Of a DNA stretch of 64,000 bases, positions 1 to 64,000 are shown one piece after another. The notes below the pieces were generated by a model. It was not told where the DNA came from and did no database searches. It saw nothing but the letters and a program-made list of their open reading frames with translations. This DNA comes from Cyanophyceae cyanobacterium (GTDB taxonomy: Bacteria; Cyanobacteriota; Cyanobacteriia; Cyanobacteriales; JBHJGN01), in the NCBI GenBank assembly GCA_050331735.1, contig JBHJGN010000008.1:25297-89296 (forward strand), in the 5' to 3' direction. Numbering within the stretch: position 1 is the first letter of the stretch; the number at the start of each line of letters is the position of its first letter. The position numbers and the translations under genes were made by a program.

Positions 1-163
1 TGTTTTTGTCTAGAAGAACAGCATTGGAAACATGGAAGCAACAAATCAATCTACCTAAACATTTGTGGAAAAATTTTCTCCCGAATAAATTCAGATTGCT
101 CAAGTTGGGAACTAGAAATAAAGCCGATTGCAGTATACAGTTGAGTTATAGTAGACAAAAAGA

Positions 164-511
164 TTGATGGACATGACTAACAGCGAGAACATCTATCGTC
201 GCATCAATGACGTTGAGGCAGTAGTCGCGGCTAACGTTCAGGGAATAGAAGCTAACAGACAAGTCATTGAAAAATTAACCTCCGCTATTGCCGATTTAAA
301 AGATATCGCTAATACGTTAGTTAATTCCAAAGCTGATATAGAAGCATTAACGCAACAGGTAGCGCTCAGCCAAATTAACCTGAATGAAAATGTTATTCCT
401 CAGTTTGTCACTCGGATGGAAGAGATGCAGTCAGAAATTAGAGGATTACAGACTGAAAATCGCCGTATTATCGATCGAGTATTCGGAGAAAACGGCGAAC
501 AACCGCAGTGA
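164..511 (+). CDS. Hypothetical coiled-coil protein
   Basis: 115-aa ORF with heptad-like composition; C-terminal EIRGLQTENRRI segment resembles small cyanobacterial coiled-coil proteins. Confidence 0.6.
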   Translation: MMDMTNSENIYRRINDVEAVVAANVQGIEANRQVIEKLTSAIADLKDIANTLVNSKADIEALTQQVALSQINLNENVIPQFVTRMEEMQSEIRGLQTENRRIIDRVFGENGEQPQ

Positions 512-531
512 AAGTTCCCATTTGCTTTCTC

Positions 532-1158
532 CTACGCTTCATAAAGCCAAGCTTCCGTAAAAAAGTCACGTTCGCACTCAAGCGCGTAGCGATAGGTAGA
601 GCGAACCAACTCCGTTACTGTTGCGTAATCGTCGGCTAAATCCTCTAACTGTTGCGCTAAGGCTTCAAATTCTGTGCCGCTGTAGGTGCGAATCCAGTCA
701 GCATACTGGTGCTGAGGAATACCGGGCAAGGCGAGCTGCTGACCAAGATAGGCATAGAGACGCATACAGGGACTCATCGCGACAGCGGTTAACCCAACAT
801 CACTGCTCCACGCCGTGGAGAGCAGAAAATCTGTATAGCGACGAGTGGCGGGGGCGGGGTTAACGGCAGATAAATCGATGCCCCATTGCTCAGCATAGTC
901 GCCGTGAAAACGCAATTCTGCTAATACCCCATCGGCAAGATGATGAAATACGCTGAACCCACGCCAGTCAGGAGCTTTAGCCGCTGCAATACTGTAAGCA
1001 CGAGCAAACCCTTCTAAAAAGAAGGCATCTTGCCCAACATAGAAAGCAAAACGCCGTTTTGCTAACGTCCCGGAGGCAATTCCCTGGACAAATTCGTGTT
1101 CGAGACATTCCTGAACGATGTCTTGATGGTTTTGCCACAGATCTTCGCTGAGCGCCAT
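532..1158 (-). CDS. tenA: TenA/thiaminase II family protein
   Basis: HEFVQGIASGTL, FYVGQDAFFL, PCMRLY catalytic Cys, YADWIRTY, ERDFF motifs. Confidence 0.9.
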   Translation of the reverse strand: MALSEDLWQNHQDIVQECLEHEFVQGIASGTLAKRRFAFYVGQDAFFLEGFARAYSIAAAKAPDWRGFSVFHHLADGVLAELRFHGDYAEQWGIDLSAVNPAPATRRYTDFLLSTAWSSDVGLTAVAMSPCMRLYAYLGQQLALPGIPQHQYADWIRTYSGTEFEALAQQLEDLADDYATVTELVRSTYRYALECERDFFTEAWLYEA

Positions 1159-1323
1159 TGTTATTTTACTCTGTTGTAGATGCAGGCCAGACTGAAGAGA
1201 GGGCGATCGCTGGTCACCAAACAGTCAGGCACCACAGCTCATTTTAGCTTTATATACATATACTGAAGCGTACTGTTCTACAGCACTTTCGCTCGCAATT
1301 AATGACTTTAGAAGTAACAATTC

Positions 1324-2124
1324 TCAGGGAATCAGAAATCTCAGTAACAGCGGACCTAGACTTCCAATCAGCCGATCGAGTCCCAAACCCCCTTGCGGTT
1401 TCTTCTCCTGGTTGGCAGCTTGTCGGTACAGTTCTACCGCCTGAAGGAAATTTTGCGCGGCTTCATACCCTTCTGGGTTGTCTTGTTTTTCAAACAGTTG
1501 CGCCGCTATTTGAGCATCTTGAGTCGCTGCGGCTTCGTTGCCAAGGCGATAACGAGTTAATCCACGCCCTAAATAAGCAGGGGCAAAATCAGGATTAAGC
1601 GCTAAAGCCCGCTCAAAGTAGTCAATGGCAGCTTGGTAATTGCCACTCGCGGCTTCGTTCATCGCCCAGGTGTGAAACTGTTCAGGAGTGCCAGCATCAT
1701 TAGGTAATCCAACCACTCCCTCCAGATGAACCGCCGCTAAATCTACGCCCAGCAAATTAGCATTCATCAAATAAGCCTCTCTTAAATCGGCTCCTGCTAG
1801 ATTGGCCCCTCTTAAATCCGCTCCGCTCAAATTGGCTCCGTAGAGAGAAGCACTGCTCAAATTCGCCCCCCTCAAGTTCGCGCCACTAAGATTAGCTTGG
1901 CTCAAATTAGCTCCCACTAAATCAGCTCCCTCAAGATCGGCTCCCGCCAGATCAGATAGCACTAAACCAGCCCTGCTCAAATCGCACTGAACACACTGTC
2001 CAGTTGCCAACAGTCGGTTCAAATCATTAAGATCTTCTGCCGTACTAGGAGCCATAGCTGTCAAACTGAAGACGGTAGCGGCGGCGGATGCTCGAAATAT
2101 TGTTGCTAAGGGAAGCCGAATCAT
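1324..2124 (-). CDS. Pentapeptide-repeat protein with C-terminal TPR repeats and probable signal peptide
   Basis: CVQCDL followed by A(D/N)LxG repeats; TPR segment [23 protein letters not shown]. Confidence 0.9.
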
Positions 2125-2269
2125 ATTAATGGGGCTAGCGTTAGGTATAAATTGCTACTTTGCTGCTCACTTTATTGAGGTTTCCCAGATGTAGCCAAAA
2201 AAGCAACATCCCTAAAAAAACTAAGCTAGGATTTTTACGGGAACACCTCACCAATTCCAAATCTTTTCT

Positions 2270-3016
2270 ATGAATTTTTTCACATCCGTTGTTCACCTTT
2301 TGGGGTCAGGCGCGGTAGCGTATTTTACTGCTGCTAGTATCCGCGATCCCAAAACTCGCCCCAACACTTTAGCGGGGTTTCAACTTGCTGAATCTGGCTC
2401 GGTTCCTTTTCTGACGGCCTTGGCTGAGCGAGCCACCGCCGAAGGGGATACCTGGCTCGCCGAGAAACTGACTCGCCATGCGGCTGACGAACAGCGCCAC
2501 GGACAAATTTTTGCCCATGCTCTTAAGCAGCTTGGCAAACAAACGATCGACCCGAAAAGCCTATCCGACAAAAACGACAAGCCAGACAAGCGCAAACGCA
2601 GCCCCTTCTTCGAGGCTTTCTTTGAGGGGTATACCCAAGAGGAGCTTAAGCCAGAGCGGATCGACTGGGTTGTATTTATGGGCAGCACCTACATTCTAGA
2701 GCTAGATGCCTGTAAAGATTTTGTCCGCATGGCCAATGTGTTACCAGAAGACGAGCTACACAGCCGCCGTCTCAAAGAAGGCCTTCTTAGCGTTGCCCAA
2801 GACGAAACCAGACACGCTGCCTATCTTCACGAAGCTCTCCATCGCCGTTTATCGGCTGCTGAGGCTCAGGCCGTTATCGACGAGTGGCGCACTCGTAAAG
2901 TCAACGCCCTGCTGGCTATGGTTGGCAATCTAGCTCAAGGAAAAGGCAATCCCACTCTAGTCCGCGACGGTGCGCCGACAGAAGCTGAATCTGAACCAGA
3001 ACTAGCAGCCGCCTAG
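2270..3016 (+). CDS. Ferritin-like (di-iron carboxylate) domain protein
   Basis: Two ExxH motifs (DEQRH, DETRH) with upstream Glu residues in a helical protein. Confidence 0.75.
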   Translation: MNFFTSVVHLLGSGAVAYFTAASIRDPKTRPNTLAGFQLAESGSVPFLTALAERATAEGDTWLAEKLTRHAADEQRHGQIFAHALKQLGKQTIDPKSLSDKNDKPDKRKRSPFFEAFFEGYTQEELKPERIDWVVFMGSTYILELDACKDFVRMANVLPEDELHSRRLKEGLLSVAQDETRHAAYLHEALHRRLSAAEAQAVIDEWRTRKVNALLAMVGNLAQGKGNPTLVRDGAPTEAESEPELAAA

Positions 3017-3233
3017 CGCCTGCGGCGCGGGAAAAGGGGAAGCGCCACAGGCGCGGGGAAAAGGGCAAAGGGAAAGGGGGAAAGGGGGAATTAATCAGCG
3101 GATTTCTTAATTCTGTGTTTTTTCCCGTCCGGTCGGGACAAATTTCCCTTTCCCCGTTCCGATAGGAACTGTTTCCCCGTCGCGGAGCGACAGTTTTCCC
3201 TTGTCCCGTCGGGACAATTCCCCCTGGGAATTC
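3017..3233. repeat. Purine tract followed by pyrimidine tract, with embedded mini-hairpins
   Basis: GGGAAAA-type tracts with GCGCC-N3-GGCGC hairpins, then TTTCCCC tracts with GTCC/GGAC, GTTCC/GGAAC, GTCGC/GCGAC and GTCCC/GGGAC hairpins; related copies near 22240, 37690 and 43600. Confidence 0.85.
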
Positions 3234-3279
3234 TTTTTTCGACTAGAATTGAAACATTCCTTAATACTTGTGAGGACCG

Positions 3280-3546
3280 ATGGAAGCAAAAGTTGAAATT
3301 TATACTTGGAGTCGCTGCCCTTACTGTATTCGTGCTAAGTCACTGCTGAAGGAGAAGGGAGTAGATTACATTGAATACTGTATCGACGGAGATGAGGGAG
3401 CCAGAGAGCAAATGGCGACGAGAGCGCACGGGCGCAGGAGTCTTCCCCAAATTTTTATTGATGACGAACATATCGGTGGCTGTGACGATCTCTACGATTT
3501 AGAGTTTAGCGATCGCCTCGATCCGCTGCTGCAAAAAACGGCTTAG
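3280..3546 (+). CDS. grxC: Glutaredoxin 3
   Basis: CPYC active site, LPQIFI, GGCDD; upstream of gshB. Confidence 0.95.
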   Translation: MEAKVEIYTWSRCPYCIRAKSLLKEKGVDYIEYCIDGDEGAREQMATRAHGRRSLPQIFIDDEHIGGCDDLYDLEFSDRLDPLLQKTA

Positions 3547-3620
3547 CTGCTCCTGAATAGAGACGGAACGCGGTTTAATAGACAGTAGTGCCAGACAAGC
3601 GAAAGGAAGGTGGGTGACGC

Positions 3621-4595
3621 GTGAAGTTTGCATTTATCATTGATCCTCTACCCAAACTCGACCCAGCCCACGACACCAGCGTTGCCATCATGGAGGCAGC
3701 CCAAGCCCTCGGACATGAGGTGTGGGTGACTCAGGCTCATCAACTCAGTGCAATCGCCACAGGAGTGCAGGCTGTGCTGCAGCAGGTGCAGCTTAAGGGA
3801 GTAGAGCTAGTAGAGGGACGATGGATTGTTGATGAGCTATGGTATCAAGCATCCGAGCCAGTGCATCGCTTGCTTGGAGAGATGGATGCGGTATTCATGC
3901 GAACCGACCCACCCGTAACGATTCCTTACCTCTATGCCACGTATATTTTAGATTTAATTAGCCAAGAAACGCTGGTGGTGAATTCTCCTCACGGATTGCG
4001 CACCGCCAATGAGAAAATGTATGCTCTTCAGTTTCAGTCGGTGATTCCCGAAACGATTGTGAGCCAGAATAAGCAAGTCATTCGGGAGTTTGTCGAGCGA
4101 CAAGGAGCTGGCGTCATTAAGCCGCTGGGAGGAAAAGCCGGAGAAGGCATTCTGCTGGTAGAAGCAGGCGATCGCAACTTTAATTCTTTGATCGAAATTA
4201 GCACGAAACAGGGACGGGAACCCGTAATGGTGCAAACCTTCCTCCCCGCCGCCAAAGAAGGTGATAAACGAGTCATTCTGCTCGATGGCGAACCCATCGG
4301 AGCCGTCAATCGGATTCCAACCGGAAGCGAGTTTCGGGGAAACATGGCGGTGGGAGGAGTTGCGGCTAAGGTAGACATTACTCCCCGAGACCGGGAAATT
4401 TGCCAAATTGTCGCCCCCAAGCTGCGCGAGGATGGGCTCTATTTTACGGGCATCGACATCATTGGTGGTTATCTGACAGAAGTCAACGTCACCAGCCCCA
4501 CTGGTATCCGAGAAATTGACCGCTTTAACAATACTCGTTTGGGAAAACAAGTCGTTGAGTGGGCCGAAAAAACGGTTTCTAGCCGCGTTCGTTAA
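3621..4595 (+). CDS. gshB: Glutathione synthetase
   Basis: MRTDPP, NEKMY, GDKR, FRGNMAVGG, EVNVTSPTG. Confidence 0.97.
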   Translation: MKFAFIIDPLPKLDPAHDTSVAIMEAAQALGHEVWVTQAHQLSAIATGVQAVLQQVQLKGVELVEGRWIVDELWYQASEPVHRLLGEMDAVFMRTDPPVTIPYLYATYILDLISQETLVVNSPHGLRTANEKMYALQFQSVIPETIVSQNKQVIREFVERQGAGVIKPLGGKAGEGILLVEAGDRNFNSLIEISTKQGREPVMVQTFLPAAKEGDKRVILLDGEPIGAVNRIPTGSEFRGNMAVGGVAAKVDITPRDREICQIVAPKLREDGLYFTGIDIIGGYLTEVNVTSPTGIREIDRFNNTRLGKQVVEWAEKTVSSRVR

Positions 4596-4790
4596 GTTCA
4601 GCTTAAACGCAGTCTCTTAAGATCAGAACCATTTAAAGAGATATCATCGGACAGCGAGTTTAAGGCGATAGTTAGTGGTAAACCTCTTTATTGATGTTGA
4701 TAACGACTAACCACTAACTTACGCTCTTCCCTCTCGGATTGGGTCTAATGAGGCGAATTCGAGCTAACGTTCTACCGTTTTCCCATCTGG

Positions 4791-7058
4791 CTAGCTATCC
4801 GCTTCGCTGACTCGACGAACATTTAAGACATCGCTCATATTTTTGATTTGGTTGAGGCTGCGCTCAAGCTGTTGACAATCGCGGATATCAATACTTAAAG
4901 AAATGAGAGCGGGTCTACCCGTGCTGGTTTTGACCCCGGCATTACGCACGTTGATGTTGTGATCGCTTAAGCGGGCCAAAATATCTCGGAGAACGCCAAC
5001 GCGGTCAAGCACCTCAATCTGAATATCGACCGTGTAGGTTTGTCGCCCGTTAGATTCTACGGGATTCCAGCTCACCGGAATTAACCGTTCCCCCGGTATA
5101 TCCTCTACGTTAGAGCAATTCTGGTGATGAATCGAAATTCCCCGAGAGCTTTGGGTGACAATGCCGATAATTGGTTCGCCAGGAACCGGTTTACAGCAGC
5201 CAGCAATGTAGTAGAGCAGTCCTTCCACTCCAGCAATGGGAGATTTGCTTTGAGAAGTGGAGCGCTCTTGCAGTAGTGCCGACTCAGAGCGACTGCGATC
5301 GCTTCCAGAAGGTTTTTGAGGCTGCGGCTCCGGAGATAGTTCGGCGGTTGGCTGCTGAACTTGGATAGCTTCTCGTAGACGGTTAAGAACCTGATTGAGA
5401 GTCACTTCTCCATATCCCAGTGCCGCCAATAAATCTTCCACTCGCTGATAGTTGCATCGCTGAGCCACAGACTGCATCGGGTCTGACTTCAGCAGCGCCT
5501 CTAAGCCACTTTTGCCCAACTCTTTTTCCAGCAGTTCGCGTCCGCGAGCCACATTCTCTTCCCGATGCGATCGCTTGTACCACTGGCGAATCCGGTTTCG
5601 GGCTGTCGGCGTCACCACAAAGTTAAGCCAGTCTAGGCTCGGATGACAGTTCTTTTGAGTAATAATTTCGACAATATCGCCGTTCTCCAACGGCTGATCT
5701 AACACAGTCCAGCGACCGTTGACTCTCGCTCCTTTCATGTGGTTGCCCACTTCGGTATGAATGCGATAGGCAAAATCCACCGGAGTCGCGCCTCTCGCTA
5801 AGGCTACCACGTCTCCTTGAGGCGTGAACACATAAACGTCATCCTCAAAGAGATTGTCTTTAAGGCTATCGATGTACTCTTGAGCATCCTTGAGGTCTTT
5901 TTGCCACTCTAGAAGCTGACGCAGCCAGGTAAATTTTTCATCCTCGGACGTCAGTTGCGTACTGCTACTGCTGGTTTCTTTGTATTTCCAGTGGGCGGCA
6001 ATGCCGTATTCGGCAATATGATGCATTTCCAGAGTCCGAATTTGCACCTCCAAAGGACGACCGTTGAGGCCGATAACCGTCGTATGCAGCGATTGATAGC
6101 GATTCGGTTTGGGGAGGCCAATGTAGTCCTTAAACCGTCCTGGGATTGGTCTAAACGCATCGTGAACAACCGCGAGGGCGCGATAGCACTCGTCTTTCTT
6201 CTCGACGATAATGCGGAGAGCAGCAATGTCAAAAATTTCCCCGAATTCCTTCTGTTGCCGTGCCATCTTTTGATAAATGCCATAAAGATGCTTCGGACGC
6301 CCCTTCAACTCAAACACCTTGATTCCTAAAGCTTCCAGGCGATCGCGCACCATTTTGTTAACCTTGTCAATTCTCGCCTCGCGATCGCTGCGCCGTTCAG
6401 CCACCAGTTCTTGGATCTCTCGATAGGCATCTGGCTCTAGGTATTTAAAGCACAGATCCTCCAGTTCCCACTTAAATCGTCCAATCCCCAGCCGATTTGC
6501 TAAAGGAGCAAAAATTTCTCTCGTTTCCCGAGCAATGCGCTGCTGTTTCTCTGGGCTGAGATGCTCAAGCGTCCGCATGTTATGAAGCCTATCGGCAAGC
6601 TTAACTACGATCACGCGGATATCTTGGGCCATCGCCACAAACATGCGGCGAAAATTTTCGGCTTGCCGCTCCGTTTTACTCGAGAAATTGAACTTTGAAA
6701 GCTTAGTCACGCCTTCGACTAGCTGACGAACCTGAACCCCAAAGCGTTCCTCGATTTCCTCAGGAGTCACATCGGTATCTTCAACCACGTCGTGTAGAAA
6801 ACCAGCGGCAATCATGGCGTGATCGCCTCCTAGATCTCTCAGTAACCCAGCAACAGCGATAGGATGGGCAATATAGGGTTCGCCGGATTTACGAGACTGA
6901 CCTTCGTGAAGCTCGTAGGCAAACTGAAAAGCGCGACAAATTAAATCAGCCTCTTCATCTGACGTATCGCCGTTAGCTTGATGAGTTAAGCATTCCTGAA
7001 GCCAGCGGGGAAGCTGAACGGGCGGTTGAGATTGGGTGGTTAGGGCGATCGCGTACAT
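4791..7058 (-). CDS. spoT: Bifunctional (p)ppGpp synthetase/hydrolase (RelA/SpoT homologue)
   Basis: HD domain (HDVVEDT), synthetase (KPNRYQSLHT, EVQIRT), TGS (TPVDFAY), ZFD (CCKPVPG) and ACT domains. Confidence 0.96.
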   Translation of the reverse strand: MYAIALTTQSQPPVQLPRWLQECLTHQANGDTSDEEADLICRAFQFAYELHEGQSRKSGEPYIAHPIAVAGLLRDLGGDHAMIAAGFLHDVVEDTDVTPEEIEERFGVQVRQLVEGVTKLSKFNFSSKTERQAENFRRMFVAMAQDIRVIVVKLADRLHNMRTLEHLSPEKQQRIARETREIFAPLANRLGIGRFKWELEDLCFKYLEPDAYREIQELVAERRSDREARIDKVNKMVRDRLEALGIKVFELKGRPKHLYGIYQKMARQQKEFGEIFDIAALRIIVEKKDECYRALAVVHDAFRPIPGRFKDYIGLPKPNRYQSLHTTVIGLNGRPLEVQIRTLEMHHIAEYGIAAHWKYKETSSSSTQLTSEDEKFTWLRQLLEWQKDLKDAQEYIDSLKDNLFEDDVYVFTPQGDVVALARGATPVDFAYRIHTEVGNHMKGARVNGRWTVLDQPLENGDIVEIITQKNCHPSLDWLNFVVTPTARNRIRQWYKRSHREENVARGRELLEKELGKSGLEALLKSDPMQSVAQRCNYQRVEDLLAALGYGEVTLNQVLNRLREAIQVQQPTAELSPEPQPQKPSGSDRSRSESALLQERSTSQSKSPIAGVEGLLYYIAGCCKPVPGEPIIGIVTQSSRGISIHHQNCSNVEDIPGERLIPVSWNPVESNGRQTYTVDIQIEVLDRVGVLRDILARLSDHNINVRNAGVKTSTGRPALISLSIDIRDCQQLERSLNQIKNMSDVLNVRRVSEADS

Positions 7059-7308
7059 AAATCAGCGGCTGGATGAATGAGGGTGGAGGTTGACAAAGGA
7101 AACAATCTTAACTGAGAAGATAATGCTGCTAACCGACAAACAAGCGGTATTGCACTGATGAGCGTAAAACTGGAGCGATGGTCAATGTGATCAGGAAGTC
7201 GCCCGCGGATATCCAAGATACTTTAAAAAAAAAGCGCCCTTTAGCTCAGCTAAAGTGACAATTAAATAGCAATATTATTATCAAAATTTTAGCTTAAGCT
7301 GCCGCATA

Positions 7309-7668
7309 ATGTTGCCTAAAACACATATCCAGGTCTACCAGGAGCTACTGTCTGTCCTCCTTACCATGCGGGATCGCTCTACTGACGTTCATCCTGACGC
7401 TGACGCTTTGCAGAAAAATTATTTGAGAGTACAGCAAGTTTTTCAACAAGCAATGAGTTTAAACAGCGATCAGCTCAATTCAGATACGGCTTTCCTGTGG
7501 CAATCGGTTCAAACGGAAATCTATCGAGCTCTCCGGCTGCTAGAGACGGATTTGCTGTTTCTACGCTCCTCAAAACAAGCTGCTACTGTAGAACAGCGCC
7601 TGACCAATATCCAAAACCGCATTGAGAAAGTAATCGGTTACTGTCAAGCCATCGTCAATGAACAGTAA
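7309..7668 (+). CDS. patD: PatD family protein
   Basis: WQSVQTEIYRALRLLETDLLFLRSS and C-terminal IGYC; divergent from relA/spoT. Confidence 0.8.
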   Translation: MLPKTHIQVYQELLSVLLTMRDRSTDVHPDADALQKNYLRVQQVFQQAMSLNSDQLNSDTAFLWQSVQTEIYRALRLLETDLLFLRSSKQAATVEQRLTNIQNRIEKVIGYCQAIVNEQ

Positions 7669-7729
7669 GCAATCGACAATACTAATGAGTTAACTCGGTC
7701 ACTAATCTTTGATAATTGATAACTGAATC

Positions 7730-8770
7730 ATGACGAGAGCGATTATTTGCGGGTACTACGGTCAAGGAAATGGGGGAGATGAAGCGCTGCTGGTGTCGCT
7801 GCTTCAGATGTTGCCGCAGTCAATCGAACCAATCGTGCTTTCGGGAAATCCTGCTGAAACCCTCAGCCACTATGGAGTGGAAAGCTGCGAACACCGCTCG
7901 GCGTTTCCGATTTTAAGAGCATTGAACCAGTCCGATTATTTTATCTGGGGCGGCGGTAGCCTGATGCAGGACGTGACCAGCTTTGCTAGCCCTTTCTACT
8001 ACGCGGGGTTAATGGCGCTGGCGCAACAGCGAGGACTAAAAACGATTGCCTGGGCCCAAGGGATTGGTCCCCTGAAGCGAGCGCTCACTCGTACCATGAC
8101 AAAACGAGCGCTCTCTGGCTGTGCGGCAGTCAGCGTCCGCGATCACGCTTCGGCTCAACTGGTAGCGGATTGGCAAATTCCCTTTGTGCTGGCTCCCGAT
8201 CCGGTTTGGGCCTTATCTCCCGAGCCAGTTCAAGGAATTTGGGATTTACCAGCACCGAGAGTGGCGGTAACGCTGCGATCGCATCCGCTGTTAACCCCAC
8301 AACGACTTTCCATCCTGACTCAGGCGATCGCCGACTTTCAAAAGGCCACTCAAACCGGGATTTTGCTCGTTCCCTTTCAGCCTGCTCAAGATGAGGCGAT
8401 CGCCTCTGCGGTAGCCTCTCAGCTTCCGGGGCCTCATCGGATTGTCTCCTTCACCGATCCCCGACAACTCAAAGGCCTGTTCCAAGGAGTAGAAATGGCC
8501 ATCGGGATGAGATTCCATAGCTTAATTATGGCGGCTGCCCAAGAATGTCGCTGTTTTGCTCTGAGCTACGATCCGAAGGTCACTCAGTTAATGAAAGAAC
8601 TCGATTTGCCGGGGTGGGAACTAGAGGCGTTGCCGGATGAGGCCAACCAAATCAGTACAGCTTGGCTGCAACACTACGCCAACGGCGATTCGCTAGCGGC
8701 GGCTCAAGTCCAGTCCCTCGTTGACCGCGCCTTGATGCATCAAGAACTCTTAATGAAAATTTGTAATTAG
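7730..8770 (+). CDS. csaB: Polysaccharide pyruvyl transferase
   Basis: GYYGQGNGGDEA, GGGSLMQDVTS, AQGIGP, SVRD, GMRFH, SYDPK. Confidence 0.93.
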   Translation: MTRAIICGYYGQGNGGDEALLVSLLQMLPQSIEPIVLSGNPAETLSHYGVESCEHRSAFPILRALNQSDYFIWGGGSLMQDVTSFASPFYYAGLMALAQQRGLKTIAWAQGIGPLKRALTRTMTKRALSGCAAVSVRDHASAQLVADWQIPFVLAPDPVWALSPEPVQGIWDLPAPRVAVTLRSHPLLTPQRLSILTQAIADFQKATQTGILLVPFQPAQDEAIASAVASQLPGPHRIVSFTDPRQLKGLFQGVEMAIGMRFHSLIMAAAQECRCFALSYDPKVTQLMKELDLPGWELEALPDEANQISTAWLQHYANGDSLAAAQVQSLVDRALMHQELLMKICN

Positions 8771-8876
8771 CCATTTGTTTGTCCTGTTTGGCCTGAAATT
8801 GAATTTTGTTTGCTAGTCCCTTGACGACTGTATTTTAATCTCTACACTGGATCTCTAGCGACTGACAACACACTGA

Positions 8877-9911
8877 ATGCCAGATACTTTTGCGATGAAT
8901 ACAGATTGGGCGAAGATAGCGTATGAGCTACGTCAGCAAAATCGAGAGCTAACCAAAATGGTGATTCAGCTCGAACAGACTCTAGCAGAATCTCAGGAAA
9001 AGTTACAAGCCTATGTACAGCAGTCTTTAAGTCAAGCCATCTCCACGGCCCAACCAGCAGAAACGGACATTCAGCAACAGATCGCTCATCTTTTCCAAGA
9101 AATTTCCGCCTCCTATCAAGTCGTTCAGCACCAACAAATTATTGCCAAGCTGACAAAACAGCTAGAGACGAGTCAAGCCAGAGTCGCTCAGCTAGAAAGA
9201 GACTGTGCATTGCTTCAAGAAAACTATAACGAGCAGCATCATCAGCTCCTGACCACGACTGAACAAGCCCAAGCACTACGGCATAGCCTTCAGCGCCAGG
9301 AGCACTGTACTCTCGCCTACAAAGAGGCTCTTAGCCAGCGTTCGAGCGTGACGGAGCGGCTAACCAGGCCGTTGATGCCTGCTAACCATCGAGAATCATC
9401 AGGCTGTTGCCAACTACTAGAGACGCTCGCTAGAGAATCCGCCTCAGAAATCGTTGGGCGACCGCTCACTATTTTGCCCTGGTCAGAACGCGAGAAGCTC
9501 AACAGTAATCGGTTCACGCCTCAATCTCCTGGAGAGCCAGCGCTTCCTGGTAAATTACCGCCGATTGCTCAGACCAAGGAGCAAGCAACTGCTGTAGCAG
9601 TGCAGACAACAAACCGTTCAGCAGCTTCTCCCAGTTCCACCGGAGAAGGCAGCAGCTCTAAAGCCAGTTTACAGTCCAGTCCTCCTTCAGAAAAACTGCC
9701 TTTACGCGGAGCGTCTCCGCTAGCGCAGCCCCCCCGGAGGAAGCAGGAGTTGAAGACTACAGCACCAAGTCACGGCGGTTTTGAGTCAGCTCACTGTCAT
9801 TCCCTACGACCGCTCAGAGTAGCGACAACCAAGCCAAATACCGTGCCGAGCTACCTTCTCCGCTCGACCAAGAAAAAAACGAGGACGGTAGAGTTGCCTA
9901 AGTTTGTTTAA
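8877..9911 (+). CDS. Hypothetical protein with N-terminal coiled coil and low-complexity tail
   Basis: 344-aa ORF; Q/E/L-rich heptads then Ser/Pro-rich tail. Confidence 0.7.
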   Translation: MPDTFAMNTDWAKIAYELRQQNRELTKMVIQLEQTLAESQEKLQAYVQQSLSQAISTAQPAETDIQQQIAHLFQEISASYQVVQHQQIIAKLTKQLETSQARVAQLERDCALLQENYNEQHHQLLTTTEQAQALRHSLQRQEHCTLAYKEALSQRSSVTERLTRPLMPANHRESSGCCQLLETLARESASEIVGRPLTILPWSEREKLNSNRFTPQSPGEPALPGKLPPIAQTKEQATAVAVQTTNRSAASPSSTGEGSSSKASLQSSPPSEKLPLRGASPLAQPPRRKQELKTTAPSHGGFESAHCHSLRPLRVATTKPNTVPSYLLRSTKKKTRTVELPKFV

Positions 9912-10052
9912 CTGTCTGTCTAGACGGAACAGAGCTAAATCTCGGTTGGGGCAAACTACCAGCAAAGCGTCCCCGCGCCGCGCCGCAGCGGGAAATGACT
10001 GACCAGAGGAGAGCCCTGGAACTAAGTCGCGGTGCTTCAAGCCAGCTCAAAG

Positions 10053-10262
10053 CTACTGCTCTGGCGCAGCATCTGATTCTAGATTCGCTTCGCGCGGAAG
10101 CTTTTGAAGCAAATCGCCTATTCTTCTGAGCGGTCTGGTAATATCGCTGTTAGGGACATTTTTGATGCTGTTAGCTAATTCCTGAAGCTGCTCTTTCATC
10201 TCCTGAAGGCGCTCTGCTGCTTCATTGCTCGTTGAATTGGGAAGAAACCGCCGAATACTCAA
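10053..10262 (-). CDS. Small hypothetical protein (start uncertain)
   Basis: 69-aa helical ORF directly downstream of the Yfr2-like RNA. Confidence 0.4.
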   Translation of the reverse strand: MSIRRFLPNSTSNEAAERLQEMKEQLQELANSIKNVPNSDITRPLRRIGDLLQKLPREANLESDAAPEQ

Positions 10263-10307
10263 AATCCTGACTCATAAGCTAATCACGCTAGAGAAAGACA
10301 ACGGAAC

Positions 10308-10373
10308 TAAAAGAAGCGCTTGGGAGTCTTGCCGTGTTTCGACCCCAAACGCTTCTTGCTTTACTCCTCACAC
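10308..10373 (-). ncRNA. yfr2: Yfr2-family cyanobacterial sRNA
   Basis: Minus strand begins GTGTGAGGAGT (complement of the Yfr1 ACUCCUCACAC motif), then a long hairpin with GAAACAC in the loop and a U-run; TACAGT -10 element 6 nt upstream (10380-10385). Confidence 0.75.
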
Positions 10374-10527
10374 AACTACACTGTAGGGTCACATCTGGTG
10401 AAAAGTTAACGGCAATGTGACACTTATAGGAGTGTCCGCCGAAATCGGTGATTACTGTAAGCGTCATTCTGGATACCAGATCCCTTTCCTTTAAACTTGA
10501 TCGGTGAAAATTACTTTTGATTATTTT

Positions 10528-11094
10528 TTAGTACTGCGCTGCTCCTAACCAATTTTCTATCCCTTTCTTAGTTGGTTGACCTTTAGCGGTAAAAGTCCAA
10601 ATAGCGCGTTTATGTTGAGGACCATAGCTAATGTGTATTGGTCGATCTGAACCGTAAAAATATAAAGAATCAAAGGGCAGCTTGCGAGCTAAAATCCAAT
10701 CAACTACGCGATCGCTTGTTAGACCAACAACCAAAAAATCACAGGCTGCTCCTTGTCTAGGGCAGTAGTACTGTCCGGTGCGCTTGACCTCGTGAGCCAT
10801 ATGTTGATCTCTACTCGGGTCTGCGCGACCGTTTTTGCTGCCTGTTGTGACATCTTTTTGCTCGAGAAATCGCTTGAGATCTAGAGAGCAAAATCCATAG
10901 GTGAGTCTGAAATTATCTGCACCAAAACCATCCATAATTGGCTCGACAAGGTTTTGATTGAGGTTTTTAAGAGCAGAAATTGTTTCTGGATTTTGGGGGT
11001 GAGGATTAATGAGGTTAGCGTGTTTTTGATATGTACTTGTGCAAGTGCAGTAGTCTTTTAGGGTTAGGTATTTTCCAAGCGGTGTGGCTAACAT
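10528..11094 (-). CDS. Peptidase M15 (Hedgehog/DD-peptidase)-like protein
   Basis: LTYGFCS, DQH, GAACDF and IHISYG fit the His-Asp-His zinc-ligand pattern. Confidence 0.6.
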   Translation of the reverse strand: MLATPLGKYLTLKDYCTCTSTYQKHANLINPHPQNPETISALKNLNQNLVEPIMDGFGADNFRLTYGFCSLDLKRFLEQKDVTTGSKNGRADPSRDQHMAHEVKRTGQYYCPRQGAACDFLVVGLTSDRVVDWILARKLPFDSLYFYGSDRPIHISYGPQHKRAIWTFTAKGQPTKKGIENWLGAAQY

Positions 11095-11126
11095 AGAAAC
11101 GCCTTGCGGGTGAGGAGCTGCTTAAC

Positions 11127-11691
11127 CAAAGGAGCGTCAATCCCCTTTCTTCAAATATGGGGATATCAGCGACCCACTTGTGTTATTCTTATCTAAAGAT
11201 TAGTGATAAAGGTTGTTGTGTTCAAGGCTTATCAGTACCTAATCTATCCCACTGACGAGCAACAGATCGCCCTAGCTCAACACACGGGGAATGTAGGATG
11301 GTATTGGAACTATGCCTTGAACCTCTGTGAGACAGCTTATCCTGAGGCAGGAAAAGGACTAACAAGAAACGCGATCCAACAGCTTCTTTCTAAACTCAAG
11401 AAAGAGTATGAATGGCTAGGGCTTTGTTACTCTCAATGTCTGCAAGTAGTAGCGCTAAAACTTAGTACAGCCTACAAAAGCTTCTTTGAAATCAGAAGCT
11501 GGCAATGCCCGAAATGCTGCACCAAGCACGACCGGAATATTAAGGCCGCCACTAACACTAGAGAAGAGGGTCTGCGAATACTAGCGGAGGGGCGCTTCGC
11601 TACTGCTCACGGACGACCTGTCAGACTATCTTCGGATAGCGGGGTCGGATGAAGTGAGAATCCCCGAGATTCATCTATGGGGAGTCGTCAA
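11127..11691 (+). mobile_element. Non-autonomous, internally deleted IS200/IS605-family element
   Basis: Left hairpin (ATCCCC...GGGGAT, ~11140-11165) after TTAAC; right hairpin GAATCCCC...GGGGAG ending in GTCAA at 11691; tnpB remnant between; left boundary inferred. Confidence 0.8.
11203..11652 (+). pseudogene. tnpB: tnpB remnant with large in-frame internal deletion
   Basis: N-terminal KAYQYLIYPTDEQ...WNYAL...YKSFF joined directly to the C-terminal WQCPKC-HDRNIKAA segment; RuvC-I and RuvC-II absent. Confidence 0.88.
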
Positions 11692-12279
11692 GATAAACAC
11701 AGTTCTCGATCCGATAGAAATTTGCTTTCACGATTAAATGTTTTCCTCATCGGCATGATGGGGACTGGAAAAACAACGGTGGGTCGTCTGCTGGCACAGC
11801 GCTTGAGCTACCGCTTCTTCGATACCGATGATTTGGTGGAGCGAGTCACAAAACAAACCATCAGCGAGATTTTTAAGCACCAGGGAGAGGAGAGTTTCCG
11901 TCGCCTAGAAAGCCAAGTGTTGGCAGAACTGTCTGCCTATACCCAAAGTGCGATCGCCACTGGCGGAGGCATCGTTCTCAAGCAGCTTAACTGGAGCTAC
12001 CTGCATCACGGTTTGGTCGTGTGGTTGGATGCACCAGTAGAAATTTTGGTACAGCGTCTAGCCAATGATACTAGCCGTCCCCTACTCTCGGAGGTAGATT
12101 TGGCCCACAAGCTCTCCTCGCTATTGAAAGAACGTCGCTCCCTCTACGCTCAAGCTGACCTGCGTATCACGATCGAAAAACAAACTCCCGAACAAGTTGT
12201 GGCGCAGATTATCGAGCAAATTCCGACCGTCTTGAAGAGCCAACACCACACGGCTGATGCCTCCTCCGAGCTGTCTTGA
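11677..12279 (+). CDS. aroK: Shikimate kinase (start codon uncertain)
   Basis: GMMGTGKT P-loop, FFDTD, GEESFR, ATGGG, RPLL. Confidence 0.95.
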   Translation: MGSRQDKHSSRSDRNLLSRLNVFLIGMMGTGKTTVGRLLAQRLSYRFFDTDDLVERVTKQTISEIFKHQGEESFRRLESQVLAELSAYTQSAIATGGGIVLKQLNWSYLHHGLVVWLDAPVEILVQRLANDTSRPLLSEVDLAHKLSSLLKERRSLYAQADLRITIEKQTPEQVVAQIIEQIPTVLKSQHHTADASSELS

Positions 12280-12301
12280 GAATAACTAAAGCAATTGTCC
12301 T

Positions 12302-13228
12302 ATGAGCAACGAAAGCGAGTTTATTAGAGAAGCTGAAGCCACCCGCGTCCGCATCCTCAGCGAGGCGCTGCCCTACATTCAGCAGTTTGCTGGTCGCACT
12401 GTGGTCGTCAAATACGGTGGTGCCGCCATGAAAGACAGCTCCCTCAAAGACAAAGTGATTCGAGATGTGGTTTTTCTGTCCTGCGTTGGCGTCCGTCCGG
12501 TGATCGTTCACGGTGGCGGTCCCGAAATTAATAGCTGGCTAGATAAATTGGGGATTGAACCTCAGTTTAAAGATGGATTGCGGGTTACGGATGAAACCAC
12601 GATGGATGTGGTGGAGATGGTGTTAGTCGGTCGGGTGAACAAAAACCTGGTATCGCTGATCAATCGGGCTGGAGGCAGGGCCGTTGGTCTGTGCGGTAAA
12701 GACGGTAACCTGATTCGAGCCCGTCACGTCGGCAGAGAAGGCGTGGGATTTGTGGGCGAAGTCAGCAGCGTTGACATTAAGCTCGTCAAGTCTTTAGTCA
12801 GTAGCGGCTACGTTCCCGTGATTTCCAGCGTAGCGGCGGATGAAGCGGGGCAAGCCCACAACATTAATGCCGATACCGTTGCCGGAGAAATTGCCGCCGC
12901 CCTAGAAGCAGAAAAGTTAATTTTGCTCACCGACACCCCAGGTATTTTGCAAGACTACAAAGATCCCTCAACCCTGCTAACAAGGTTAGATATTCAGCAA
13001 GCAAGAGAGCTAATTGCCCAGGGAGTTGTTGCTGGCGGGATGATTCCCAAAGTGAACTGCTGCGTACGTTCCTTGGCTCAGGGAGTCCGGGCCGCTCACA
13101 TTATTGACGGTCGCTTGCCCCATGCCTTGCTGCTGGAAATCTTCACCGACGAGGGAATTGGCTCTATGATTGTTGCGTCAGAGTATATGGCTCAGAAGCC
13201 GGACGCGCCTGTATTGATCGAAGATTGA
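12302..13228 (+). CDS. argB: Acetylglutamate kinase
   Basis: [27 protein letters not shown]. Confidence 0.97.
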
Positions 13229-13691
13229 CATCGTAGCAGCTCTCAACTGCACGAGGCGCAGCTAGACATTAGATTAAGTCTAAAGCAAGACAAACCAAGG
13301 ACATCGAGGCATCATAAGGGGCTAAGTGTATTAGTGCTGACGTTTGCCTACTGCATGCCGTTCACTGACTTCACAAATCCCTATCGAGATCCAGCCACTG
13401 CTCTAGAGGAGTATCGGAATCATTCATTTGGTAAAAACATTAAGGCTAACAAGGTCTGCATTAAAGGCAGTGATATTGTTTTTGTCCGCATTGAGCCTTG
13501 GATTTATGATCTAAAAATAGCACTGATTCTGGCTGAGATAAAATAGGCATTAGATTCAACGGAATTACTCATTGCTCGTCCTAAACCAACAATAGTTCCT
13601 TATAAAGCAAAAATACTACAGACCGAGGCAGAAGCCATTGCTGCTGCTGCCAAAGTGCGAGTAGAGCGGATGATTTTAGCTGAAGAGGTCG

Positions 13692-14030
13692 ATGACAATG
13701 GTTGAGTTGCAAAGCCTGTTGAATGGCAGAATCAAGACCTCTCCGGCTCAGATTGCAGAATTTTGCCACCGCTGGAAAATTACTGAATTTGCCCTCTTTG
13801 GTTCTGTCCTTCGGGGTGACTTTCGCCCCGATAGCGACATTAACGTGCTCCTAACCTTTTCACCTGAGCAGTGGTTAACCTGGGATGACTGGCAAACTAT
13901 GCAAGCAGAGATTGAGACCTTATTTAATCGAAAAGTTGATCTGGTGAGTAAGAAATATCTAAAAAATCCCTACAGAAGATACGAAATTCTGAATACCCGT
14001 CAAGTTATTTATGCAGCCGAACAATCGTGA
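13692..14030 (+). CDS. mntA: MNT-family nucleotidyltransferase antitoxin
   Basis: LFGSVLRGDFRPDSDIN and RKVDLV; overlaps the downstream HEPN gene. Confidence 0.88.
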   Translation: MTMVELQSLLNGRIKTSPAQIAEFCHRWKITEFALFGSVLRGDFRPDSDINVLLTFSPEQWLTWDDWQTMQAEIETLFNRKVDLVSKKYLKNPYRRYEILNTRQVIYAAEQS

Positions 14031-14373
14031 TGTTGCCTCTGTTTGGGATATGACACAGGCTATTCAACGCATTCAATCGTTTACTAATGGTCTGACCTTT
14101 GACGAGTATCTAAACGACATTCGCACCGTCAGTGCCGTTGAGCGACAATTTGAAGTTTTAGGAGAAGCTGCCCCGAGAATCTCTACTGAATTTCAATACG
14201 CTTATCCCGATATTGATTGGCAACGTACGATCAGCTTACGCAATATTATTGCCCATCGCTACGACGAAGTCAGGCAAGAGATATTGTGGACAATTATCTG
14301 CTCTGAGTTAACCCCGCTCCTAGCCCAGTTAGAGGCACTGCTCCCTCCATTACCAGGGCAAGATAGGCCATGA
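14011..14373 (+). CDS. hepT: HEPN (DUF86) ribonuclease toxin
   Basis: AVERQFEVLGEA, IDW, and RNIIAHRY matching RX4HXY. Confidence 0.88.
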   Translation: MQPNNRDVASVWDMTQAIQRIQSFTNGLTFDEYLNDIRTVSAVERQFEVLGEAAPRISTEFQYAYPDIDWQRTISLRNIIAHRYDEVRQEILWTIICSELTPLLAQLEALLPPLPGQDRP

Positions 14374-14745
14374 GCATCAAACCTAGCAGAAAGTACTACC
14401 CATTCACTGTTTCAACATCTGCAAGGCTGCGCTCAAGAAGCCGTTACACTGAACCTTTCAGGCAACTTATAATATCCAGCACAAAGACGGTAATTTGTTC
14501 TAGAATGCTCTCCGCAGAATTAAACGGCAAACCCTGTCTCTATTCTCAAAATGGGGGATGGCAACGATTCGTGAAATTTACTCCCATATCCTCCTTAAAC
14601 CTTCTGTAGACAATACTTTTAGCCTTCAAATATCTTGACCAAAACATTACAAAAAAACACGTTCGATTCTCTAGGTAAAAGCTTTTCGATAAACTAAGAC
14701 AAGAGACGAGTTAAAAAACAAAAATGGGGAAAGAATTCCTGAATA

Positions 14746-15621
14746 ATGATTGAATCTTTAAGCAATAAAGTGCGAGATTACCTGCCAAAAAACGGAAGTG
14801 GGAGCGCATTTCATAGTTTTTCCGAAGATATTTTTTGCATCAAAGAAGCAGATATCTCTGGGTTGAACGAAACACTTTATGAGCCAGCATTATGCATCGT
14901 ACTCCAAGGTGCAAAGCAAACAAGTTTGAACAATCGCACTCTTCAACTATCAGCTGGCGATTCTGTCATAATTAGCCATCACGTACCTGTGTATGTCAAA
15001 ATCACGCAGGCATCGGTCGAAGTTCCCTATTTCGCGCTGATTATAAAAATAGATCTGAAAATTATTCGGAGCCTTCATTTTGAGATTGAGCAAATCATTG
15101 AGAAACAAGAACGTGCTTTTTCTGAATCAACAGAAAAAGCTGACAGTGCGCTTATGGATACCATTGACCGTCTCATAACAACTATGGAGGATCCGATAGA
15201 AGCCGAACTTATTAGTCCCTATCTTTTTAAGGAATTACACTTACGAGTGCTGCGGGCTGTCCATGGCGGAATGCTTCGCCAAATGATCCCAAGTAACAGC
15301 GCAGCCAACAAAATTGCCAAAGCGATAAAATACATTCGAGATAATTATCGTGCTGGACTCCTTGTCACTGAAGTTGCACGTGAAGTTAGCATGAGTGAGT
15401 CGTCTTTTTACCACAAATTCCGCGAAATAACAGGGACTGCCCCGCATAAGTATCAAAAAAACCTACGTCTTATGGAGGCTCACGCTCTTCTGTCATTAGA
15501 TGGGTATTCTGTTTCTGCTGCAGCTTTTGCCGTCGGCTATGAGAGCGCAAATCACTTTAGTAGGGACTATTCAAAAAAGTTTGGAATCCCACCGAAGGAA
15601 GCCAAATCTATTGAAACGTGA
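14746..15621 (+). CDS. AraC-family transcriptional regulator
   Basis: LYEPALCIVLQGAK N-terminal domain; MSESSFYHKFR and VGYESANHFSRDYSKKFG helix-turn-helix motifs. Confidence 0.92.
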   Translation: MIESLSNKVRDYLPKNGSGSAFHSFSEDIFCIKEADISGLNETLYEPALCIVLQGAKQTSLNNRTLQLSAGDSVIISHHVPVYVKITQASVEVPYFALIIKIDLKIIRSLHFEIEQIIEKQERAFSESTEKADSALMDTIDRLITTMEDPIEAELISPYLFKELHLRVLRAVHGGMLRQMIPSNSAANKIAKAIKYIRDNYRAGLLVTEVAREVSMSESSFYHKFREITGTAPHKYQKNLRLMEAHALLSLDGYSVSAAAFAVGYESANHFSRDYSKKFGIPPKEAKSIET

Positions 15622-15859
15622 ACTGTGAAAATATCTTTGTTATAGTGAAGAGCCTGGCTAATCGCTCACGGATAGAAAGTGGCAGTTCATCAAAGCGATA
15701 GTTGCCGCTTAGAACATTGATTTTCAGTCATCTACGAACTTTTGATTTGTGGTCTATACGATGTTTCTTCAGTTGCTTTGATCCTGCTATAACTTTGGCG
15801 ATTGCAGTGCATAAAGAACACTCAGAGCGTCTGGCACAGTTACACGTCAGACGTTGACC

Positions 15860-16945
15860 TTATATCTTATAAAACTCAAGATCTGGACCAGCGAAGGGGG
15901 CTAATGCATCGATCCGTTTCTGAAGTTCGGCTTGGTTCCAGTTCCATGTTTCTCGCGCTATGGCAGCATTTTGGGAAACCTGTTCGACACTTTCCATACC
16001 ACTGACAAGGCAGGTGACAGGCAGGGACCATGCAAAGCCGAAGGCATCCTCTAAGGAAATAACTTCTGGTATTACTGGCTTGAGGGAGACTTCTGTACGT
16101 CGCCAGCCCTGGTTTCCTCCGAAGAACCGTCCGTAAGCTAGCGTTTTCATAGCCAGCACGCCGATACCCGCCTCCACGCATCTAGGCAGCACATTAGTAA
16201 CAAAGCTCTTGAAGTGAGGGTCGGCGGGGTTGACTGGTATCATTGAGGCGTCCATTTTCACCCCCCGTTTCTCAATCTCCTCCAGCATCTTGAGATGGCC
16301 TTCAAAGGAATCATGACCAGTGAAACCAATGTACCTAACCTTGCCCGATTCCTGGGCCTCAAGCAAAGCATCGATTATACCGTCTCGGATGCGCTCTTCC
16401 ACACGTTCCGGGGTTTCGAGGGCATGCACCTGCCACAGGTCTACGTAGTCAGTCTTCATGCGGGAGAGGGAAGCATCGAGATCCGCCAGAGCGTCCGCCC
16501 TATTTCTGGCCAAGGTTTTGGTCATGATGAAGGAAACATCTCTGTAGTTAGGCGTGAGGAATTTCCCATAGCGTTCCTCTGCTAATCCATCACTATATAG
16601 GGGGGCATTATCGAAGAAACGCACCCCCTCCTCTAAGGCTTTTTCGATGATAGCCTGCGCGTCTTTTTCCGAGGCTTTCCCTATGTGGTCTCCGCCCGCC
16701 CCCAGGTTGGTCACGACTGAACCAGACGAACCCAAATTACGCAAAGGCAGGAGCTTACCTAGCCGGTCAGAAGCGGAGGCATGAGCGGCGGTGGTGTCCT
16801 CGCTATTGAAATAGCCAGACACTGTCAGACTGGCGGTTAAGCCCGCTAGCATAGCGATTAACTCTCTGCGATTTAGTTTAGACCTGCTCATGTAGCGGTC
16901 AATAGCTGAAGTTTCTAATCTATGACCGGGTTTGCGAGCTTTCAT
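15860..16945 (-). CDS. Aldo/keto reductase with Tat-like leader
   Basis: FFDNAPLY, TK, DYVDLWQVH, GKVRYIGFTGH, AMK; N-terminal NRRELI. Confidence 0.9.
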   Translation of the reverse strand: MKARKPGHRLETSAIDRYMSRSKLNRRELIAMLAGLTASLTVSGYFNSEDTTAAHASASDRLGKLLPLRNLGSSGSVVTNLGAGGDHIGKASEKDAQAIIEKALEEGVRFFDNAPLYSDGLAEERYGKFLTPNYRDVSFIMTKTLARNRADALADLDASLSRMKTDYVDLWQVHALETPERVEERIRDGIIDALLEAQESGKVRYIGFTGHDSFEGHLKMLEEIEKRGVKMDASMIPVNPADPHFKSFVTNVLPRCVEAGIGVLAMKTLAYGRFFGGNQGWRRTEVSLKPVIPEVISLEDAFGFAWSLPVTCLVSGMESVEQVSQNAAIARETWNWNQAELQKRIDALAPFAGPDLEFYKI

Positions 16946-17055
16946 GCTTGAAGTCTCCTTTTTTGTAAGTGTTCCATCTTTACTTCAAATTCAACAAATA
17001 TAATGCGCTCTGGTTGTGAAAAGCGATTAATTAGATAGACTTTAAGTTCAACATC

Positions 17056-17682
17056 TTATGCAATGCTTCTCGCCAGTGAGCCGTAGCTAACGTCAAACAC
17101 TTCACCAGTAACCTTATCGGTAGCGCTTCCTGCGAAAAAGAGCACCGCCTTGGCAACATCAACCGGCTCTAAGTGTCCTACTGGAATAGGATTTTCGGGT
17201 CTCAACGTCTCAGAGAGCATCTCGAAGGTTGGATTTGGCACTTCTGGCAACATTTTGCGTAAGATAAAATCGTTGTTAGCAAGTGGTGTATCTACCAATC
17301 CTGGTGCAACAGTATTGCATAGGATGTTGAACTGCCCGTAAGACAAAGCTGCCGACTTAGCAAAACCGATCACTGCCCATTTTGTCGATGTGTAGACTGG
17401 AAAAAGCTCGTTACCCATTCGACCAAGAGCCGATGAAATGAAAATAATTCGCCCAGAACCTTGTGGTTTCATGAATCCAACAGCCGCTTGAGTCGTTTTT
17501 ACCGCGCCAGCAACGTTAATCTCGAATACGGTGCTGATCTCTTCATCTGAAAACTCTTCGATTGCACCTGCCTGTGAAACACCCGCATTGACAACCGCAA
17601 TATCGAGACTACCGAATGTGTTTACAGCCTGTTCCATTGCGCGCACTTGTGCATCTCGATCGCGTACATCGCCTTTAAGTCC
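17056..17682 (-). pseudogene. 5'-truncated SDR oxidoreductase
   Basis: DVRD, NAG, YTSTK and PGLVDT present, but the N-terminal GxxxGxG is missing and an in-frame TAA precedes GLKGDVRD. Confidence 0.8.
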
Positions 17683-17851
17683 TTATATTACCAAGCATAT
17701 CAACCGTTTTGGTAGCTATAGTCTCGATCTAAATCGTCAACCTCCAGCATTGAATTTTGGGTTTTCTCTGATTCCTATTTGATGAAACTTACTCTAGACA
17801 AAGGTTTGAGGGGGATATGGGAGTAAAATTCACGAATCGTTGCCATCCCCC

Positions 17852-18454
17852 AACTTGACTGACAACCCTCAAAACTTGATAAAGCCAAGTCTGCATTTTT
17901 ATGCGCCTCCACATTTCAGATGTAATCTGATTTTCATGGGAAGAATCGACTAACACTAATCCGACCACATCTTCTGGATATTGACTCGCATACAGCCGCA
18001 TATTGACTCCACCCAATGAGTGTCCAACTAAAATGTAGGGAGGATTAATTCCAGCTTTAGTCAGAAGTAAATGTAATTCATCAACGCTCTGCTGACTGGT
18101 GCGGGGGCTCCTGAGATTAGGATCGCTCCAACCCAAACCCGCTCGATCATAGGTGCAAACACGGGTAAATTTAGCAATTTCAGATGGAACCAAGCCCCAT
18201 GTAATTGAGGGAGCAGCACCACCAGCATCCATAACAACCTTTGGTGTACCTTGCCCAATACAGTTGAGATGTAGAAGAAATCCCCCAATATCCACAAGTT
18301 CACCCGGTGGAGGATGTCTGCGTCGATTTAAGGCTTCACTCACTGCTTGATAGAAAATCCCTGTAAGTAATGAGATAGCGGTAATACTTAGAGTAAGCAT
18401 AGTCAAATTTTCCGTAATTGTCATAGCAAAATTTATAGATTTATACTGCTGCAT
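17852..18454 (-). pseudogene. 3'-truncated alpha/beta hydrolase
   Basis: YDRAGLGWS and GHSLGG present; ORF runs into the inverted repeat at 17851 and lacks the catalytic Asp/His half. Confidence 0.82.
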
Positions 18455-18876
18455 TCAAGGTTATCTTTGCCACCAATTAGTTTGCGGCATAACTATTTAT
18501 TAAACGAAAACTTGCTGGATATTCGCTCTTTACAGGTTACAAAACAGAAACTCTCGGCGTATCTACCCCATACAGCATGAGATCAAGAATCTTTCAGAAT
18601 GTTTGATATTTGTTGGCGATCTCGAGAGACTTTCTCGATGTTTGGAAGGTTCCTCTGTCGAAAAAACCTGCTCCGCCAACCGTCGGCATCAGAGTCCTGT
18701 CTGAAGAAAGATGATTTTTGGAAGGCTTTAGATTCTAATGGAAACCTGTAGGTTAACTGCTTGATTGAAAGATTGACACAGAACCTATTGAAAATTAGGT
18801 TGACTTGCAGCCAAATATGGCCGCTGGAGCGATCGCTCTTGCTGCTGAACTGCGACACAATTTAGGAGAGTAACAG

Positions 18877-20061
18877 ATGGCGCTTTTAGCGAAAGAAGAG
18901 ATTAAAACTTTAGTAGAACAGCCTCAAGGACCGTGCGTGTCTGTGTTTCTGCCCACCCACACAGCAGGAGCAGAGATTCAGCAAGATCCAATTCGCTTCA
19001 AAAATTTAATGAAAGAAGCTGAGGAAAAGTTAGTCGAACAGGGAATGCGCCCAGCAGAGGCGGTTGAAATGCTCAAACGCGCTTACGATCTAGATAAAGC
19101 CAATTTCTGGCGGCATCAAAGTAATGGGTTAGCGGTATTTGTTGCTAAAAATTTCCTTCGCACCTATCGCTTACCGCTAGAGTTTGAAGAGATAGTGGTA
19201 GTGAGCGATCGCTTTCATGTCAAACCCCTGATGCCCCTGCTGACTGGAGACGGCAGGTTTTATATTTTGGCCCTCAACCAAAAGCAGGTCCGCTTTCTCG
19301 AAGGAACGCGCAACCACATTAAAGAATACGATCTCAACAGCTTAGAAGATGTGCCGGAAAGCTTGAGAGAGGCAGTCCTCCAGTACGAAGACTCCGAAAA
19401 CCAAACTCAGTTTGAAACCGTTGGTTCTGCTTCGCCTAGTTCGCCCCCCGGATCTAGCCCCGGAACGTTTCACGGCAGTGGTGCTGATGAAGATAAACAG
19501 ATCAAGATTCTGCAATTCTTTAACCAAGTAGATGCGGGACTGCGGGAGTTTTTCCAGGGCGATGATGCTCCGATGGTCTTAGTCGGTGTAGATGAACTGC
19601 TGGCCATTTATAAGGATGCCAATAGCTACCCCCATCTGCTCGAAGAAGCCGTGGCCCGCGAGCCAAAACTGATCAAGCCCGAGGAACTCCACGAACAGGC
19701 GTGGATGGTGGTCAGCCCCCACTTCCAGCAGGCACGCAAAGACGCGGCTGAGCGCTACCGAGAGTTCAGCGGCAATAGCCCCGAGTTGGCATCTCACGAC
19801 ATTCGAGAGATCGTCAAAGCAGCTTACTACCAGCGCGTCGATACCTTGTTTGTGGCCATAAACCACTATCAGTGGGGACAGTTCGAGCTACAGGAAAATG
19901 CCGTCCATCTGTACGATAGCGAGGAAGCGGATAGCGAAGACCTATTGGATTTTGCCGCCCTGCATACGCTGCTCAACGGCGGTACGGTATTTGCCGTCGA
20001 ACCAGATCAGGTTCCCTCTCAAGCTTCAGTGGCCGCTATTTTCCGCTTTCCAGGGGAATAA
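18877..20061 (+). CDS. Bacterial archaeo-eukaryotic release factor-like protein (baeRF3/baeRF7 type)
   Basis: CVSVFLPTH, IRFKNL, GLAVF, RFHVKPL, RVDTLFV, GGTVF...AAIFRF. Confidence 0.75.
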   Translation: MALLAKEEIKTLVEQPQGPCVSVFLPTHTAGAEIQQDPIRFKNLMKEAEEKLVEQGMRPAEAVEMLKRAYDLDKANFWRHQSNGLAVFVAKNFLRTYRLPLEFEEIVVVSDRFHVKPLMPLLTGDGRFYILALNQKQVRFLEGTRNHIKEYDLNSLEDVPESLREAVLQYEDSENQTQFETVGSASPSSPPGSSPGTFHGSGADEDKQIKILQFFNQVDAGLREFFQGDDAPMVLVGVDELLAIYKDANSYPHLLEEAVAREPKLIKPEELHEQAWMVVSPHFQQARKDAAERYREFSGNSPELASHDIREIVKAAYYQRVDTLFVAINHYQWGQFELQENAVHLYDSEEADSEDLLDFAALHTLLNGGTVFAVEPDQVPSQASVAAIFRFPGE

Positions 20062-20211
20062 ATGGATCGGGAGGAGGGGGCAAGCGGCACTTCCTTCTCC
20101 TCAGAAAGCTAATTCAGTCCGCTCAATCAGCCTGCTTGTCATTTCTACCAGGGGACTTTCTTGTTGAGATTCACTAACTGACCGCTCATACTGGTCACGA
20201 AAAGCCGAACA

Positions 20212-21318
20212 ATGAATAAGAAAGTCGTTGATAGCACTGAGATGGGAAAACGGAAACGGATTGGAATTTTGACCAGTGGTGGTGACTGTGCTGGCTTAAA
20301 CGCCGTCATTCGGGCAGTGGCTCACTGCGCGATGGGAAATTACGGCTGGGAAGTGCTGGGAATTTGTCAGGCAACGCTCGGATTGATGCATCGCCCTCCA
20401 AAAGTAATGCGGTTCGATCTCGACAAAATTGACTCCTTGCTGACTATGGGAGGGACGGTATTAGGAACCACGAACAAAGGCAACCCCTTTGCTTACCCAA
20501 TGCCTGACGGCAGTTTACGCGATCGCTCTGAAGAAATTATTGAAGGCTACCGCCACATCGGCTTAGATGCGCTGATTGGCATCGGCGGCGACGGCAGCTT
20601 GGCAATCTTGCGGCGGCTTGCTCAACAGGGCAGTATTAACTTAGTCGGCATTCCGAAAACTATCGATAACGATGTCGGCATTACCGAACGCTCCATTGGC
20701 TTTGATACTGCTGTCAATACCGCCACAGAAGCGTTAGATCGCCTCCACTTTACCGCAGCCAGTCATAATCGCGTGATGATTTTAGAAGTCATGGGGCGCG
20801 ATGCGGGACATATTGCTCTCAATGCTGGCATTGCCGGAGGCGCCCATATTATTCTCATTCCCGAAATTTCTTACAAAATTGAGAATGTTTGCCGACAAAT
20901 TCAAAAACGCCAGGTGTTAGGACAGCATTTTTCCATTGCGATCGTCTCAGAAGCCGTTTGTACCGAATCCGGCGAACAACTAAAGCTCGGCTGCGAAAGC
21001 GATCGCCTCGGCGGGATTGGACAGCACTTAGCCCAGCAAATCGAAACCCACACCGGAGCAGAAACCAGAGTGACTACCCTAGGACATATTCAGCGCGGCG
21101 GCATTCCCTCTCCCCTCGATCGCACCCTAGGCTCGGCCTTTGGAGTCGCAGCGGTGGAGCTGATTAATCAAGGAAAATACGACCAGATGGTAACGTGGCA
21201 AAATCGCCAAGTTGTGAGTGTTCCTATTTTAGAAGCGATTAAAGATTACCGAGCCGTCGATCCGCAAGGAACATTGGTGAAAACAGCCAGAGGATTAGGT
21301 ATTTGCCTAGGTGACTAA
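20212..21318 (+). CDS. pfkA: 6-phosphofructokinase
   Basis: TSGGDCAGLN, GGDGS, PKTIDND, EVMGR, LGHIQRGG. Confidence 0.96.
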   Translation: MNKKVVDSTEMGKRKRIGILTSGGDCAGLNAVIRAVAHCAMGNYGWEVLGICQATLGLMHRPPKVMRFDLDKIDSLLTMGGTVLGTTNKGNPFAYPMPDGSLRDRSEEIIEGYRHIGLDALIGIGGDGSLAILRRLAQQGSINLVGIPKTIDNDVGITERSIGFDTAVNTATEALDRLHFTAASHNRVMILEVMGRDAGHIALNAGIAGGAHIILIPEISYKIENVCRQIQKRQVLGQHFSIAIVSEAVCTESGEQLKLGCESDRLGGIGQHLAQQIETHTGAETRVTTLGHIQRGGIPSPLDRTLGSAFGVAAVELINQGKYDQMVTWQNRQVVSVPILEAIKDYRAVDPQGTLVKTARGLGICLGD

Positions 21319-21374
21319 GCTGCACGAGCATGACCTAGAACTAGAAAGAAGATTTTCTTTGTGTTCCATCAACG

Positions 21375-22145
21375 TTAGGCGAAAGTAGAACCGAGATCGA
21401 GAGGAACATCCTGAAGACGACCAGGACCGACCGCTCGCACGGCTTCAGAGAGATCTACGTCTCCTGTATACAGGGCACGACCAACGATCACTCCAGACAC
21501 TCCGACAGGCTCTAACGACAGCAAGCTCAGCAGATCGGTTAGAGAACTAACGCCACCAGAGGCAATCACGGGAATATCAATCGCTGTAGCTAACTCTCGT
21601 AACGCCTCTAAATTAGGACCAGAGAGCGTTCCGTCCCTCTTGATATCGGTATAAATAATAGCGGCGGCTCCTCGTGCTGCCATATCCTGCGCCAAATCTA
21701 AAGCAGCGACTTGAGCGGTTTCCAACCATCCTTTGGTGGCTACCTGACCGTCTCTGGCATCAATACCCACAACGATCCGTCCCGGAAACTCGGCACTAAG
21801 CTGCTGGACGAGCTGCGGCTGTTCAACGGCTACCGTCCCCACAATCACTTGCTCAACCCCAAGATCGAGTAACTGAGCGATAGACGAGCGATCGCGCAAT
21901 CCTCCACCGACCTGCACAGGCACAGGCACTGCCTGTACAATCGCCTCAATCGTTTCCCCATTAACAGGCTGACCCTGTTTAGCGCCATCTAAATCGACGA
22001 CGTGCAGCCGCGTTGCTCCTTGTTCGACCCATCTGCTCGCCACGGCAACGGGGTCGTCGTCAAAGATCTGCGAGCGCTCGTAATCTCCCTGATACAGCCG
22101 CACACATTTTCCCTCAAGCAAATCTATCGCTGGAATCACTTCCAT
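21375..22145 (-). CDS. hisA: Phosphoribosylformimino-5-aminoimidazole carboxamide ribotide isomerase
   Basis: [33 protein letters not shown]; start placed at MEVIP. Confidence 0.96.
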
Positions 22146-22236
22146 GACCAGTGTCCTCACTTAATGTCCCAAGTCTTTAATCATATTGAAATTTGTTCAT
22201 GGTTAATAGTTGATAGTTAATTGTTCCTATCAACCA

Positions 22237-22715
22237 TTAACCCCTCTCCCTTTCCCCCTTCCCCTTTTCCCGTCCCACCAGGGACATTTCCCCTTCCCCT
22301 CGACTGGGTTGTTGAGACAGCAAAGTAAAGCTCACAGTGGTTCCCTGACCCATTCCTAAACTTTTAAGTTCGATGTGGCCTCCCATTAGCTCTACTAATC
22401 GCTTGCAGGTCGTTAAGCCTAACCCAGTGCCGCCGTAGCGCCGCCTCACAGAACCGTCGGCTTGCACAAACGCGTCAAATAACTTGTCATGCTTACCTGG
22501 CTCAATTCCTATCCCCGTATCCGAGACGGAAACTTCGATCCAGGAAACCGAGGGTTCGGAGCCAGGAATTTGAACAGCTTTAATCCGCACCTCACCGCTA
22601 TGAGTAAACTTAAAAGCATTAGAAAGCAGGTTTGTCAACACTTGCCGGAGCTTTGTTTCATCGGCTCAGACTGTATCGACGTCCGACTCCACAATCAGAG
22701 CCACTCCTTTCTTGT
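22237..22715 (-). pseudogene. Histidine kinase HATPase_c remnant
   Basis: NLLSNAFKFT, DTGIG, GGTGLGL; in-frame TGA at 22666-22668; no HisKA or sensor domain; 3' end reads through a repeat tract. Confidence 0.8.
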
Positions 22716-22825
22716 TCGGATGTCGGGTAAAACCTAAATCTGTAAGCACGTGCCTGCTTCGCAGGAGCTTCGCTAACAACCATGCTCACATTTTACCTCG
22801 TTATTTGTAAACACACAATTGGAGG

Positions 22826-22879
22826 CTGGCATTCCTCCCGCCATCAAGCTTTTAGCTTTGGTGGCGGGAGGAATGCCAG
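22826..22879. repeat. Long near-perfect palindrome (REP-like or terminator)
   Basis: CTGGCATTCCTCCCGCCA...TGGCGGGAGGAATGCCAG, 18-bp perfect outer stem. Confidence 0.8.
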
Positions 22880-22921
22880 AAAACAGATGAACGTCTTGGG
22901 AGAAGACAAAGAGGTCTGCTT

Positions 22922-23278
22922 TCAACCGTCAAGACGCGCTCCATCGCTCTTTTTTTTGCGTCCATACTGAATGCCCCACTGATGCATGGCATCAAGGATG
23001 GGCTGTAAACTTTTGCCGAGGGGCGTGAGGGAATATTCTACTTTGGGGGGAACTTGCGGATAGACTTCTCGATGAATAATGCCGTCTGCTTCTAATTCTC
23101 GAAGCTGCTGGGTTAGCATCTTTTGCGTCACGCCGTGTACAGCGCGTTGCAGTTGACCAAACCGCTTCACTCCCTCCAGCAATTCCCGCAGAATCAATAC
23201 TTTCCACCGCCCTCCAATCACGGCTAACGTATTTTCTACAGGGCAGCTCGCTTTGGGAATAATTTCTTTAGCTTCCAC
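22922..23278 (-). CDS. HxlR-family winged-helix regulator
   Basis: [27 protein letters not shown]; divergent from pirin. Confidence 0.93.
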
Positions 23279-23436
23279 AGTAACTTTTTGGTAAGTGGCT
23301 TACTTTAAAGTGCATTCTTTACATCATAACGGTAGATTAGATAAAGTTTAAATAGATAGAAAACAGCTCAAAAAGCTAGTAATAAAAAATGCTTTTGACT
23401 GTTTATTTCTCTTCAACCTATCTACTAAAAGCAACC

Positions 23437-24135
23437 ATGATTACTCTTCGTAAAGCGCAAGAGCGCGGACATGCCGACCACGGCTGGCTCAATACTTATC
23501 ATACATTTTCGTTTGCTAACTACTACGATCCTGAGTATTTAGGTTTCAGAAGCCTGCGGGTGATCAATGAAGATCGCGTCACTCCTGGTGCTGGCTTTGG
23601 AACCCACGGTCACCGAGACATGGAAATTATTACCTACGTGCTGGAAGGAGCGTTAGCCCATAAAGACAGCATCGGCAATGGTTCTGTGATTAAGCCGGGT
23701 GACGTCCAGCGCATGAGTGCAGGAACCGGAATTTTGCATAGTGAGTTCAACCATTCTGCGACAGAACCCGTTCATTTTCTGCAAATCTGGCTACTGCCCA
23801 ACCAAAGAGGCATCCCGGCTAGTTACGAACAGCATAACTTTGGGTTGGCCAAAGAGCCTGGTCAACTGCGGCTCGTCGCTGCCCCAGACGGTAGAGAGGG
23901 AGCGCTGACCATTCATCAGGATGCTAGCATCTATGCGGCGGTGTTGAATGAGAGCGATCGCCTTTCCTACTCCCTCAATCCTCAACGTCACGCCTGGATA
24001 CAGGTCGCTAGAGGAGCGGTAACCCTCAACGATGTTGCTCTTAGCCAAGGTGATGGAGCTGCGGTCAGTCATGAGACTGAGTTGGCGATCGCCGCCACGG
24101 CAGACGCAGAGATCCTGTTGTTCGATCTAGCCTAA
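23437..24135 (+). CDS. Pirin-family protein
   Basis: [29 protein letters not shown]; start placed at MITLR. Confidence 0.93.
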
Positions 24136-24158
24136 ACCCATTCCTTGTCTCGTTAAAT

Positions 24159-24185
24159 AAAAGGAAGGCACGTTGCCTTCCTTTT
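24159..24185. terminator. Bidirectional intrinsic terminator
   Basis: AAAAGGAAGGCA-cgt-TGCCTTCCTTTT between convergent genes. Confidence 0.8.
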
Positions 24186-24200
24186 CAAGTCTTCTACCAA

Positions 24201-25646
24201 TTAATTTGCCTCTGAGAGAGGACTCTTGTCTGGATCTGAAGTTGCTGAATTTTCACTCATTTTGTCTTCGATTGACTTAGGAAGGACGAGATTTAAGAGC
24301 AAAGCGCAGAGAGACCCGACAGAGATGCCTGACTCCAAAATGCTCCGAATCTGCTCAGGAAATCCTGCTAACGCATCTGGAATAAACGTTACACCTAGCC
24401 CGGCTGCTAACGATGCGCCAACGATTACGAGGGATCTATTTGTCATTTCGATTTCTCGAAGGATATTAAATCCGGCAACAGCCACTGTCCCAAACATTAG
24501 TAGGATTGCGGCTCCAAATACAGGAGCTGGAATGGCTGTGAGAACGCCTCCAACAATGGGAAACAATCCCAAAAATGCCAAGATTCCTGCTACATAGAAG
24601 CCGATATAGCGACTGCCTACTCCGGTAAGCTGAATAATGCCGTTGTTTTGCGATAGCGTCACCGTTGGGAGAGTACTACAGCAGGAGGCGATGAATGAAT
24701 TAAATCCATCTCCAAGTAGCCCGCCCTTAAGTCGTCTGATGTATCTAGAACCTTTAATCGGTTCTCCAGTCACCATTGAGGTTGCTGTGATATCACCAAC
24801 AACCTCTAATGAGGTAGCGAAATAGATAATAGCAAAGGGAATAAAGGCAGCAAGGTTAAAATCTAAACCGAACCGGAATGGGATGGGAATATTAAACAGA
24901 GGAATGCTTCCCAGTTGGCTAAAGTCTGTCATGCCCATCAAGGCGGCAATAATGGCTCCTACCAGCAGTCCAATAATAACTGAACCCATTCTCAAAAAAC
25001 GATTTGAATTAGCGCTACAGATAGCGACAGTCAGAAATACGGGAAAGGAAACAGCCCAGTACTTTAGGCTACCGTAGTCACCAGCTTCTTGTGCCACATC
25101 TCCCCCAGCCATATCGTGCATTCCAAATCTAATTAGAGTCAAACCGATCAGGGTTACTGCTGTTCCAGTGACAATGGGGGGGAAAATAACTTGAGCAAAC
25201 TGCAAAAATCGACTCAGGATAATCTGAATAAATGAGCCAAAAAAGCCCAAGCCCAGAATAAGAGCGAGGGTTTCTTCTGGTGTTCTTCCTGCCGCACTAG
25301 CTGTAGCAATGACGCTGAAAATAGGAGGCAGAAAGGCAAAGCTTGGACCTTGAATACTGAGCAAGCCTGAGCCAATTGGACCAATTCGTCTTGCTTGAAC
25401 GAAAGTGGCAAATCCAGCAACAAATAGAGTCATGCCAATAATGTAGCTAATGCTAGCAGCATCTAAATTTAGTGCTCGACCAATTAAAATTGCTGGAGTT
25501 ACGCTAGGCACAAAAATAACACAAACATGCTGTAAAGCGACAAGAATTGCAGTTTGAAAAGGAGGATTATCCTCTAGTCCAAAAATTAAGGCACTACGAT
25601 TCTCGCTGTCAGTTTCGGACGATGGGACAACTTCTACACCAGTCAT
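24201..25646 (-). CDS. NCS2-family xanthine/uracil permease
   Basis: ALQH, GPSFAF, EVVGD, NAT signature QNNGIIQLTGVGSR. Confidence 0.93.
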   Translation of the reverse strand: MTGVEVVPSSETDSENRSALIFGLEDNPPFQTAILVALQHVCVIFVPSVTPAILIGRALNLDAASISYIIGMTLFVAGFATFVQARRIGPIGSGLLSIQGPSFAFLPPIFSVIATASAAGRTPEETLALILGLGFFGSFIQIILSRFLQFAQVIFPPIVTGTAVTLIGLTLIRFGMHDMAGGDVAQEAGDYGSLKYWAVSFPVFLTVAICSANSNRFLRMGSVIIGLLVGAIIAALMGMTDFSQLGSIPLFNIPIPFRFGLDFNLAAFIPFAIIYFATSLEVVGDITATSMVTGEPIKGSRYIRRLKGGLLGDGFNSFIASCCSTLPTVTLSQNNGIIQLTGVGSRYIGFYVAGILAFLGLFPIVGGVLTAIPAPVFGAAILLMFGTVAVAGFNILREIEMTNRSLVIVGASLAAGLGVTFIPDALAGFPEQIRSILESGISVGSLCALLLNLVLPKSIEDKMSENSATSDPDKSPLSEAN

Positions 25647-25786
25647 AAACCATTCTCCTTTTTGAGAAAATTTACAGATTTTGTAAAACTTAGACTGACA
25701 AAAAACGCTGTAAAAGACTATTCTCAGCTAGCTTTTAGGCTTCTCCAAAGAGTGTTGTCATTAAAACTCATTGAATTAAATGTTTT

Positions 25787-25802
25787 TGTACTTCTTACTA
25801 CA
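25787..25802. promoter_or_regulatory. Putative NtcA box upstream of the nucleobase permease
   Basis: TGTA-cttcttac-TACA matches TGTA-N8-TACA; no canonical -10 at the 22-nt spacing. Confidence 0.5.
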
Positions 25803-26073
25803 TTCAAACACAAGATTTTTCTTAAACTTTTTTAAACTCTAGTACTCGTTGCTTAAACCTTGCCACAGCCGTCGTGTTGCAATCGTCCCTCACTCCTTGA
25901 ATCTATATCCAGGTTGGGTTTTGAACGATAGAGGCGATCGCAGAACGATGTCAAAAGAACTGCCCTGCGAGTTAATGTTTTGCCTGCGATCTGGGTAATC
26001 TTTATTTAGGAGAACCCCGCAGCGTTCGGCTGCATGGGTTCAATCTGTCCATACTCGCTCGCGTTGAGACGAT

Positions 26074-27558
26074 ATGCCTCTTGACTCAAAACCCGATCCT
26101 AATTTTGAAGACCTATTAGGATATCGGGACGGGACAACCATAACGGATTCCAATGCTGATGAAGGTCTGCTAGACCCAGAGGACTTTGATGAAGCTGAAT
26201 CTGACCACCTCCAGCGTAGTCAATCCTGGGCGAATAATCCTTTCGCCAAATTAGGCACCATTGCCGGAGCTACTGCCGTGATATTCATTCTGTTGGGCGT
26301 TGTTTTAACCAGTATTTTTGACAACGGCAACCAGCCTGTGGAGCAACCCATTGTAGGCGTACCGGACACCTCAGAAGAACTAGAGGAGTCAGATGAGCTT
26401 TCTTCTGAAGAGGGTAGACTAAAAACCGCCTTAGCGCTTAGTCGTCAAGCCGAGCAGCTAGAGGATATCGAAATTCTAGAGACTGAATCGGAAGCAGAGG
26501 CGCAGCCCCCCTCAGAATTACCCACGCCACAGCCGCGACCAGTCCCAACCATCCAGCGACCCACGCCGCGACCCGCGCCGCGACCAGCACCACAGCCGGT
26601 CCGCCGCGTAGAACCCCGTATTGAAGTCAGACCGCAGCCGCGTCCTCGGGTTGAGTCAAGAGCGAGTACTCCACAGTCGCGCCCTGCCCCAGCATCTCAA
26701 CCAGCAGCGACGGCTCCTACCCCTGCCCCGACTGTCGATCCGGCAGCCGAATGGCAGCGTCTTGCTCAACTCGGCAGCTACGGACAAGGGGCTTTAGCCT
26801 CGAACTCGACTCGTCCGCAGCGAACGACATCGAGGAGCAGTACCACCCAACCAAGACGAGCTGAGTCGGCTTCAGCCGCCCAACGAAATGCCCGTCAGGA
26901 AGCCCCCATTTTAACCGGACGACCAAATCGGGCGATTCCCCCTGGTACAACGACATCGGGAGTCCTAGAAACTCCGGTGGTTTGGGAAGGACCAGCTCAG
27001 CAACAGGACAAATTTGTGGTTCGCTTGGATCGTCCCGTAATGGCGGACAATGGAGAACGAGCTTTCCCCAGCGGCACTCAACTGCTCGCAACCGTTTCCT
27101 CCGTCTCTAATAGCGGACTGGTTCAGATGTCGGTTACTCAAGCACTAGTGGAGCAGAACGGGCAACAAACAGCAGTCAGTTTGCCCCCAGGAGCCATCCA
27201 GATTCGCGGACAAAGCGGCGCTCCTCTCATTGCCGAGAAGTTTTTCGATCCTGGTCCGAGCGTTGCTGCCCTGGATACGGGCCTCGCCATTTTGTCGGGC
27301 ATTGGTCGTGCTGCCGAACTGATTAACCGTCCCGAGAGAGACATCATCATTACTGACGACGGTATTGTATCTGACTCCGATAATCGCGACCCCGATATTT
27401 TGGCTGGCATGATCGAAGGCGGTGCCAATGTTCTGATCCCAGAAATTGCCGCTCGTAACCGTCGGGCTGTTAACGAAGCCTTGAGCCGAGACAGTCTGTG
27501 GACGATTGAAGCTGGCACTCCCGTTGAGGTATTTGTCAATCAGAAGATTCGGCTATGA
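26074..27558 (+). CDS. TrbI/VirB10-like protein
   Basis: N-terminal TM helix, Pro-rich linker, C-terminal beta domain (IPPGT...GVLETP, IEAGTPVEVFVN). Confidence 0.75.
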   Translation: MPLDSKPDPNFEDLLGYRDGTTITDSNADEGLLDPEDFDEAESDHLQRSQSWANNPFAKLGTIAGATAVIFILLGVVLTSIFDNGNQPVEQPIVGVPDTSEELEESDELSSEEGRLKTALALSRQAEQLEDIEILETESEAEAQPPSELPTPQPRPVPTIQRPTPRPAPRPAPQPVRRVEPRIEVRPQPRPRVESRASTPQSRPAPASQPAATAPTPAPTVDPAAEWQRLAQLGSYGQGALASNSTRPQRTTSRSSTTQPRRAESASAAQRNARQEAPILTGRPNRAIPPGTTTSGVLETPVVWEGPAQQQDKFVVRLDRPVMADNGERAFPSGTQLLATVSSVSNSGLVQMSVTQALVEQNGQQTAVSLPPGAIQIRGQSGAPLIAEKFFDPGPSVAALDTGLAILSGIGRAAELINRPERDIIITDDGIVSDSDNRDPDILAGMIEGGANVLIPEIAARNRRAVNEALSRDSLWTIEAGTPVEVFVNQKIRL

Positions 27559-28301
27559 AATGCTTATTTGTGCTAGCAGCAGTTAGTACTCTCCAGTTTG
27601 CTGAGCCTGTTTTGGCTCAGCAGCAAACTCGCTCAGTCTCTCTCGCTCGTCTCCGAGATGGCGAAGTGACCACGGTGACGGTTCATGAAGGCTATGGTTT
27701 TAATATCAACTTTATCCCTACAGGAGAAATCATTCGGCGCGTTTGGCTCGATGACCCTTCGAGAGTCACCGTTGATTTTGATGGCGATTTAAACTCCACT
27801 GGCGCTCAGGTGATCCACCTAAAACGAATCGAACCGCTGACCTTTCGCAATCTGCCCCAAACTCCAGCTACGCTGCTATCGGTCGTCACCGAAACGAGAG
27901 CCGGACAAAGAAACCTCTACCAGTTCCGCCTCACCTATGGGTCTGGAATTCCAGAATATTCCGCGCTCACGCTCTACCCCGAATCTCGCAGTACGCCGCT
28001 GATTGATGTCGGGATGCTCGGCATTCAGGCCACTTTAGAAGATGTCGCTACTGGCCGAAGGATTGTCCAAGAACAAGGACTACTGAAGCGCTCAGATCCT
28101 CTCTGGGATCGCATCCAGGAATTTATCACCCTCGCCCGCAACGGCGAGTCGATTGTTGATGCTGCCGAACGCGCTGGCGTGTCGATGGCAATTGTCAGAA
28201 AGCTTGCCCACAATGGCTTAGAACAGCGCCTCTCTCAGCAATACCGTCCTCTAGACCCCGATCCGGCAACGAGTAATGTGGAGCCCTCAAGCGAGAATTA
28301 G
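27555..28301 (+). CDS. Exported conjugation-associated protein, possibly VirB9-like
   Basis: Signal peptide; GYGFNINFIPTGEIIRRVWLDDPS resembles cyanobacterial conjugative-locus proteins; ATGA overlap with the virB10-like gene. Confidence 0.6.
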   Translation: MKCLFVLAAVSTLQFAEPVLAQQQTRSVSLARLRDGEVTTVTVHEGYGFNINFIPTGEIIRRVWLDDPSRVTVDFDGDLNSTGAQVIHLKRIEPLTFRNLPQTPATLLSVVTETRAGQRNLYQFRLTYGSGIPEYSALTLYPESRSTPLIDVGMLGIQATLEDVATGRRIVQEQGLLKRSDPLWDRIQEFITLARNGESIVDAAERAGVSMAIVRKLAHNGLEQRLSQQYRPLDPDPATSNVEPSSEN

Positions 28302-29547
28302 AATCATTGGCCTGTTTTTATGTTCCTGCCTGTGCATCATTGGCATTGCTTATGCAACCCAGGTCAAAGCTGGAGTCGATCCGGCGAGAAGACAGACCTG
28401 TGCCGTTAGTACTCCCGCAGGCAGTTTCGAGATCCCAGATATTAGCCAGTGGTCAGCGGAGGATTTTGGGGAGTTTGCCGAAGCCGTCGCGATTGAGGAA
28501 GCATCAGCAACGGCCAAACAGCAGCTCGGTTTTGACCCGGCTGGCGTGTATCATTCATTTAAAGAGCTTAAGCTCGGGTTTCTGTCTTCTTTAGGGGTTG
28601 AGCAGGCAAGTCTGAGGGGAATTGGCGATCGCACCGGGCTTCCGGTAGAGTCTCAGAGTCTTGAAGCTTCTGGAGAATTAATCAAAAAGCAAACCCTGGA
28701 GAGTCTTGCCGATAGAGATTCCGGGGCCATTCTAGGTTTAGCAGATATCCCCGTTCAAGATGTTCTGCCAATTGCGGATTTTCTCTCCCAAGCAGGAATT
28801 AGCTTTTCCTCCAGCACGACGATCCAGGATGTGATCGATGGGGGGTTTGGAGCTTTGAGCTTAGAATCAATTTCTCTAGCCGGGTACAGCATCGGCGACC
28901 TTCCTGGCTTAGCAGAGACGGCCCTCGGCTACTTCCAAAATTACCAGGATGTCCCCATTAGCGAGATTACCAATCTCTCGGAACTGCGCTTGGGAGATTA
29001 TCCCTACGGAGATCTGTTGCAGCTCAACGGCGTTATTTCGCGAGCAGATTTAGTGTTTGGCGAAGCCGAAAATCAAATTGTCGATCGAGTGGTTTCTGGT
29101 AGCGTCACTGGACGAGATGGGATTGATTTATCAGCGGTTCCCTGCGACGGCTCTGGCTGTCATCACGTTGAATTGGGCGACTTGTTCGACTTAGAGCTGC
29201 CAGAACTGAGTGTAGACTGTGGAGGATTGAACGTCAGTACTCCATTCCAAAGTTGGTTAGGCGATCGCTGGATCGGCAAAAATCAGCTAGTCACTGGAGG
29301 AGTGCCGCCCTACTGCCTGCTTCCCATCGTTCAAGAACCAACCGGGCGACCGTTTGTCGGAGACTTCAAAATGGTGCTGGTTTCCTTTGACGAAGCCGCC
29401 GCTCAAGCGAACGTCATGCTGTACATGCGGTTTTGCTGTCGGGGACTAGTCGATTTAGGCTGTACGCCCTACTTTATTCCCACAGGCATTACCTGGCCAA
29501 TTACAGAAGAAGGCATTATTTTCTTGGGTCCAGGTGGAAAAGGTTAA
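28276..29547 (+). CDS. Exported conjugation-associated protein with Cys-rich C-terminus
   Basis: Signal peptide; EPTGRPF...FK...RFC...LGCTPYFI; overlaps the previous gene. Confidence 0.55.
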   Translation: MWSPQARIRIIGLFLCSCLCIIGIAYATQVKAGVDPARRQTCAVSTPAGSFEIPDISQWSAEDFGEFAEAVAIEEASATAKQQLGFDPAGVYHSFKELKLGFLSSLGVEQASLRGIGDRTGLPVESQSLEASGELIKKQTLESLADRDSGAILGLADIPVQDVLPIADFLSQAGISFSSSTTIQDVIDGGFGALSLESISLAGYSIGDLPGLAETALGYFQNYQDVPISEITNLSELRLGDYPYGDLLQLNGVISRADLVFGEAENQIVDRVVSGSVTGRDGIDLSAVPCDGSGCHHVELGDLFDLELPELSVDCGGLNVSTPFQSWLGDRWIGKNQLVTGGVPPYCLLPIVQEPTGRPFVGDFKMVLVSFDEAAAQANVMLYMRFCCRGLVDLGCTPYFIPTGITWPITEEGIIFLGPGGKG

Positions 29548-29591
29548 CACAGTGATGTCATTGAACTTATTTGCCAGTTTCACTTGTCCAA

Positions 29592-29864
29592 TTACGGGGG
29601 CGATCGCAGCAAGCCCACTACTACATTCAACAGCCCATCCAAAAATCGTTTCCCAAAAACCGCTGATAGCGCTCCACAAACTATGGGCGCTAATGCAAAC
29701 ATTTCGATCATGGTTGCGTTCCACTCGATGGGATAAAACATTAAGAACATAGCATAGAAATAAACAAGTGGCAGAACTAAACCACCAAATGCGACCCCGA
29801 TTAAGAAACGATATGCAATCGTAGTCAGGGACTGTTCTTGTTGGCTATTATCTTCACATGGCAT
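29592..29864 (-). CDS. Small membrane protein
   Basis: Two hydrophobic helices. Confidence 0.55.
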   Translation of the reverse strand: MPCEDNSQQEQSLTTIAYRFLIGVAFGGLVLPLVYFYAMFLMFYPIEWNATMIEMFALAPIVCGALSAVFGKRFLDGLLNVVVGLLRSPP

Positions 29865-29932
29865 ATCTAGAAACTTTTAGCAATAGTTCTTAACCCTAAG
29901 CTTGCTTAAAGCGCATAAATAGTATACCAATC

Positions 29933-30463
29933 CTATATCTCGTTAGCGCTGATAGTTCGCCGGATGATCGACAGTGAATGAGTCTTTTGACCGAACTGCC
30001 GGGGTGGTGCTTGGCGGATGACCTCGAAACCCATTCTTTTCCACAAGCGCAACACTTTAATATTCTCCTCGACGACAGACCCCATGATGTACTGTATCCC
30101 GTGTGATGCTACCCAGCGCTCAAGTTCCTGGGCGAGAGGATTGAGTAACCCTTGACCACGATACTCTGGTGCCAGCATAATGAGCCCTATCCACCAAGTT
30201 TCATCATCGGGATAGCCACGAATGGACTCAATCAAACCGATGAGTTCATTCTGAGGAGTGAAGAGGCCAAGCATAAATTTATCGTCTAACCGTTTCCCAT
30301 CCGGCACAGCAAAAAATTCTTCGTGGGCGGCTGTCGGCGAGGGTGGCTGTCCATCAACGAGATACGAGAAATCAGCACACTTTTCATAAAGCTGCTGGAG
30401 ATCATCTGCATCGCTCGGTTTGAGGCTTTTTACCAAGTATCCAGATTTAACGGCAAATTTCAT
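29933..30463 (-). CDS. GNAT-family acetyltransferase
   Basis: WIGLIMLAPEYRGQG motif A and N...LWKRMGF motif B; start placed at MKFAV. Confidence 0.88.
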   Translation of the reverse strand: MKFAVKSGYLVKSLKPSDADDLQQLYEKCADFSYLVDGQPPSPTAAHEEFFAVPDGKRLDDKFMLGLFTPQNELIGLIESIRGYPDDETWWIGLIMLAPEYRGQGLLNPLAQELERWVASHGIQYIMGSVVEENIKVLRLWKRMGFEVIRQAPPRQFGQKTHSLSIIRRTISANEI

Positions 30464-30616
30464 GGCTACTGTCCTGCTAACGCTAGTAATTTTCAAGTTT
30501 TACGGACACTTCTGTTGGGTAAGAGAGCATAGCATCGGAAATTTCCCACTGCCGAAACCCTTCCTATTAACCACATCAAAGCTGTCAACTGTATACTGTC
30601 ATCAAATGACCTACTC

Positions 30617-31087
30617 ATGACTCTGTTCATCTATTGCACAGATAAACTAATGATTCGAGATCGAGGAATTTGGCTCCAGCGCCGAGATATTGTGATAGCC
30701 TACACTCTTCTAAGAATTGTTTTAGGCATCAACTACTTCAATCACGGATTTACCCGCATGGGCAATATACCGGGATTTGCGCAATCAATGGTGGATCTGT
30801 TTCAAGATACCTTTGTCCCGGAAGCATTAGTGAGAGCGCCAGCTTATTTAGTCCCACCCGTCGAACTTATTGGCGGACTACTCTTAACCCTAGGACTCGT
30901 TACCCAAGTGGCGCTCGTTACTCTGTTTGGCTTGATGATTGTGCTGATGTATGGGGTAACGCTGCTGCAAAACTGGGATGCAGCATCCTCGCAGCTTATC
31001 TACTGTTTGGTGCTGTTTATTCTGCTGGCGGGCAATAGCTTTAATACTTTTTCAATAGACAGTTTGTTTCACCGTCGAAAACCCTAG
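30617..31087 (+). CDS. DoxX-family membrane protein
   Basis: LRIVLGINYFNHG, ELIGGLLLTLG, four TM helices. Confidence 0.85.
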   Translation: MTLFIYCTDKLMIRDRGIWLQRRDIVIAYTLLRIVLGINYFNHGFTRMGNIPGFAQSMVDLFQDTFVPEALVRAPAYLVPPVELIGGLLLTLGLVTQVALVTLFGLMIVLMYGVTLLQNWDAASSQLIYCLVLFILLAGNSFNTFSIDSLFHRRKP

Positions 31088-31106
31088 CATCTGGGATTAA
31101 TTGAGA

Positions 31107-32108
31107 CTATTCAGTTTTAGGCTTCCTCAGACCTAATCTTTCAGCAAGATTTTTAATGGTGTCTTTGGGAAACCAAACCATAAAGATGTTTCCCCGGTCA
31201 AGAACCACCAGGTTCCACAGATATCCGTAACCGGGAAACTGTCTTAATATCGACATTTCCGCCAACACGTAGCGGCGATTTTTGCGCGGGTGGTTGGGGG
31301 GATTATCTTCGGTGCGGAGTTGTTCTGGTAACGGAAGCCAGTGACCCGCGATTTTCCCCGGCTCAAAAAATCTGGACTGTACCGATAACCCCATCAGTCG
31401 GTCAGCCGTCCAGAACGGAACGTACTTGAAAGGACCAAAGAGCGTAAACGTGGGGACAACTCCTGTGAGCGCCTCCTGAACCAGTTCGTTTTTCCAAACT
31501 TTTTTATCAAAGTTTTCTTGATGGGGTCCATTGTGATCTCTGCGTCCCCGAAAAAGAGCGAGCCAGTCTACTCGATTGTCTAAAGGAGTAATCGGGATTT
31601 CTCGCATCGTTTGGTCTTTTTCGGCTTCGGAATAGGCTTTTTCGGCGTTCCGCTTTCTGACGTTGATATCTTTAAACGAACGCAGAGATCCCCAAGGCTT
31701 ATCAATAGGTGCGTCTCCAAAGGGAAACATTGCTTGTTTTAAGCGGAAAAAGTAGCTATCTGGATAGGTGCTGAAGTAATCCTCGGCAATGGCAATGATG
31801 TGGGGATGCAGATACTCATCGCAGTTAACCGAAAGCACATATTTCCCAGCGGCGTTGAGTAGCGCCGTCACTCTTTGAATGACTTCTCCGCGCAGCGGAC
31901 TAGCGATTTGACGCAGGCGAGAATCGGCGATCGCCATAAACGGCACACTCGGCGGATATACTAAAATGAACTCCACCTCACCTTGAACTTTCAAGAGTTC
32001 TTGGAGCCATGACTCTTGAACCCCTTCCCTCATGGGAATCACTATAGACAGCTTAGGCTTTGTCATTTGTTCAACAGCACGAGGGCACTCTAGTACATAG
32101 AATAGCAA
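31107..32108 (-). CDS. Glycosyltransferase family 2-like protein (start possibly 32066)
   Basis: LSIVIP first strand and GKYVLSVNCDE DxD-like motif. Confidence 0.65.
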   Translation of the reverse strand: MLFYVLECPRAVEQMTKPKLSIVIPMREGVQESWLQELLKVQGEVEFILVYPPSVPFMAIADSRLRQIASPLRGEVIQRVTALLNAAGKYVLSVNCDEYLHPHIIAIAEDYFSTYPDSYFFRLKQAMFPFGDAPIDKPWGSLRSFKDINVRKRNAEKAYSEAEKDQTMREIPITPLDNRVDWLALFRGRRDHNGPHQENFDKKVWKNELVQEALTGVVPTFTLFGPFKYVPFWTADRLMGLSVQSRFFEPGKIAGHWLPLPEQLRTEDNPPNHPRKNRRYVLAEMSILRQFPGYGYLWNLVVLDRGNIFMVWFPKDTIKNLAERLGLRKPKTE

Positions 32109-32453
32109 GTTTTTTTCCGGGTTTAGGCCACCTTATTTCACCCGATGCCTTACTAGATGGAGTTTTGGCCTTTAAACCATCGGTAATTGTGACCTCAGCT
32201 CTGGCATTTTAAACACCTGCATAACGGCGGCCAAAGCTAATTACTGATTTCTACTCTTCGGTAGAACAATAGCCACAAAATCTTACCTATCATAATGAAC
32301 GGGATTTGATTAAAAAATCTCAAAAGTGCTCTTCTATCTACAGGTTATGGCGATTTTGGCTGGCTCAGGAGCAAGCAAAAGCCACTCCATTGCTAGTTAC
32401 AGAGCGCCCAATGGCTATACGAAGAGGCTTAACAAATATTGCAGGAGATAGAT

Positions 32454-33257
32454 ATGGATTTTGGAATTAAAGGGAAGGTGGCCGTGATTACCGGAGGAGA
32501 TTCTGGGATCGGTCAAGCAACCGCTAAACTGCTAGCAGCCGAAGGAGTTAAAATTGCTCTCCTCGACAAAACGAAAGACCAGCTTAAAGAAACCGTCGAG
32601 GAAGTGAACAAAATTGGCGAAGCCTTTCCGGTACAGGCAGATTTGACCAAAATAGAAGAAGTGGAAGCTGCTAAACAACAGGTTCTCGAGCGGTTTGGTT
32701 CTGTCAATATCCTCGTCAACGCCGCTGGCATTACTGGTGCGACTAAAGAGTTTTTGGAGCTAACTGACGAAGACTGGATGGAAACGCTTCAGGTCGATTT
32801 TATGGCGGCTGTCCGCATCTGTCGCGCCTTTATTCCTGCGATGCGCGATGCTGGCTGGGGACGGATTATTTTGATCAGTTCTGAAGATGCCGTGCAGCCG
32901 TACACCGATGAAATGCCCTACTGTGCAGCAAAAGCCGCCGTCATTAACCTGGCGAAAAATCTCTCCAAGGCTTATGCACAAGATGGCATTCTTGTCAATA
33001 CTGTCTCTCCGGCTTTTATCGCCACTCCGATGACAGACAAAATGATGGAGCAGCGCTCGCAAAAACTCGGCGTTGGCTTTGACGATGCCATCAGCAGCTT
33101 CTTAGAGAAAAAGCGTCCTCACCTCGTCCTCAAGCGGCGCGGCAAAGCTCAGGAGGTAGCTGCGGTCATTGCTTTCTTGTGCTCAGAGCAGGCTAGCTTC
33201 GTTGTCGGCTCGAATTACCGCGTGGATGGCGGCTCCGTTGGCAGCATCAGCCTGTAA
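32454..33257 (+). CDS. SDR oxidoreductase
   Basis: TGGDSGIG, NAAG, YCAAK, VDGG. Confidence 0.93.
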   Translation: MDFGIKGKVAVITGGDSGIGQATAKLLAAEGVKIALLDKTKDQLKETVEEVNKIGEAFPVQADLTKIEEVEAAKQQVLERFGSVNILVNAAGITGATKEFLELTDEDWMETLQVDFMAAVRICRAFIPAMRDAGWGRIILISSEDAVQPYTDEMPYCAAKAAVINLAKNLSKAYAQDGILVNTVSPAFIATPMTDKMMEQRSQKLGVGFDDAISSFLEKKRPHLVLKRRGKAQEVAAVIAFLCSEQASFVVGSNYRVDGGSVGSISL

Positions 33258-33536
33258 TCGAGTGATGGGTTGATAGGCACTGCTGATGGCGCTGGGGAAG
33301 ACTCTCGCGCTCTAAACGGCTTACGCTCTCGGTGAGAGTGATTTAAGCAGCGCTCATTTGCTCTCACCTCGCTAGGGGAAACGGACGCTCGCATTTCGGG
33401 GGGTAGAGTGAGACACAGACTCAAGGCTATCGGTAGCTGGGATGTAGTTTGCGTTAATTGTTAATTTAGTAGTGAGTTTCCCCCAGCACCCGCTCAGCTA
33501 CCGACCAATCCTTTAACTGACCCCAAACACCTACAG

Positions 33537-35459
33537 ATGATCAGCAATCCCAACCCGAAGACCCAATCGGTAGAATCGGCCACACCAGAGGGGAATAAAT
33601 TACTGGCAACCGTTGCTCTGCAAACGAGAAGCTCCCTGAATCTAGAAGAAATCTTGGAAACAACAGCAGCAGAAGTCAGAAAACTGCTGCAAACAGACAG
33701 AGTGGTTGTTTATCGTCTGTATGATAACGGTCGGGGTCGCGTTGTTGTCGAGTCTGTTGACGACCGCTGGATGTCAATTCTAAATTGCAATGTTGAGGAT
33801 AACTGCTTTGTTAATGAATGGGGCGATAAATTTAAGCAGGGCGAAGTCACGGCTAATAGCGATATTGACGAGGGGATATCTCCCTGTCATGCAGAACTGC
33901 TCAAGAGTCTTCAGGTCAGGGCGAATTTAGCAGTACCGCTGCTTCAGGGCGAGAAGCTTTGGGGGTTGCTGATTGCTCACCACTGCTCTAAACCGCGACA
34001 GTGGCAAAAGGCAGAAATTGAAATCTTGCAAAGGCTTGCTGTCCAGGTAGCGATCGCGCTTCAGCAAGCCGAACTTTATCAGCAAGCTCGTTTAGAAGTG
34101 GAACGGTTTAAGCGCCTCGAAAAACACTTAAGAAGAGTCAATCGTTCAGTGAAAGCTTTGAGCGACTGCAACCAAGCCGTTATTAAAGCCACTAACGTTA
34201 CTGAACTGCTGCACAAGATCAGCCAGATTCTGGTTGAAGTCGGGGGATACTGTTTAGCCTGGGCGTGTGTTGAAAACGAATGTCTCGATTCGCGAGGAAC
34301 CATTAAAGAGCTAGAGAAGAACCGTTGCTGTCAGGATGTCACCAAGCTGTCAGAGGCAAGAAAACCTCACGAGCTTGAGGTTATTCAAAATCTGGAAACA
34401 GAATTGCCCAGGACCGATTGGAGTCGCACAATGTCGGCAGAAGGCTGTCAAGCATTCGCCACGGTGCCTCTCAAGGTCGGCGATCGCCGGTTGGGCACGC
34501 TAACCATTGGCGCACCCGAACCAAACGTGTTTGATGAGGCCGAAATCGAACTCCTGAGCGAGCTAGCCGACAACATCGCCTACGGAATCGCGGCGATTGA
34601 AGCGCGGATGGCTCTCGAAAAAACCAATGAAGTGCTCGAACAAAAGGTCCAAGAGCGTACCGCCGAGTTACAACAGGCCAATCAGCAACTTCAGCTTAAG
34701 GTAGAAGAACAAAAGCGCACCGCCGCTGAATTGAGAAATTTTGCTCAAAGGGTAGAGCAGTCCAACCGCGAACTTCAAGATTTTGCCTACATAGCGTCTC
34801 ACGATCTCCAAGAACCCCTACGGAAAATTGCGGCCTTTGGCGATCGCCTGATGACTAAGTACGGGCATCTTTTGCCCCAACAAGGAGTTGATTATTTAGA
34901 ACGAATGCAGAGTGCCGCTCGCCGCATGCATAAGTTAATCAATAATCTCCTCGATTTTTCGCGAATTACAACGAAAGCCAAACCCTTTACTGCTGTTGAT
35001 TTGAACAAGGTTATACAAGAAGTCCTGCTCGATCTAGAAATACAAATAGCCAGAACAGGAGGAACAGTCAAGGTAGATCAACTGGCTACCATTGAAGCTG
35101 ACTCTTCTCAGATGTACCGACTGCTGCAAAACCTGCTCAGCAATGCTTTAAAGTACAGTCGTCCCGACGAACCGCCTCGGGTTAGGATTCGCGGTCACCA
35201 ACTGAACGAACAGTATCAAATTTTCGTAGAAGACAACGGTATTGGCTTTGATGAAAAGTATTTAGATAAAATCTTCACTATTTTCCAGCGTCTTCACGAC
35301 CGCACCACCTACGAAGGAACAGGAATTGGGTTAGCGATTTGCCGCAAAATCACGGAGCGCCACGGAGGAACCATCACCGCCAGGAGTCAACCTAGCCAAG
35401 GCGCAACATTTATTGTTACTTTACCCATTAAACAGTCACTGATTGAGATTAATGAGTAG
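33537..35459 (+). CDS. Cyanobacteriochrome GAF + GAF + histidine kinase
   Basis: First GAF has DNCF, PCH and LWGLLIAH; ASHDLQEPLR HisKA; N, G1, F and G2 boxes. Confidence 0.88.
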   Translation: MISNPNPKTQSVESATPEGNKLLATVALQTRSSLNLEEILETTAAEVRKLLQTDRVVVYRLYDNGRGRVVVESVDDRWMSILNCNVEDNCFVNEWGDKFKQGEVTANSDIDEGISPCHAELLKSLQVRANLAVPLLQGEKLWGLLIAHHCSKPRQWQKAEIEILQRLAVQVAIALQQAELYQQARLEVERFKRLEKHLRRVNRSVKALSDCNQAVIKATNVTELLHKISQILVEVGGYCLAWACVENECLDSRGTIKELEKNRCCQDVTKLSEARKPHELEVIQNLETELPRTDWSRTMSAEGCQAFATVPLKVGDRRLGTLTIGAPEPNVFDEAEIELLSELADNIAYGIAAIEARMALEKTNEVLEQKVQERTAELQQANQQLQLKVEEQKRTAAELRNFAQRVEQSNRELQDFAYIASHDLQEPLRKIAAFGDRLMTKYGHLLPQQGVDYLERMQSAARRMHKLINNLLDFSRITTKAKPFTAVDLNKVIQEVLLDLEIQIARTGGTVKVDQLATIEADSSQMYRLLQNLLSNALKYSRPDEPPRVRIRGHQLNEQYQIFVEDNGIGFDEKYLDKIFTIFQRLHDRTTYEGTGIGLAICRKITERHGGTITARSQPSQGATFIVTLPIKQSLIEINE

Positions 35460-35898
35460 AAAGCAGATGATTATTTTAGTCGCCGATGACGATGAAGACG
35501 ACCGCCTCTTAATGCAGGATGCGGTAGATGAGGGCAACTTAGCGATCGCCCTGCACTTTGTCGAAAATGGCGAAGAACTGTTAGACTACCTGTATCGCCG
35601 GGAACAGTACAGCGACGTGGCCCGGTCGCCATTGCCCGATCTCATTTTACTAGATCTCAACATGCCCAAAAAAGACGGGCGCGAGACACTAGCAGAAATT
35701 AAAGCCAACAGTGACTTTCGGCAGATTCCGGTGGTCATTCTGACGACTTCAAAAACCGCAGAAGATATCCACCGCAGCTATAAATCGGGAGGAAATTCCT
35801 TTATTACTAAACCGGTTAGCTTTGAAGGGCTGGTAGAAGTCATGAAAACGCTCGGAGAGTACTGGTTTGACGTGGTGGAGCTACCGCAGAAAAATTAG
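35452..35898 (+). CDS. Single-domain response regulator (Rcp1-like)
   Basis: ADDDEDD, LLDLNMPKKDG, LTTS, KP; overlaps the kinase stop. Confidence 0.92.
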   Translation: MSRKQMIILVADDDEDDRLLMQDAVDEGNLAIALHFVENGEELLDYLYRREQYSDVARSPLPDLILLDLNMPKKDGRETLAEIKANSDFRQIPVVILTTSKTAEDIHRSYKSGGNSFITKPVSFEGLVEVMKTLGEYWFDVVELPQKN

Positions 35899-35921
35899 AG
35901 TTCCGACGAATCAATGCAGGG

Positions 35922-36536
35922 TCAAAGCCAATGCGCACTCCTGGAAACTTGGCTCGTGATGAACTGATAAACGCCATACCAATTGAGGCTCCATTGGTCA
36001 TCAAGATCGAACCAGTGAACCTGGTATTTTCGGCATTCCTGCCTCAAAAAGCGACTGAGGGTCGTAAAATTATTTAAGGCAACGTGCAGCTCTGAGTCGG
36101 TATATTGATGAGACCAGCAGGACGGATTTATCTTGGCGTAGTCACGAATATCTTGAATTTTTTGTTCAATATCAAGACAGTTATAGAGCAGAAAAACACT
36201 ACAGACAAATCCTTGTTTTCTTAATTGCGCCACGGACTCTGGAAGCACGTAGCAAGATTCAAAGATACTGATATTGTAGTCTAAACCTTTACCCATGTTT
36301 CTAACGAGCTTGACCAGATAATTTTGCATGGGCAGCAGGTAGTCTCTGTAGTTATTCGTGTCAATCGTGTCGAAATTGGGAGCAAAGGCATTTTTGTAAT
36401 TGTTTTTAATGGCATTCACCAGAGTATCGCCATGCATCACCAGACCGTGATAGCGATCAAAGAGTTTCTTGGCCAAAATGGACTTGCCAGTTCTGGGAAC
36501 TCCGCCAATAATTATCTTGGGATGAACTTGAATCAT
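35922..36536 (-). CDS. P-loop kinase-like protein
   Basis: IIIGGVPRTGKS Walker A near the N-terminus; IFES. Confidence 0.7.
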   Translation of the reverse strand: MIQVHPKIIIGGVPRTGKSILAKKLFDRYHGLVMHGDTLVNAIKNNYKNAFAPNFDTIDTNNYRDYLLPMQNYLVKLVRNMGKGLDYNISIFESCYVLPESVAQLRKQGFVCSVFLLYNCLDIEQKIQDIRDYAKINPSCWSHQYTDSELHVALNNFTTLSRFLRQECRKYQVHWFDLDDQWSLNWYGVYQFITSQVSRSAHWL

Positions 36537-36810
36537 GGCGAAGACAAATAGCTCTTGGCAGTCCCTCAATTTTACAACAGCGATTATGACAGTTCTTTGG
36601 ATTTAGTTTTTTGTGAATTGTTGATTACTCTTTGACGACTGTGCTTATGTTTCAAGGCTTTGAAAAGCCATTTATCAAGCTAAACGGCGGAACATCAAAC
36701 GGACCATAGCGGCATCAACTATGGCTACGCGCACTTCGGGTAAAAGCTCACAGTCTAGGCTCAAACGTCGGGAGCTGATTAACTAGCTAAATGTGCGTTC
36801 GACTCTCCTA

Positions 36811-36838
36811 TGTATATACAGTTACAATATTTAACAGC
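36811..36838. promoter_or_regulatory. Putative NtcA box overlapping an HLR1-like direct repeat
   Basis: TGTA-tatacagt-TACA (36811-36826); GTTACAAT-at-TTAACAGC (36821-36838). Confidence 0.4.
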
Positions 36839-36966
36839 TTTTCTAAGCTTGCCCCTATAAAATAAAGATACAAACTGCTAGGGGTAAAGCATATTTCCTG
36901 CCCTGCTTTTCCCTTTCCTATCAACTGATTGACAATCAATTCAGCAATTGATGGGTCAGATCTTAG

Positions 36967-37188
36967 GTGGGAATCACAATACCTATGATAGCTACTACAA
37001 ACACAGCTCTTCGGGAAGACGTTCACCAACTAGCAGAACGGGCTTTCAAAAATAACCTAATTTCTGGCTATGGTGATGGTCAGTACCAAGAAGAGTATCA
37101 ACTGGTTCTTCATGGTAAACCCCGGCACTATAGCTTAGAACGTGCCTACTTAATCTTGAGAAACTTACTGAACAGTCAATTTAACTGA
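36967..37188 (+). CDS. Small hypothetical protein (start possibly 36985)
   Basis: ORF containing LISGYGDG; terminator-like hairpin downstream. Confidence 0.6.
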   Translation: MGITIPMIATTNTALREDVHQLAERAFKNNLISGYGDGQYQEEYQLVLHGKPRHYSLERAYLILRNLLNSQFN

Positions 37189-37298
37189 ATCTGTTGTTTT
37201 TGGCAAAAACTCTTCACTTTTAATCGCTAGTTTATTCTTGATCAGGTTCTGCAACATCAGTCTCCTAAAGCTATTAGCAATCGATTCTCTTATTTGTC

Positions 37299-37327
37299 AC
37301 CGACTCTAGCTCTACGAGTCGGTTTTT
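37299..37327 (+). terminator. Intrinsic terminator
   Basis: ACCGACTC-N9-GAGTCGGT followed by TTTT. Confidence 0.7.
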
Positions 37328-37339
37328 AATGCTCTACAC

Positions 37340-37513
37340 TAAGTGACGGCTGGCAAGTAGATGCTAAAATAGCTACACGGTGCATTTCCGCAAATCGGCT
37401 GGCTTGAGCAAGAGTCAGCTTTTCGCGCTGAAAGAGCATGACCGCGATTTCTTGACGCATCTCAACCTCAGTCATGCGAGTTGCGGTGAGAATTTTGTCA
37501 GAACAATACTCAT
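37340..37513 (-). pseudogene. UPF0175-family remnant (not in the ORF track)
   Basis: Manual translation MSIV / DKILTATRMTEVEMRQEIAVMLFQREKLTLAQASRFAEMHRVA / HLLASR across two frameshifts, then truncated. Confidence 0.75.
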
Positions 37514-37855
37514 GGCTCGATTCCTCGCTACCCTGACTATTCTGCGCTTCTGAGCAAGCAAATGACTGTATTCTATCCGAGCCAGCTCACGCTACGTTGG
37601 TGCGGACGGCACAAAGACTATCGATGAGAGTTCGAGGTTATCTGCCGCCGCACGACTTCACCTTTAGCTTCTACTTCTTGCAAGGATTCCTTTTCCCTTT
37701 CCCCGTTCCGCCGGGACAGTTTCCCCCTATTGTTCGTTGTCTTATGACCTGTTACCGGCAAACTGTTGATCATTTCTTAACGTGAAGGCAGAGAGTGCTT
37801 AAACTTTCTGCGGTACGCTACCTATGCCTAAACTAAAATTCACGGTAGTTAAGAA

Positions 37856-40800
37856 ATGGTTACTGTTGACAGTACACGCTTTTCTCAATTTAACGTTTCT
37901 CTATTTCGCAATGAAGCAGGCGAACTGAACGAAGATTTATCAACCCCAGATAACGAACAGATCCAGAACGTTGCTGAAATTATTCAGCGGACAAATCCCG
38001 ACGTGCTGCTGGTCAACGAGTTCGACTACGACCCCAATGGCACTGCTGCCGCGCTGTTTCAGGAGAACTATTTGTCTGTCAGTCAGAATGGAGTCGATCC
38101 GGTCGAGTATCCCTACGTTTATCTCGCTCCCTCCAACACCGGTATTCCTTCTAACTTTGACCTAGACAACAATGGCGAAGTCGTCACCACACCTGGCGAA
38201 CCCGGATACGGCAACGATGCGTTTGGCTTTGGTAATTTTCCGGGGCAGTTTGCGATGGTGCTGTACTCCAAGTTTCCAATTGTGGAAGACGAAGTACGCA
38301 CCTTTCAAACCTTCCTCTGGCAGGATATGCCCAATTCCCTGCTGCCGGAAGATTTCTACTCAGAAGCAGAACAGGAGGTGTTTCGCCTGTCTTCTAAAAG
38401 TCACTGGGACGTCCCCATCGACATCAACGGGGAGGTGGTCCACGTCCTGGCCAGTCACCCTACTCCCCCCGTCTTTGACGGCGACGAAGACCGCAACGGT
38501 CGTCGCAACCATGACGAGATTCGTTTCTGGGCAGACTACGTGACTCCCGGTGCTGGCGACTATATTTATGACGACGCTGGCAATACCGGGGGACTCGCCG
38601 CCGGAGAACGGTTTGTGATTATGGGCGACCAAAACGCCGATCCGTTCGATGGTGACGACACCGACGATGCGAGTCTGCAACTGCTCGATAACCCGCAGAT
38701 CAACATTACGACGACTCCGGCTAGCGCTGGCGGTCCCGATGCGGCAGAACGTCAGAACGCTATTAACGACGAACATCTCGGCAACCCGGCTCTTGATACC
38801 GCCGACTTTAGCGAACCATCGCCGGGAAATCTGCGAGCCGATTACGTGCTGCCATCTCAGAATCTAGAAATTACCGATGCAGAAGTCTTTTGGCTTCCCG
38901 ATGAAGATCCGCTGTTTGCCGAACTGCTTGATGTTGACCCAGAAAACCTCTTCAACGGCTTCCGCAGTTCCGACCACCGCCTGGTTTATGTCGATGTGCT
39001 GGCAACTGATGGAGTTGCTGACCGCCAAACCGTTACCGACATCGAACTCATTGGCGAAGTTACCTTTGAAACGGGCTTTCAGTTTGCCAACACGGAAGTC
39101 GGCGGACTATCCGGCATGACCTACGACCCCAGCAACCAGGTGTACTATGCTCTGTCCGACGACCGCAGCATGAACAACGATGCCCGGTTTTACACCTTAG
39201 ATATTGACGTGAGTGACGGTAGCCTAGATGAAGGAGACGTTTCCTTTAATGAAGTCACCACTCTCCTCAACGAAGACGGTGAGCCTTTTCCGGTCGGCGG
39301 AGTCGATCCCGAAGGCATTGCCTATAGCAGCATTGGCAGTCTGTATATCTCCTCTGAAGGCGACGCTAGCGCCCTGCTTGCTCCATTCGTAAACGAATTT
39401 TCGCTTAACACCGGAGAACTCATCAACGAGCTACCCGTTCCCGACAAGTTTCTGCCCACCACAGACAGCGGCATCCAGAATAACCGTGCGTTTGAAAGCT
39501 TGACTATTACCCCCGACAATCGCACCCTCTATACTGCTACTGAAGGATCGCTCTTGCAAGATGGTGCTGAAGAGGGTCCAGTGCGGATTCTGCGCTACGA
39601 CCTGACAACCGACGAACCGGGGAAAGAGTTTGCCTACTTCCTCGATGAGGATGTGGCTGGCAACGGGTTAGTGGAGCTACTGGCCCTCGACAATACCGGC
39701 ACTTTACTATCTCTTGAGCGCGGGTTCTCTCCTGAGATTGGCAATACTCTGCGGCTGTTTGAGGTGCAGTTGCAAAACACCACCGACATCAGCGACTTTG
39801 ACAGCATCTTATCTGAAGAAGGAGAACCGTTCGATATCGATGCCGTCGCCGAAAAGACCTTGCTGCTCGACTTTAACGAACTGGGGATTGAACTAGACAA
39901 CAGCGAAGCGTTAGCCTTTGGTCCCACGTTACCCGACGGTCGCCAGTCTCTGTTTGTCGTCAGCGACAACAACTTCAACGACGCTCAATTTACCCAATTC
40001 CTGGCGTTTGCCCTCGACCTGGAGACTATTCCTGCCGTTGCTCCAAGCGTAGAAACGCCGTCGCTGCTGCGGTATGACCCCGAAAATCCAGAGGAGGAAG
40101 TATTTGACTCCGACGATCCGGCTATCTATGTTCACCCCGACAATCCGGCCCAAAGCTTTGTGATTACGGCGCTGAAGAACGGCGGATTTGGCGTGTACGA
40201 TCTCGAAGGTCAGGAGCTTCAGCTTGAAACTCCAGAGGAAATTCGCTATAACAACGTCGATTTGATCTACGACTTTGAGTTAGCCGGGGAAACGGTTGAT
40301 TTAGCGGTGTTTAGCGATCGCGCGAACGATACTCTAGCCATTTACAGCATCGACCCCGATACTCGTCAGATTACCAACGTGACTGGGGATGTTCCCGAAA
40401 CCATTTTCGGCGTGGATGATGGCGAGCAAACTGCTTACGGACTTGCGACCTACACAAGCCCCGTTTCTGGTGCTGAATATGCGTTTGTGAGCCAGAGCGA
40501 TGGTAATCAGGTGGCGCAGCTAGAGCTGGTTGCCGATGGCGATACAGTAGCGGCGGAAGTGGTGCGTTCCTTTGCCGTTCCCGTCCCCGAGGGGGAAGAC
40601 ATCGAAGACGGACAGGTAGAAGGCATGGTGGTGGACCGCGAGCTGGGCTATCTGTACGTCGGTCAGGAAGGATTTGGGATCTACAAATACTACGCCGAAC
40701 CCGATGCTGGCAATGACGGTTTGCTCATTGATGTTGCGGGTGGCGACAACTTAGTGGCCGATATCGAAGGACTCACCATTTACTACGGCGCTGACGGCAA

Positions 40801-43402
40801 CGGCTACCTGCTGGCTTCCAGCCAGGGAGATAGCACCTTTGCACTCTACGAACGGGCAGGATTTAACCAGTATTTCGATAGCTTTGCCGTCGGCGACGCT
40901 AACGGCATTGATGGGGCAGAAGAGTCCGATGGCGCAGACGTGACCAACGTTCCCCTGGGTGAGGAGTTTCCTGACGGGCTATTTGTGACTCAAGACGGCG
41001 CGAACGAACCTGCCGCCGTCCTTCAAGACCCTGAAGATGGCGAAATTCAGAACTTTAACACCAACTTCAAGTACGTTGACTTTGCAGACATTGCTAAAAC
41101 CTCAGAACTCGTAGAAGTAGATACCGCTAGCTTCGACCCGCGCACCCCCATACCGATGTCCTTGGTTAACGGTGTCGCTAGCGGCGATACCACTCAGGAT
41201 TCTACCGTTCTCTGGGCCCGCAGCACGTTTCCGGGTGAAGTCACCTTTGAATACTCCACAGAGGCTGATTTCAGTTTCATTGCCGGAACAGCCACTGCTA
41301 CGGTCGATAATCCGGATGTCCCGGTTAAGGTTAACCTGGACAACCTAGAGCCAGATACCCAATACTTTTATCGCGTCACCGATGCCGCCGGAGCCACCGC
41401 CAATGGCGAGTTTGAGACGGCAGCAGAACTAGGATCTCAAACTGGCTTTCGCTTTGGGGCCACGGGAGACTGGCAGCAGGCTCCACCCTATCCCTCGCTC
41501 AAGAATGCGGACGAGCGCGACCTAGAGCTATTTGTCAAGCTGGGAGACACCATTTTTGCAGATGCGGAAACCCCGGCGCTTCCAGGAGTAACTCAGGCAC
41601 GCACCCTGAATGAGTTTCGCACCAAACAGGCAGAAGTCCTTTCCACGCGCTTCGAGCTCAATACTGTTCCCGAACTGTATGCTTCGACCTCCATTCTCTC
41701 CTCCATTGACGACCACGAGTTAGTCGATAATTTTGCTGGCGGTGCGGCTCCGGGAGAATCTCCTGATGCCCCAGATATCGGCTCTTCGACCGAGCCTTTG
41801 TTTACGGATGATGTCGAGTTTGTTAACGACACCCAAGCTTACGAAGCGGCTCTCCAGGCCTTTCAGGAATATCATCCCCTGCGCGACGAGTTCTACGGCG
41901 ACACCGGAGAGGAGCGCACCGCTAACGAGCGGCAGCTCTATCGCTACAACAACTACGGAAGCGATGCGGCGGTAATTGTCCTCGACAGTCGCTCTTTCCG
42001 GGACGACCAGCTTGAACCAGCAGACCTGAGCAATCCGGCTCCCTTTTTGGCTCAAACCTTCGACCCAAGCCGCACTCTGTTAGGAGAAGCGCAGCTAGAA
42101 CTGGTTAAAGCAGACCTGCTTCAGGCCGAGGAGAGCGGCGTGACCTGGAAGTTTGTCGTCATTCCTGAACCGATTCAAAATTTTGGTCCTTTAGGATCTG
42201 AAGATCGCTTTGAAGGCTACGCCGCCGAGCGCACCGAGCTGCTCAAGTTCATCGACGACAACGAGATCGATAATGTTGTCTTTATGGCCGGAGACTTCCA
42301 CGGCACCCTGGTTAATAACCTTACCTATCAGCTTGGTCCCGGTCAGGAGCAAATTGCCACGGATGCCTTTGAGATCGTCACGGGTCCGGCTGCCTTCTTT
42401 GATGGTTTGTTTGGTCCAACCCTGGTGAATATCGCGGCGGGGGCGGGTCTTCTCAGTCCAGAAGAAGTGGCCTTTTATGAATCTCTCCCGGTGGCTGGCG
42501 ATGCGGATAGCGTTGTCGATGACAGGGATGATTTTGTCAAGCAGTTAATCAACGATGGCCTGCCTCCGTTTGGCTACGATCCCCTGGGTTTAGACGACAA
42601 TCTCGGTATCGCTGACAGCTTGATTGATGCCACGTTACTTGAAGGGGACTACGTATCTACCCATACCTTCGGCTGGACGGAGTTTGATATTGCTCCAGAC
42701 ACCCAAAAGCTGACGGTGACCACCTACGGCATCGATCCCTACAGCGAAGCAGAATTGCTAGCTAATCCAGAGGAGATTACCAGTCGGGAACCGCGCATTG
42801 TTAGTCAGTTCGAGGTCAATCCGAGCGAGACGCCTACCGGAGAAACGATCGTAGGGGATGAGAGCGACGAGAGCCTGAGCGGTTCTGGCAGCGATGACCT
42901 GATTGCAGGCGGCTTCGGCAACGACGAAATCGACGGCGGTGATGGCGATGACGTGCTGCGAGGCGATCGCAACAGCCGTTCTCCCGGCGGCACGATGGGC
43001 GGTGACGACACCCTTATAGGTAGCGCAGGCGACGATAGATTGGGCGGCAAAGGCGGCAACGACGACCTCTTTGGGGGCGCAGGCGTTGATACCCTGTATG
43101 GGGACGATGGCGACGATTTGCTGCGCGGTGGTGCAGGCGACGACATCCTTCAGGGCGATGACTTCTCCGGTGGCGAGGGGAGCGACACCTTTGTGCTAGC
43201 GGCAGGCGAAGGCACGGATACCATTGTTGACTTTGAAGTGGGGATCGACTTCATTGGTCTCGCCGATGGGTTGAGCTTCGCTCAGCTAGCGATCTCTCCA
43301 GACGGCAGCAATAGTGCGATCGCCCTCGGCAATGACACGCTGGCGATCGTCAACGGAGTAGACGGTAGTACTCTCACAGAAGCAGCATTTGTCGTTGTTT
43401 AA
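37856..43402 (+). CDS. Secreted multi-domain phosphatase: EEP + phytase-like + beta-propeller phytase + PhoD + RTX tail
   Basis: RLSSKSHWD/HPTPP/GDQNAD/SDH; GGLSG/SDDR/DPEG/VSDNNF; DDPAI/YNNVD/EG/SSQG/QDG; GVASGD/DDHE/GDFH; GGxGxD repeats. Confidence 0.9.
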   Translation: MVTVDSTRFSQFNVSLFRNEAGELNEDLSTPDNEQIQNVAEIIQRTNPDVLLVNEFDYDPNGTAAALFQENYLSVSQNGVDPVEYPYVYLAPSNTGIPSNFDLDNNGEVVTTPGEPGYGNDAFGFGNFPGQFAMVLYSKFPIVEDEVRTFQTFLWQDMPNSLLPEDFYSEAEQEVFRLSSKSHWDVPIDINGEVVHVLASHPTPPVFDGDEDRNGRRNHDEIRFWADYVTPGAGDYIYDDAGNTGGLAAGERFVIMGDQNADPFDGDDTDDASLQLLDNPQINITTTPASAGGPDAAERQNAINDEHLGNPALDTADFSEPSPGNLRADYVLPSQNLEITDAEVFWLPDEDPLFAELLDVDPENLFNGFRSSDHRLVYVDVLATDGVADRQTVTDIELIGEVTFETGFQFANTEVGGLSGMTYDPSNQVYYALSDDRSMNNDARFYTLDIDVSDGSLDEGDVSFNEVTTLLNEDGEPFPVGGVDPEGIAYSSIGSLYISSEGDASALLAPFVNEFSLNTGELINELPVPDKFLPTTDSGIQNNRAFESLTITPDNRTLYTATEGSLLQDGAEEGPVRILRYDLTTDEPGKEFAYFLDEDVAGNGLVELLALDNTGTLLSLERGFSPEIGNTLRLFEVQLQNTTDISDFDSILSEEGEPFDIDAVAEKTLLLDFNELGIELDNSEALAFGPTLPDGRQSLFVVSDNNFNDAQFTQFLAFALDLETIPAVAPSVETPSLLRYDPENPEEEVFDSDDPAIYVHPDNPAQSFVITALKNGGFGVYDLEGQELQLETPEEIRYNNVDLIYDFELAGETVDLAVFSDRANDTLAIYSIDPDTRQITNVTGDVPETIFGVDDGEQTAYGLATYTSPVSGAEYAFVSQSDGNQVAQLELVADGDTVAAEVVRSFAVPVPEGEDIEDGQVEGMVVDRELGYLYVGQEGFGIYKYYAEPDAGNDGLLIDVAGGDNLVADIEGLTIYYGADGNGYLLASSQGDSTFALYERAGFNQYFDSFAVGDANGIDGAEESDGADVTNVPLGEEFPDGLFVTQDGANEPAAVLQDPEDGEIQNFNTNFKYVDFADIAKTSELVEVDTASFDPRTPIPMSLVNGVASGDTTQDSTVLWARSTFPGEVTFEYSTEADFSFIAGTATATVDNPDVPVKVNLDNLEPDTQYFYRVTDAAGATANGEFETAAELGSQTGFRFGATGDWQQAPPYPSLKNADERDLELFVKLGDTIFADAETPALPGVTQARTLNEFRTKQAEVLSTRFELNTVPELYASTSILSSIDDHELVDNFAGGAAPGESPDAPDIGSSTEPLFTDDVEFVNDTQAYEAALQAFQEYHPLRDEFYGDTGEERTANERQLYRYNNYGSDAAVIVLDSRSFRDDQLEPADLSNPAPFLAQTFDPSRTLLGEAQLELVKADLLQAEESGVTWKFVVIPEPIQNFGPLGSEDRFEGYAAERTELLKFIDDNEIDNVVFMAGDFHGTLVNNLTYQLGPGQEQIATDAFEIVTGPAAFFDGLFGPTLVNIAAGAGLLSPEEVAFYESLPVAGDADSVVDDRDDFVKQLINDGLPPFGYDPLGLDDNLGIADSLIDATLLEGDYVSTHTFGWTEFDIAPDTQKLTVTTYGIDPYSEAELLANPEEITSREPRIVSQFEVNPSETPTGETIVGDESDESLSGSGSDDLIAGGFGNDEIDGGDGDDVLRGDRNSRSPGGTMGGDDTLIGSAGDDRLGGKGGNDDLFGGAGVDTLYGDDGDDLLRGGAGDDILQGDDFSGGEGSDTFVLAAGEGTDTIVDFEVGIDFIGLADGLSFAQLAISPDGSNSAIALGNDTLAIVNGVDGSTLTEAAFVVV

Positions 43403-43531
43403 TCCATTGGCAGGAGACTTTATCACGGGATCTCCTTCCTCATCAGACAATCGTTCTTTGTCGTTTAAAGATTTGGTAAAGATTGGCCCCTAAGTTTGAA
43501 GATTGCACAAAGACGGCGATTTACCGTTATT

Positions 43532-43571
43532 TTTAAACTCCGCTTTACCCGTCCTTTACCTGGCTTAACAA
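43532..43571 (+). promoter_or_regulatory. Putative cyanobacterial Pho box (SphR/PhoB site)
   Basis: TTTAAACT-ccg-CTTTACCC-gtc-CTTTACCT-gg-CTTAACAA: YTTAAYYW-like repeats at 11-bp period upstream of a phosphatase gene. Confidence 0.65.
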
Positions 43572-43602
43572 GGAAATCCAGTACAGTAATTTTGGCCACA
43601 GC

Positions 43603-43813
43603 AGGGGAAGCGCCGCAGGCGCAGGGAAAAGGGTAAGGGGGAAAGGGGAAAGGGAGTCATGATTCAGTTTGTTCCTTCACTCTGTGTTCTCTCCCCGTCG
43701 CCGAGCGACTTTTTCCCTTTCCCCGTCCCGCACCGGACAGTTTCCCCCTTCCCCGTCGCGCAGCGACAGTTTCCCCGTTCCGCAGGAACTATTTTCCCCG
43801 TCGCGTCAGCGAC
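43603..43813. repeat. Second large purine/pyrimidine tract with mini-hairpin array
   Basis: GCGCC-gca-GGCGC in the purine tract, then five TCCCC-GT...AC hairpin units. Confidence 0.85.
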
Positions 43814-43860
43814 ATCATTAGAGTTGATTTTTAGCGGTACGCAGCAATATTAGGAGGAAT

Positions 43861-46800
43861 TTGGTGACTATTTTAGAAAAAATCGGGAGCTTGACCAGCG
43901 AGATCGGAGCGGAGATTAGTGCTTACGATCCGGCTACTGAAAGACTATTCGTTGTTTCTGGCGATACAGAAGTTCAGGTTATCAGCTTGAGCGATCCGAC
44001 TGCTCCGCAACTGGTAAGCACTATCAGTATTGCTGAACTGGGAGCAGGAGCGAACAGCATTGCGGTGCAGGATGGGCTGGTGGCAGTTGCCGTTGAAGCC
44101 GCTCCGGCGACTGACCCGGGAACCGTGGCTTTCTTTGATACCGACGGCGACTTTCTTACTGCCGTTGAAGTGGGTGCCCTGCCGGATATGGTGACCTTTA
44201 CCCCCGACGGAAGCCAGGTGCTGGTGGCTAACGAAGGCGAACCGGATGAGGGAGTTGATCCAGAAGGCTCCGTCAGCATTATCAATGTCGATAACTTCGG
44301 CGTGACCACCGCAGACTTCAGCGCCTTTAACGGCAGCGAAGCAGCCTTGCGGGAAGAAGGCGTACGCATTTTCCCTGACGTAGCGGTAGCAGAGGACTTA
44401 GAGCCAGAATTTATTGCCGTTGCTCCCGACGGCAGCACCGCGTTTGTCGTTCTCCAGGAAAATAGCTCCTTTGGAGTGGTCGATATTGATGCTGCGACGG
44501 TAACGGATATTGTTCCGCTCGGAGTGAAAGATCATTCCGAAGCCGGTAATGCCTTAGATGCCAGTGATGAAGATGGCGGAATTAACATAGAGAACTATCC
44601 GGTGGTCGGACTGTATATGCCTGACGGGATTGCCGCCTATACAGCAGAAGGCATCACCTACTATGTCACTGGCAACGAAGGCGATGCCCGTGATGAGGAC
44701 GCATCCATCGGCGAGCTAGAACTGGACCCAATCGCTTTCCCTAATGCAGAAGAGCTGCAAGCTGATGAAAATCTCGGTCGCCTGGAGGTGTCTACCATCG
44801 ACGGAGACTTAGACGGTGATGGCGACTTCGACCAGCTCTTTGCCTATGGGGCTCGCTCGTTCTCGATTTGGGATGAGGAGGGGAATTTAGTCTTCGATAG
44901 CGGTGACGACTTCGAGCAGATTACCGCCGAACAGATTCCCGACATCTTCAATTCCGATGACGAAGGAATACCGGAGGAGACATTCGACGAGCGCAGCGAT
45001 AACAAAGGACCAGAACCCGAAGGGGTCACGGTGGGAGAAATCAGCGATCGCACCTATGCCTTTATCGGACTAGAGCGCGTGGGCGGCGTGATGGTATACG
45101 AGGTCACCAATCCTGAAACTCCTCAATTTGTCCAGTATCTCCCCAACCCCGAAGGAGACCAAAGCCCAGAAGGACTCACCTTTATTTCCGCCGAGGCTAG
45201 CCCCACTGAAGAGCCGCTGCTGGTGGTAACAAACGAGATCAGCAGCACCGTATCGGTGTTTGCCGTCGAGCCGGGGGTCCGCATCAGCGAGATTCAGGGA
45301 GCCGGTCAGTCGTCTCCGCTTGAAGGCGAAGCCGTCACCGACGTTCCCGGTATTGTTACGGCAGTAGACAGCAACGGCTTCTACTTCCAAGACCCCAATC
45401 CCGACGATAACGTGGCCACCTCTGAGGGGCTATTTGTCTTCACTGGTTCCGAACCTACCGTCAGCGTTGGCGATGAAGTCTCCGTATCCGGGACGGTCTC
45501 CGAGTTTATCCCCGGTGGAGCAGATACGGGTAACCTGTCCATTACCCAAATCAGCGGCGATCCTGACGTGACCGTTCTCTCCAGCGACAATTCTCTCCCC
45601 GATCCGGTTATTTTGGGTACAGATGGTCGCGTCCCGCCGAACCGCGTTATCGACAATGACCAGGATACTCTCTACAACGTCCTCGAAGGGGAAGGAGACT
45701 TTGAACCAGGGGAAGACGGCTTAGACTTCTACGAAACCGTCGAAGGAATGCGAGTAACGGTTCAGGAGGCTCGCGCGGTTTCTGGAACTAACCGCTTTGG
45801 GGAAATCTTTACCGTAGCTAATAACGGCGACAGCGCTACTGGGTTAAGCGATCGCGGCACGATTAATATCGGTCCGAACGACTTCAATCCCGAGCGCATT
45901 CAGGTGGATGATGACTCGACGGTTAGTCCGCAAGATACACCGCTGGTGGACGTGGGGGCAGAACTAGGCGATGTTACTGGAGTAGTGAGCTACAGCTTTG
46001 GTAATTTTGAAATTCTGGCTACCGAAGAATTTGAGCCAACCCCTTCTGACCTAGAGCCAGAAACCACAAATATAGAAGGAAACGGCGAACTAACCGTTGC
46101 CAGCTACAACGTCCTCAACCTCGATCCAGTCATCGAAGACCCAGCTTTGACTGAAGATGGAGAGGATGATGTCGATGATGACGTGGGCGAGGGTCGCTTT
46201 GCCACCATTGCTGAGCAAATTGTTGACAATCTGGCGACACCCGACATTGTAGCCCTCCAAGAAATTCAGGATAACAACGGCGCTGAAATTACCGATGTAG
46301 TCGCCGCAGACGAAACCTTGCAGTTGCTCGTTGACGAAATTGCGGCCATTAGCGACATCAACTACGAGTTCATCGATAACCCCTTTATCGGTAATGAAAC
46401 CAGCGGCGGTCAACCCGGTGGCAACATTCGCACCGCCTACCTGTACAATCCAGAACGGGTCGATTTCGTGGAAGGCTCCCTCGATCCTGTTACCGATCCC
46501 GAAGACCAGCAAACCAACCCCGATAATCCCTTCTTCGACAGCCGTCTGCCCCTCGCGGCCACTTTTGAGTTTGATGGCGAGGAAATCACTCTCGTTAATA
46601 ACCACTTCAGCTCCAAAGGCGGCAGTTCTCCGCTGTTTGGTCAACTCCAGCCCGCTACCGAGCTTCAGGAAAACCCCGAAATCAACGGCAGTTTGGACGA
46701 ACGCCGCGACCAAGCGCAAGCGGTCAAGGATTTTGTTGACGATATCTTGGCAGCAGATCCGGGGGCAAACGTATCCGTGTTGGGAGACCTCAACGAGTTT

Positions 46801-47634
46801 GAGTTTATTTCTCCCTTGGAAACTCTTGAAGAGAGCCTCAATAACCTCACCGAAACTCTTCCTCCCAACGAGCGCTACACCTTCATCTTCCAGGGGAACT
46901 CTCAGTCTCTCGACCATATCCTGGTCAGCGACAGCCTTTTCCCCTCCGCCGACTTTGATATCGTTCACGTCAACGTGGAGTTTGCGGAAACCCCTCAAAC
47001 CGCTAGCGATCACGAACCGCTGTTGGCTCGTCTCGACCTCGGCGCGGGGGCGGTTCCCGGCACAGCCGCCGATGATGTCCTTGTCGGCACGGAAGCCGAT
47101 GAAACCCTCTTAGCGGGCAGCGGTGACGATCTGGTGGCTGGCGGCTTAGGCAACGATCAGATCTTCGGCTCAGACAGAGATGACGTGCTGCGGGGAGACC
47201 TCAACAGCCGCGATCCGCAGGTCGGCATTGGCGGCGACGACACCATCTTCGGCGGTGCAGGCAACGATCGCCTGGGTGGTAAAGGCGGCGACGACGACCT
47301 CTTTGGTGATGCAGGTGACGACACCCTCTTCGGCGATGACGGGGACGATCTCCTGCGCGGCGGTGCAGGCGATGATCGCCTCCAGGGAGATGACTTCTCC
47401 GGCGGCGAGGGCAGCGACACCTTTGTGCTGGCTCCTGGGGAAGGAACTGATACCGTTGTTGACTTTGAAGTGGGGATCGACTCGCTCGGCTTAGCAGAAG
47501 GTCTGGGCTTCGACCAGGTGGCCATTAGTCAGAATGGCAGTGGCGCGGCGATCGCTTTCAATAACGAGACGCTGGCTATTCTGGCTGGCATTAGTGCCGA
47601 TGCTCTTACAGAAGCTGACTTTACGGTAATTTAG
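43861..47634 (+). CDS. Secreted protein: choice-of-anchor I beta-propeller (alkaline phosphatase-associated) + ExeM/NucH-like EEP nuclease + RTX tail
   Basis: GALPDM, ANEGEP, EPE, GARSFSI, RSDNKGPEPEG; ISEIQG OB-fold; YNVLNL, QEIQD, NHFSSK, GDLN, LDH, SDH; GGxGxD repeats. Confidence 0.9.
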   Translation: MVTILEKIGSLTSEIGAEISAYDPATERLFVVSGDTEVQVISLSDPTAPQLVSTISIAELGAGANSIAVQDGLVAVAVEAAPATDPGTVAFFDTDGDFLTAVEVGALPDMVTFTPDGSQVLVANEGEPDEGVDPEGSVSIINVDNFGVTTADFSAFNGSEAALREEGVRIFPDVAVAEDLEPEFIAVAPDGSTAFVVLQENSSFGVVDIDAATVTDIVPLGVKDHSEAGNALDASDEDGGINIENYPVVGLYMPDGIAAYTAEGITYYVTGNEGDARDEDASIGELELDPIAFPNAEELQADENLGRLEVSTIDGDLDGDGDFDQLFAYGARSFSIWDEEGNLVFDSGDDFEQITAEQIPDIFNSDDEGIPEETFDERSDNKGPEPEGVTVGEISDRTYAFIGLERVGGVMVYEVTNPETPQFVQYLPNPEGDQSPEGLTFISAEASPTEEPLLVVTNEISSTVSVFAVEPGVRISEIQGAGQSSPLEGEAVTDVPGIVTAVDSNGFYFQDPNPDDNVATSEGLFVFTGSEPTVSVGDEVSVSGTVSEFIPGGADTGNLSITQISGDPDVTVLSSDNSLPDPVILGTDGRVPPNRVIDNDQDTLYNVLEGEGDFEPGEDGLDFYETVEGMRVTVQEARAVSGTNRFGEIFTVANNGDSATGLSDRGTINIGPNDFNPERIQVDDDSTVSPQDTPLVDVGAELGDVTGVVSYSFGNFEILATEEFEPTPSDLEPETTNIEGNGELTVASYNVLNLDPVIEDPALTEDGEDDVDDDVGEGRFATIAEQIVDNLATPDIVALQEIQDNNGAEITDVVAADETLQLLVDEIAAISDINYEFIDNPFIGNETSGGQPGGNIRTAYLYNPERVDFVEGSLDPVTDPEDQQTNPDNPFFDSRLPLAATFEFDGEEITLVNNHFSSKGGSSPLFGQLQPATELQENPEINGSLDERRDQAQAVKDFVDDILAADPGANVSVLGDLNEFEFISPLETLEESLNNLTETLPPNERYTFIFQGNSQSLDHILVSDSLFPSADFDIVHVNVEFAETPQTASDHEPLLARLDLGAGAVPGTAADDVLVGTEADETLLAGSGDDLVAGGLGNDQIFGSDRDDVLRGDLNSRDPQVGIGGDDTIFGGAGNDRLGGKGGDDDLFGDAGDDTLFGDDGDDLLRGGAGDDRLQGDDFSGGEGSDTFVLAPGEGTDTVVDFEVGIDSLGLAEGLGFDQVAISQNGSGAAIAFNNETLAILAGISADALTEADFTVI

Positions 47635-47648
47635 CCCTAAGCCAAATA

Positions 47649-47684
47649 GACAAAGGGGGCGGCGAATCGCTGCCCCCTTTTGTC
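47649..47684 (+). terminator. Intrinsic terminator
   Basis: GACAAAGGGGGCGGCGA-A-TCGCTGCCCCCTTTTGTC hairpin after the stop codon. Confidence 0.8.
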
Positions 47685-47880
47685 ATAAAAACAGCTTCAA
47701 GCAATGAGTAGCCGATTGATTTCCATCTCCATATTGGGAAAAGCAGCGGGTTCAATGACTCCGGCAGTCAGTTCAGAGCAGTTTTGATAATGCTCGCCTT
47801 TGGCCTTAAATACTAGCTGGCGATCGCCTTTCCTCTGAACATAGTCCAGTACACTAAAACTAGGAAACGGACGTGCGGCT

Positions 47881-48591
47881 ATGATTTCTACCCATCCGAC
47901 AATTTTCTATCCCAGTGCTGACGGCGAACCTGTAGCTGAAACCTTTGACCATCTCTACGTCCTGTTAGTGACTCTAGAAGGATTGCGTCAGTATCTCAGC
48001 GATCGCCAAGCGACAGTACTGGGCAATCAGTTCCTCTATTACGCTCAGGGCTATCCCCGGCTGCGAATTGCTCCTGACGTGATGGCGATCTTCGATGTGG
48101 CCCCCGGAGGGCGAGACAATTACAAAATCTGGGAAGAAGGACAGGTTCCCGCCGTCATCTTCGAGATCACCTCGACCTCAACCAGGAACCAGGATGAGGG
48201 CTTTAAAAAAACGCTTTACGAACAGCTTGGCGTTCAGGAATACTGGCAATTCGACCCGAAAGGGGAATGGATTGCAGAGCAGTTGCGGGGCGATCGCCTC
48301 TATCGAGACACCTATGAACCCATCACCGACAGTCAGAGCGAACCATTACAGCTCCGATTAGCAGTGCAAGGGAAACTAATTGGTTTCTATCGACTGGATA
48401 CGGGGGAAAAACTGTTAATCCCTGACGAACTCGCCCAAGCCCTGCGTCAAGAAACCCTCGCTCGTCAGCAGGCCGAGGAACGAGCGGCCCAAGCTGAGGC
48501 TCAAGCTGAGCAAGATCGCCAACGAGCAGATGCCCTCGCTCAACAGCTCGAACGCTACCGACAACGCTTTGGTGAATTCTCGGATGAGTAG
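47881..48591 (+). CDS. Uma2-family (DUF820) putative endonuclease
   Basis: DGEPVAET, APDV, FEITS, LGVQEYWQFDP, AEQ-rich coiled tail. Confidence 0.92.
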   Translation: MISTHPTIFYPSADGEPVAETFDHLYVLLVTLEGLRQYLSDRQATVLGNQFLYYAQGYPRLRIAPDVMAIFDVAPGGRDNYKIWEEGQVPAVIFEITSTSTRNQDEGFKKTLYEQLGVQEYWQFDPKGEWIAEQLRGDRLYRDTYEPITDSQSEPLQLRLAVQGKLIGFYRLDTGEKLLIPDELAQALRQETLARQQAEERAAQAEAQAEQDRQRADALAQQLERYRQRFGEFSDE

Positions 48592-48669
48592 CAACAAACT
48601 TCTGACGTGAAGTTAGGGAAAAGGGGAAGGGGGAAAGGGGATGGCTTGTTTAGCTCGGCAAGAGGATTA

Positions 48670-50262
48670 ATGAATCATAATTTATTAGATTATCCCTACT
48701 CTTCCCAACGGCGCGTTGTCTTGGGAAAGCATGGGGCTGTCGCGACGAGTCAATCTCTGGCTACTCTTGCCGGGATGGAAATGTTTTGGGCGGGAGGAAA
48801 CGCGGTCGATGCGGCGATTGCAACTGCGATCGCGCTCACGGTGGTAGAACCAACCTCTAACGGCATTGGCGGCGATGCGTTTGCCCTCGTCTGGGATGGC
48901 AAGCTTCACGGACTGAATGCTTCTGGCAAAAGCCCCCAGGCAATGAGCCGCGATCGCTATGCGGGGTTAGAATCTGTGCCTGAATTAGGCTGGCGAGCGG
49001 TGACAGTGCCGGGGGCAGTGTCGGCGTGGCGGGTTCTGTGGGAACGGTGGGGCAAGCTGCCCTTTGAGCAGCTATTTGCCCCGGCTATTCGCTACGCTCA
49101 AGAGGGGTTTCCGGTGTCTCCCGTGACGGCAGCGGCGTGGCAACGAGCCGAAACTACCTATTTACCCCTTACTGGTCCCCAGTTTTCCCCGTTTAAAGCG
49201 GTGTTTTTTCCCCAAGGACGCGCTCCTAATGCGGGAGAAATCTGGGCTAGTCCCGCTCACGGGCAAACTCTCCAGGAAATTGCCAACAGTGGGGGAAATA
49301 GTTTTTATCGAGGCCAGCTAGCTCAGGCGATCGCTGAGTTTGCGGCAGAAACGGGAGGCTTGCTTACCTTAGCCGATCTCGCCAATCACGAATCGCTCTG
49401 GGTAGAGCCAATTTCAATTCAATACCGTCAGTTCCGGGTATGGGAGATGCCCCCAAACACCCAAGGAATCGCGGCGTTGATGGCGCTCAATATTTTAGAG
49501 GGCTTTGATATTGCAGCTACCCCTCGCGAATCGGCTGTCAGCTATCATCGCCAAATCGAAGCGATGAAGCTGGCGTTTGCTGACGTATACCGTCACGTTG
49601 CCGACCCAGACTTTATGACAGTATCGGGGGAACAGCTTTTAGATACCGCCTATGCCGCTCAGCGCCGAGAATTAATTCAACACCGAGCCAGTTCTAGAGC
49701 ACTGCCGGGACTCGCCACAGGAGGAACGGTTTATCTAGCAACAGCGGATGAGGAGCTGATGGTTTCGTTGATTCAGTCTAACTACAATGGCTTTGGCAGC
49801 GGCCTTCTCGTTCCCGGTACAGGCATTGCTCTGCACAATCGCGGGTCCGGCTTTACCCTCGCCGCCGGACATCCCAATCAGCTCGCCCCCGGCAAACGTC
49901 CCTTCCACACCCTCATTCCCGGGTTTCTAACCCAAGGTGATCGCCCAGTGGGTCCATTCGGAGTGATGGGCGCACCGATGCAGCCCCAGGGCCATCTCCA
50001 GGTCGTGGTTAACCTGGTAGACTACGGCCTCAATCCCCAAGCGGCGTTAGATGCTCCGCGCTGGCGATTTGTCGAGAGCGATCGCGTTTTAGTAGAGTCG
50101 GGGGTTTCCTCGGCCATTATTCAGAAATTGCGCGATCGCGATCACGATATCCAAATAGCTCCTCCAACCCTGTTCGGGAAGGGGCAGATTATTCTACGAC
50201 AGAACGGAACCTTGGTCGCTGCCTCTGAACCGAGAGCAGATGGAATAGCGCTCGCGTACTGA
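48670..50262 (+). CDS. ggt: Gamma-glutamyltransferase family protein
   Basis: GGNAVDAAIA, GIGGD, VTVPGAV, GTVYL nucleophile Thr, PGKRPFHT, GVMG, EPRADG. Confidence 0.93.
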   Translation: MNHNLLDYPYSSQRRVVLGKHGAVATSQSLATLAGMEMFWAGGNAVDAAIATAIALTVVEPTSNGIGGDAFALVWDGKLHGLNASGKSPQAMSRDRYAGLESVPELGWRAVTVPGAVSAWRVLWERWGKLPFEQLFAPAIRYAQEGFPVSPVTAAAWQRAETTYLPLTGPQFSPFKAVFFPQGRAPNAGEIWASPAHGQTLQEIANSGGNSFYRGQLAQAIAEFAAETGGLLTLADLANHESLWVEPISIQYRQFRVWEMPPNTQGIAALMALNILEGFDIAATPRESAVSYHRQIEAMKLAFADVYRHVADPDFMTVSGEQLLDTAYAAQRRELIQHRASSRALPGLATGGTVYLATADEELMVSLIQSNYNGFGSGLLVPGTGIALHNRGSGFTLAAGHPNQLAPGKRPFHTLIPGFLTQGDRPVGPFGVMGAPMQPQGHLQVVVNLVDYGLNPQAALDAPRWRFVESDRVLVESGVSSAIIQKLRDRDHDIQIAPPTLFGKGQIILRQNGTLVAASEPRADGIALAY

Positions 50263-50444
50263 ATCGCGTGAGAGATCAGTTTGCAACTGAAGTTAGAAGC
50301 CTGAATTGTTAGGGCTGCTCACGGCCCTCCTTCTCTCCCTCTGCCGCTAAAATTTAGATGGATCGAGAATTTAATGACGACGGGCTACTTGAATCAAAAG
50401 AGTCTGCGTTTGTTAACTTGCCATGCCCTGCTCCCTATCTTCCC

Positions 50445-51419
50445 ATGACTTTTATTCGCATTCCTAAATCCTGGCAAATTCCAGAGTCCCAGGCAACATC
50501 GGAAACTGCCTATTATAGCCGGCGTCGGTTTATCAAAAGCTTAATCGGAGCCGGAATCGGCGCTAGCGCGGTGTCTCTCGCTGGCTGCCAAAATGCCTCC
50601 CAATCGGCGCTAGAAGCCTCTCTCGATTTGCCTCAGCTTTCGGCTACACCAAATCCCGCCTTTGCCTCGGCAAATCGACCAATTACTACCGAAAACCTCG
50701 CCGGACAGTACAATAACTTTTACGAGTTTGGCGGCACTAAAAAGATTTGGCTCAAGGCCCAAAACTTACCAACCGACCCCTGGCAGGTAGAAGTCACCGG
50801 ACTGGTAAACAATCCCCGCATCTACGACATTGATGACCTCAAAAAGTTTCCGCTAGAGGAGCGCGTGTATCGCTTTCGCTGCGTGGAGGCGTGGTCGATG
50901 GTGCTGCCGTGGACCGGGTTTCCGATGAAGGCATTAATAGAAGATGTAGAGCCAACTTCCCAAGCAAAATTTGTCAGCTTTACCTCCTTCTATGACCCCG
51001 ACATTACCCCTGGTCCCGGCATTCATTTAGGATCTTTGCCTTGGCCTTATACAGAAGGGCTGCGGATTGAAGAGATGGCCAATGAACTCGCCTTCTTTGC
51101 CGTAGGAATCTACGGTCACGACTTACCAAAGCAGCACGGTGCGCCGATCCGCATGGTACTTCCCTGGAAGTATGGCTTCAAGGGAGCCAAATCCATCGTC
51201 AAAATTGAGTTTTTGGAGTCTCAACCCGCTACCTACTGGAATACCATTAATCCTCGGGAATACGGCTTTGAAGCCAACGTTAATCCCAACAAGCCCCATC
51301 CGAGATGGTCGCAAGCGACAGAAAAATTTGTCGGCAACAGTTCAGATTTCTCCTGGGAACGGAAGGAAACCTTACTCTATAACGGCTATGAAAAATATGT
51401 TGGTGGTTTGTATGCTTAG
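50445..51419 (+). CDS. msrP: Protein-methionine-sulfoxide reductase catalytic subunit
   Basis: Tat motif SRRRFIK, YNNFYEFG, RFRCVEAWS, PWKYGFKGAK, HPRWSQA. Confidence 0.95.
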   Translation: MTFIRIPKSWQIPESQATSETAYYSRRRFIKSLIGAGIGASAVSLAGCQNASQSALEASLDLPQLSATPNPAFASANRPITTENLAGQYNNFYEFGGTKKIWLKAQNLPTDPWQVEVTGLVNNPRIYDIDDLKKFPLEERVYRFRCVEAWSMVLPWTGFPMKALIEDVEPTSQAKFVSFTSFYDPDITPGPGIHLGSLPWPYTEGLRIEEMANELAFFAVGIYGHDLPKQHGAPIRMVLPWKYGFKGAKSIVKIEFLESQPATYWNTINPREYGFEANVNPNKPHPRWSQATEKFVGNSSDFSWERKETLLYNGYEKYVGGLYA

Positions 51420-51529
51420 TTACTCCGCTTCGCTTTGAGGCAACATTAACTTTTTCCTGCTAAATTTTGCTTTTTGGATCGAAGAGATAGCTGCTACCGT
51501 TATGGTTAATGACCGTCCTCTAAAAAACC

Positions 51530-52462
51530 ATGTCTGCCAATCATCTTCGTATTATCTCGCTTCTGCCTAGCGCTACCGAAATTGTGGCGGCGTTAGGGCT
51601 GACCGATCAACTTGTCGGGCGATCGCACGAATGCGACTACCCCCCAGAAGTTCAGGATCTCCCAATTTGTACTGAAGCGAGTCTTAATGCTCAAAAGCCT
51701 AGCGCTGAGATTGATGCCGACGTACAATCCCTCGTTAAAGCAGCGCTCAGCCTCTATCAGATCAAAACGGATGTTGTAGACCAGCTTCAACCCACGCACA
51801 TTGTTACTCAAGATCAGTGCGATGTGTGTGCTGTCAGCTTTGGGGATGTACAGAAGGCGGTCAAAGAGCTAATCCACAGCCAGCCCGAGATTATCTCTCT
51901 CCAGCCGAATGTGCTAGTCGATGTGTGGGCCGATATGGAACGGGTGGCGCAGGCGTTAGGAGTGGAGGCAAAACCCGCCCTAGACAAGCTCCAGTCTCGC
52001 ATTGATGCTTGTAGAGAAAAAACGCAAAACTTACCGCATATCCCTAGGGTGGCAACGTTTGAGTGGACCGATCCGCCAATGGCAGCAGGCAACTGGATTC
52101 CAGAACTCGTTAAGCTGGCAGGCGGCGAGCCACTATTTGGAGCAGTGGGCGAGCGATCGCCCTATTTAGAGTGGGAAAACGTTGTTAAAGCCGACCCAGA
52201 AATGATCGTTGTGTTGCCCTGCGGCTTCGATTTAGAACGGACTCGCCAAGAAACTCTCGCCCTAACTAAACAACCCGGCTGGTCAGAGTTGCAGGCCGTC
52301 AAAGCCGGAAAAGTCTTCATCGCCGATGGTAATGCCTACTTTAACCGTCCTGGTCCGCGCTTGGTCGATTCTCTAGAAATTCTGGCAGAAATCATTCACC
52401 CAGAACTGTTTAACTTTGGCTATCGAGGCACTGGGTGGGAGAACTTTGAAACTAGCCATTGA
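51530..52462 (+). CDS. BtuF-like cobalamin/Fe-siderophore binding-protein fold, no signal peptide seen
   Basis: RIISLLPSATEI, GRSHECDYP, FNRPGPRL. Confidence 0.85.
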   Translation: MSANHLRIISLLPSATEIVAALGLTDQLVGRSHECDYPPEVQDLPICTEASLNAQKPSAEIDADVQSLVKAALSLYQIKTDVVDQLQPTHIVTQDQCDVCAVSFGDVQKAVKELIHSQPEIISLQPNVLVDVWADMERVAQALGVEAKPALDKLQSRIDACREKTQNLPHIPRVATFEWTDPPMAAGNWIPELVKLAGGEPLFGAVGERSPYLEWENVVKADPEMIVVLPCGFDLERTRQETLALTKQPGWSELQAVKAGKVFIADGNAYFNRPGPRLVDSLEILAEIIHPELFNFGYRGTGWENFETSH

Positions 52463-52710
52463 CCAAATTTAGGAATGTTTGGAAGCAACAGTGATTCCAC
52501 GAGGCTATTACTGCTAGCATTAAAGACCCACTAGCGCGATCGCAGGGCTTTTCCTACTTAGCCAGAATCTACCTAAAGAACGATCATCAAGCTGAAGCGA
52601 ACCTGCAACAGATTCTTGAGCAATACCGCTCAAGCGACAGCAGCGACTGAAGAGGCGAGTTGAGCTACGATAATAGAAAGAGCTAACCATTTGCACAGAA
52701 AGCAACTGCT

Positions 52711-52962
52711 ATGAAAATCTTAGCTAACCTAATTATTTCCGCAATTGTTGCTGCCTGGATTGGGGCTATTGCCGTTTTTTCAATTCAAAATATCGAGCCT
52801 GTATCCCTGCAATTCTTGTTATTTGAAACCATTGAGCTACCCATCGGAGTGCTGCTGGCCTTTTGTCTAGGAATTGGACTTGTGATTGGGGCGATCGTTC
52901 CTTTGTTATGGCAGCGCAAAAAGTCTGCTCGACGGCAGCGCGATCCCGAGTTTGATTTTTAA
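52711..52962 (+). CDS. LapA/DUF1049-family membrane protein
   Basis: TM helix, QN...VSLQFL, LP, second TM helix. Confidence 0.8.
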   Translation: MKILANLIISAIVAAWIGAIAVFSIQNIEPVSLQFLLFETIELPIGVLLAFCLGIGLVIGAIVPLLWQRKKSARRQRDPEFDF

Positions 52963-53070
52963 GCAAAGGAGAGGCTGAAGAAGCCGCAGAATCAGCGAAT
53001 TGAGGAGAAATTGAGTGTACTACATACTCAGTCTGTGGTATTTTTCTATATTTGGCACCAAAGCGACAGC

Positions 53071-55565
53071 ATGACGACGTTTCTTACAGACTCTACCGAT
53101 ATTGCTAGGCTCCATTTCTCATCACGGCTAAATCTTAAGCAGCGTAGTAAACTAGGACAGTTTTTGACTCCTGCCCCACTTGCTCGTTTCATGGCGGGAC
53201 AATTTAGTAATCTCTTTGGTCACGTCAGATTTTTAGACCCCGGAGCCGGAGTTGGAGCATTAACTGCTGCATTTGTAGAGCGACTATTAGCAAATCCTAG
53301 TCAAGTTAAGAGCTGTTCCATAACAGCATATGAAGTTGAACCAACTTTTCTATTCCCTTTAAGGCAATGCCTTGAAGAGTGCTGTTTAGCCTTGAAAAAC
53401 AGAGGAATACGAGCAAATTACTGTTTACTAGAAGAAAGCTTCATCAATTCCGCTGCTGTCATGAGCTTTCCTCTTCTCAACACATCCTCTATGGGGTTTA
53501 CTCACGCAATTCTGAATCCACCTTATAAAAAAATTAGTAGTCAATCAGTTGAAAAGAAAATTTTATCTAAACTTGGGATCGAAACTGTTAATCTGTACAG
53601 CGCATTTGTCTGGCTTACTATATTACAAATTTCCCAGGACGGAGAGATTGTGGCAATTACCCCTAGAAGTTTCTGTAATGGTGCTTACTTTCGTCCTTTT
53701 CGTCAAGCTTTTTTAGAAAATGTAAGAATAAAAAAAATTCATGTTTTTGAGAGTCGTTCAGTAACTTTCTCTGAAGACAAAGTCTTGCAAGAGAATATCA
53801 TTTTTTTAGCAAAAAAACAAGAAATAAGCCCAATTATGTAGAAATCTCCAATAATTCTGAAACTAAGTTAGACGAAATTTCAGAATTAAGGCGTGTTTCT
53901 TATAGCGAAGTTGTTGAAGATAACGATGCTGAGAAATTCATTCATATTGTCACAAGCTCTCTTGAAGATTCTTTTCGATTACAGATGCAAAATTTTTCAT
54001 CTACTTTAGATGAAATGGGTATAGAAGTTTCAACTGGTCCAGTTGTCGATTTTCGACTTAAATCAGCTTTAAGAAGTTGTTTAGATGAGCAAAGTGTCCC
54101 TTTATTTTACCCAGAAACTATCAAGGCGGGAAAAGTTACATTCCCACCCAGTAATCCTCGTAAGCCAATCGCTATTGAACAAAATAAAGAAACAAATAAA
54201 TGGTTAATTCAATCGGGTTGGTACGTTTTAACAAAGCGTTTTTCTGCTAAGGAGGAAAAGCGACGTGTTGTTGCTGCTGTGTGTTCTCCAGTAGATGCGC
54301 CAGCATTGGGAATAGAAAATCACCTTAACTACTACCATGCCAGAGGTCAAGGAATGAACCCTGACCTTGCAAGAGGTCTGGCAGCATTTCTCAATTCAAC
54401 TTTATTTGATCATTACTTCCGCCAGTTTAGCGGCCACACGCAAGTCAATGCAACTGATTTACGGAAAATTAAGTACCCTTGCAAAGATGATTTAGTCCGT
54501 CTAGGAAGCCAAATTGCCGATTCTCATTTTGATCAAGAGGAACTTGATGAAGTTGTACACAAAACCTTATCGATTATGGATGAAGCAACAAATGCAGTAC
54601 AGGCTGGTAAACGAATCGAGGAGGCATTAGCAATTCTCAAAGCTATTTCTGCTCCAAGAGCGCAACAGAATGAACGCTCAGCACTTTGCTTACTAGCATT
54701 AGCAGACATTCGACCTGAAGTACCTTGGAGTCAAGCGACAGCACCAAGACGAGGCATTACAGAGATGATGGAGTGGTTTCGTGTTTACTACGGCAAACAA
54801 TATGCACCAAATACACGCGAAACGGTTCGACGGCAGACGATGCATCAATTTGTACAGATGGGAATAGTTGTTGAAAATCCAGATCGACCGATTAACAGCC
54901 CAAAATGGTGTTATCAACTTCATCAACAAGCACTATCACTTCTTAAATTTTATGGCTTTGAGCAGTGGGAAGAGGCTCGTCGAAACTATGCTGTTTTAGC
55001 CACAAACTTATTGCAGGATAAAAATCGTAACATATCGATGATCCCTGTTAGTCTACCTGACGGTCAAGCCATTCAGCTATCATCAGGTGGACAAAACAAC
55101 CTAATAAAAGACATTTTAGAAGGATTCTGTCCCAGATTCACTCCTAGAGGTTTAGTTCTCTATGTGGGTGATGCTGGAGATAAATTTGTCATCAATGAAA
55201 CTCAGAAATTCCGAGACATAGGAATTGAATTAAACCCTCACGGAAAGATACCAGATATTGTAGTTTACTATGAGCGGAAAGACTGGCTTGTATTGATAGA
55301 AGCTGTGACTAGTCATGGTCCTGTCAGCGTTCTCTCGGATGCAAGTTCCGAGAGCTGCACTGACTACGTCAATTTGAAACGTCACAATGAATTGAAGCAG
55401 CTTTTTGAGTCTAGTTGCAAAGGATTAGTTTTCGTTAGTGCTTTCCCAAGCCGCAAGGAAATGACTCGGTATCTTGCTGAAATTGCTTGGGAAACAGAAG
55501 TTTGGGTAGCAGATCAACCCGACCACATGATTCATTTCAATGGTGAACGATTCCTTGGTCCATAA
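53071..55565 (+). pseudogene. Frameshifted fusion of N6-adenine methyltransferase and BsuBI/PstI-type restriction endonuclease
   Basis: GQFLTP, LDPGAGVG, NPPY in ORF1; -1 frameshift at the T7/A7 runs (53801-53817); ORF2 has STGPVVDFR, then YAPNTRETVRRQT, HGKIPD, EAVTSHGP, IAWETEVW. Confidence 0.85.
55323..55371. repeat. 45-bp in-frame palindromic insertion flanked by GTCA direct repeats
   Basis: GTCA-gcgtt-CTCTCGGA-tgcaagt-TCCGAGAG-ctgcactgactac-GTCA interrupts HGPV|NLKR. Confidence 0.75.
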
Positions 55566-55834
55566 GAAGATCCAGAACATCGTTCCTGAAAATATGGTTG
55601 TGAAAGTGCATCTGAAAAAATAATCAAGCAGACAATTGAGAAATCTGAGTTGTAATAACATAAATACCTACCGTCGCCTATTTAAGCCGTTGAATGTTAC
55701 TTCTTCCTCGAGACAATGCTCTGGTACTAGTGTTACTAGACAAATTTTATCAATCTTCGCTACTCCCTACTTAAAGGATGAGCGACATAATAGAAGCAAG
55801 AAGGTTTAGCTAATCGGCAAATTAGGAGATTTTC

Positions 55835-56710
55835 ATGTTTTTGGTCACGGGCGCAACCGGATCGCTAGGACGGAGGATTGTGCGGCAGATACGAGAGCAA
55901 GACCTGAGCGCAAAAGCTTTTGTGCGCTTATTCTCCCGCTATAGCGAACTAGAACACCGAGGAGCAGAAATTTTCATTGGCGATTTACACAGAGAGCAAG
56001 ATATTCAAAAAGCCTGTCAGGGAATGAGATACATAATCAGCGCTCACGGTTCTGACGGAGATGCTCAAGCGCTTGACTACCGAGCCAATATTGAGCTAAT
56101 CGACTGCGCCAAACAGGTTGGCATTGAGCATTTTGTCTATATTTCCGTCCTCGGGGTAGAGCGGGGGTACGAAGATGCTCCGGTGTTTAAAGCCAAGCGA
56201 GAGGTAGAGAAATATCTCATCGCTAGCGGAATCCCCTATACCATCCTGCGCCCTGCCGGATTTGCTAACAATTTGCTGCCGCTCGCTGAACGGTTTCGCG
56301 ATACAGGTATTTATCTGCAAATTGGCGATTCAAAAAATCGGACTTCTATTGTCAGCACCGACGATCTCGCCAAAATTGCGGTCCATTCTGTCAGTATTGA
56401 AGATGCCAAAAATAGAGTGTTATCTGTTGGGGGAGCGGACGTGCTCAAGCGAGAAGATATTCCCCGGATTTTTGCTCGCATTTTTAAGCGAGAGCCGATT
56501 TTGATTAATCCTCCGTTAGTTGCGTTTGATGCGGTACGAAGTGCATTAGGGCTATTCAATCCGCAAGCACAGCGTTCTTTAGGAACGTTGCGAACTCTGC
56601 TTGCTAACGAATTTTTTTGCACTCCAGAAGAAATTGCTACCATCGAATCTCTTTATCAGCTCAAGATGGAATCACTAGAAAGCTTCCTGCGACGTTATTT
56701 AGGCAGTTAA
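55835..56710 (+). CDS. Atypical SDR / NmrA-like NAD(P)H-binding protein
   Basis: VTGATGSLG, YTILRP. Confidence 0.88.
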   Translation: MFLVTGATGSLGRRIVRQIREQDLSAKAFVRLFSRYSELEHRGAEIFIGDLHREQDIQKACQGMRYIISAHGSDGDAQALDYRANIELIDCAKQVGIEHFVYISVLGVERGYEDAPVFKAKREVEKYLIASGIPYTILRPAGFANNLLPLAERFRDTGIYLQIGDSKNRTSIVSTDDLAKIAVHSVSIEDAKNRVLSVGGADVLKREDIPRIFARIFKREPILINPPLVAFDAVRSALGLFNPQAQRSLGTLRTLLANEFFCTPEEIATIESLYQLKMESLESFLRRYLGS

Positions 56711-56920
56711 GCGCTGCCAGCGCCGGGAAAGGATAAGGAGAAAAGGGCGTTTTTTGGTTTCTCCTGATGCCTGACCATCTGCCATAGTCTCCTTTGAATA
56801 CTGTAGAGGGTGTTGAATCAGCGAGGGATACAGGCACAGTATTAAAAGGAGACAATCAGCCATCAACTATTAACAACAGGTTGAACTAAACTCGATGAAG
56901 ACGAGAACGGCTTTACTCAC

Positions 56921-57499
56921 TTAATTAGATGAGCCAGTAAAATTAATCCGGGCAGAACCCAAGTACAGACCAGTACTTTGCTCTCCTACTGGAAAGGCAG
57001 TTACGCCAAACTGATAAACGCCCCCGAAATGGGGATTTTTTCTGGCTTTGACAGAAACGGTTACCGTATTGCCAGGTTCTACCGGTTCGTCAAAGACAAC
57101 CGTCACTTCATTGTCATCAGGTTCCATCCCGCCGATGCTAGACACTGCTAGAGAACGGCTAATGTTGAATTGGTCTGTAGCGGTGGCGCTACTTTCGCTG
57201 GGGTTGAAACTGATTTCTTCGACGTTTTCTTGTTGATTAATAGTAAGCGCTTCTAAAGGTGCGCCAGCATTTTCTGGCACTTGAATTTGAAAATGATAGG
57301 TTGAGGACGCACTAGGAGCAATATGGCTCGCGTTAGCATCTACTAAACGCGGCGCTCTCACAAAGGTAGACCGTCCGCTTCTGCCTTCAATGGCTTTTGC
57401 AGATGAACTGACTAAAGTAGCCGGAATAATTGACCCGAATAGTAAAGCCCCAATCATACTAACTTGCAGAAATCGCTTGGATCTGATGATGTTAAGCAT
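56921..57499 (-). CDS. DUF2808 domain exported protein
   Basis: Signal peptide, PVEPGNTVTV, NP..GGVYQFGVTAFP. Confidence 0.85.
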   Translation of the reverse strand: MLNIIRSKRFLQVSMIGALLFGSIIPATLVSSSAKAIEGRSGRSTFVRAPRLVDANASHIAPSASSTYHFQIQVPENAGAPLEALTINQQENVEEISFNPSESSATATDQFNISRSLAVSSIGGMEPDDNEVTVVFDEPVEPGNTVTVSVKARKNPHFGGVYQFGVTAFPVGEQSTGLYLGSARINFTGSSN

Positions 57500-57952
57500 A
57501 GTTGCCTCCGATTGTATATAAACGATGTTGCTGAGTGTGAAGCAATCTATCTCGGAAAACTACTCTTCACGATTTGAACACTGTTGAACGGGAGATAGCG
57601 ATGAACTTAGCCTAATATGGGCGGAAGAGTCGTTTCAAAGTTAAGCGAGGATGTATTGCTTTCTATAATCTATGAGAACGTATCCAGGTGAGCGTCTTGT
57701 TAAAGCTAAATGAGAAAGAACTGAGCGCTACTAAAGAAATCTAAATTAAGCTGTATTAATAATTACATTGTCGAATATATTTCAAGTAATTCGGGGAGAT
57801 GCTTCACAAAAATTTGTGTTTTTACTGTTGACAAACCAAGTGGGAAATGCAGATTCTAAGCGTGGTCATATCGTCCTCACCGAGCGATCGCCAACAACCA
57901 GTTGTGATGAACCCATCGTTAAGCTAAGAACAGTGACTAGAAACGAGGCAGC

Positions 57953-58903
57953 ATGGAATTGTTTAAACAGATCGAGGATGCCAGAGAACACCTCCGGGGA
58001 CAGGCGCTGGAAACACCTGTCATGACTTCGAGTACGCTGAATGAGCGACTGAACGCCAAGGTCTTTTTCAAATGCGAAAACTTTCAGAAAGGGGGAGCGT
58101 TTAAGTTTCGGGGCGTTTACAATGCCCTCTCGCAGCTTTCAGATGCCGAACGCGATCACGGCGTCATTACCCACTCCTCAGGAAATCATGCCCAAGCCGT
58201 TGCTTTAGTCGGGCGACTGTTAGGCATTGCCACCACTGTGGTGATGCCAGCCGATGCGCCAGCGATTAAACGCGCTGCGACTCAGGAATATGGAGCGGAA
58301 ATCGTGCTGTATGACCCAAAAACGACCACCCGGGAAGCACTGTCTCACTCTCTTCAGCAGCAGCATGGCTACACCATGATTCCTCCGTTTGACCATGCAG
58401 ACATTATCGCGGGTCAAGGAACCGCTGCCGTTGAGCTGATTGAAGCGGTAGAATCTTTAGACCTGGTCCTGGTTCCCTGCGGTGGCGGGGGACTGTTGAG
58501 CGGTACGGCGATCGCCCTCAAGCATCTGTGTCCCGGCTGTCGAGTGGTGGGCATTGAACCAGAATTAGCAGACGATGCTGCCCGTTCGTTTCGTACTCAA
58601 CAACTGCATACTATCAGTAACCCACCCACCATCGCTGACGGAACGCGCACTGCCTCTCTCGGTCAGCTCACGTTTCCCCTCGTACTAGAGTACGTAGACG
58701 ACATGCAAACGGTTTCCGAAGCGGCGATCGCTGCCGCCGTCCAGTATTTGTTCTACCGAATGAAGCTTGTCGTTGAACCCTCTGGCGCACTCGGTTTAGC
58801 AGCCCTATTGAGTCGCAACATTGAGTCAAGAGGACGAATTGGTGTTATTCTCAGCGGTGGCAACGTAGATGGGACAACATTGTATCATTTGCTTGGTGCT
58901 TAG
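57953..58903 (+). CDS. PLP-dependent serine/threonine dehydratase family protein
   Basis: KCENFQKGGAFKFRG, SSGNH, GGGGL, EPSG, SGGN. Confidence 0.92.
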   Translation: MELFKQIEDAREHLRGQALETPVMTSSTLNERLNAKVFFKCENFQKGGAFKFRGVYNALSQLSDAERDHGVITHSSGNHAQAVALVGRLLGIATTVVMPADAPAIKRAATQEYGAEIVLYDPKTTTREALSHSLQQQHGYTMIPPFDHADIIAGQGTAAVELIEAVESLDLVLVPCGGGGLLSGTAIALKHLCPGCRVVGIEPELADDAARSFRTQQLHTISNPPTIADGTRTASLGQLTFPLVLEYVDDMQTVSEAAIAAAVQYLFYRMKLVVEPSGALGLAALLSRNIESRGRIGVILSGGNVDGTTLYHLLGA

Positions 58904-58935
58904 GGAGAGGAAAAAGAATGTGGGAAAAGGGATTT

Positions 58936-59355
58936 TTAAAGGTAATCAAGAAACTGCTGGGGAACGACTCGTAGCTGACCGGAAAGACAAGCTTCTCTAT
59001 CAATCCAAACAGCGGTTTTCTTCCGCTTGCCTTCGTTAAAATCAATTGCCCCTAGCTGATAGAACTGGGGGTCAGCAAAGTCACACTGATACAGTTGAAT
59101 AATTTCGTGACCGGGCTTGTTTTTAAACACAAAAATGTTTTCTAAACATCCTAAATAGCGAATATTAGTGAGTTCAGCGTCAATTTCTTCACGGAACTCT
59201 CGCTTAAGAGCCTCTAGGCTGGTTTCGCCGAAGTCAACGCCGCCGCCCATCGCTCGATAGAACGGTTGCTGTGTTGCCGGATCGACCCCTTGAGACAAAA
59301 AGGTGCGATCTCCTTGGGTAATTAACCCCAACGCCAGTACCCGAATATTTGGCAT
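58936..59355 (-). CDS. NUDIX hydrolase
   Basis: GGVDFGETSLEALKREFREE Nudix box. Confidence 0.9.
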   Translation of the reverse strand: MPNIRVLALGLITQGDRTFLSQGVDPATQQPFYRAMGGGVDFGETSLEALKREFREEIDAELTNIRYLGCLENIFVFKNKPGHEIIQLYQCDFADPQFYQLGAIDFNEGKRKKTAVWIDREACLSGQLRVVPQQFLDYL

Positions 59356-59804
59356 TAGTGATGATTATCTGAGTAAAACAGTTCTGGTCGCTCGGTGGCC
59401 CAATCTTCGTTTTGTCCACCAATAATAAGCCTTTTGATCTGGACGTACTCTTGGCTCAGTTGGCGCAGAGCGTTAATCAAAACATCGAGGGCAATCAGAT
59501 CGCTGGTTCCTAAATCAAACCAGCACCGTCCCCAAACCCCTTGATATTGCCAATCAGACATATTGTGCATTGGAGCCATCATACTTTCAGCAGCAATATC
59601 GGCCTTATAATCCATGTAGCTAATTTCGATTCCTGTTTCCTGCACCTGAAGATTTTCAGCGTTAAACCCTCCCAACTTACCAAGATAAAACCAGGAGTTG
59701 AATACTTCTTCAACGTACTGCTGTTCCATCGGTGAGGGAACGGTTTCAAACTCTAGCCAAATCCACAGATCGAAAGGGTTAAATTCGCGGAACTGTATTT
59801 CCAT
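59355..59804 (-). CDS. DUF3531 (CRR6-like) protein
   Basis: FNPFDLWIW, GKLGGFNAENLQ, DLGTSD. Confidence 0.85.
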   Translation of the reverse strand: MEIQFREFNPFDLWIWLEFETVPSPMEQQYVEEVFNSWFYLGKLGGFNAENLQVQETGIEISYMDYKADIAAESMMAPMHNMSDWQYQGVWGRCWFDLGTSDLIALDVLINALRQLSQEYVQIKRLIIGGQNEDWATERPELFYSDNHH

Positions 59805-59905
59805 TTATGACTTAGTATATTGCGGTTAAATTTAGCACAAAGGCAAGTGCCATTGTCTATCTCAAGTGTAATTCATCCAGCTTTCTTCTCTATTAACTCT
59901 TTCAG

Positions 59906-60724
59906 CTATCCCATAAAGAAAAGTTCGTAAATATTCAGTAAAACTTCGACAACAATTAAAATAACAATATACCACTCTACTCTGACAGCGCTACGATGCT
60001 GCATCAGATCGAGTACTATCTGAGCGGTACGAGAGATCAATTCTAGTTTACGTTCTAGGGCTTTATTGCGTTCGCGAATTTCGTATTCATCTTCTAGTCG
60101 CACATACAGCCGTTCCAAATTAGGATAATCCCATAGCTGTTCTGGCTTGTCTTCAATTCCTACCAAACCGACTGTGGTTTGCTGAACCATGATGTTGTTG
60201 CCAATTAGTTTTAAGAGATCTGCTCCCTGGTGACGACCATTACCAAAAGTTTTGATGCTAGCAGCGATCGGTTCGATTTTATCGAATACCTGAGTAATCG
60301 CATTTTCATAGTGGCTCAAAACAACGCTCTTGGCTAGAACATCAGCGACGATTTGCAACCGTTCGACGCTGAATTCTTTTAACTCTATGTTCCCATTATC
60401 GGTAATAATTTCTTTGGTATTGAAATTTAATTTTATTTGGGTTTCTTCAAATTCTGGTTCTTCTATTGGTTTAGTAATCCAGGGTCGCAAATTATTAATA
60501 AAAGCAGCTTCTTCTAAAGGATCGACCCCAAATAAAACAATCGCCCCATAACGCTGTAGTACTACACAACCATATTCGCCTGCGGCAATAGTTAGCGGCG
60601 AATCACCCAAACATTTAGTGTTCTCCAAAGTTCGCAAATCGAGCTTTTGCCCAATAAACATAGCGCGAACGCTGACAGTTTTTTCTCCTGCAAATTCAAC
60701 AATATTCGTTTCAGTAATATTCAT
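59906..60724 (-). CDS. RMD1/DUF155-family protein
   Basis: YGAIVLF, LAKSVVL, PEQLWD, EYEIRER, EWYIVILI. Confidence 0.88.
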   Translation of the reverse strand: MNITETNIVEFAGEKTVSVRAMFIGQKLDLRTLENTKCLGDSPLTIAAGEYGCVVLQRYGAIVLFGVDPLEEAAFINNLRPWITKPIEEPEFEETQIKLNFNTKEIITDNGNIELKEFSVERLQIVADVLAKSVVLSHYENAITQVFDKIEPIAASIKTFGNGRHQGADLLKLIGNNIMVQQTTVGLVGIEDKPEQLWDYPNLERLYVRLEDEYEIRERNKALERKLELISRTAQIVLDLMQHRSAVRVEWYIVILIVVEVLLNIYELFFMG

Positions 60725-60767
60725 CTCGCTCTAAATAGCTAATTAGTTTCGTAATCCGTAATTCGAT

Positions 60768-61313
60768 TTAACTGTGGGTAGTAACTTTAACTTCCATATC
60801 TTTATTCATTTCATAAATTTGTTTTTGTCGTCTCAAGGGACTCCATTGATACAGTAATAACTCAATCGGGTACCATAAGCTGACCCAACCAGCAATTAAA
60901 AAACCTTCGTTTAAAAACCTGTGTACTAATGTCGGTAAGTATTCTACCCTGTCGAAGAAGGTAGATATTATCAGACAGACTGCTAAAAAAAGTAGACCCC
61001 TTCGTAAAGCGCGAACTCCCTGTCCTCTTAGTGCGATTATATCGTTGGAAATCTTCTCAATCTTATGGTTACAGTAACGCTGCAAAGCATCGGCGATCGA
61101 GGTTTCGATATTTTCTGAAAGCTGATGGTCTGGAAGTAAGATTGTAGTTCGTACTTTGTCTGTTAGAGATGTGGGTTTGAGTTGATTGACAATACGCTCG
61201 ATCCCAGAACTAGAATCTGTCTGCGGGACAAAAAGATCGAATTCTGGTTCTTGGAATAAGTGTTTGATATTATCGAGCTTTAAATTGAAGTCATAGTAAC
61301 TATCGCTCATCAA
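60768..61313 (-). CDS. Hypothetical membrane protein
   Basis: Two TM helices; EGFLIAGWVSLWYP. Confidence 0.75.
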   Translation of the reverse strand: MMSDSYYDFNLKLDNIKHLFQEPEFDLFVPQTDSSSGIERIVNQLKPTSLTDKVRTTILLPDHQLSENIETSIADALQRYCNHKIEKISNDIIALRGQGVRALRRGLLFLAVCLIISTFFDRVEYLPTLVHRFLNEGFLIAGWVSLWYPIELLLYQWSPLRRQKQIYEMNKDMEVKVTTHS

Positions 61314-61461
61314 AGTAATTAAGAAAAATTAGACTTTGGACAGTAATAATATAGCCGTACAAAGTTAGATTACGACAATATCAGCGATAAGCAAGGGCGG
61401 CATAGTTTCGCTACGCTTTAAAAGCAGCATTTAATAAATAATGCCCTACTCAAGATTTTAT

Positions 61462-61706
61462 CTAAAAAAAAGAGGAAGGATTTGGTTCCTTCCTCATGTC
61501 GCAATTTTGTCGATTCGCTTGCGCTTCGTTGTTTTCTTTGAGTTTTTGCCGCAGTCGCTGCTGCTGTTTTTTAATTTGTCTGGCGCACGCTGGAGCGTGC
61601 CGCCTTTCCATAGGAAAGTCGAAGCTCGAAGCGAGCTTGCCGAACCGCCCTTTCCTTTGTCGTTGCGCCCTTGGCGACGGGGCGATTCCCAACTTTTTAA
61701 TCTCAT
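61462..61706 (-). pseudogene. Small basic protein gene frameshifted by a ~50-nt triple-hairpin insert
   Basis: MRLKSWESPRRQGRNDKGKGGS in one frame and ARQIKKQQQRLRQKLK in another, separated by hairpins at 61585-61638. Confidence 0.65.
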
Positions 61707-61708
61707 AT

Positions 61709-62542
61709 TTATCCCTCTTTGGTCGTGCGTGCGTGTTTTAACTGTAGTACGCGGTTCAATTTGCAGCTACGATAGCCTTCTAAATCTAAGGTGACGAACA
61801 TAAACCCTAAATTTTGAAACTTGGCAGTCAACTCCTCAAGGTCGATCGCGCTAACAAAAGCTTTAATTTGTTCTGGGGGTAGTTCGATCCTGGCGGTATC
61901 ACCCTGAGAACGCACCCGCAGATTTTTATAGCCCAGGTTACGCAGATAAATTTCGGCTCTACCTACCCTTTGTAGCTTTTCGACGGTAATTGCTTCGCCG
62001 TAGGGAAAACGGGAACTCAGACAGGGTTGAGCGGGTTTATCCCACCAAGAAAGCCCCAACAGCCGCGAAATCTCCCGCACTTCTAGTTTGCTTACACCCA
62101 CTTCAGCTAGAGGCGATCGCGCTCCTCGTTCTTTGGCTGCCTGAATACCTGGGCTATAGTCTTGAAAATCGTCGGAGTTAACTCCATCGATGACGTAGGG
62201 ATAACCCCGTTCTTTAGCTATGGGTTTGAGCGTGTCGTGGAGTTCGCTCTTGCAAAAATAACAGCGATTTACAGGGTTAGCAGTGTAGTTAGGGTTGTCC
62301 ATTTCACGAGTTTCTACCAGTTCGTGTTCGATCCCGATTTCTGCTGCCTGTAGCTGTGCCGCATCCAATTCTTCGGGCATCAAGGAAGGAGATACCGCAG
62401 TAATGGCAATGGCGCGATCGCCCAAAACCTCACAAGCAACTTTAGCAACCAAGGTACTATCAACTCCACCAGAGTAAGCAATTAAAGCTTGCTCCATCTC
62501 TTGAAATAAAGTTCTGAGTTGCTGTAATTTTGCTTCGCTCAT
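61709..62542 (-). CDS. larE: LarE-like PP-loop ATP-dependent sulfur transferase
   Basis: AYSGGVDS, RCYFCK, PCLSSR, LRVR. Confidence 0.9.
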   Translation of the reverse strand: MSEAKLQQLRTLFQEMEQALIAYSGGVDSTLVAKVACEVLGDRAIAITAVSPSLMPEELDAAQLQAAEIGIEHELVETREMDNPNYTANPVNRCYFCKSELHDTLKPIAKERGYPYVIDGVNSDDFQDYSPGIQAAKERGARSPLAEVGVSKLEVREISRLLGLSWWDKPAQPCLSSRFPYGEAITVEKLQRVGRAEIYLRNLGYKNLRVRSQGDTARIELPPEQIKAFVSAIDLEELTAKFQNLGFMFVTLDLEGYRSCKLNRVLQLKHARTTKEG

Positions 62543-62596
62543 CTAAAAACACGCGGGCAGCACGGAAACCCCTGTCTTTTGAGCAGGGGAGGAGTG

Positions 62597-63703
62597 CTAC
62601 GCGGGCAATTTATTGCCCGTCACCCATTGCGTCCTCCATGTGTTGTACGTTAAGAATTTAATGTCTTTGGGAATAGCTGATTGTGTTAATCTTTTCCCCG
62701 TGAAAATTGAGTGCAAGCTAATGACTTTGCGACTCGGCTCTTTCTTGGTAGGCTTCAGCATTTCACCTCCAACGTAAGTCAATCCCCATTTGGGATGCTG
62801 AACTCGCGAACCGCGTTTGAAACCAGCAGATATCGTACCCCCATAAGGAGAGCGAATCTGCCCTGGTGCGTGTTCGAGCCTGTGAAGCTGCCGTCGATGA
62901 AACCGTAGCGGCGTAACTACTAACAAGTCTTTGTTGCTAGGTTGAGATAACCCACCTACAGCAGAGTAAGCTAAAGCAAAACTATCAACGCAGTGAGCCG
63001 AAAAGACTGCTGCCATTTTATTTCTAGTTTTTTTTAGACTTAACTGTTCTCTAAGTTCGGCGCGGACTGGAGTCCGCCGACGCGCTCGAAGCGCGGCGAT
63101 TCGCTCCAGCGAATGATGACCTTGTAGTAACTCGACAGGGGCAAGTTTCTGTAATTGAGAGTAAAACCAGTCTTTTCCTACCTGAAGCGGTGAGAATGTA
63201 ATTCCCCATTTACCTCCGTAGGCTCTAGCTTTTACATCTTCAACTACAAAAACAGAAATTGGGTAGATCTTTGATAACCAATTGGCTATCCGTAACTTCC
63301 ATTGCCAACGGGCTTTGGTGCTAGGAGCGAGCGCTATTTTGTTTCTTAGCCTGTTCCATCTAGGCTGGCGACAAGGTGTTTTGCGGTAGCGTCTAGATCT
63401 ACGCATCTCGCGTCTAGTCTTGATGTGCTTTTTTACCCAATCAACTGTTACTGCCTGAATATTCAGATACTGGTGAAGGCTTGACTTAACTGTATAGCCT
63501 TCCATTCGGCTACCTGGGTCAATACCACAAGCTATAGGTTGATAATTTCTAGCTGACGGTTCTTGGTTCAGGCGAACACAAAATATGCCGCGCTTCCAGA
63601 ATGGGGTTGCTTTGCCAGACTTAATCCATCTCGCAGCACGGGCTGGAGTGGTGGGCATTAAAGGTCTTTGGTCGTAATCTACAACTGGCACTTTGCTTTG
63701 CAT
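62597..63703 (-). CDS. isrB: IsrB RNA-guided nickase (PLMP, RuvC, no HNH)
   Basis: PLMP, GIDPG RuvC-I, Arg-rich bridge helix, VEDV RuvC-II, HCVD RuvC-III, HRRQLH; 368 aa; no HNH or CxxC. Confidence 0.88.
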   Translation of the reverse strand: MQSKVPVVDYDQRPLMPTTPARAARWIKSGKATPFWKRGIFCVRLNQEPSARNYQPIACGIDPGSRMEGYTVKSSLHQYLNIQAVTVDWVKKHIKTRREMRRSRRYRKTPCRQPRWNRLRNKIALAPSTKARWQWKLRIANWLSKIYPISVFVVEDVKARAYGGKWGITFSPLQVGKDWFYSQLQKLAPVELLQGHHSLERIAALRARRRTPVRAELREQLSLKKTRNKMAAVFSAHCVDSFALAYSAVGGLSQPSNKDLLVVTPLRFHRRQLHRLEHAPGQIRSPYGGTISAGFKRGSRVQHPKWGLTYVGGEMLKPTKKEPSRKVISLHSIFTGKRLTQSAIPKDIKFLTYNTWRTQWVTGNKLPA

Positions 63704-64000
63704 GGCAGTAAGCCTGTATGTTTACTTCCCTTCGCTACTGACTAACACAGAGGAACAAAATTAGGGAGGCGTTCTGTTCGTGTTTCGGACTGCTACGTCC
63801 AGTTAGTTCAGTGTAAGTGCGGGCGGCATAAACATTCGAGGAAACAGGGCGTTCTCCCAACGCCGAGCCGTTAGCTAACGGCTCCGTCGTTTCCAACGAC
63901 GCTAATGACGCGCCCTTAGCTAGACACTGGTTTAACTTAGCCTTTACCGATTAGCTGTCGGCAGTGCCCAGCCCCCGAATAGAATTCGGGGGTTAGTGAC
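63704..64000 (-). ncRNA. omega-RNA scaffold of the IsrB element (guide would lie beyond the window)
   Basis: ~300-nt multi-hairpin non-coding leader between the element end and isrB; late CCTCCCTAAT...CCTCTGT and GCGAAGGGAA segments resemble omega-RNA 3' parts. Confidence 0.75.

Follow-up and report, generated by a model that had tools for sequence, protein, structure and literature searches.

Three-hairpin insertions in and beside an IsrB element point to a structure-conserved micro-element in cyanobacteria

Three short arrays of hairpins stand in and beside the IsrB element of a cyanobacterial genome, and they pose the question of whether such structures arrive as copies of a mobile element or are formed anew at each site. 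A preliminary description of the window (the whole 64,000-nt stretch of DNA that we analysed) had reported three triple-hairpin arrays that share their architecture but differ in their stems, clustered at an IS200/IS605-type element, and scans of both window and genome bear this out. A search for perfect hairpins (stems of at least 5, loops of 3-6, linkers of 0-4) found exactly three triple chains in the window: copy (a), a 54-nt element in canonical form on the minus strand (61585..61638; stems of 6/6/7), copy (b), a 53-nt element within isrB (63062..63114; 6/6/6), and copy (c), an array on the plus strand within an apical stem of the omega RNA (63848..63901; 6/8/7). All three lie in or near IsrB. 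Genome-wide (5,574,582 bases), seven triple chains were found, these three included, and they are the only ones in the 5.57-Mb genome with all stems of at least 6; together they lie within 2.3 kb. Five genomes simulated under a second-order Markov model contained 5-12 triples with stems of at least 5, and 0, 1, 0, 0 and 0 strict triples. Folding of the (a), (b) and (c) regions as single-stranded DNA gave z scores of -3.5, -2.8 and -3.6, with 1 of 200 shuffles equalling each. The two words that (a) and (b) were said to share around compensatory stems, GC-NNN-CTGGAG-NNN-GC-CG and GCTCGAAGCG, are indeed present in both copies.

The window stops where its contig stops, and the genome was derived from a metagenome and comprises 99 contigs; an assembly or sequencing artefact might therefore be suspected. 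However, contigs made by a second assembler (Logan) from one metagenome run, which may be the sample from which the window was assembled, span all three copies without gaps, and independent genomes and metagenomes, some of the genomes single-contig, also contain related copies (see below). An artefact is extremely unlikely.

Copy (a) splits a small basic-protein gene (61462..61706, minus strand), a conserved cyanobacterial hypothetical, with a net insertion of 50 nt that is missing from all 12 homologues compared, including the genome's own paralogue. As had been proposed, the insertion shifts the frame and leaves the gene as two overlapping frames. Read on the minus strand, the copy consists of hairpin 1, CGA, hairpin 2, GCG and hairpin 3 (with a TCCA loop), and it replaces ~6 nt of the target without duplication. 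Between this gene and isrB sits an intact gene for an ATP-pyrophosphatase-type protein (61709..62542, minus strand; weak NAD_synthase/QueC-like match), which we record as context only. The block at 59907-61310 has an 81% paralogue on another contig.

Copy (b) lies inside isrB itself (62597..63703, minus strand), the gene for an RNA-guided nickase, which is single-copy in this genome and has an open frame of 368 aa. The assignment rests on an RRXRR/RuvC-type N-terminal domain (Pfam RRXRR, E = 3e-35), a length near the ~350 aa of IsrB proteins and a HEARO-type RNA upstream, and the product is 78-83% identical to those of Pleurocapsales relatives. The insertion, first put at about 16 codons, adds exactly 16 in frame, so that 18 codons stand where relatives have two; it is missing from 12 of 12 homologues covering the site in one set and from 22 of 22 in another (in which several entries are the same sequence from two collections). 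Like (a), it replaces ~6 nt of the target without duplication. Its two outer hairpins have the canonical form when read on the minus strand, its middle unit when read on the plus strand.

Copy (c) lies in the HEARO-type omega RNA upstream of isrB (63704..64000, minus strand, placed by alignment with relatives), whose conserved 5' end (GTCAC...) falls on the last base of window and contig. Insertion-free relatives give full-length HEARO matches below the Rfam threshold (E = 1e-4 for locus L062 and 0.01 for L110), and the omega-RNA region of the window gives no HEARO match at E <= 1. Relatives carry a small stem-loop of ~15 nt at the site of (c), compared with ~88 nt in the expanded stem of the window (63806..63919, minus strand). 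The earlier claim that excising the array restores a stem holds in part: removal of 63852-63899 leaves AGGGCGCG-loop-CGCGCCCT, in keeping with the stem-loop of the relatives, but the extra sequence amounts to ~88 nt, not 48, so that ~33 nt besides (c), at about 63806-63840, are also unmatched. Compared with homologues of the small gene, IsrB and the omega RNA, all three copies are insertions, as had been suggested.

The copies belong to a wider family in which structure is conserved by covariation. On the canonical strand, hairpin 1 is followed by CGA, hairpin 2, GCG and hairpin 3 with its TCCA loop, usually then by GC. An ungapped alignment joins copy (a) with 10 copies from a Waterburya MAG (G301) and has 12 invariant columns (the linkers and CTCCA); both linkers and the TCCA loop are thus invariant in 11 of 11 aligned copies. 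In this alignment, 87.1% of the cells assigned to stems pair, compared with 62.0% in shuffles (0 of 500 as high) and 30-44% in slid controls, and 17 of 19 pairs are changed on both sides, so that the stems vary while complementarity is kept. A covariance model (R1) trained on (a) and the 10 G301 copies scores (a), a member of its own training set, at 70.9 bits, and scores (b), outside that set, at 36.7 bits on the plus strand and 33.5 bits on the minus strand (E = 1.2e-5 in 229 kb, 1.3e-3 genome-wide). By this model, (a) and (b) have the features of the family (15-17-nt hairpins, CGA and GCG linkers, TCCA loop) and (c), with no R1 match at E <= 1, does not. Copy (c) resembles the family in its architecture, its CGA first linker and its TCC(A) third loop; it may be a divergent relative, one that fits by architecture only. 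No Rfam family matches at (a), (b) or (c). The structure-defined micro-element of the preliminary description is thus borne out by covarying stems, fixed linkers and further copies in other genomes.

A count of the hairpin pattern over 401 genomes carried too much noise for mapping the family, and we used R1 instead, scoring either 150 or 38 candidates per genome. Among the candidates scored, matches at E <= 0.01 numbered 80 in G301 and 3 in G302, though the model favours the G301 lineage because of its training set; among those scored in G303-G305 there was none. In a sample of the order, two complete genomes of genus g35 had 14 (G125) and 12 (G142) matches, and 148 other genomes had none among the candidates scored. 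These matches suggest that some cyanobacteria of the Pleurocapsales type, namely one GTDB genus and the Waterburya MAG, carry the family in tens of copies, mostly placed within other repeats, at hairpin tips, in IsrB elements and in a group II intron gene. Arrays at IsrB loci are confined to the closest clade; the idea that they are common at IsrB loci across the wider order was rejected, with no triple chain in 52 loci (158 kb).

The genome of the window is otherwise almost free of the element. R1 recovers (a) and (b) alone, and a hairpin scan, a scan for TCCA/TGGA loops, the 16-mer spectrum and R1 together reveal no further copy; a loose pattern gives 35 matches, compared with 37 for its control. 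Dispersal within this genome is thereby rejected, and the dispersed repeat that the preliminary description had envisaged comes down here to the three copies of the window. Templating from elsewhere in the genome was likewise discarded, the longest shared words being 14-16 nt, at about the chance rate. Nor does a history of import together with DNA of the element-rich genus find support for (a): the genes flanking isrB are just 68-75% identical to those of five genomes (four of g35 and the Waterburya MAG), which argues that (a) did not come in with g35 DNA and, therefore, that the element has been active at least once in a genome otherwise without it.

We consider it probable that the arrays represent a structure-conserved, non-autonomous micro-element of the SDR/REP type (~54 nt, with (c) divergent) that is copied and favours IsrB elements. 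The main competitor to copying is writing in place, in which repair or replication (fold-back or template switching at nicks, for example around an IS200/IS605-type element) makes new stems at each site with a fixed geometry. Some data agree with it: loci L154, L168 and L182 have wholly different stems at the same host-repeat site, with the same flanks and hairpin 3; the outer pairs of some hairpins draw on the host sequence (AAG in (a), GGCG in (c), AC and GG in L109); a variant contig from the same metagenome has the hairpin 1 loop of (c) altered to roughly its complement; and words that the three copies share with the rest of the genome are all shorter than 17 nt. The comparison between genomes tells against it. 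Two G302 copies have exactly the same hairpin 3 as (a), and a G125 copy has exactly that of (b); the middle unit (linker, hairpin, linker; 21 nt) is found both ways round between identical outer hairpins. Modules thus recur across genomes and change place or orientation from copy to copy, a limited set being reused in different combinations, which random writing would not reproduce. Because whole modules recur letter for letter, and because the linkers and one loop are invariant, the sequences of (a) and (b) must have been inherited or copied; the hairpin-writing process offered in the preliminary description is not favoured, and we judge it unlikely, although fold-back correction may be the reason why stems stay perfect.

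Copying could also be passive, with immobile arrays carried along when homologous hosts (IsrB copies, larger repeats) recombine or are transferred horizontally. Most G301 copies lie within larger repeats of a few families, and copy number therefore partly reflects hitch-hiking; the otherwise different IsrB genes of L063 and L118 have an identical 54-nt insertion at the same position, for which gene conversion would account; and the closest IsrB relatives belong to the element-rich lineage. Yet (a) stands in a chromosomal small gene that is unlike the other hosts and whose 12 homologues all lack the insertion, copies occupy at least 10 unrelated contexts (including a reverse-transcriptase ORF), and one copy is nested inside another (L197), which leaves a pure passenger fairly improbable. 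Mobility of the element has further support from a 141-nt insertion that bears a copy and is missing from 4 of 4 orthologous loci. The strong conservation of structure with covariation would also suit a selected functional module, such as a protein binding site, a transcript stabiliser, a terminator or an addition to the omega RNA, as would the position of omega-RNA copies at stem tips and the fact that two of three insertions in IsrB coding regions are in-frame additions that do not close the ORF. However, two insertions are destructive, (a) of a conserved gene and a G301 copy of the reverse-transcriptase ORF, copies lie in either orientation relative to host genes, Rfam offers no match and most IsrB relatives are without such an insertion. 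Selection for a function of this kind is very unlikely to explain the arrays.

For the favoured reading, a copied micro-element, several steps can be proposed. The element would spread as copied, self-folded single-stranded DNA or by short-patch recombination, through a host or IS enzyme acting in trans. It may have reached this genome with a horizontally moving IsrB element, with (a) arising from a short-range hop into the neighbouring gene, and IsrB elements might be favoured as safe havens or through the time they spend single-stranded. Among 20 distinct close IsrB loci, 7 different insertions of at least 45 nt occur at 6 sites. No clean target duplication was found at the sites compared, and insertion always into a pre-existing hairpin loop was rejected as a rule: (c), L109, L160 and L258 follow it, but (a) and (b), judged by their empty sites, do not. 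An HUH enzyme, as named in the preliminary description, is a candidate driver, but the data tie no enzyme to the element. All the genomes that we examined have Y1 transposase genes, however many or few copies of the element they carry, and none of the 18 Y1 loci from 6 genomes that we inspected (a subset of all Y1 loci) has the element alongside.

Several known systems resemble the element in part. Double-hairpin elements and GC clusters of fungal mitochondria, and the palindromic elements of Rickettsia, are structure-conserved and enter intergenic DNA, structural RNA genes and, in frame, coding genes; they are alike by behaviour only and differ from the element in hosts, sizes and sequences. 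Elhai et al. 2008 are said to have described SDR4-6 of Nostoc punctiforme as very small hairpin modules with conserved edges and a variable centre, reportedly lying next to or inside one another and differing in presence between relatives. The likeness is to very small cyanobacterial hairpin modules, and our element also has nested copies, but, compared by description only, it always comprises three hairpins over ~54 nt, has linkers and a loop of its own and comes from a different lineage. A passage on SDR5 places its insertions exactly between bases 3 and 4 of HIP1 (PMC4390886); unlike SDR5, none of the three window sites has a HIP1 target. A full-text literature search with four strings from G301 copies and the flanking heptamer (none from the window copies) returned no matching paper.

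Systems of REP/BIME/REPIN with RAYT (TnpA-REP) share with the element short, GC-rich extragenic palindromes, often clustered in alternating orientation. Extracts from two sources describe cyanobacterial REP dimers that in some cases lie within longer palindromes (PMC3733652) and intragenic REP insertions in one cyanobacterial TnpA-REP subclass (PMC6006769). Many G301 copies follow a heptamer containing GTAG, but next to (a), (b) and (c) there is neither a conserved GTAG nor a conserved CGTC, and in G301 the tag occurs only within the heptamer repeat. The element is not a REPIN, because hairpins 1 and 3 are not mutually complementary, and it differs from REP/RAYT systems in the lack of a flanked Y1 gene at 18 of 18 loci and in having three copies here rather than hundreds. 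MITEs (such as the cyanobacterial Nezha) are also small, non-autonomous and sometimes nested, but the part of one source that defines them gives 70-300 bp, terminal inverted repeats and target duplications (PMC3733652), whereas the element here has ~54 nt, no terminal inverted repeat and no clear duplication.

Elements of ~54 nt built from modules of ~16-21 nt lie at the lower size limit of mobile DNA. The family offers clean study material, with sites known both with and without the insertion (one in a protein gene, one in a guide-RNA gene and one in a conserved small gene), a structure conserved by covariation and modules common to several genomes; if it proves to be a published cyanobacterial SDR family, the finding shrinks to a new host range and a preferred target. 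In a bolder version that we regard as rather unlikely, a micro-transposon of interchangeable ~16-21-nt modules would preferentially invade OMEGA (IsrB) elements while they are single-stranded, with fold-back copying between the two arms keeping the rapidly changing stems perfect. If that were true, its modules would be a natural source of new omega-RNA stems and in-frame IsrB loops, and thus a route by which RNA-guided nucleases and their guide scaffolds become larger. Structured insertions of ~50 nt are tolerated in IsrB genes and omega RNAs and have gathered there repeatedly, in frame and at stem tips, which bears on how RNA-guided systems diversify and on where they might be engineered.

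Our analysis confirmed three arrays of three consecutive hairpins, as the preliminary description had read them, at positions 61585-61638 (copy a), 63062-63114 (copy b) and 63848-63901 (copy c). A scan for perfect hairpins (stem of at least 5 bp, loop of 3-6 nt, chained by linkers of 0-4 nt) returned exactly these three triple chains in the 64-kb window, along with four unremarkable double chains. Across the genome (99 contigs, 5,574,582 bases) the scan found seven triple chains, and only (a), (b) and (c) among them had all stems of at least 6 bp. Five genomes simulated under a second-order Markov model contained 5-12 triples each and 0, 1, 0, 0 and 0 of the strict kind; finding three within 2.3 kb thus far exceeds chance expectation. 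For each of the three regions, 199 of 200 shuffles fold less well. A different assembler, applied to one public metagenome run, gave contigs that cross all three copies without a gap, which speaks against the assembly artefact that had been considered; since the window may have been assembled from this very run, the agreement tests the assembly, not the biology.

Copies (a) and (b) behave as insertions, in keeping with the earlier claims. Copy (a) lies in a minus-strand gene, conserved across cyanobacteria, for a strongly basic protein of some 60-80 aa (1548 database relatives, none named; no Pfam domain). None of 12 homologous loci, among them a second, intact copy elsewhere in this genome, has the net 50 nt inserted at this site, which shift the frame of the window's gene. 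Copy (b) falls within isrB, which was identified by Pfam RRXRR (E 3e-35) and is single-copy in the genome. Its site spans eighteen codons in the window versus two in 12 of 12 same-order relatives and in all 22 closer relatives whose sequence includes it; the 16 added codons leave the frame open. The four genes adjoining isrB (59907-62542) each have a second, diverged copy elsewhere in the genome: those for a DUF155 protein and a 181-aa protein on contig C52 (81% nucleotide identity), the small basic-protein gene on C2 and an ATP-pyrophosphatase-type protein gene on C87 (72%).

Copy (c) sits upstream of isrB, in the gene for the HEARO-type omega RNA. Insertion-free relatives of this region give full-length Rfam HEARO matches below threshold (E 1e-4 and 0.01), and the window's own region gives none at E <= 1. 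Relatives have a roughly 15-nt stem-loop at the site; the window carries about 88 additional nt there. A perfect 8-bp stem is indeed regained when the 48 nt first proposed as the insertion are excised, which leaves about 33 further nt unaccounted for. In the metagenome run mentioned above (X1), a contig of low depth (record 8) has 33 nt in common with copy (c) (63859-63891), with the loop of hairpin 1 turned to roughly its complement and slightly different upstream sequence.

Further strict triples occur away from isrB in a Waterburya MAG (G301; 397 kb sampled), yielding a canonical form: hairpin 1, CGA, hairpin 2, GCG and hairpin 3 with a TCCA loop, usually then GC. A loose pattern of this form had 47 matches in G301 versus 12 for a control pattern. 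Read on the minus strand, copy (a) aligns without gaps to ten G301 copies; the stems differ, and the twelve invariant columns are both linkers plus CTCCA. Pairing cells make up 87.1% of this alignment versus 62.0% when shuffled (a level reached by 0 of 500 shuffles) and 30-44% in a slid-partner control, and 17 of 19 stem pairs have changed on both sides. A covariance model built from these eleven sequences recovered, in the window's genome, (a), a training sequence, (b), which lay outside the training set (33.5-36.7 bits), and one additional marginal match (E 0.35); it missed (c). Among the 150 or 38 candidates scored per genome, which makes all counts lower bounds from a model leaning to G301-like copies, there were at least 80 matches in G301, at least 3 in a second relative (G302) and none in three Xenococcaceae MAGs. 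Over 151 genomes of the order, scored in the same way, the matches came from three: the window's genome and two complete ones of genus g35 (at least 14 and at least 12), with none in the other 148. Copies exist well beyond the window, and we regard the structure-defined micro-element that had been proposed as supported in the case of (a) and (b) and as plausible in that of (c).

Four different scans found no copies in the window's genome beyond these three, and derivation of the three from elsewhere in it was rejected (shared words of only 14-16 nt). Its abundant repeats are unrelated to the element: C/T-rich tracts of CCCCTTT type, with a 16-mer occurring up to 129 times, and a GGAGGTTCAAGGGCAAAGAGCTGC-containing family of some 75-90 copies. 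At G301 loci L172-L200, many element copies sit within a few larger repeat families and have tandem heptamers (AAGTAGC or AAGTAAC) on their flanks; another G301 repeat carries GGTGACG heptamers. In four large genomes of genus g71 (G232, G260, G360 and G393) the control pattern, the motif backwards, is several times commoner than the motif (99 versus 16 in G260), which hints at a different small repeat family.

The main rival holds that stems are chiefly written in place, by fold-back copying; a hairpin-writing process had also been raised in the preliminary description. Fold-back copying would suit the wholly different stems of copies that occupy a single position in one host repeat, the host bases used in the outer pairs of some hairpins, and the loop-flipped variant of (c). 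However, whole modules recur across genomes: hairpin 3 of (a) is identical in two G302 copies, whose hairpin 2 is nearly the same too, and hairpin 3 of (b) is identical in one copy from G125, a g35 genome. The same modules are reused in G301 in varied combinations and positions, and a 21-nt middle unit (linker, hairpin, linker) occurs there in both orientations between identical outer hairpins, the flipped arrangement being that of (b) as well. At L197 one copy sits inside hairpin 2 of another. A further G301 copy interrupts a group II intron-type reverse-transcriptase ORF, and G125 has a 141-nt insertion, absent from 4 of 4 orthologous loci, whose own hairpin bears a copy at its tip. These observations point to an inherited, copied repertoire, not random de novo synthesis, and we do not favour hairpin writing as the main source of stems; fold-back copying might act as a secondary process that keeps stems perfect or changes them.

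The IsrB sequences most similar to the window's (75-83% identity) belong to Pleurocapsales-type MAGs (Xenococcaceae, Pleurocapsa and Waterburya). A scan of these loci found further arrays: in L109 three hairpins occupy another loop of the omega RNA, L114 has an in-frame five-hairpin array after codon 2 of isrB, and in L115 an array lies some 450 nt beyond an IsrB element. Loci L063 and L118, whose genes otherwise differ, share an identical 54-nt GC-rich in-frame insertion at codons ~319-336 that folds as one long imperfect hairpin; it is absent from L062 and L117, where the IsrB protein is otherwise the same as in L063. Loci L056-L058 have a roughly 50-nt GC-rich hairpin near the copy (c) site, and L109 and L111 a roughly 54-nt GC-rich insertion after codon 3. 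The latter is a member of a second small hairpin repeat family (stem type CCAGTCGTCG...CGACGA.CTGG) dispersed in G301 and G302 (for example L159 19017-19052, L163 6462-6495, L144 and L218). Altogether, 20 distinct close IsrB loci held 7 different insertions of at least 45 nt at 6 sites, though any count per kilobase is biased because loci were selected for carrying isrB.

The nearest described systems are the small dispersed repeats (SDRs) of Nostoc, compared by description only, and REP/BIME clusters. The Nostoc repeats that Elhai treated in 2008 are reportedly 21-27 nt long. SDR5 inserts into HIP1 (PMC4390886); the window's three sites do not use this target. REP sequences bear a GTAG or CGTC tag, which the window's copies lack, and flank a cognate Y1 gene, an arrangement seen at none of 18 Y1 loci scanned for the element. 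Rfam returned no family at the copies; its sole above-threshold match in the window is a Cyano-1 RNA (10308-10377, minus strand; 58 bits versus a gathering score of 41). A full-text literature search with four strings, taken from G301 copies and the flanking heptamer repeat rather than from the window's copies, gave no match. If these sequences belong to a published SDR family, the new points would shrink to host range and target preference.

No clear target duplication was seen at the copies; (a) and (b) each took the place of about 6 target nucleotides. The window's genome has 8 Y1 (HUH) transposase genes and the five relatives have 3 to 43, regardless of element number, and none of 18 Y1 loci scanned had an element beside it, so the HUH enzyme suggested earlier stays a candidate driver that these data neither support nor speak against. 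Logan contigs break where the IsrB element has its 3' end (62646-62649), and the genome contig, C8, whose last 64 kb form the window, stops precisely at the omega RNA's 5' end (64000). With a word depth of 10.3, the IsrB contig is covered about twice as deeply as its neighbours (3.8-5.9). These breaks and depths suggest more copies or strains, or element-free alleles, in the sample. Positions 52500-61500 have a G+C content of 0.36-0.47, compared with 0.495 on average for the genome and 0.50-0.58 in the sequence directly upstream; this stretch may be an island, for which no donor was identified.

The flanking genes share 68-75% identity with the element-rich genus, about as far as from other families, and import is plausible only for the IsrB element itself. 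As the simplest history, we infer that an IsrB element already bearing copies would have entered this lineage, followed by one more insertion about 900 nt away into the small basic-protein gene, whose loss the second genomic copy would cushion. IsrB elements may collect such insertions because they are expendable, or because IS200/IS605-type elements are exposed as single strands.

Follow-up and report, generated by a model that had tools for sequence, protein, structure and literature searches.

The final 1,458 bases of the window form an insertion sequence that is non-autonomous, falls in the ISC1 group (IS200/IS605 superfamily) and carries IsrB and an omega RNA. The window is the whole 64,000-nt stretch that we analysed, positions 25,297-89,296 of contig JBHJGN010000008.1 from the Cyanophyceae cyanobacterium assembly GCA_050331735.1 (G000:C8:25297-89296 in our numbering, where G000 is the window's own 5.57-Mb genome). 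In kind this element is known, being a small cyanobacterial mobile gene with IsrB and its guide RNA, and the hairpin inserts within it are its sole unusual part. As a whole, the data are very likely best explained by an ISC1-group IsrB element that takes its guide from the host flank and carries passenger hairpin inserts, which it probably tolerates. The element and its surroundings comprise the following features, in window coordinates:

62543-64000, minus strand: the whole non-autonomous ISC1 / IS200-IS605-type element (omega RNA, isrB and 3' end), with a boundary common to 80/80 related loci and a 3' module running up to ATGA
62597-63703, minus strand: isrB, 368 aa, with a PLMP motif, an R-rich bridge helix, predicted RuvC residues D62/E155/H237/D240 and predicted TAM readers R338/Q341
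63704-64000, minus strand: omega-RNA scaffold, 297 nt (about 205 nt without its insert), matched by a covariance model
63972-63992, unstranded: terminal hairpin, at once SL1 of the omega RNA and transposon-end hairpin, with a perfect 9-bp stem 8 nt from the boundary
62569-62589, unstranded: subterminal hairpin of the 3' end, with a stem of 6 bp and a loop of 9 nt; a conserved TTTCC comes next on the isrB strand, and the module is also found in relatives
62599-62607, minus strand: copy 1 of the direct repeat TGCCCGCGT, overlapping the isrB stop codon and a hairpin at 62602-62619
62551-62559, minus strand: copy 2 of the direct repeat TGCCCGCGT
62539-62542, minus strand: ATGA target site and predicted TAM, the ATG of which is the larE start codon
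61709-62542, minus strand: larE, the host gene lying immediately downstream, which encodes an ATP-dependent sacrificial sulfur transferase (TIGR00268 at 319.5 bits, cut-off 150)
61472-61495, minus strand: strong terminator-like hairpin and T run, ending the predicted isrB-larE transcription unit

The IsrB protein and its omega RNA

The isrB frame contains no internal stops. Pfam recognised a single family in its product, RRXRR (PF14239, residues 5-158, E = 3e-35); HNH families gave no match at E ≤ 0.1. The NCBIfam IscB model matched with its N-terminal half alone (profile positions 3-157 of 314) and at 100 bits against a cut-off of 175; together with the absent HNH, this partial match below the cut-off ruled out an IscB identity. 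By sequence, the closest solved structure was DtIsrB (PDB 8DMB, entry 8dmb_P; E = 1e-40 over query residues 3-355, ~30% identity), with most IscB chains matching the N-terminal ~115-125 residues only and none reaching past residue 157. An AlphaFold2 model of moderate confidence, built from a 46-sequence alignment (mean pLDDT 64.7, pTM 0.62), also placed 8dmb_P at the top of a fold search (E = 1.7e-20, TM 0.72), with IscB structures and RuvC resolvases below it.

Residues D62, E155, H237, D240, R338 and Q341 were invariant in the 46-sequence alignment, and P14, L15, M16 and P17, which make up the PLMP motif, were conserved in homologues. Alignment and knowledge of the family predict that D62, E155, H237 and D240 are the catalytic RuvC residues. 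R338 and Q341 align with R323 and Q326 of DtIsrB, which are described as reading G3 and A4 of its NTGA TAM (PMC9581776). With PLMP/RRXRR, a split RuvC, no HNH and a C-terminal TAM-interacting domain bearing the Arg/Gln readers, the protein is IsrB. The initial annotation, made from the letters of this DNA, had described an intact 368-aa frame with RuvC residues and without HNH and had assigned it to IsrB; these points hold, and profile searches do not place the protein outside that family. Homologues are abundant (at least 3,161 proteins at E ≤ 0.001 among 8,000 candidates scored), the top ones coming from Pleurocapsa/Xenococcaceae-type cyanobacteria at 75-81% identity and being mostly 344-352 aa long. 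One cyanobacterial-type IsrB element (L043, 62% identity) sits on a contig of a MAG labelled Candidatus Gracilibacteria, maybe through a binning error.

For the RNA and the element ends, the comparison set consisted of 80 related loci taken from genome contigs (L002-L081), or 81 with the window. A covariance model, R1, was built from 50 of these relatives with the window left out and has 217 model positions. It gave one match in the window, running from 63700 to 64000 on the minus strand and covering model positions 1-217 of 217 (118.5 bits, E = 8.6e-26), and this locus was also its only match in the whole 5.57-Mb genome. A structured leader of ~300 nt had been proposed in the initial annotation along with a covariance search as a check, and that search supports it over the full length of the model. 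Rfam yielded 0 matches at E ≤ 1 in 61000-64000 from all 4227 families, searched with the window sequence and its inserts included, so the omega-RNA assignment rests on our own model. The HEARO RNA model likewise had no match there at E ≤ 1 (RF02033, the family number given in the Meers et al. preprint).

The structure is well supported by covariation. In the RNAalifold structure of the 50 relatives, compensatory changes were seen at 27 of 35 pairs, and once the two pseudoknots and the terminal hairpin were included, 32 of 48 pairs changed on both sides. Paired cells stood at 96.3%, compared with 33-45% when the partners were slid, and 0 of 500 shuffles matched any observed measure. A manual helix search on a MAFFT alignment also gave many short helices that were spurious, and only those passing the covariation recount were kept. 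SL1 (helix 1) shows compensatory changes at 5 of 7 pairs in relatives, and both the adaptor and the nexus pseudoknot are supported by covariation across the 50 relatives. One adaptor-pseudoknot pair is C:G in 48 of the 50; at this place 10 close relatives read GCCA/TGGC and the window reads GCTA/TAGC, a double change by which the pairing is kept. The helix order fits group B of Hirano et al. (SL1; SL2-SL5 loop pairing; SL4 loop-linker pairing before SL7; no fixed SL3), our SL names being mapped by topology onto the layout described there (PMC9581776).

Element ends, target site and host gene

Leader homology starts at one point in 80/80 loci, reading GTCAC (n = 77) or GTCAT (n = 3), and this point corresponds to window base 64000; the flanks upstream of it are unrelated among the 80 loci. 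At its other end the element stops at 62543, where ATGA (62542-62539) adjoins. As in IS200-IS605 elements, which lack terminal inverted repeats and do not duplicate their target, subterminal hairpins lie at both ends and the target is 4 nt long. The copies of TGCCCGCGT are 48 nt apart, on either side of the 3' hairpin, with no third occurrence in the window (0.47 matches expected by chance in the window; two or more in 5 of 100 shuffles). Relatives with the same 3' hairpin module have an equivalent imperfect direct repeat, and L009 and L010, which lack the module, have a single repeat copy each; the 3' module could therefore have been gained or lost via the repeat. In L024, L056, L078 and L080, the isrB stop codon is lost and the frame extends 29-38 aa into the 3' end of the element.

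The hairpins at both ends, the direct repeat around the 3' hairpin and the coincidence of the window end with the element boundary had been pointed out in the initial annotation, and all three were recovered here. Its description of the locus as complete stands for the element itself and fails for the guide, which lies beyond the end of contig C8: base 64000 is the final base of that 89,296-nt contig as well as the element boundary, and so the guide of this copy is out of view. Extension past 64000, which the annotation had also suggested, did not succeed, as no contig of the window's own genome continues the sequence (a search for contigs overlapping the leader gave nothing beyond 20-27-nt hairpin matches) and the contigs listed for the probable source sample also stop there.

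That sample is a stromatolite metagenome, the one sequencing run listed as containing this sequence; no RNA run was among the listed holders. In it, a unitig covering 62649-64000 with both inserts has a depth of 10.3, compared to 3.8-5.9 over larE and the last ~105 nt of the element, and breaks occur at 62648 and exactly at 64000; this depth evidence is not independent, since the contigs come from this one sample, which is probably the source. The genome assembly holds one copy of the element. On the simplest reading, the community contains the insert-bearing sequence in more than one context, so that the assembly broke off at the element boundary. No tnpA was found within or adjacent to the element, and there are eight Y1_Tnp matches elsewhere in the genome. 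Scanning 61300-64000 revealed no promoter-like site on the isrB strand. The missing inner promoter and the terminator past larE are compatible with transcription that enters from outside and reads through to larE.

The ATGA junction is a general property of these elements. ATGA follows the conserved 3' module within 48 nt in 70 of 79 assessable loci (2 of the 81 were too short to assess, and 3 of the 9 misses also show ATGA by eye). At 55 of these 70 loci, the junction ATG opens an ORF that is at least 60 aa long or runs off the locus, compared with 457 of 1,918 ATGA sites (24%) in a 5% sample of the window's own genome (binomial p = 7e-22, with loci that are not independent of one another). 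Many element 3' ends have a GGAG-like motif 5-8 nt before the junction ATG, as if the element supplied a ribosome-binding site for the downstream ORF. ATGA/GTGA sites were reportedly noted for HEARO by Weinberg and colleagues in 2009.

The GTCA(C/T) boundary and the ATGA junction agree with the published terminus and target of ISC1-1_MA, for which a 5'-GTCA terminus and an N|ATGA target verified with empty sites, without target duplication, are described (PMC4810608). The junction also fits the NTGA/NTG TAMs given for DtIsrB, CwIsrB and DsIsrB (PMC9581776). The Meers et al. preprint describes the omega RNA at the transposon's right end and IscB elements in the same orientation as the upstream gene.

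Through larE synteny in 20 same-order genomes, no empty site was found for the window copy; because the upstream neighbour of the relatives maps to the middle of contig C37, neither an empty site nor a guide can be derived in this way. A second larE (G000:C87:5092-5886, on a 9-kb contig) is 77% identical to the window larE, and both are 71-78% identical to the larE genes of relatives, about as close as they are to each other. Elements L014 and L016, which have different 3'-end subtypes and lie in different genomes, precede ORFs with nearly the same N-terminus (MSKQRVLSG and MSKKRVLSG); this could mean that the sites are orthologous or that one site was used repeatedly.

Hairpin insertions and arrays

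Two insertions distinguish the window copy from its relatives, and both contain tandem hairpins:

63062-63109, minus strand: in-frame 48-nt insertion in isrB (16 aa, L199-R214), absent from homologues
63062-63114: triple perfect-hairpin array in isrB (53 nt), spanning the insertion
63821-63912, minus strand: 92-nt insertion relative to model R1, at a variable site between helices S2 and S3 (the SL3 position)
63848-63901, unstranded: triple perfect-hairpin array 3 (54 nt), in the omega RNA
61585-61638, unstranded: triple perfect-hairpin array 1, 54 nt long, outside the element in the 3' UTR of larE
L013:~1440-1490, L015:~2590-2640, L016:~2575-2625 and window 63821-63912: instances of a hairpin mini-element

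In the protein, L199-R214 are missing from 11/11 aligned homologues, and among the 81 loci the window has the only insert at this site. The AlphaFold2 model gives residues 197-210 a pLDDT below 50 and draws them as coil between strand 190-194 and helix 214-220, which would put the insert in a low-confidence coil or surface loop inside the RuvC domain. A position in the HNH linker was considered and ruled out: DtIsrB linker residues 161-174 align with window residues 157-170 and not with 199-214, so the insert site lies ~30 residues past the linker. Other GC-rich, in-frame, hairpin-forming inserts occur in relatives L003/L006, L007 and L054.

The omega-RNA insert falls between helices 3 and 4 of the covariation count, where relatives have 0-30 variable nucleotides. 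The window leader is the longest of the 81 compared, with 297 nt from the boundary to the start codon, against 197-239 nt in 76 and 266-276 nt in 4 of the 80 other loci. The 92-nt insert is nested, consisting of an outer hairpin mini-element of ~46 nt that is split by the 54-nt array. This mini-element is intact in L013, at another omega-RNA site, and in L015 and L016, at the 3' end, and thus takes three different positions within IsrB elements of four genomes. Across the 4 instances its 5-bp outer and 9-bp inner stems covary, and its unpaired bases, with a TTT loop and a conserved TTTAT bulge, are conserved. A scan of the window's own genome detected no intact copies of the mini-element, and a search of 200 other same-order genomes gave no homologue of the 92-nt insert, the sole match being 22 nt inside a coding sequence. 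There is no near-identical insert-free copy among the relatives, the best of which are 79-81% identical, and the metagenome scan returned no near-identical copy with or without inserts (top match 79% identical). The insertions in protein and omega RNA reported in the initial annotation are real: the 16 residues and the 92 nt are extra relative to the 80 loci and to the model, respectively, and both element-borne arrays are present, with no differences, in the separate Logan assembly of the run that is probably the source.

We scanned the 5.57-Mb genome for arrays of at least 3 perfect hairpins with stems of at least 6 bp, loops of 3-6 nt and gaps of at most 4 nt. Three arrays were found in the whole genome, all of them at the end of the window and within 2.4 kb, compared to 0 in a 1-Mb Markov simulation. 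When stems of 5 bp were allowed, the number of triple arrays in the genome rose to 28; Markov-simulated sequence had ~6 per Mb, and these arrays were set aside as background. In the three strict arrays, the hairpins are GC-rich, stems are perfect in 9/9 of them and the layout is 3 × ~18 nt; array 1 lies 70-125 nt past the larE stop codon in a G-rich context, before the terminator. Each array is unique in sequence, and only 10-nt hairpin cores are common to them. The common 10-mers are over-represented in the genome (53 and 27 occurrences compared to about 11 expected); 44 of the 53 occurrences of the first are not extended hairpins, and therefore it does not define a repeat family.

Within 311 kb of related genome loci, a comparable array was present in L008 only, with 5 hairpins, in frame, at the IsrB N-terminus, and strict double hairpins were present in the leader of L003 and in the 5' flank of L012; metagenome loci totalling 161 kb contained one double hairpin. 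The inserts are most simply read as small, hairpin-built passenger insertions and not as adaptations. It is conceivable, though doubtful, that the arrays were left by a local process, as yet undescribed, by which tandem hairpins are written into DNA near an IS200/IS605-type element, unlike conventional repeats; such a process may involve fold-back or template-switch synthesis on single-stranded intermediates. Similar events in relatives would be the in-frame array of 5 hairpins in L008 and, in the leader of L003, a hairpin-forming insert. If they are a distinct kind of insertion, the arrays add to the poorly understood tiny, in-frame palindromic passengers of bacterial genes.

IsrB is among the smallest RNA-guided DNA-targeting enzymes, so natural insertions point, at little cost, to places where engineered payloads may be accepted. 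Two candidate tolerant sites emerge, the RNA site, which is already known, and, on the structural model, the loop after RuvC strand 190-194. The initial annotation had put forward both insert positions as tolerant sites for engineering. For the RNA site this is not new, because the SL3 position is already described as peripheral and variable, and as absent in a cyanobacterial subgroup (Hirano et al. 2022, PMC9581776); in the protein, the candidate site falls in a low-confidence coil.

Proposed mode of action and comparison with known systems

By analogy with the family, we propose that transcription enters from host DNA beyond 64000, and that the RNA would consequently begin with host flank: ~16-20 nt of it as guide, then the omega scaffold, isrB and probably larE. 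IsrB with this RNA would recognise the empty site, that is, the flank joined to ATGA, and would nick the non-target strand, which would favour re-copying of the element. A Y1 transposase acting in trans would move the element as single-stranded DNA via the two subterminal hairpins. The hairpin passenger inserts would have landed in a RuvC surface loop and, in the omega RNA, at the SL3 position on its periphery, and at such sites they probably do not abolish function; with the protein insert inside the RuvC domain, either insert could nevertheless impair it. The element illustrates the lifestyle of the family: its place is the leader of a host gene, exactly at a start codon within ATGA, and there the guide can come from host transcription. 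It appears well preserved and is predicted to be functional, probably as an active nickase like those that others have shown in the same clade.

The same inserts could mark a decaying copy, whose nickase or omega RNA has already been crippled by the two insertions and the nested third event while the frame still lacks stops. The leader is the longest of 81, one insertion lies within the RuvC domain, a GC-rich 48-nt insert is often open by chance, a single copy was assembled, and some relatives have lost their stop codons (L024, L056, L078 and L080). Yet every catalytic and TAM-reading residue is kept, the adaptor pseudoknot has been maintained through a two-sided change, the insert sites either vary in relatives or are modelled as coil, and the insert-bearing unitig is ~2× as deep as its flank, a hint that the same sequence has more than one context; we therefore consider decay unlikely. 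Very improbable, in our judgement, is a function for the inserts themselves, for example as additional stem-loops in the RNA, to which a host factor binds or by which the isrB-larE transcript is stabilised. Stabilising hairpins are plausible where array 1 lies, in the larE 3' UTR shortly past the stop codon and before the terminator, and the perfect stems of all nine hairpins and the covarying stems of the 46-nt mini-element over 4 instances would suit such a role. One array is, however, translated within the protein, which a role at the RNA level does not need; no relative has inserts at the same sites; and apart from the 22-nt coding-sequence match, the 200 other same-order genomes contain no homologue. 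An active IsrB element with tolerated passengers is the reading we prefer.

One of the closest characterised systems is DtIsrB from Desulfovirgula thermocuniculi (PDB 8DMB). As described (PMC9581776), it shares with the window protein PLMP, a bridge helix, a split RuvC that lacks HNH and, at the C-terminus, a TAM-interacting domain that has the same pair of Arg/Gln readers. Its omega RNA also lies 5' of the gene and forms adaptor and nexus pseudoknots, and its NTGA-type TAM fits the ATGA junction of the window (PMC9581776). The DtIsrB scaffold is 262 nt long (PMC9581776), compared to about 205 nt for the window without the insert. Relative to DtIsrB, the window has an additional 16 aa, placed past the strand that comes next to the HNH linker, as well as an additional 92 nt at the SL3 position.

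ISC1-1_MA from Microcystis aeruginosa is likewise non-autonomous and encodes an HNH-less IscB1, equivalent to IsrB (Kapitonov et al. 2016, PMC4810608); it differs from the window in species and sequence. The words 'start codon' do not occur in the main text of that paper (PMC4810608), whereas here 55 of 70 junction ATGs open a host ORF. CwIsrB (Crocosphaera watsonii) and DsIsrB (Dolichospermum sp.), compared here by description and not by sequence, share cyanobacterial hosts with the window element and are described as nicking DNA with an NTG TAM (PMC9581776). Their omega RNAs belong to subgroup B2, in which SL2-SL5 and SL4-linker pseudoknots and unpaired nucleotides in place of SL3 give the topology seen in the window (PMC9581776). 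Unlike CwIsrB and DsIsrB, the window element has two insertions.

Small hairpin-type passenger repeats include the palindromic elements of Rickettsia, and Elhai is said to have described small dispersed repeats of Nostoc in 2008. Within tnpA(REP) genes of cyanobacteria, REP insertions have been described (Quentin et al. 2018, PMC6006769). The window arrays resemble the REP, Nostoc and Rickettsia repeats in being short, GC-rich palindromes that lie in frame inside genes, those of mobile elements included. They differ in that the members of those families are repeated sequences, whereas the arrays are each unique and have a fixed layout of 3 × ~18 nt.
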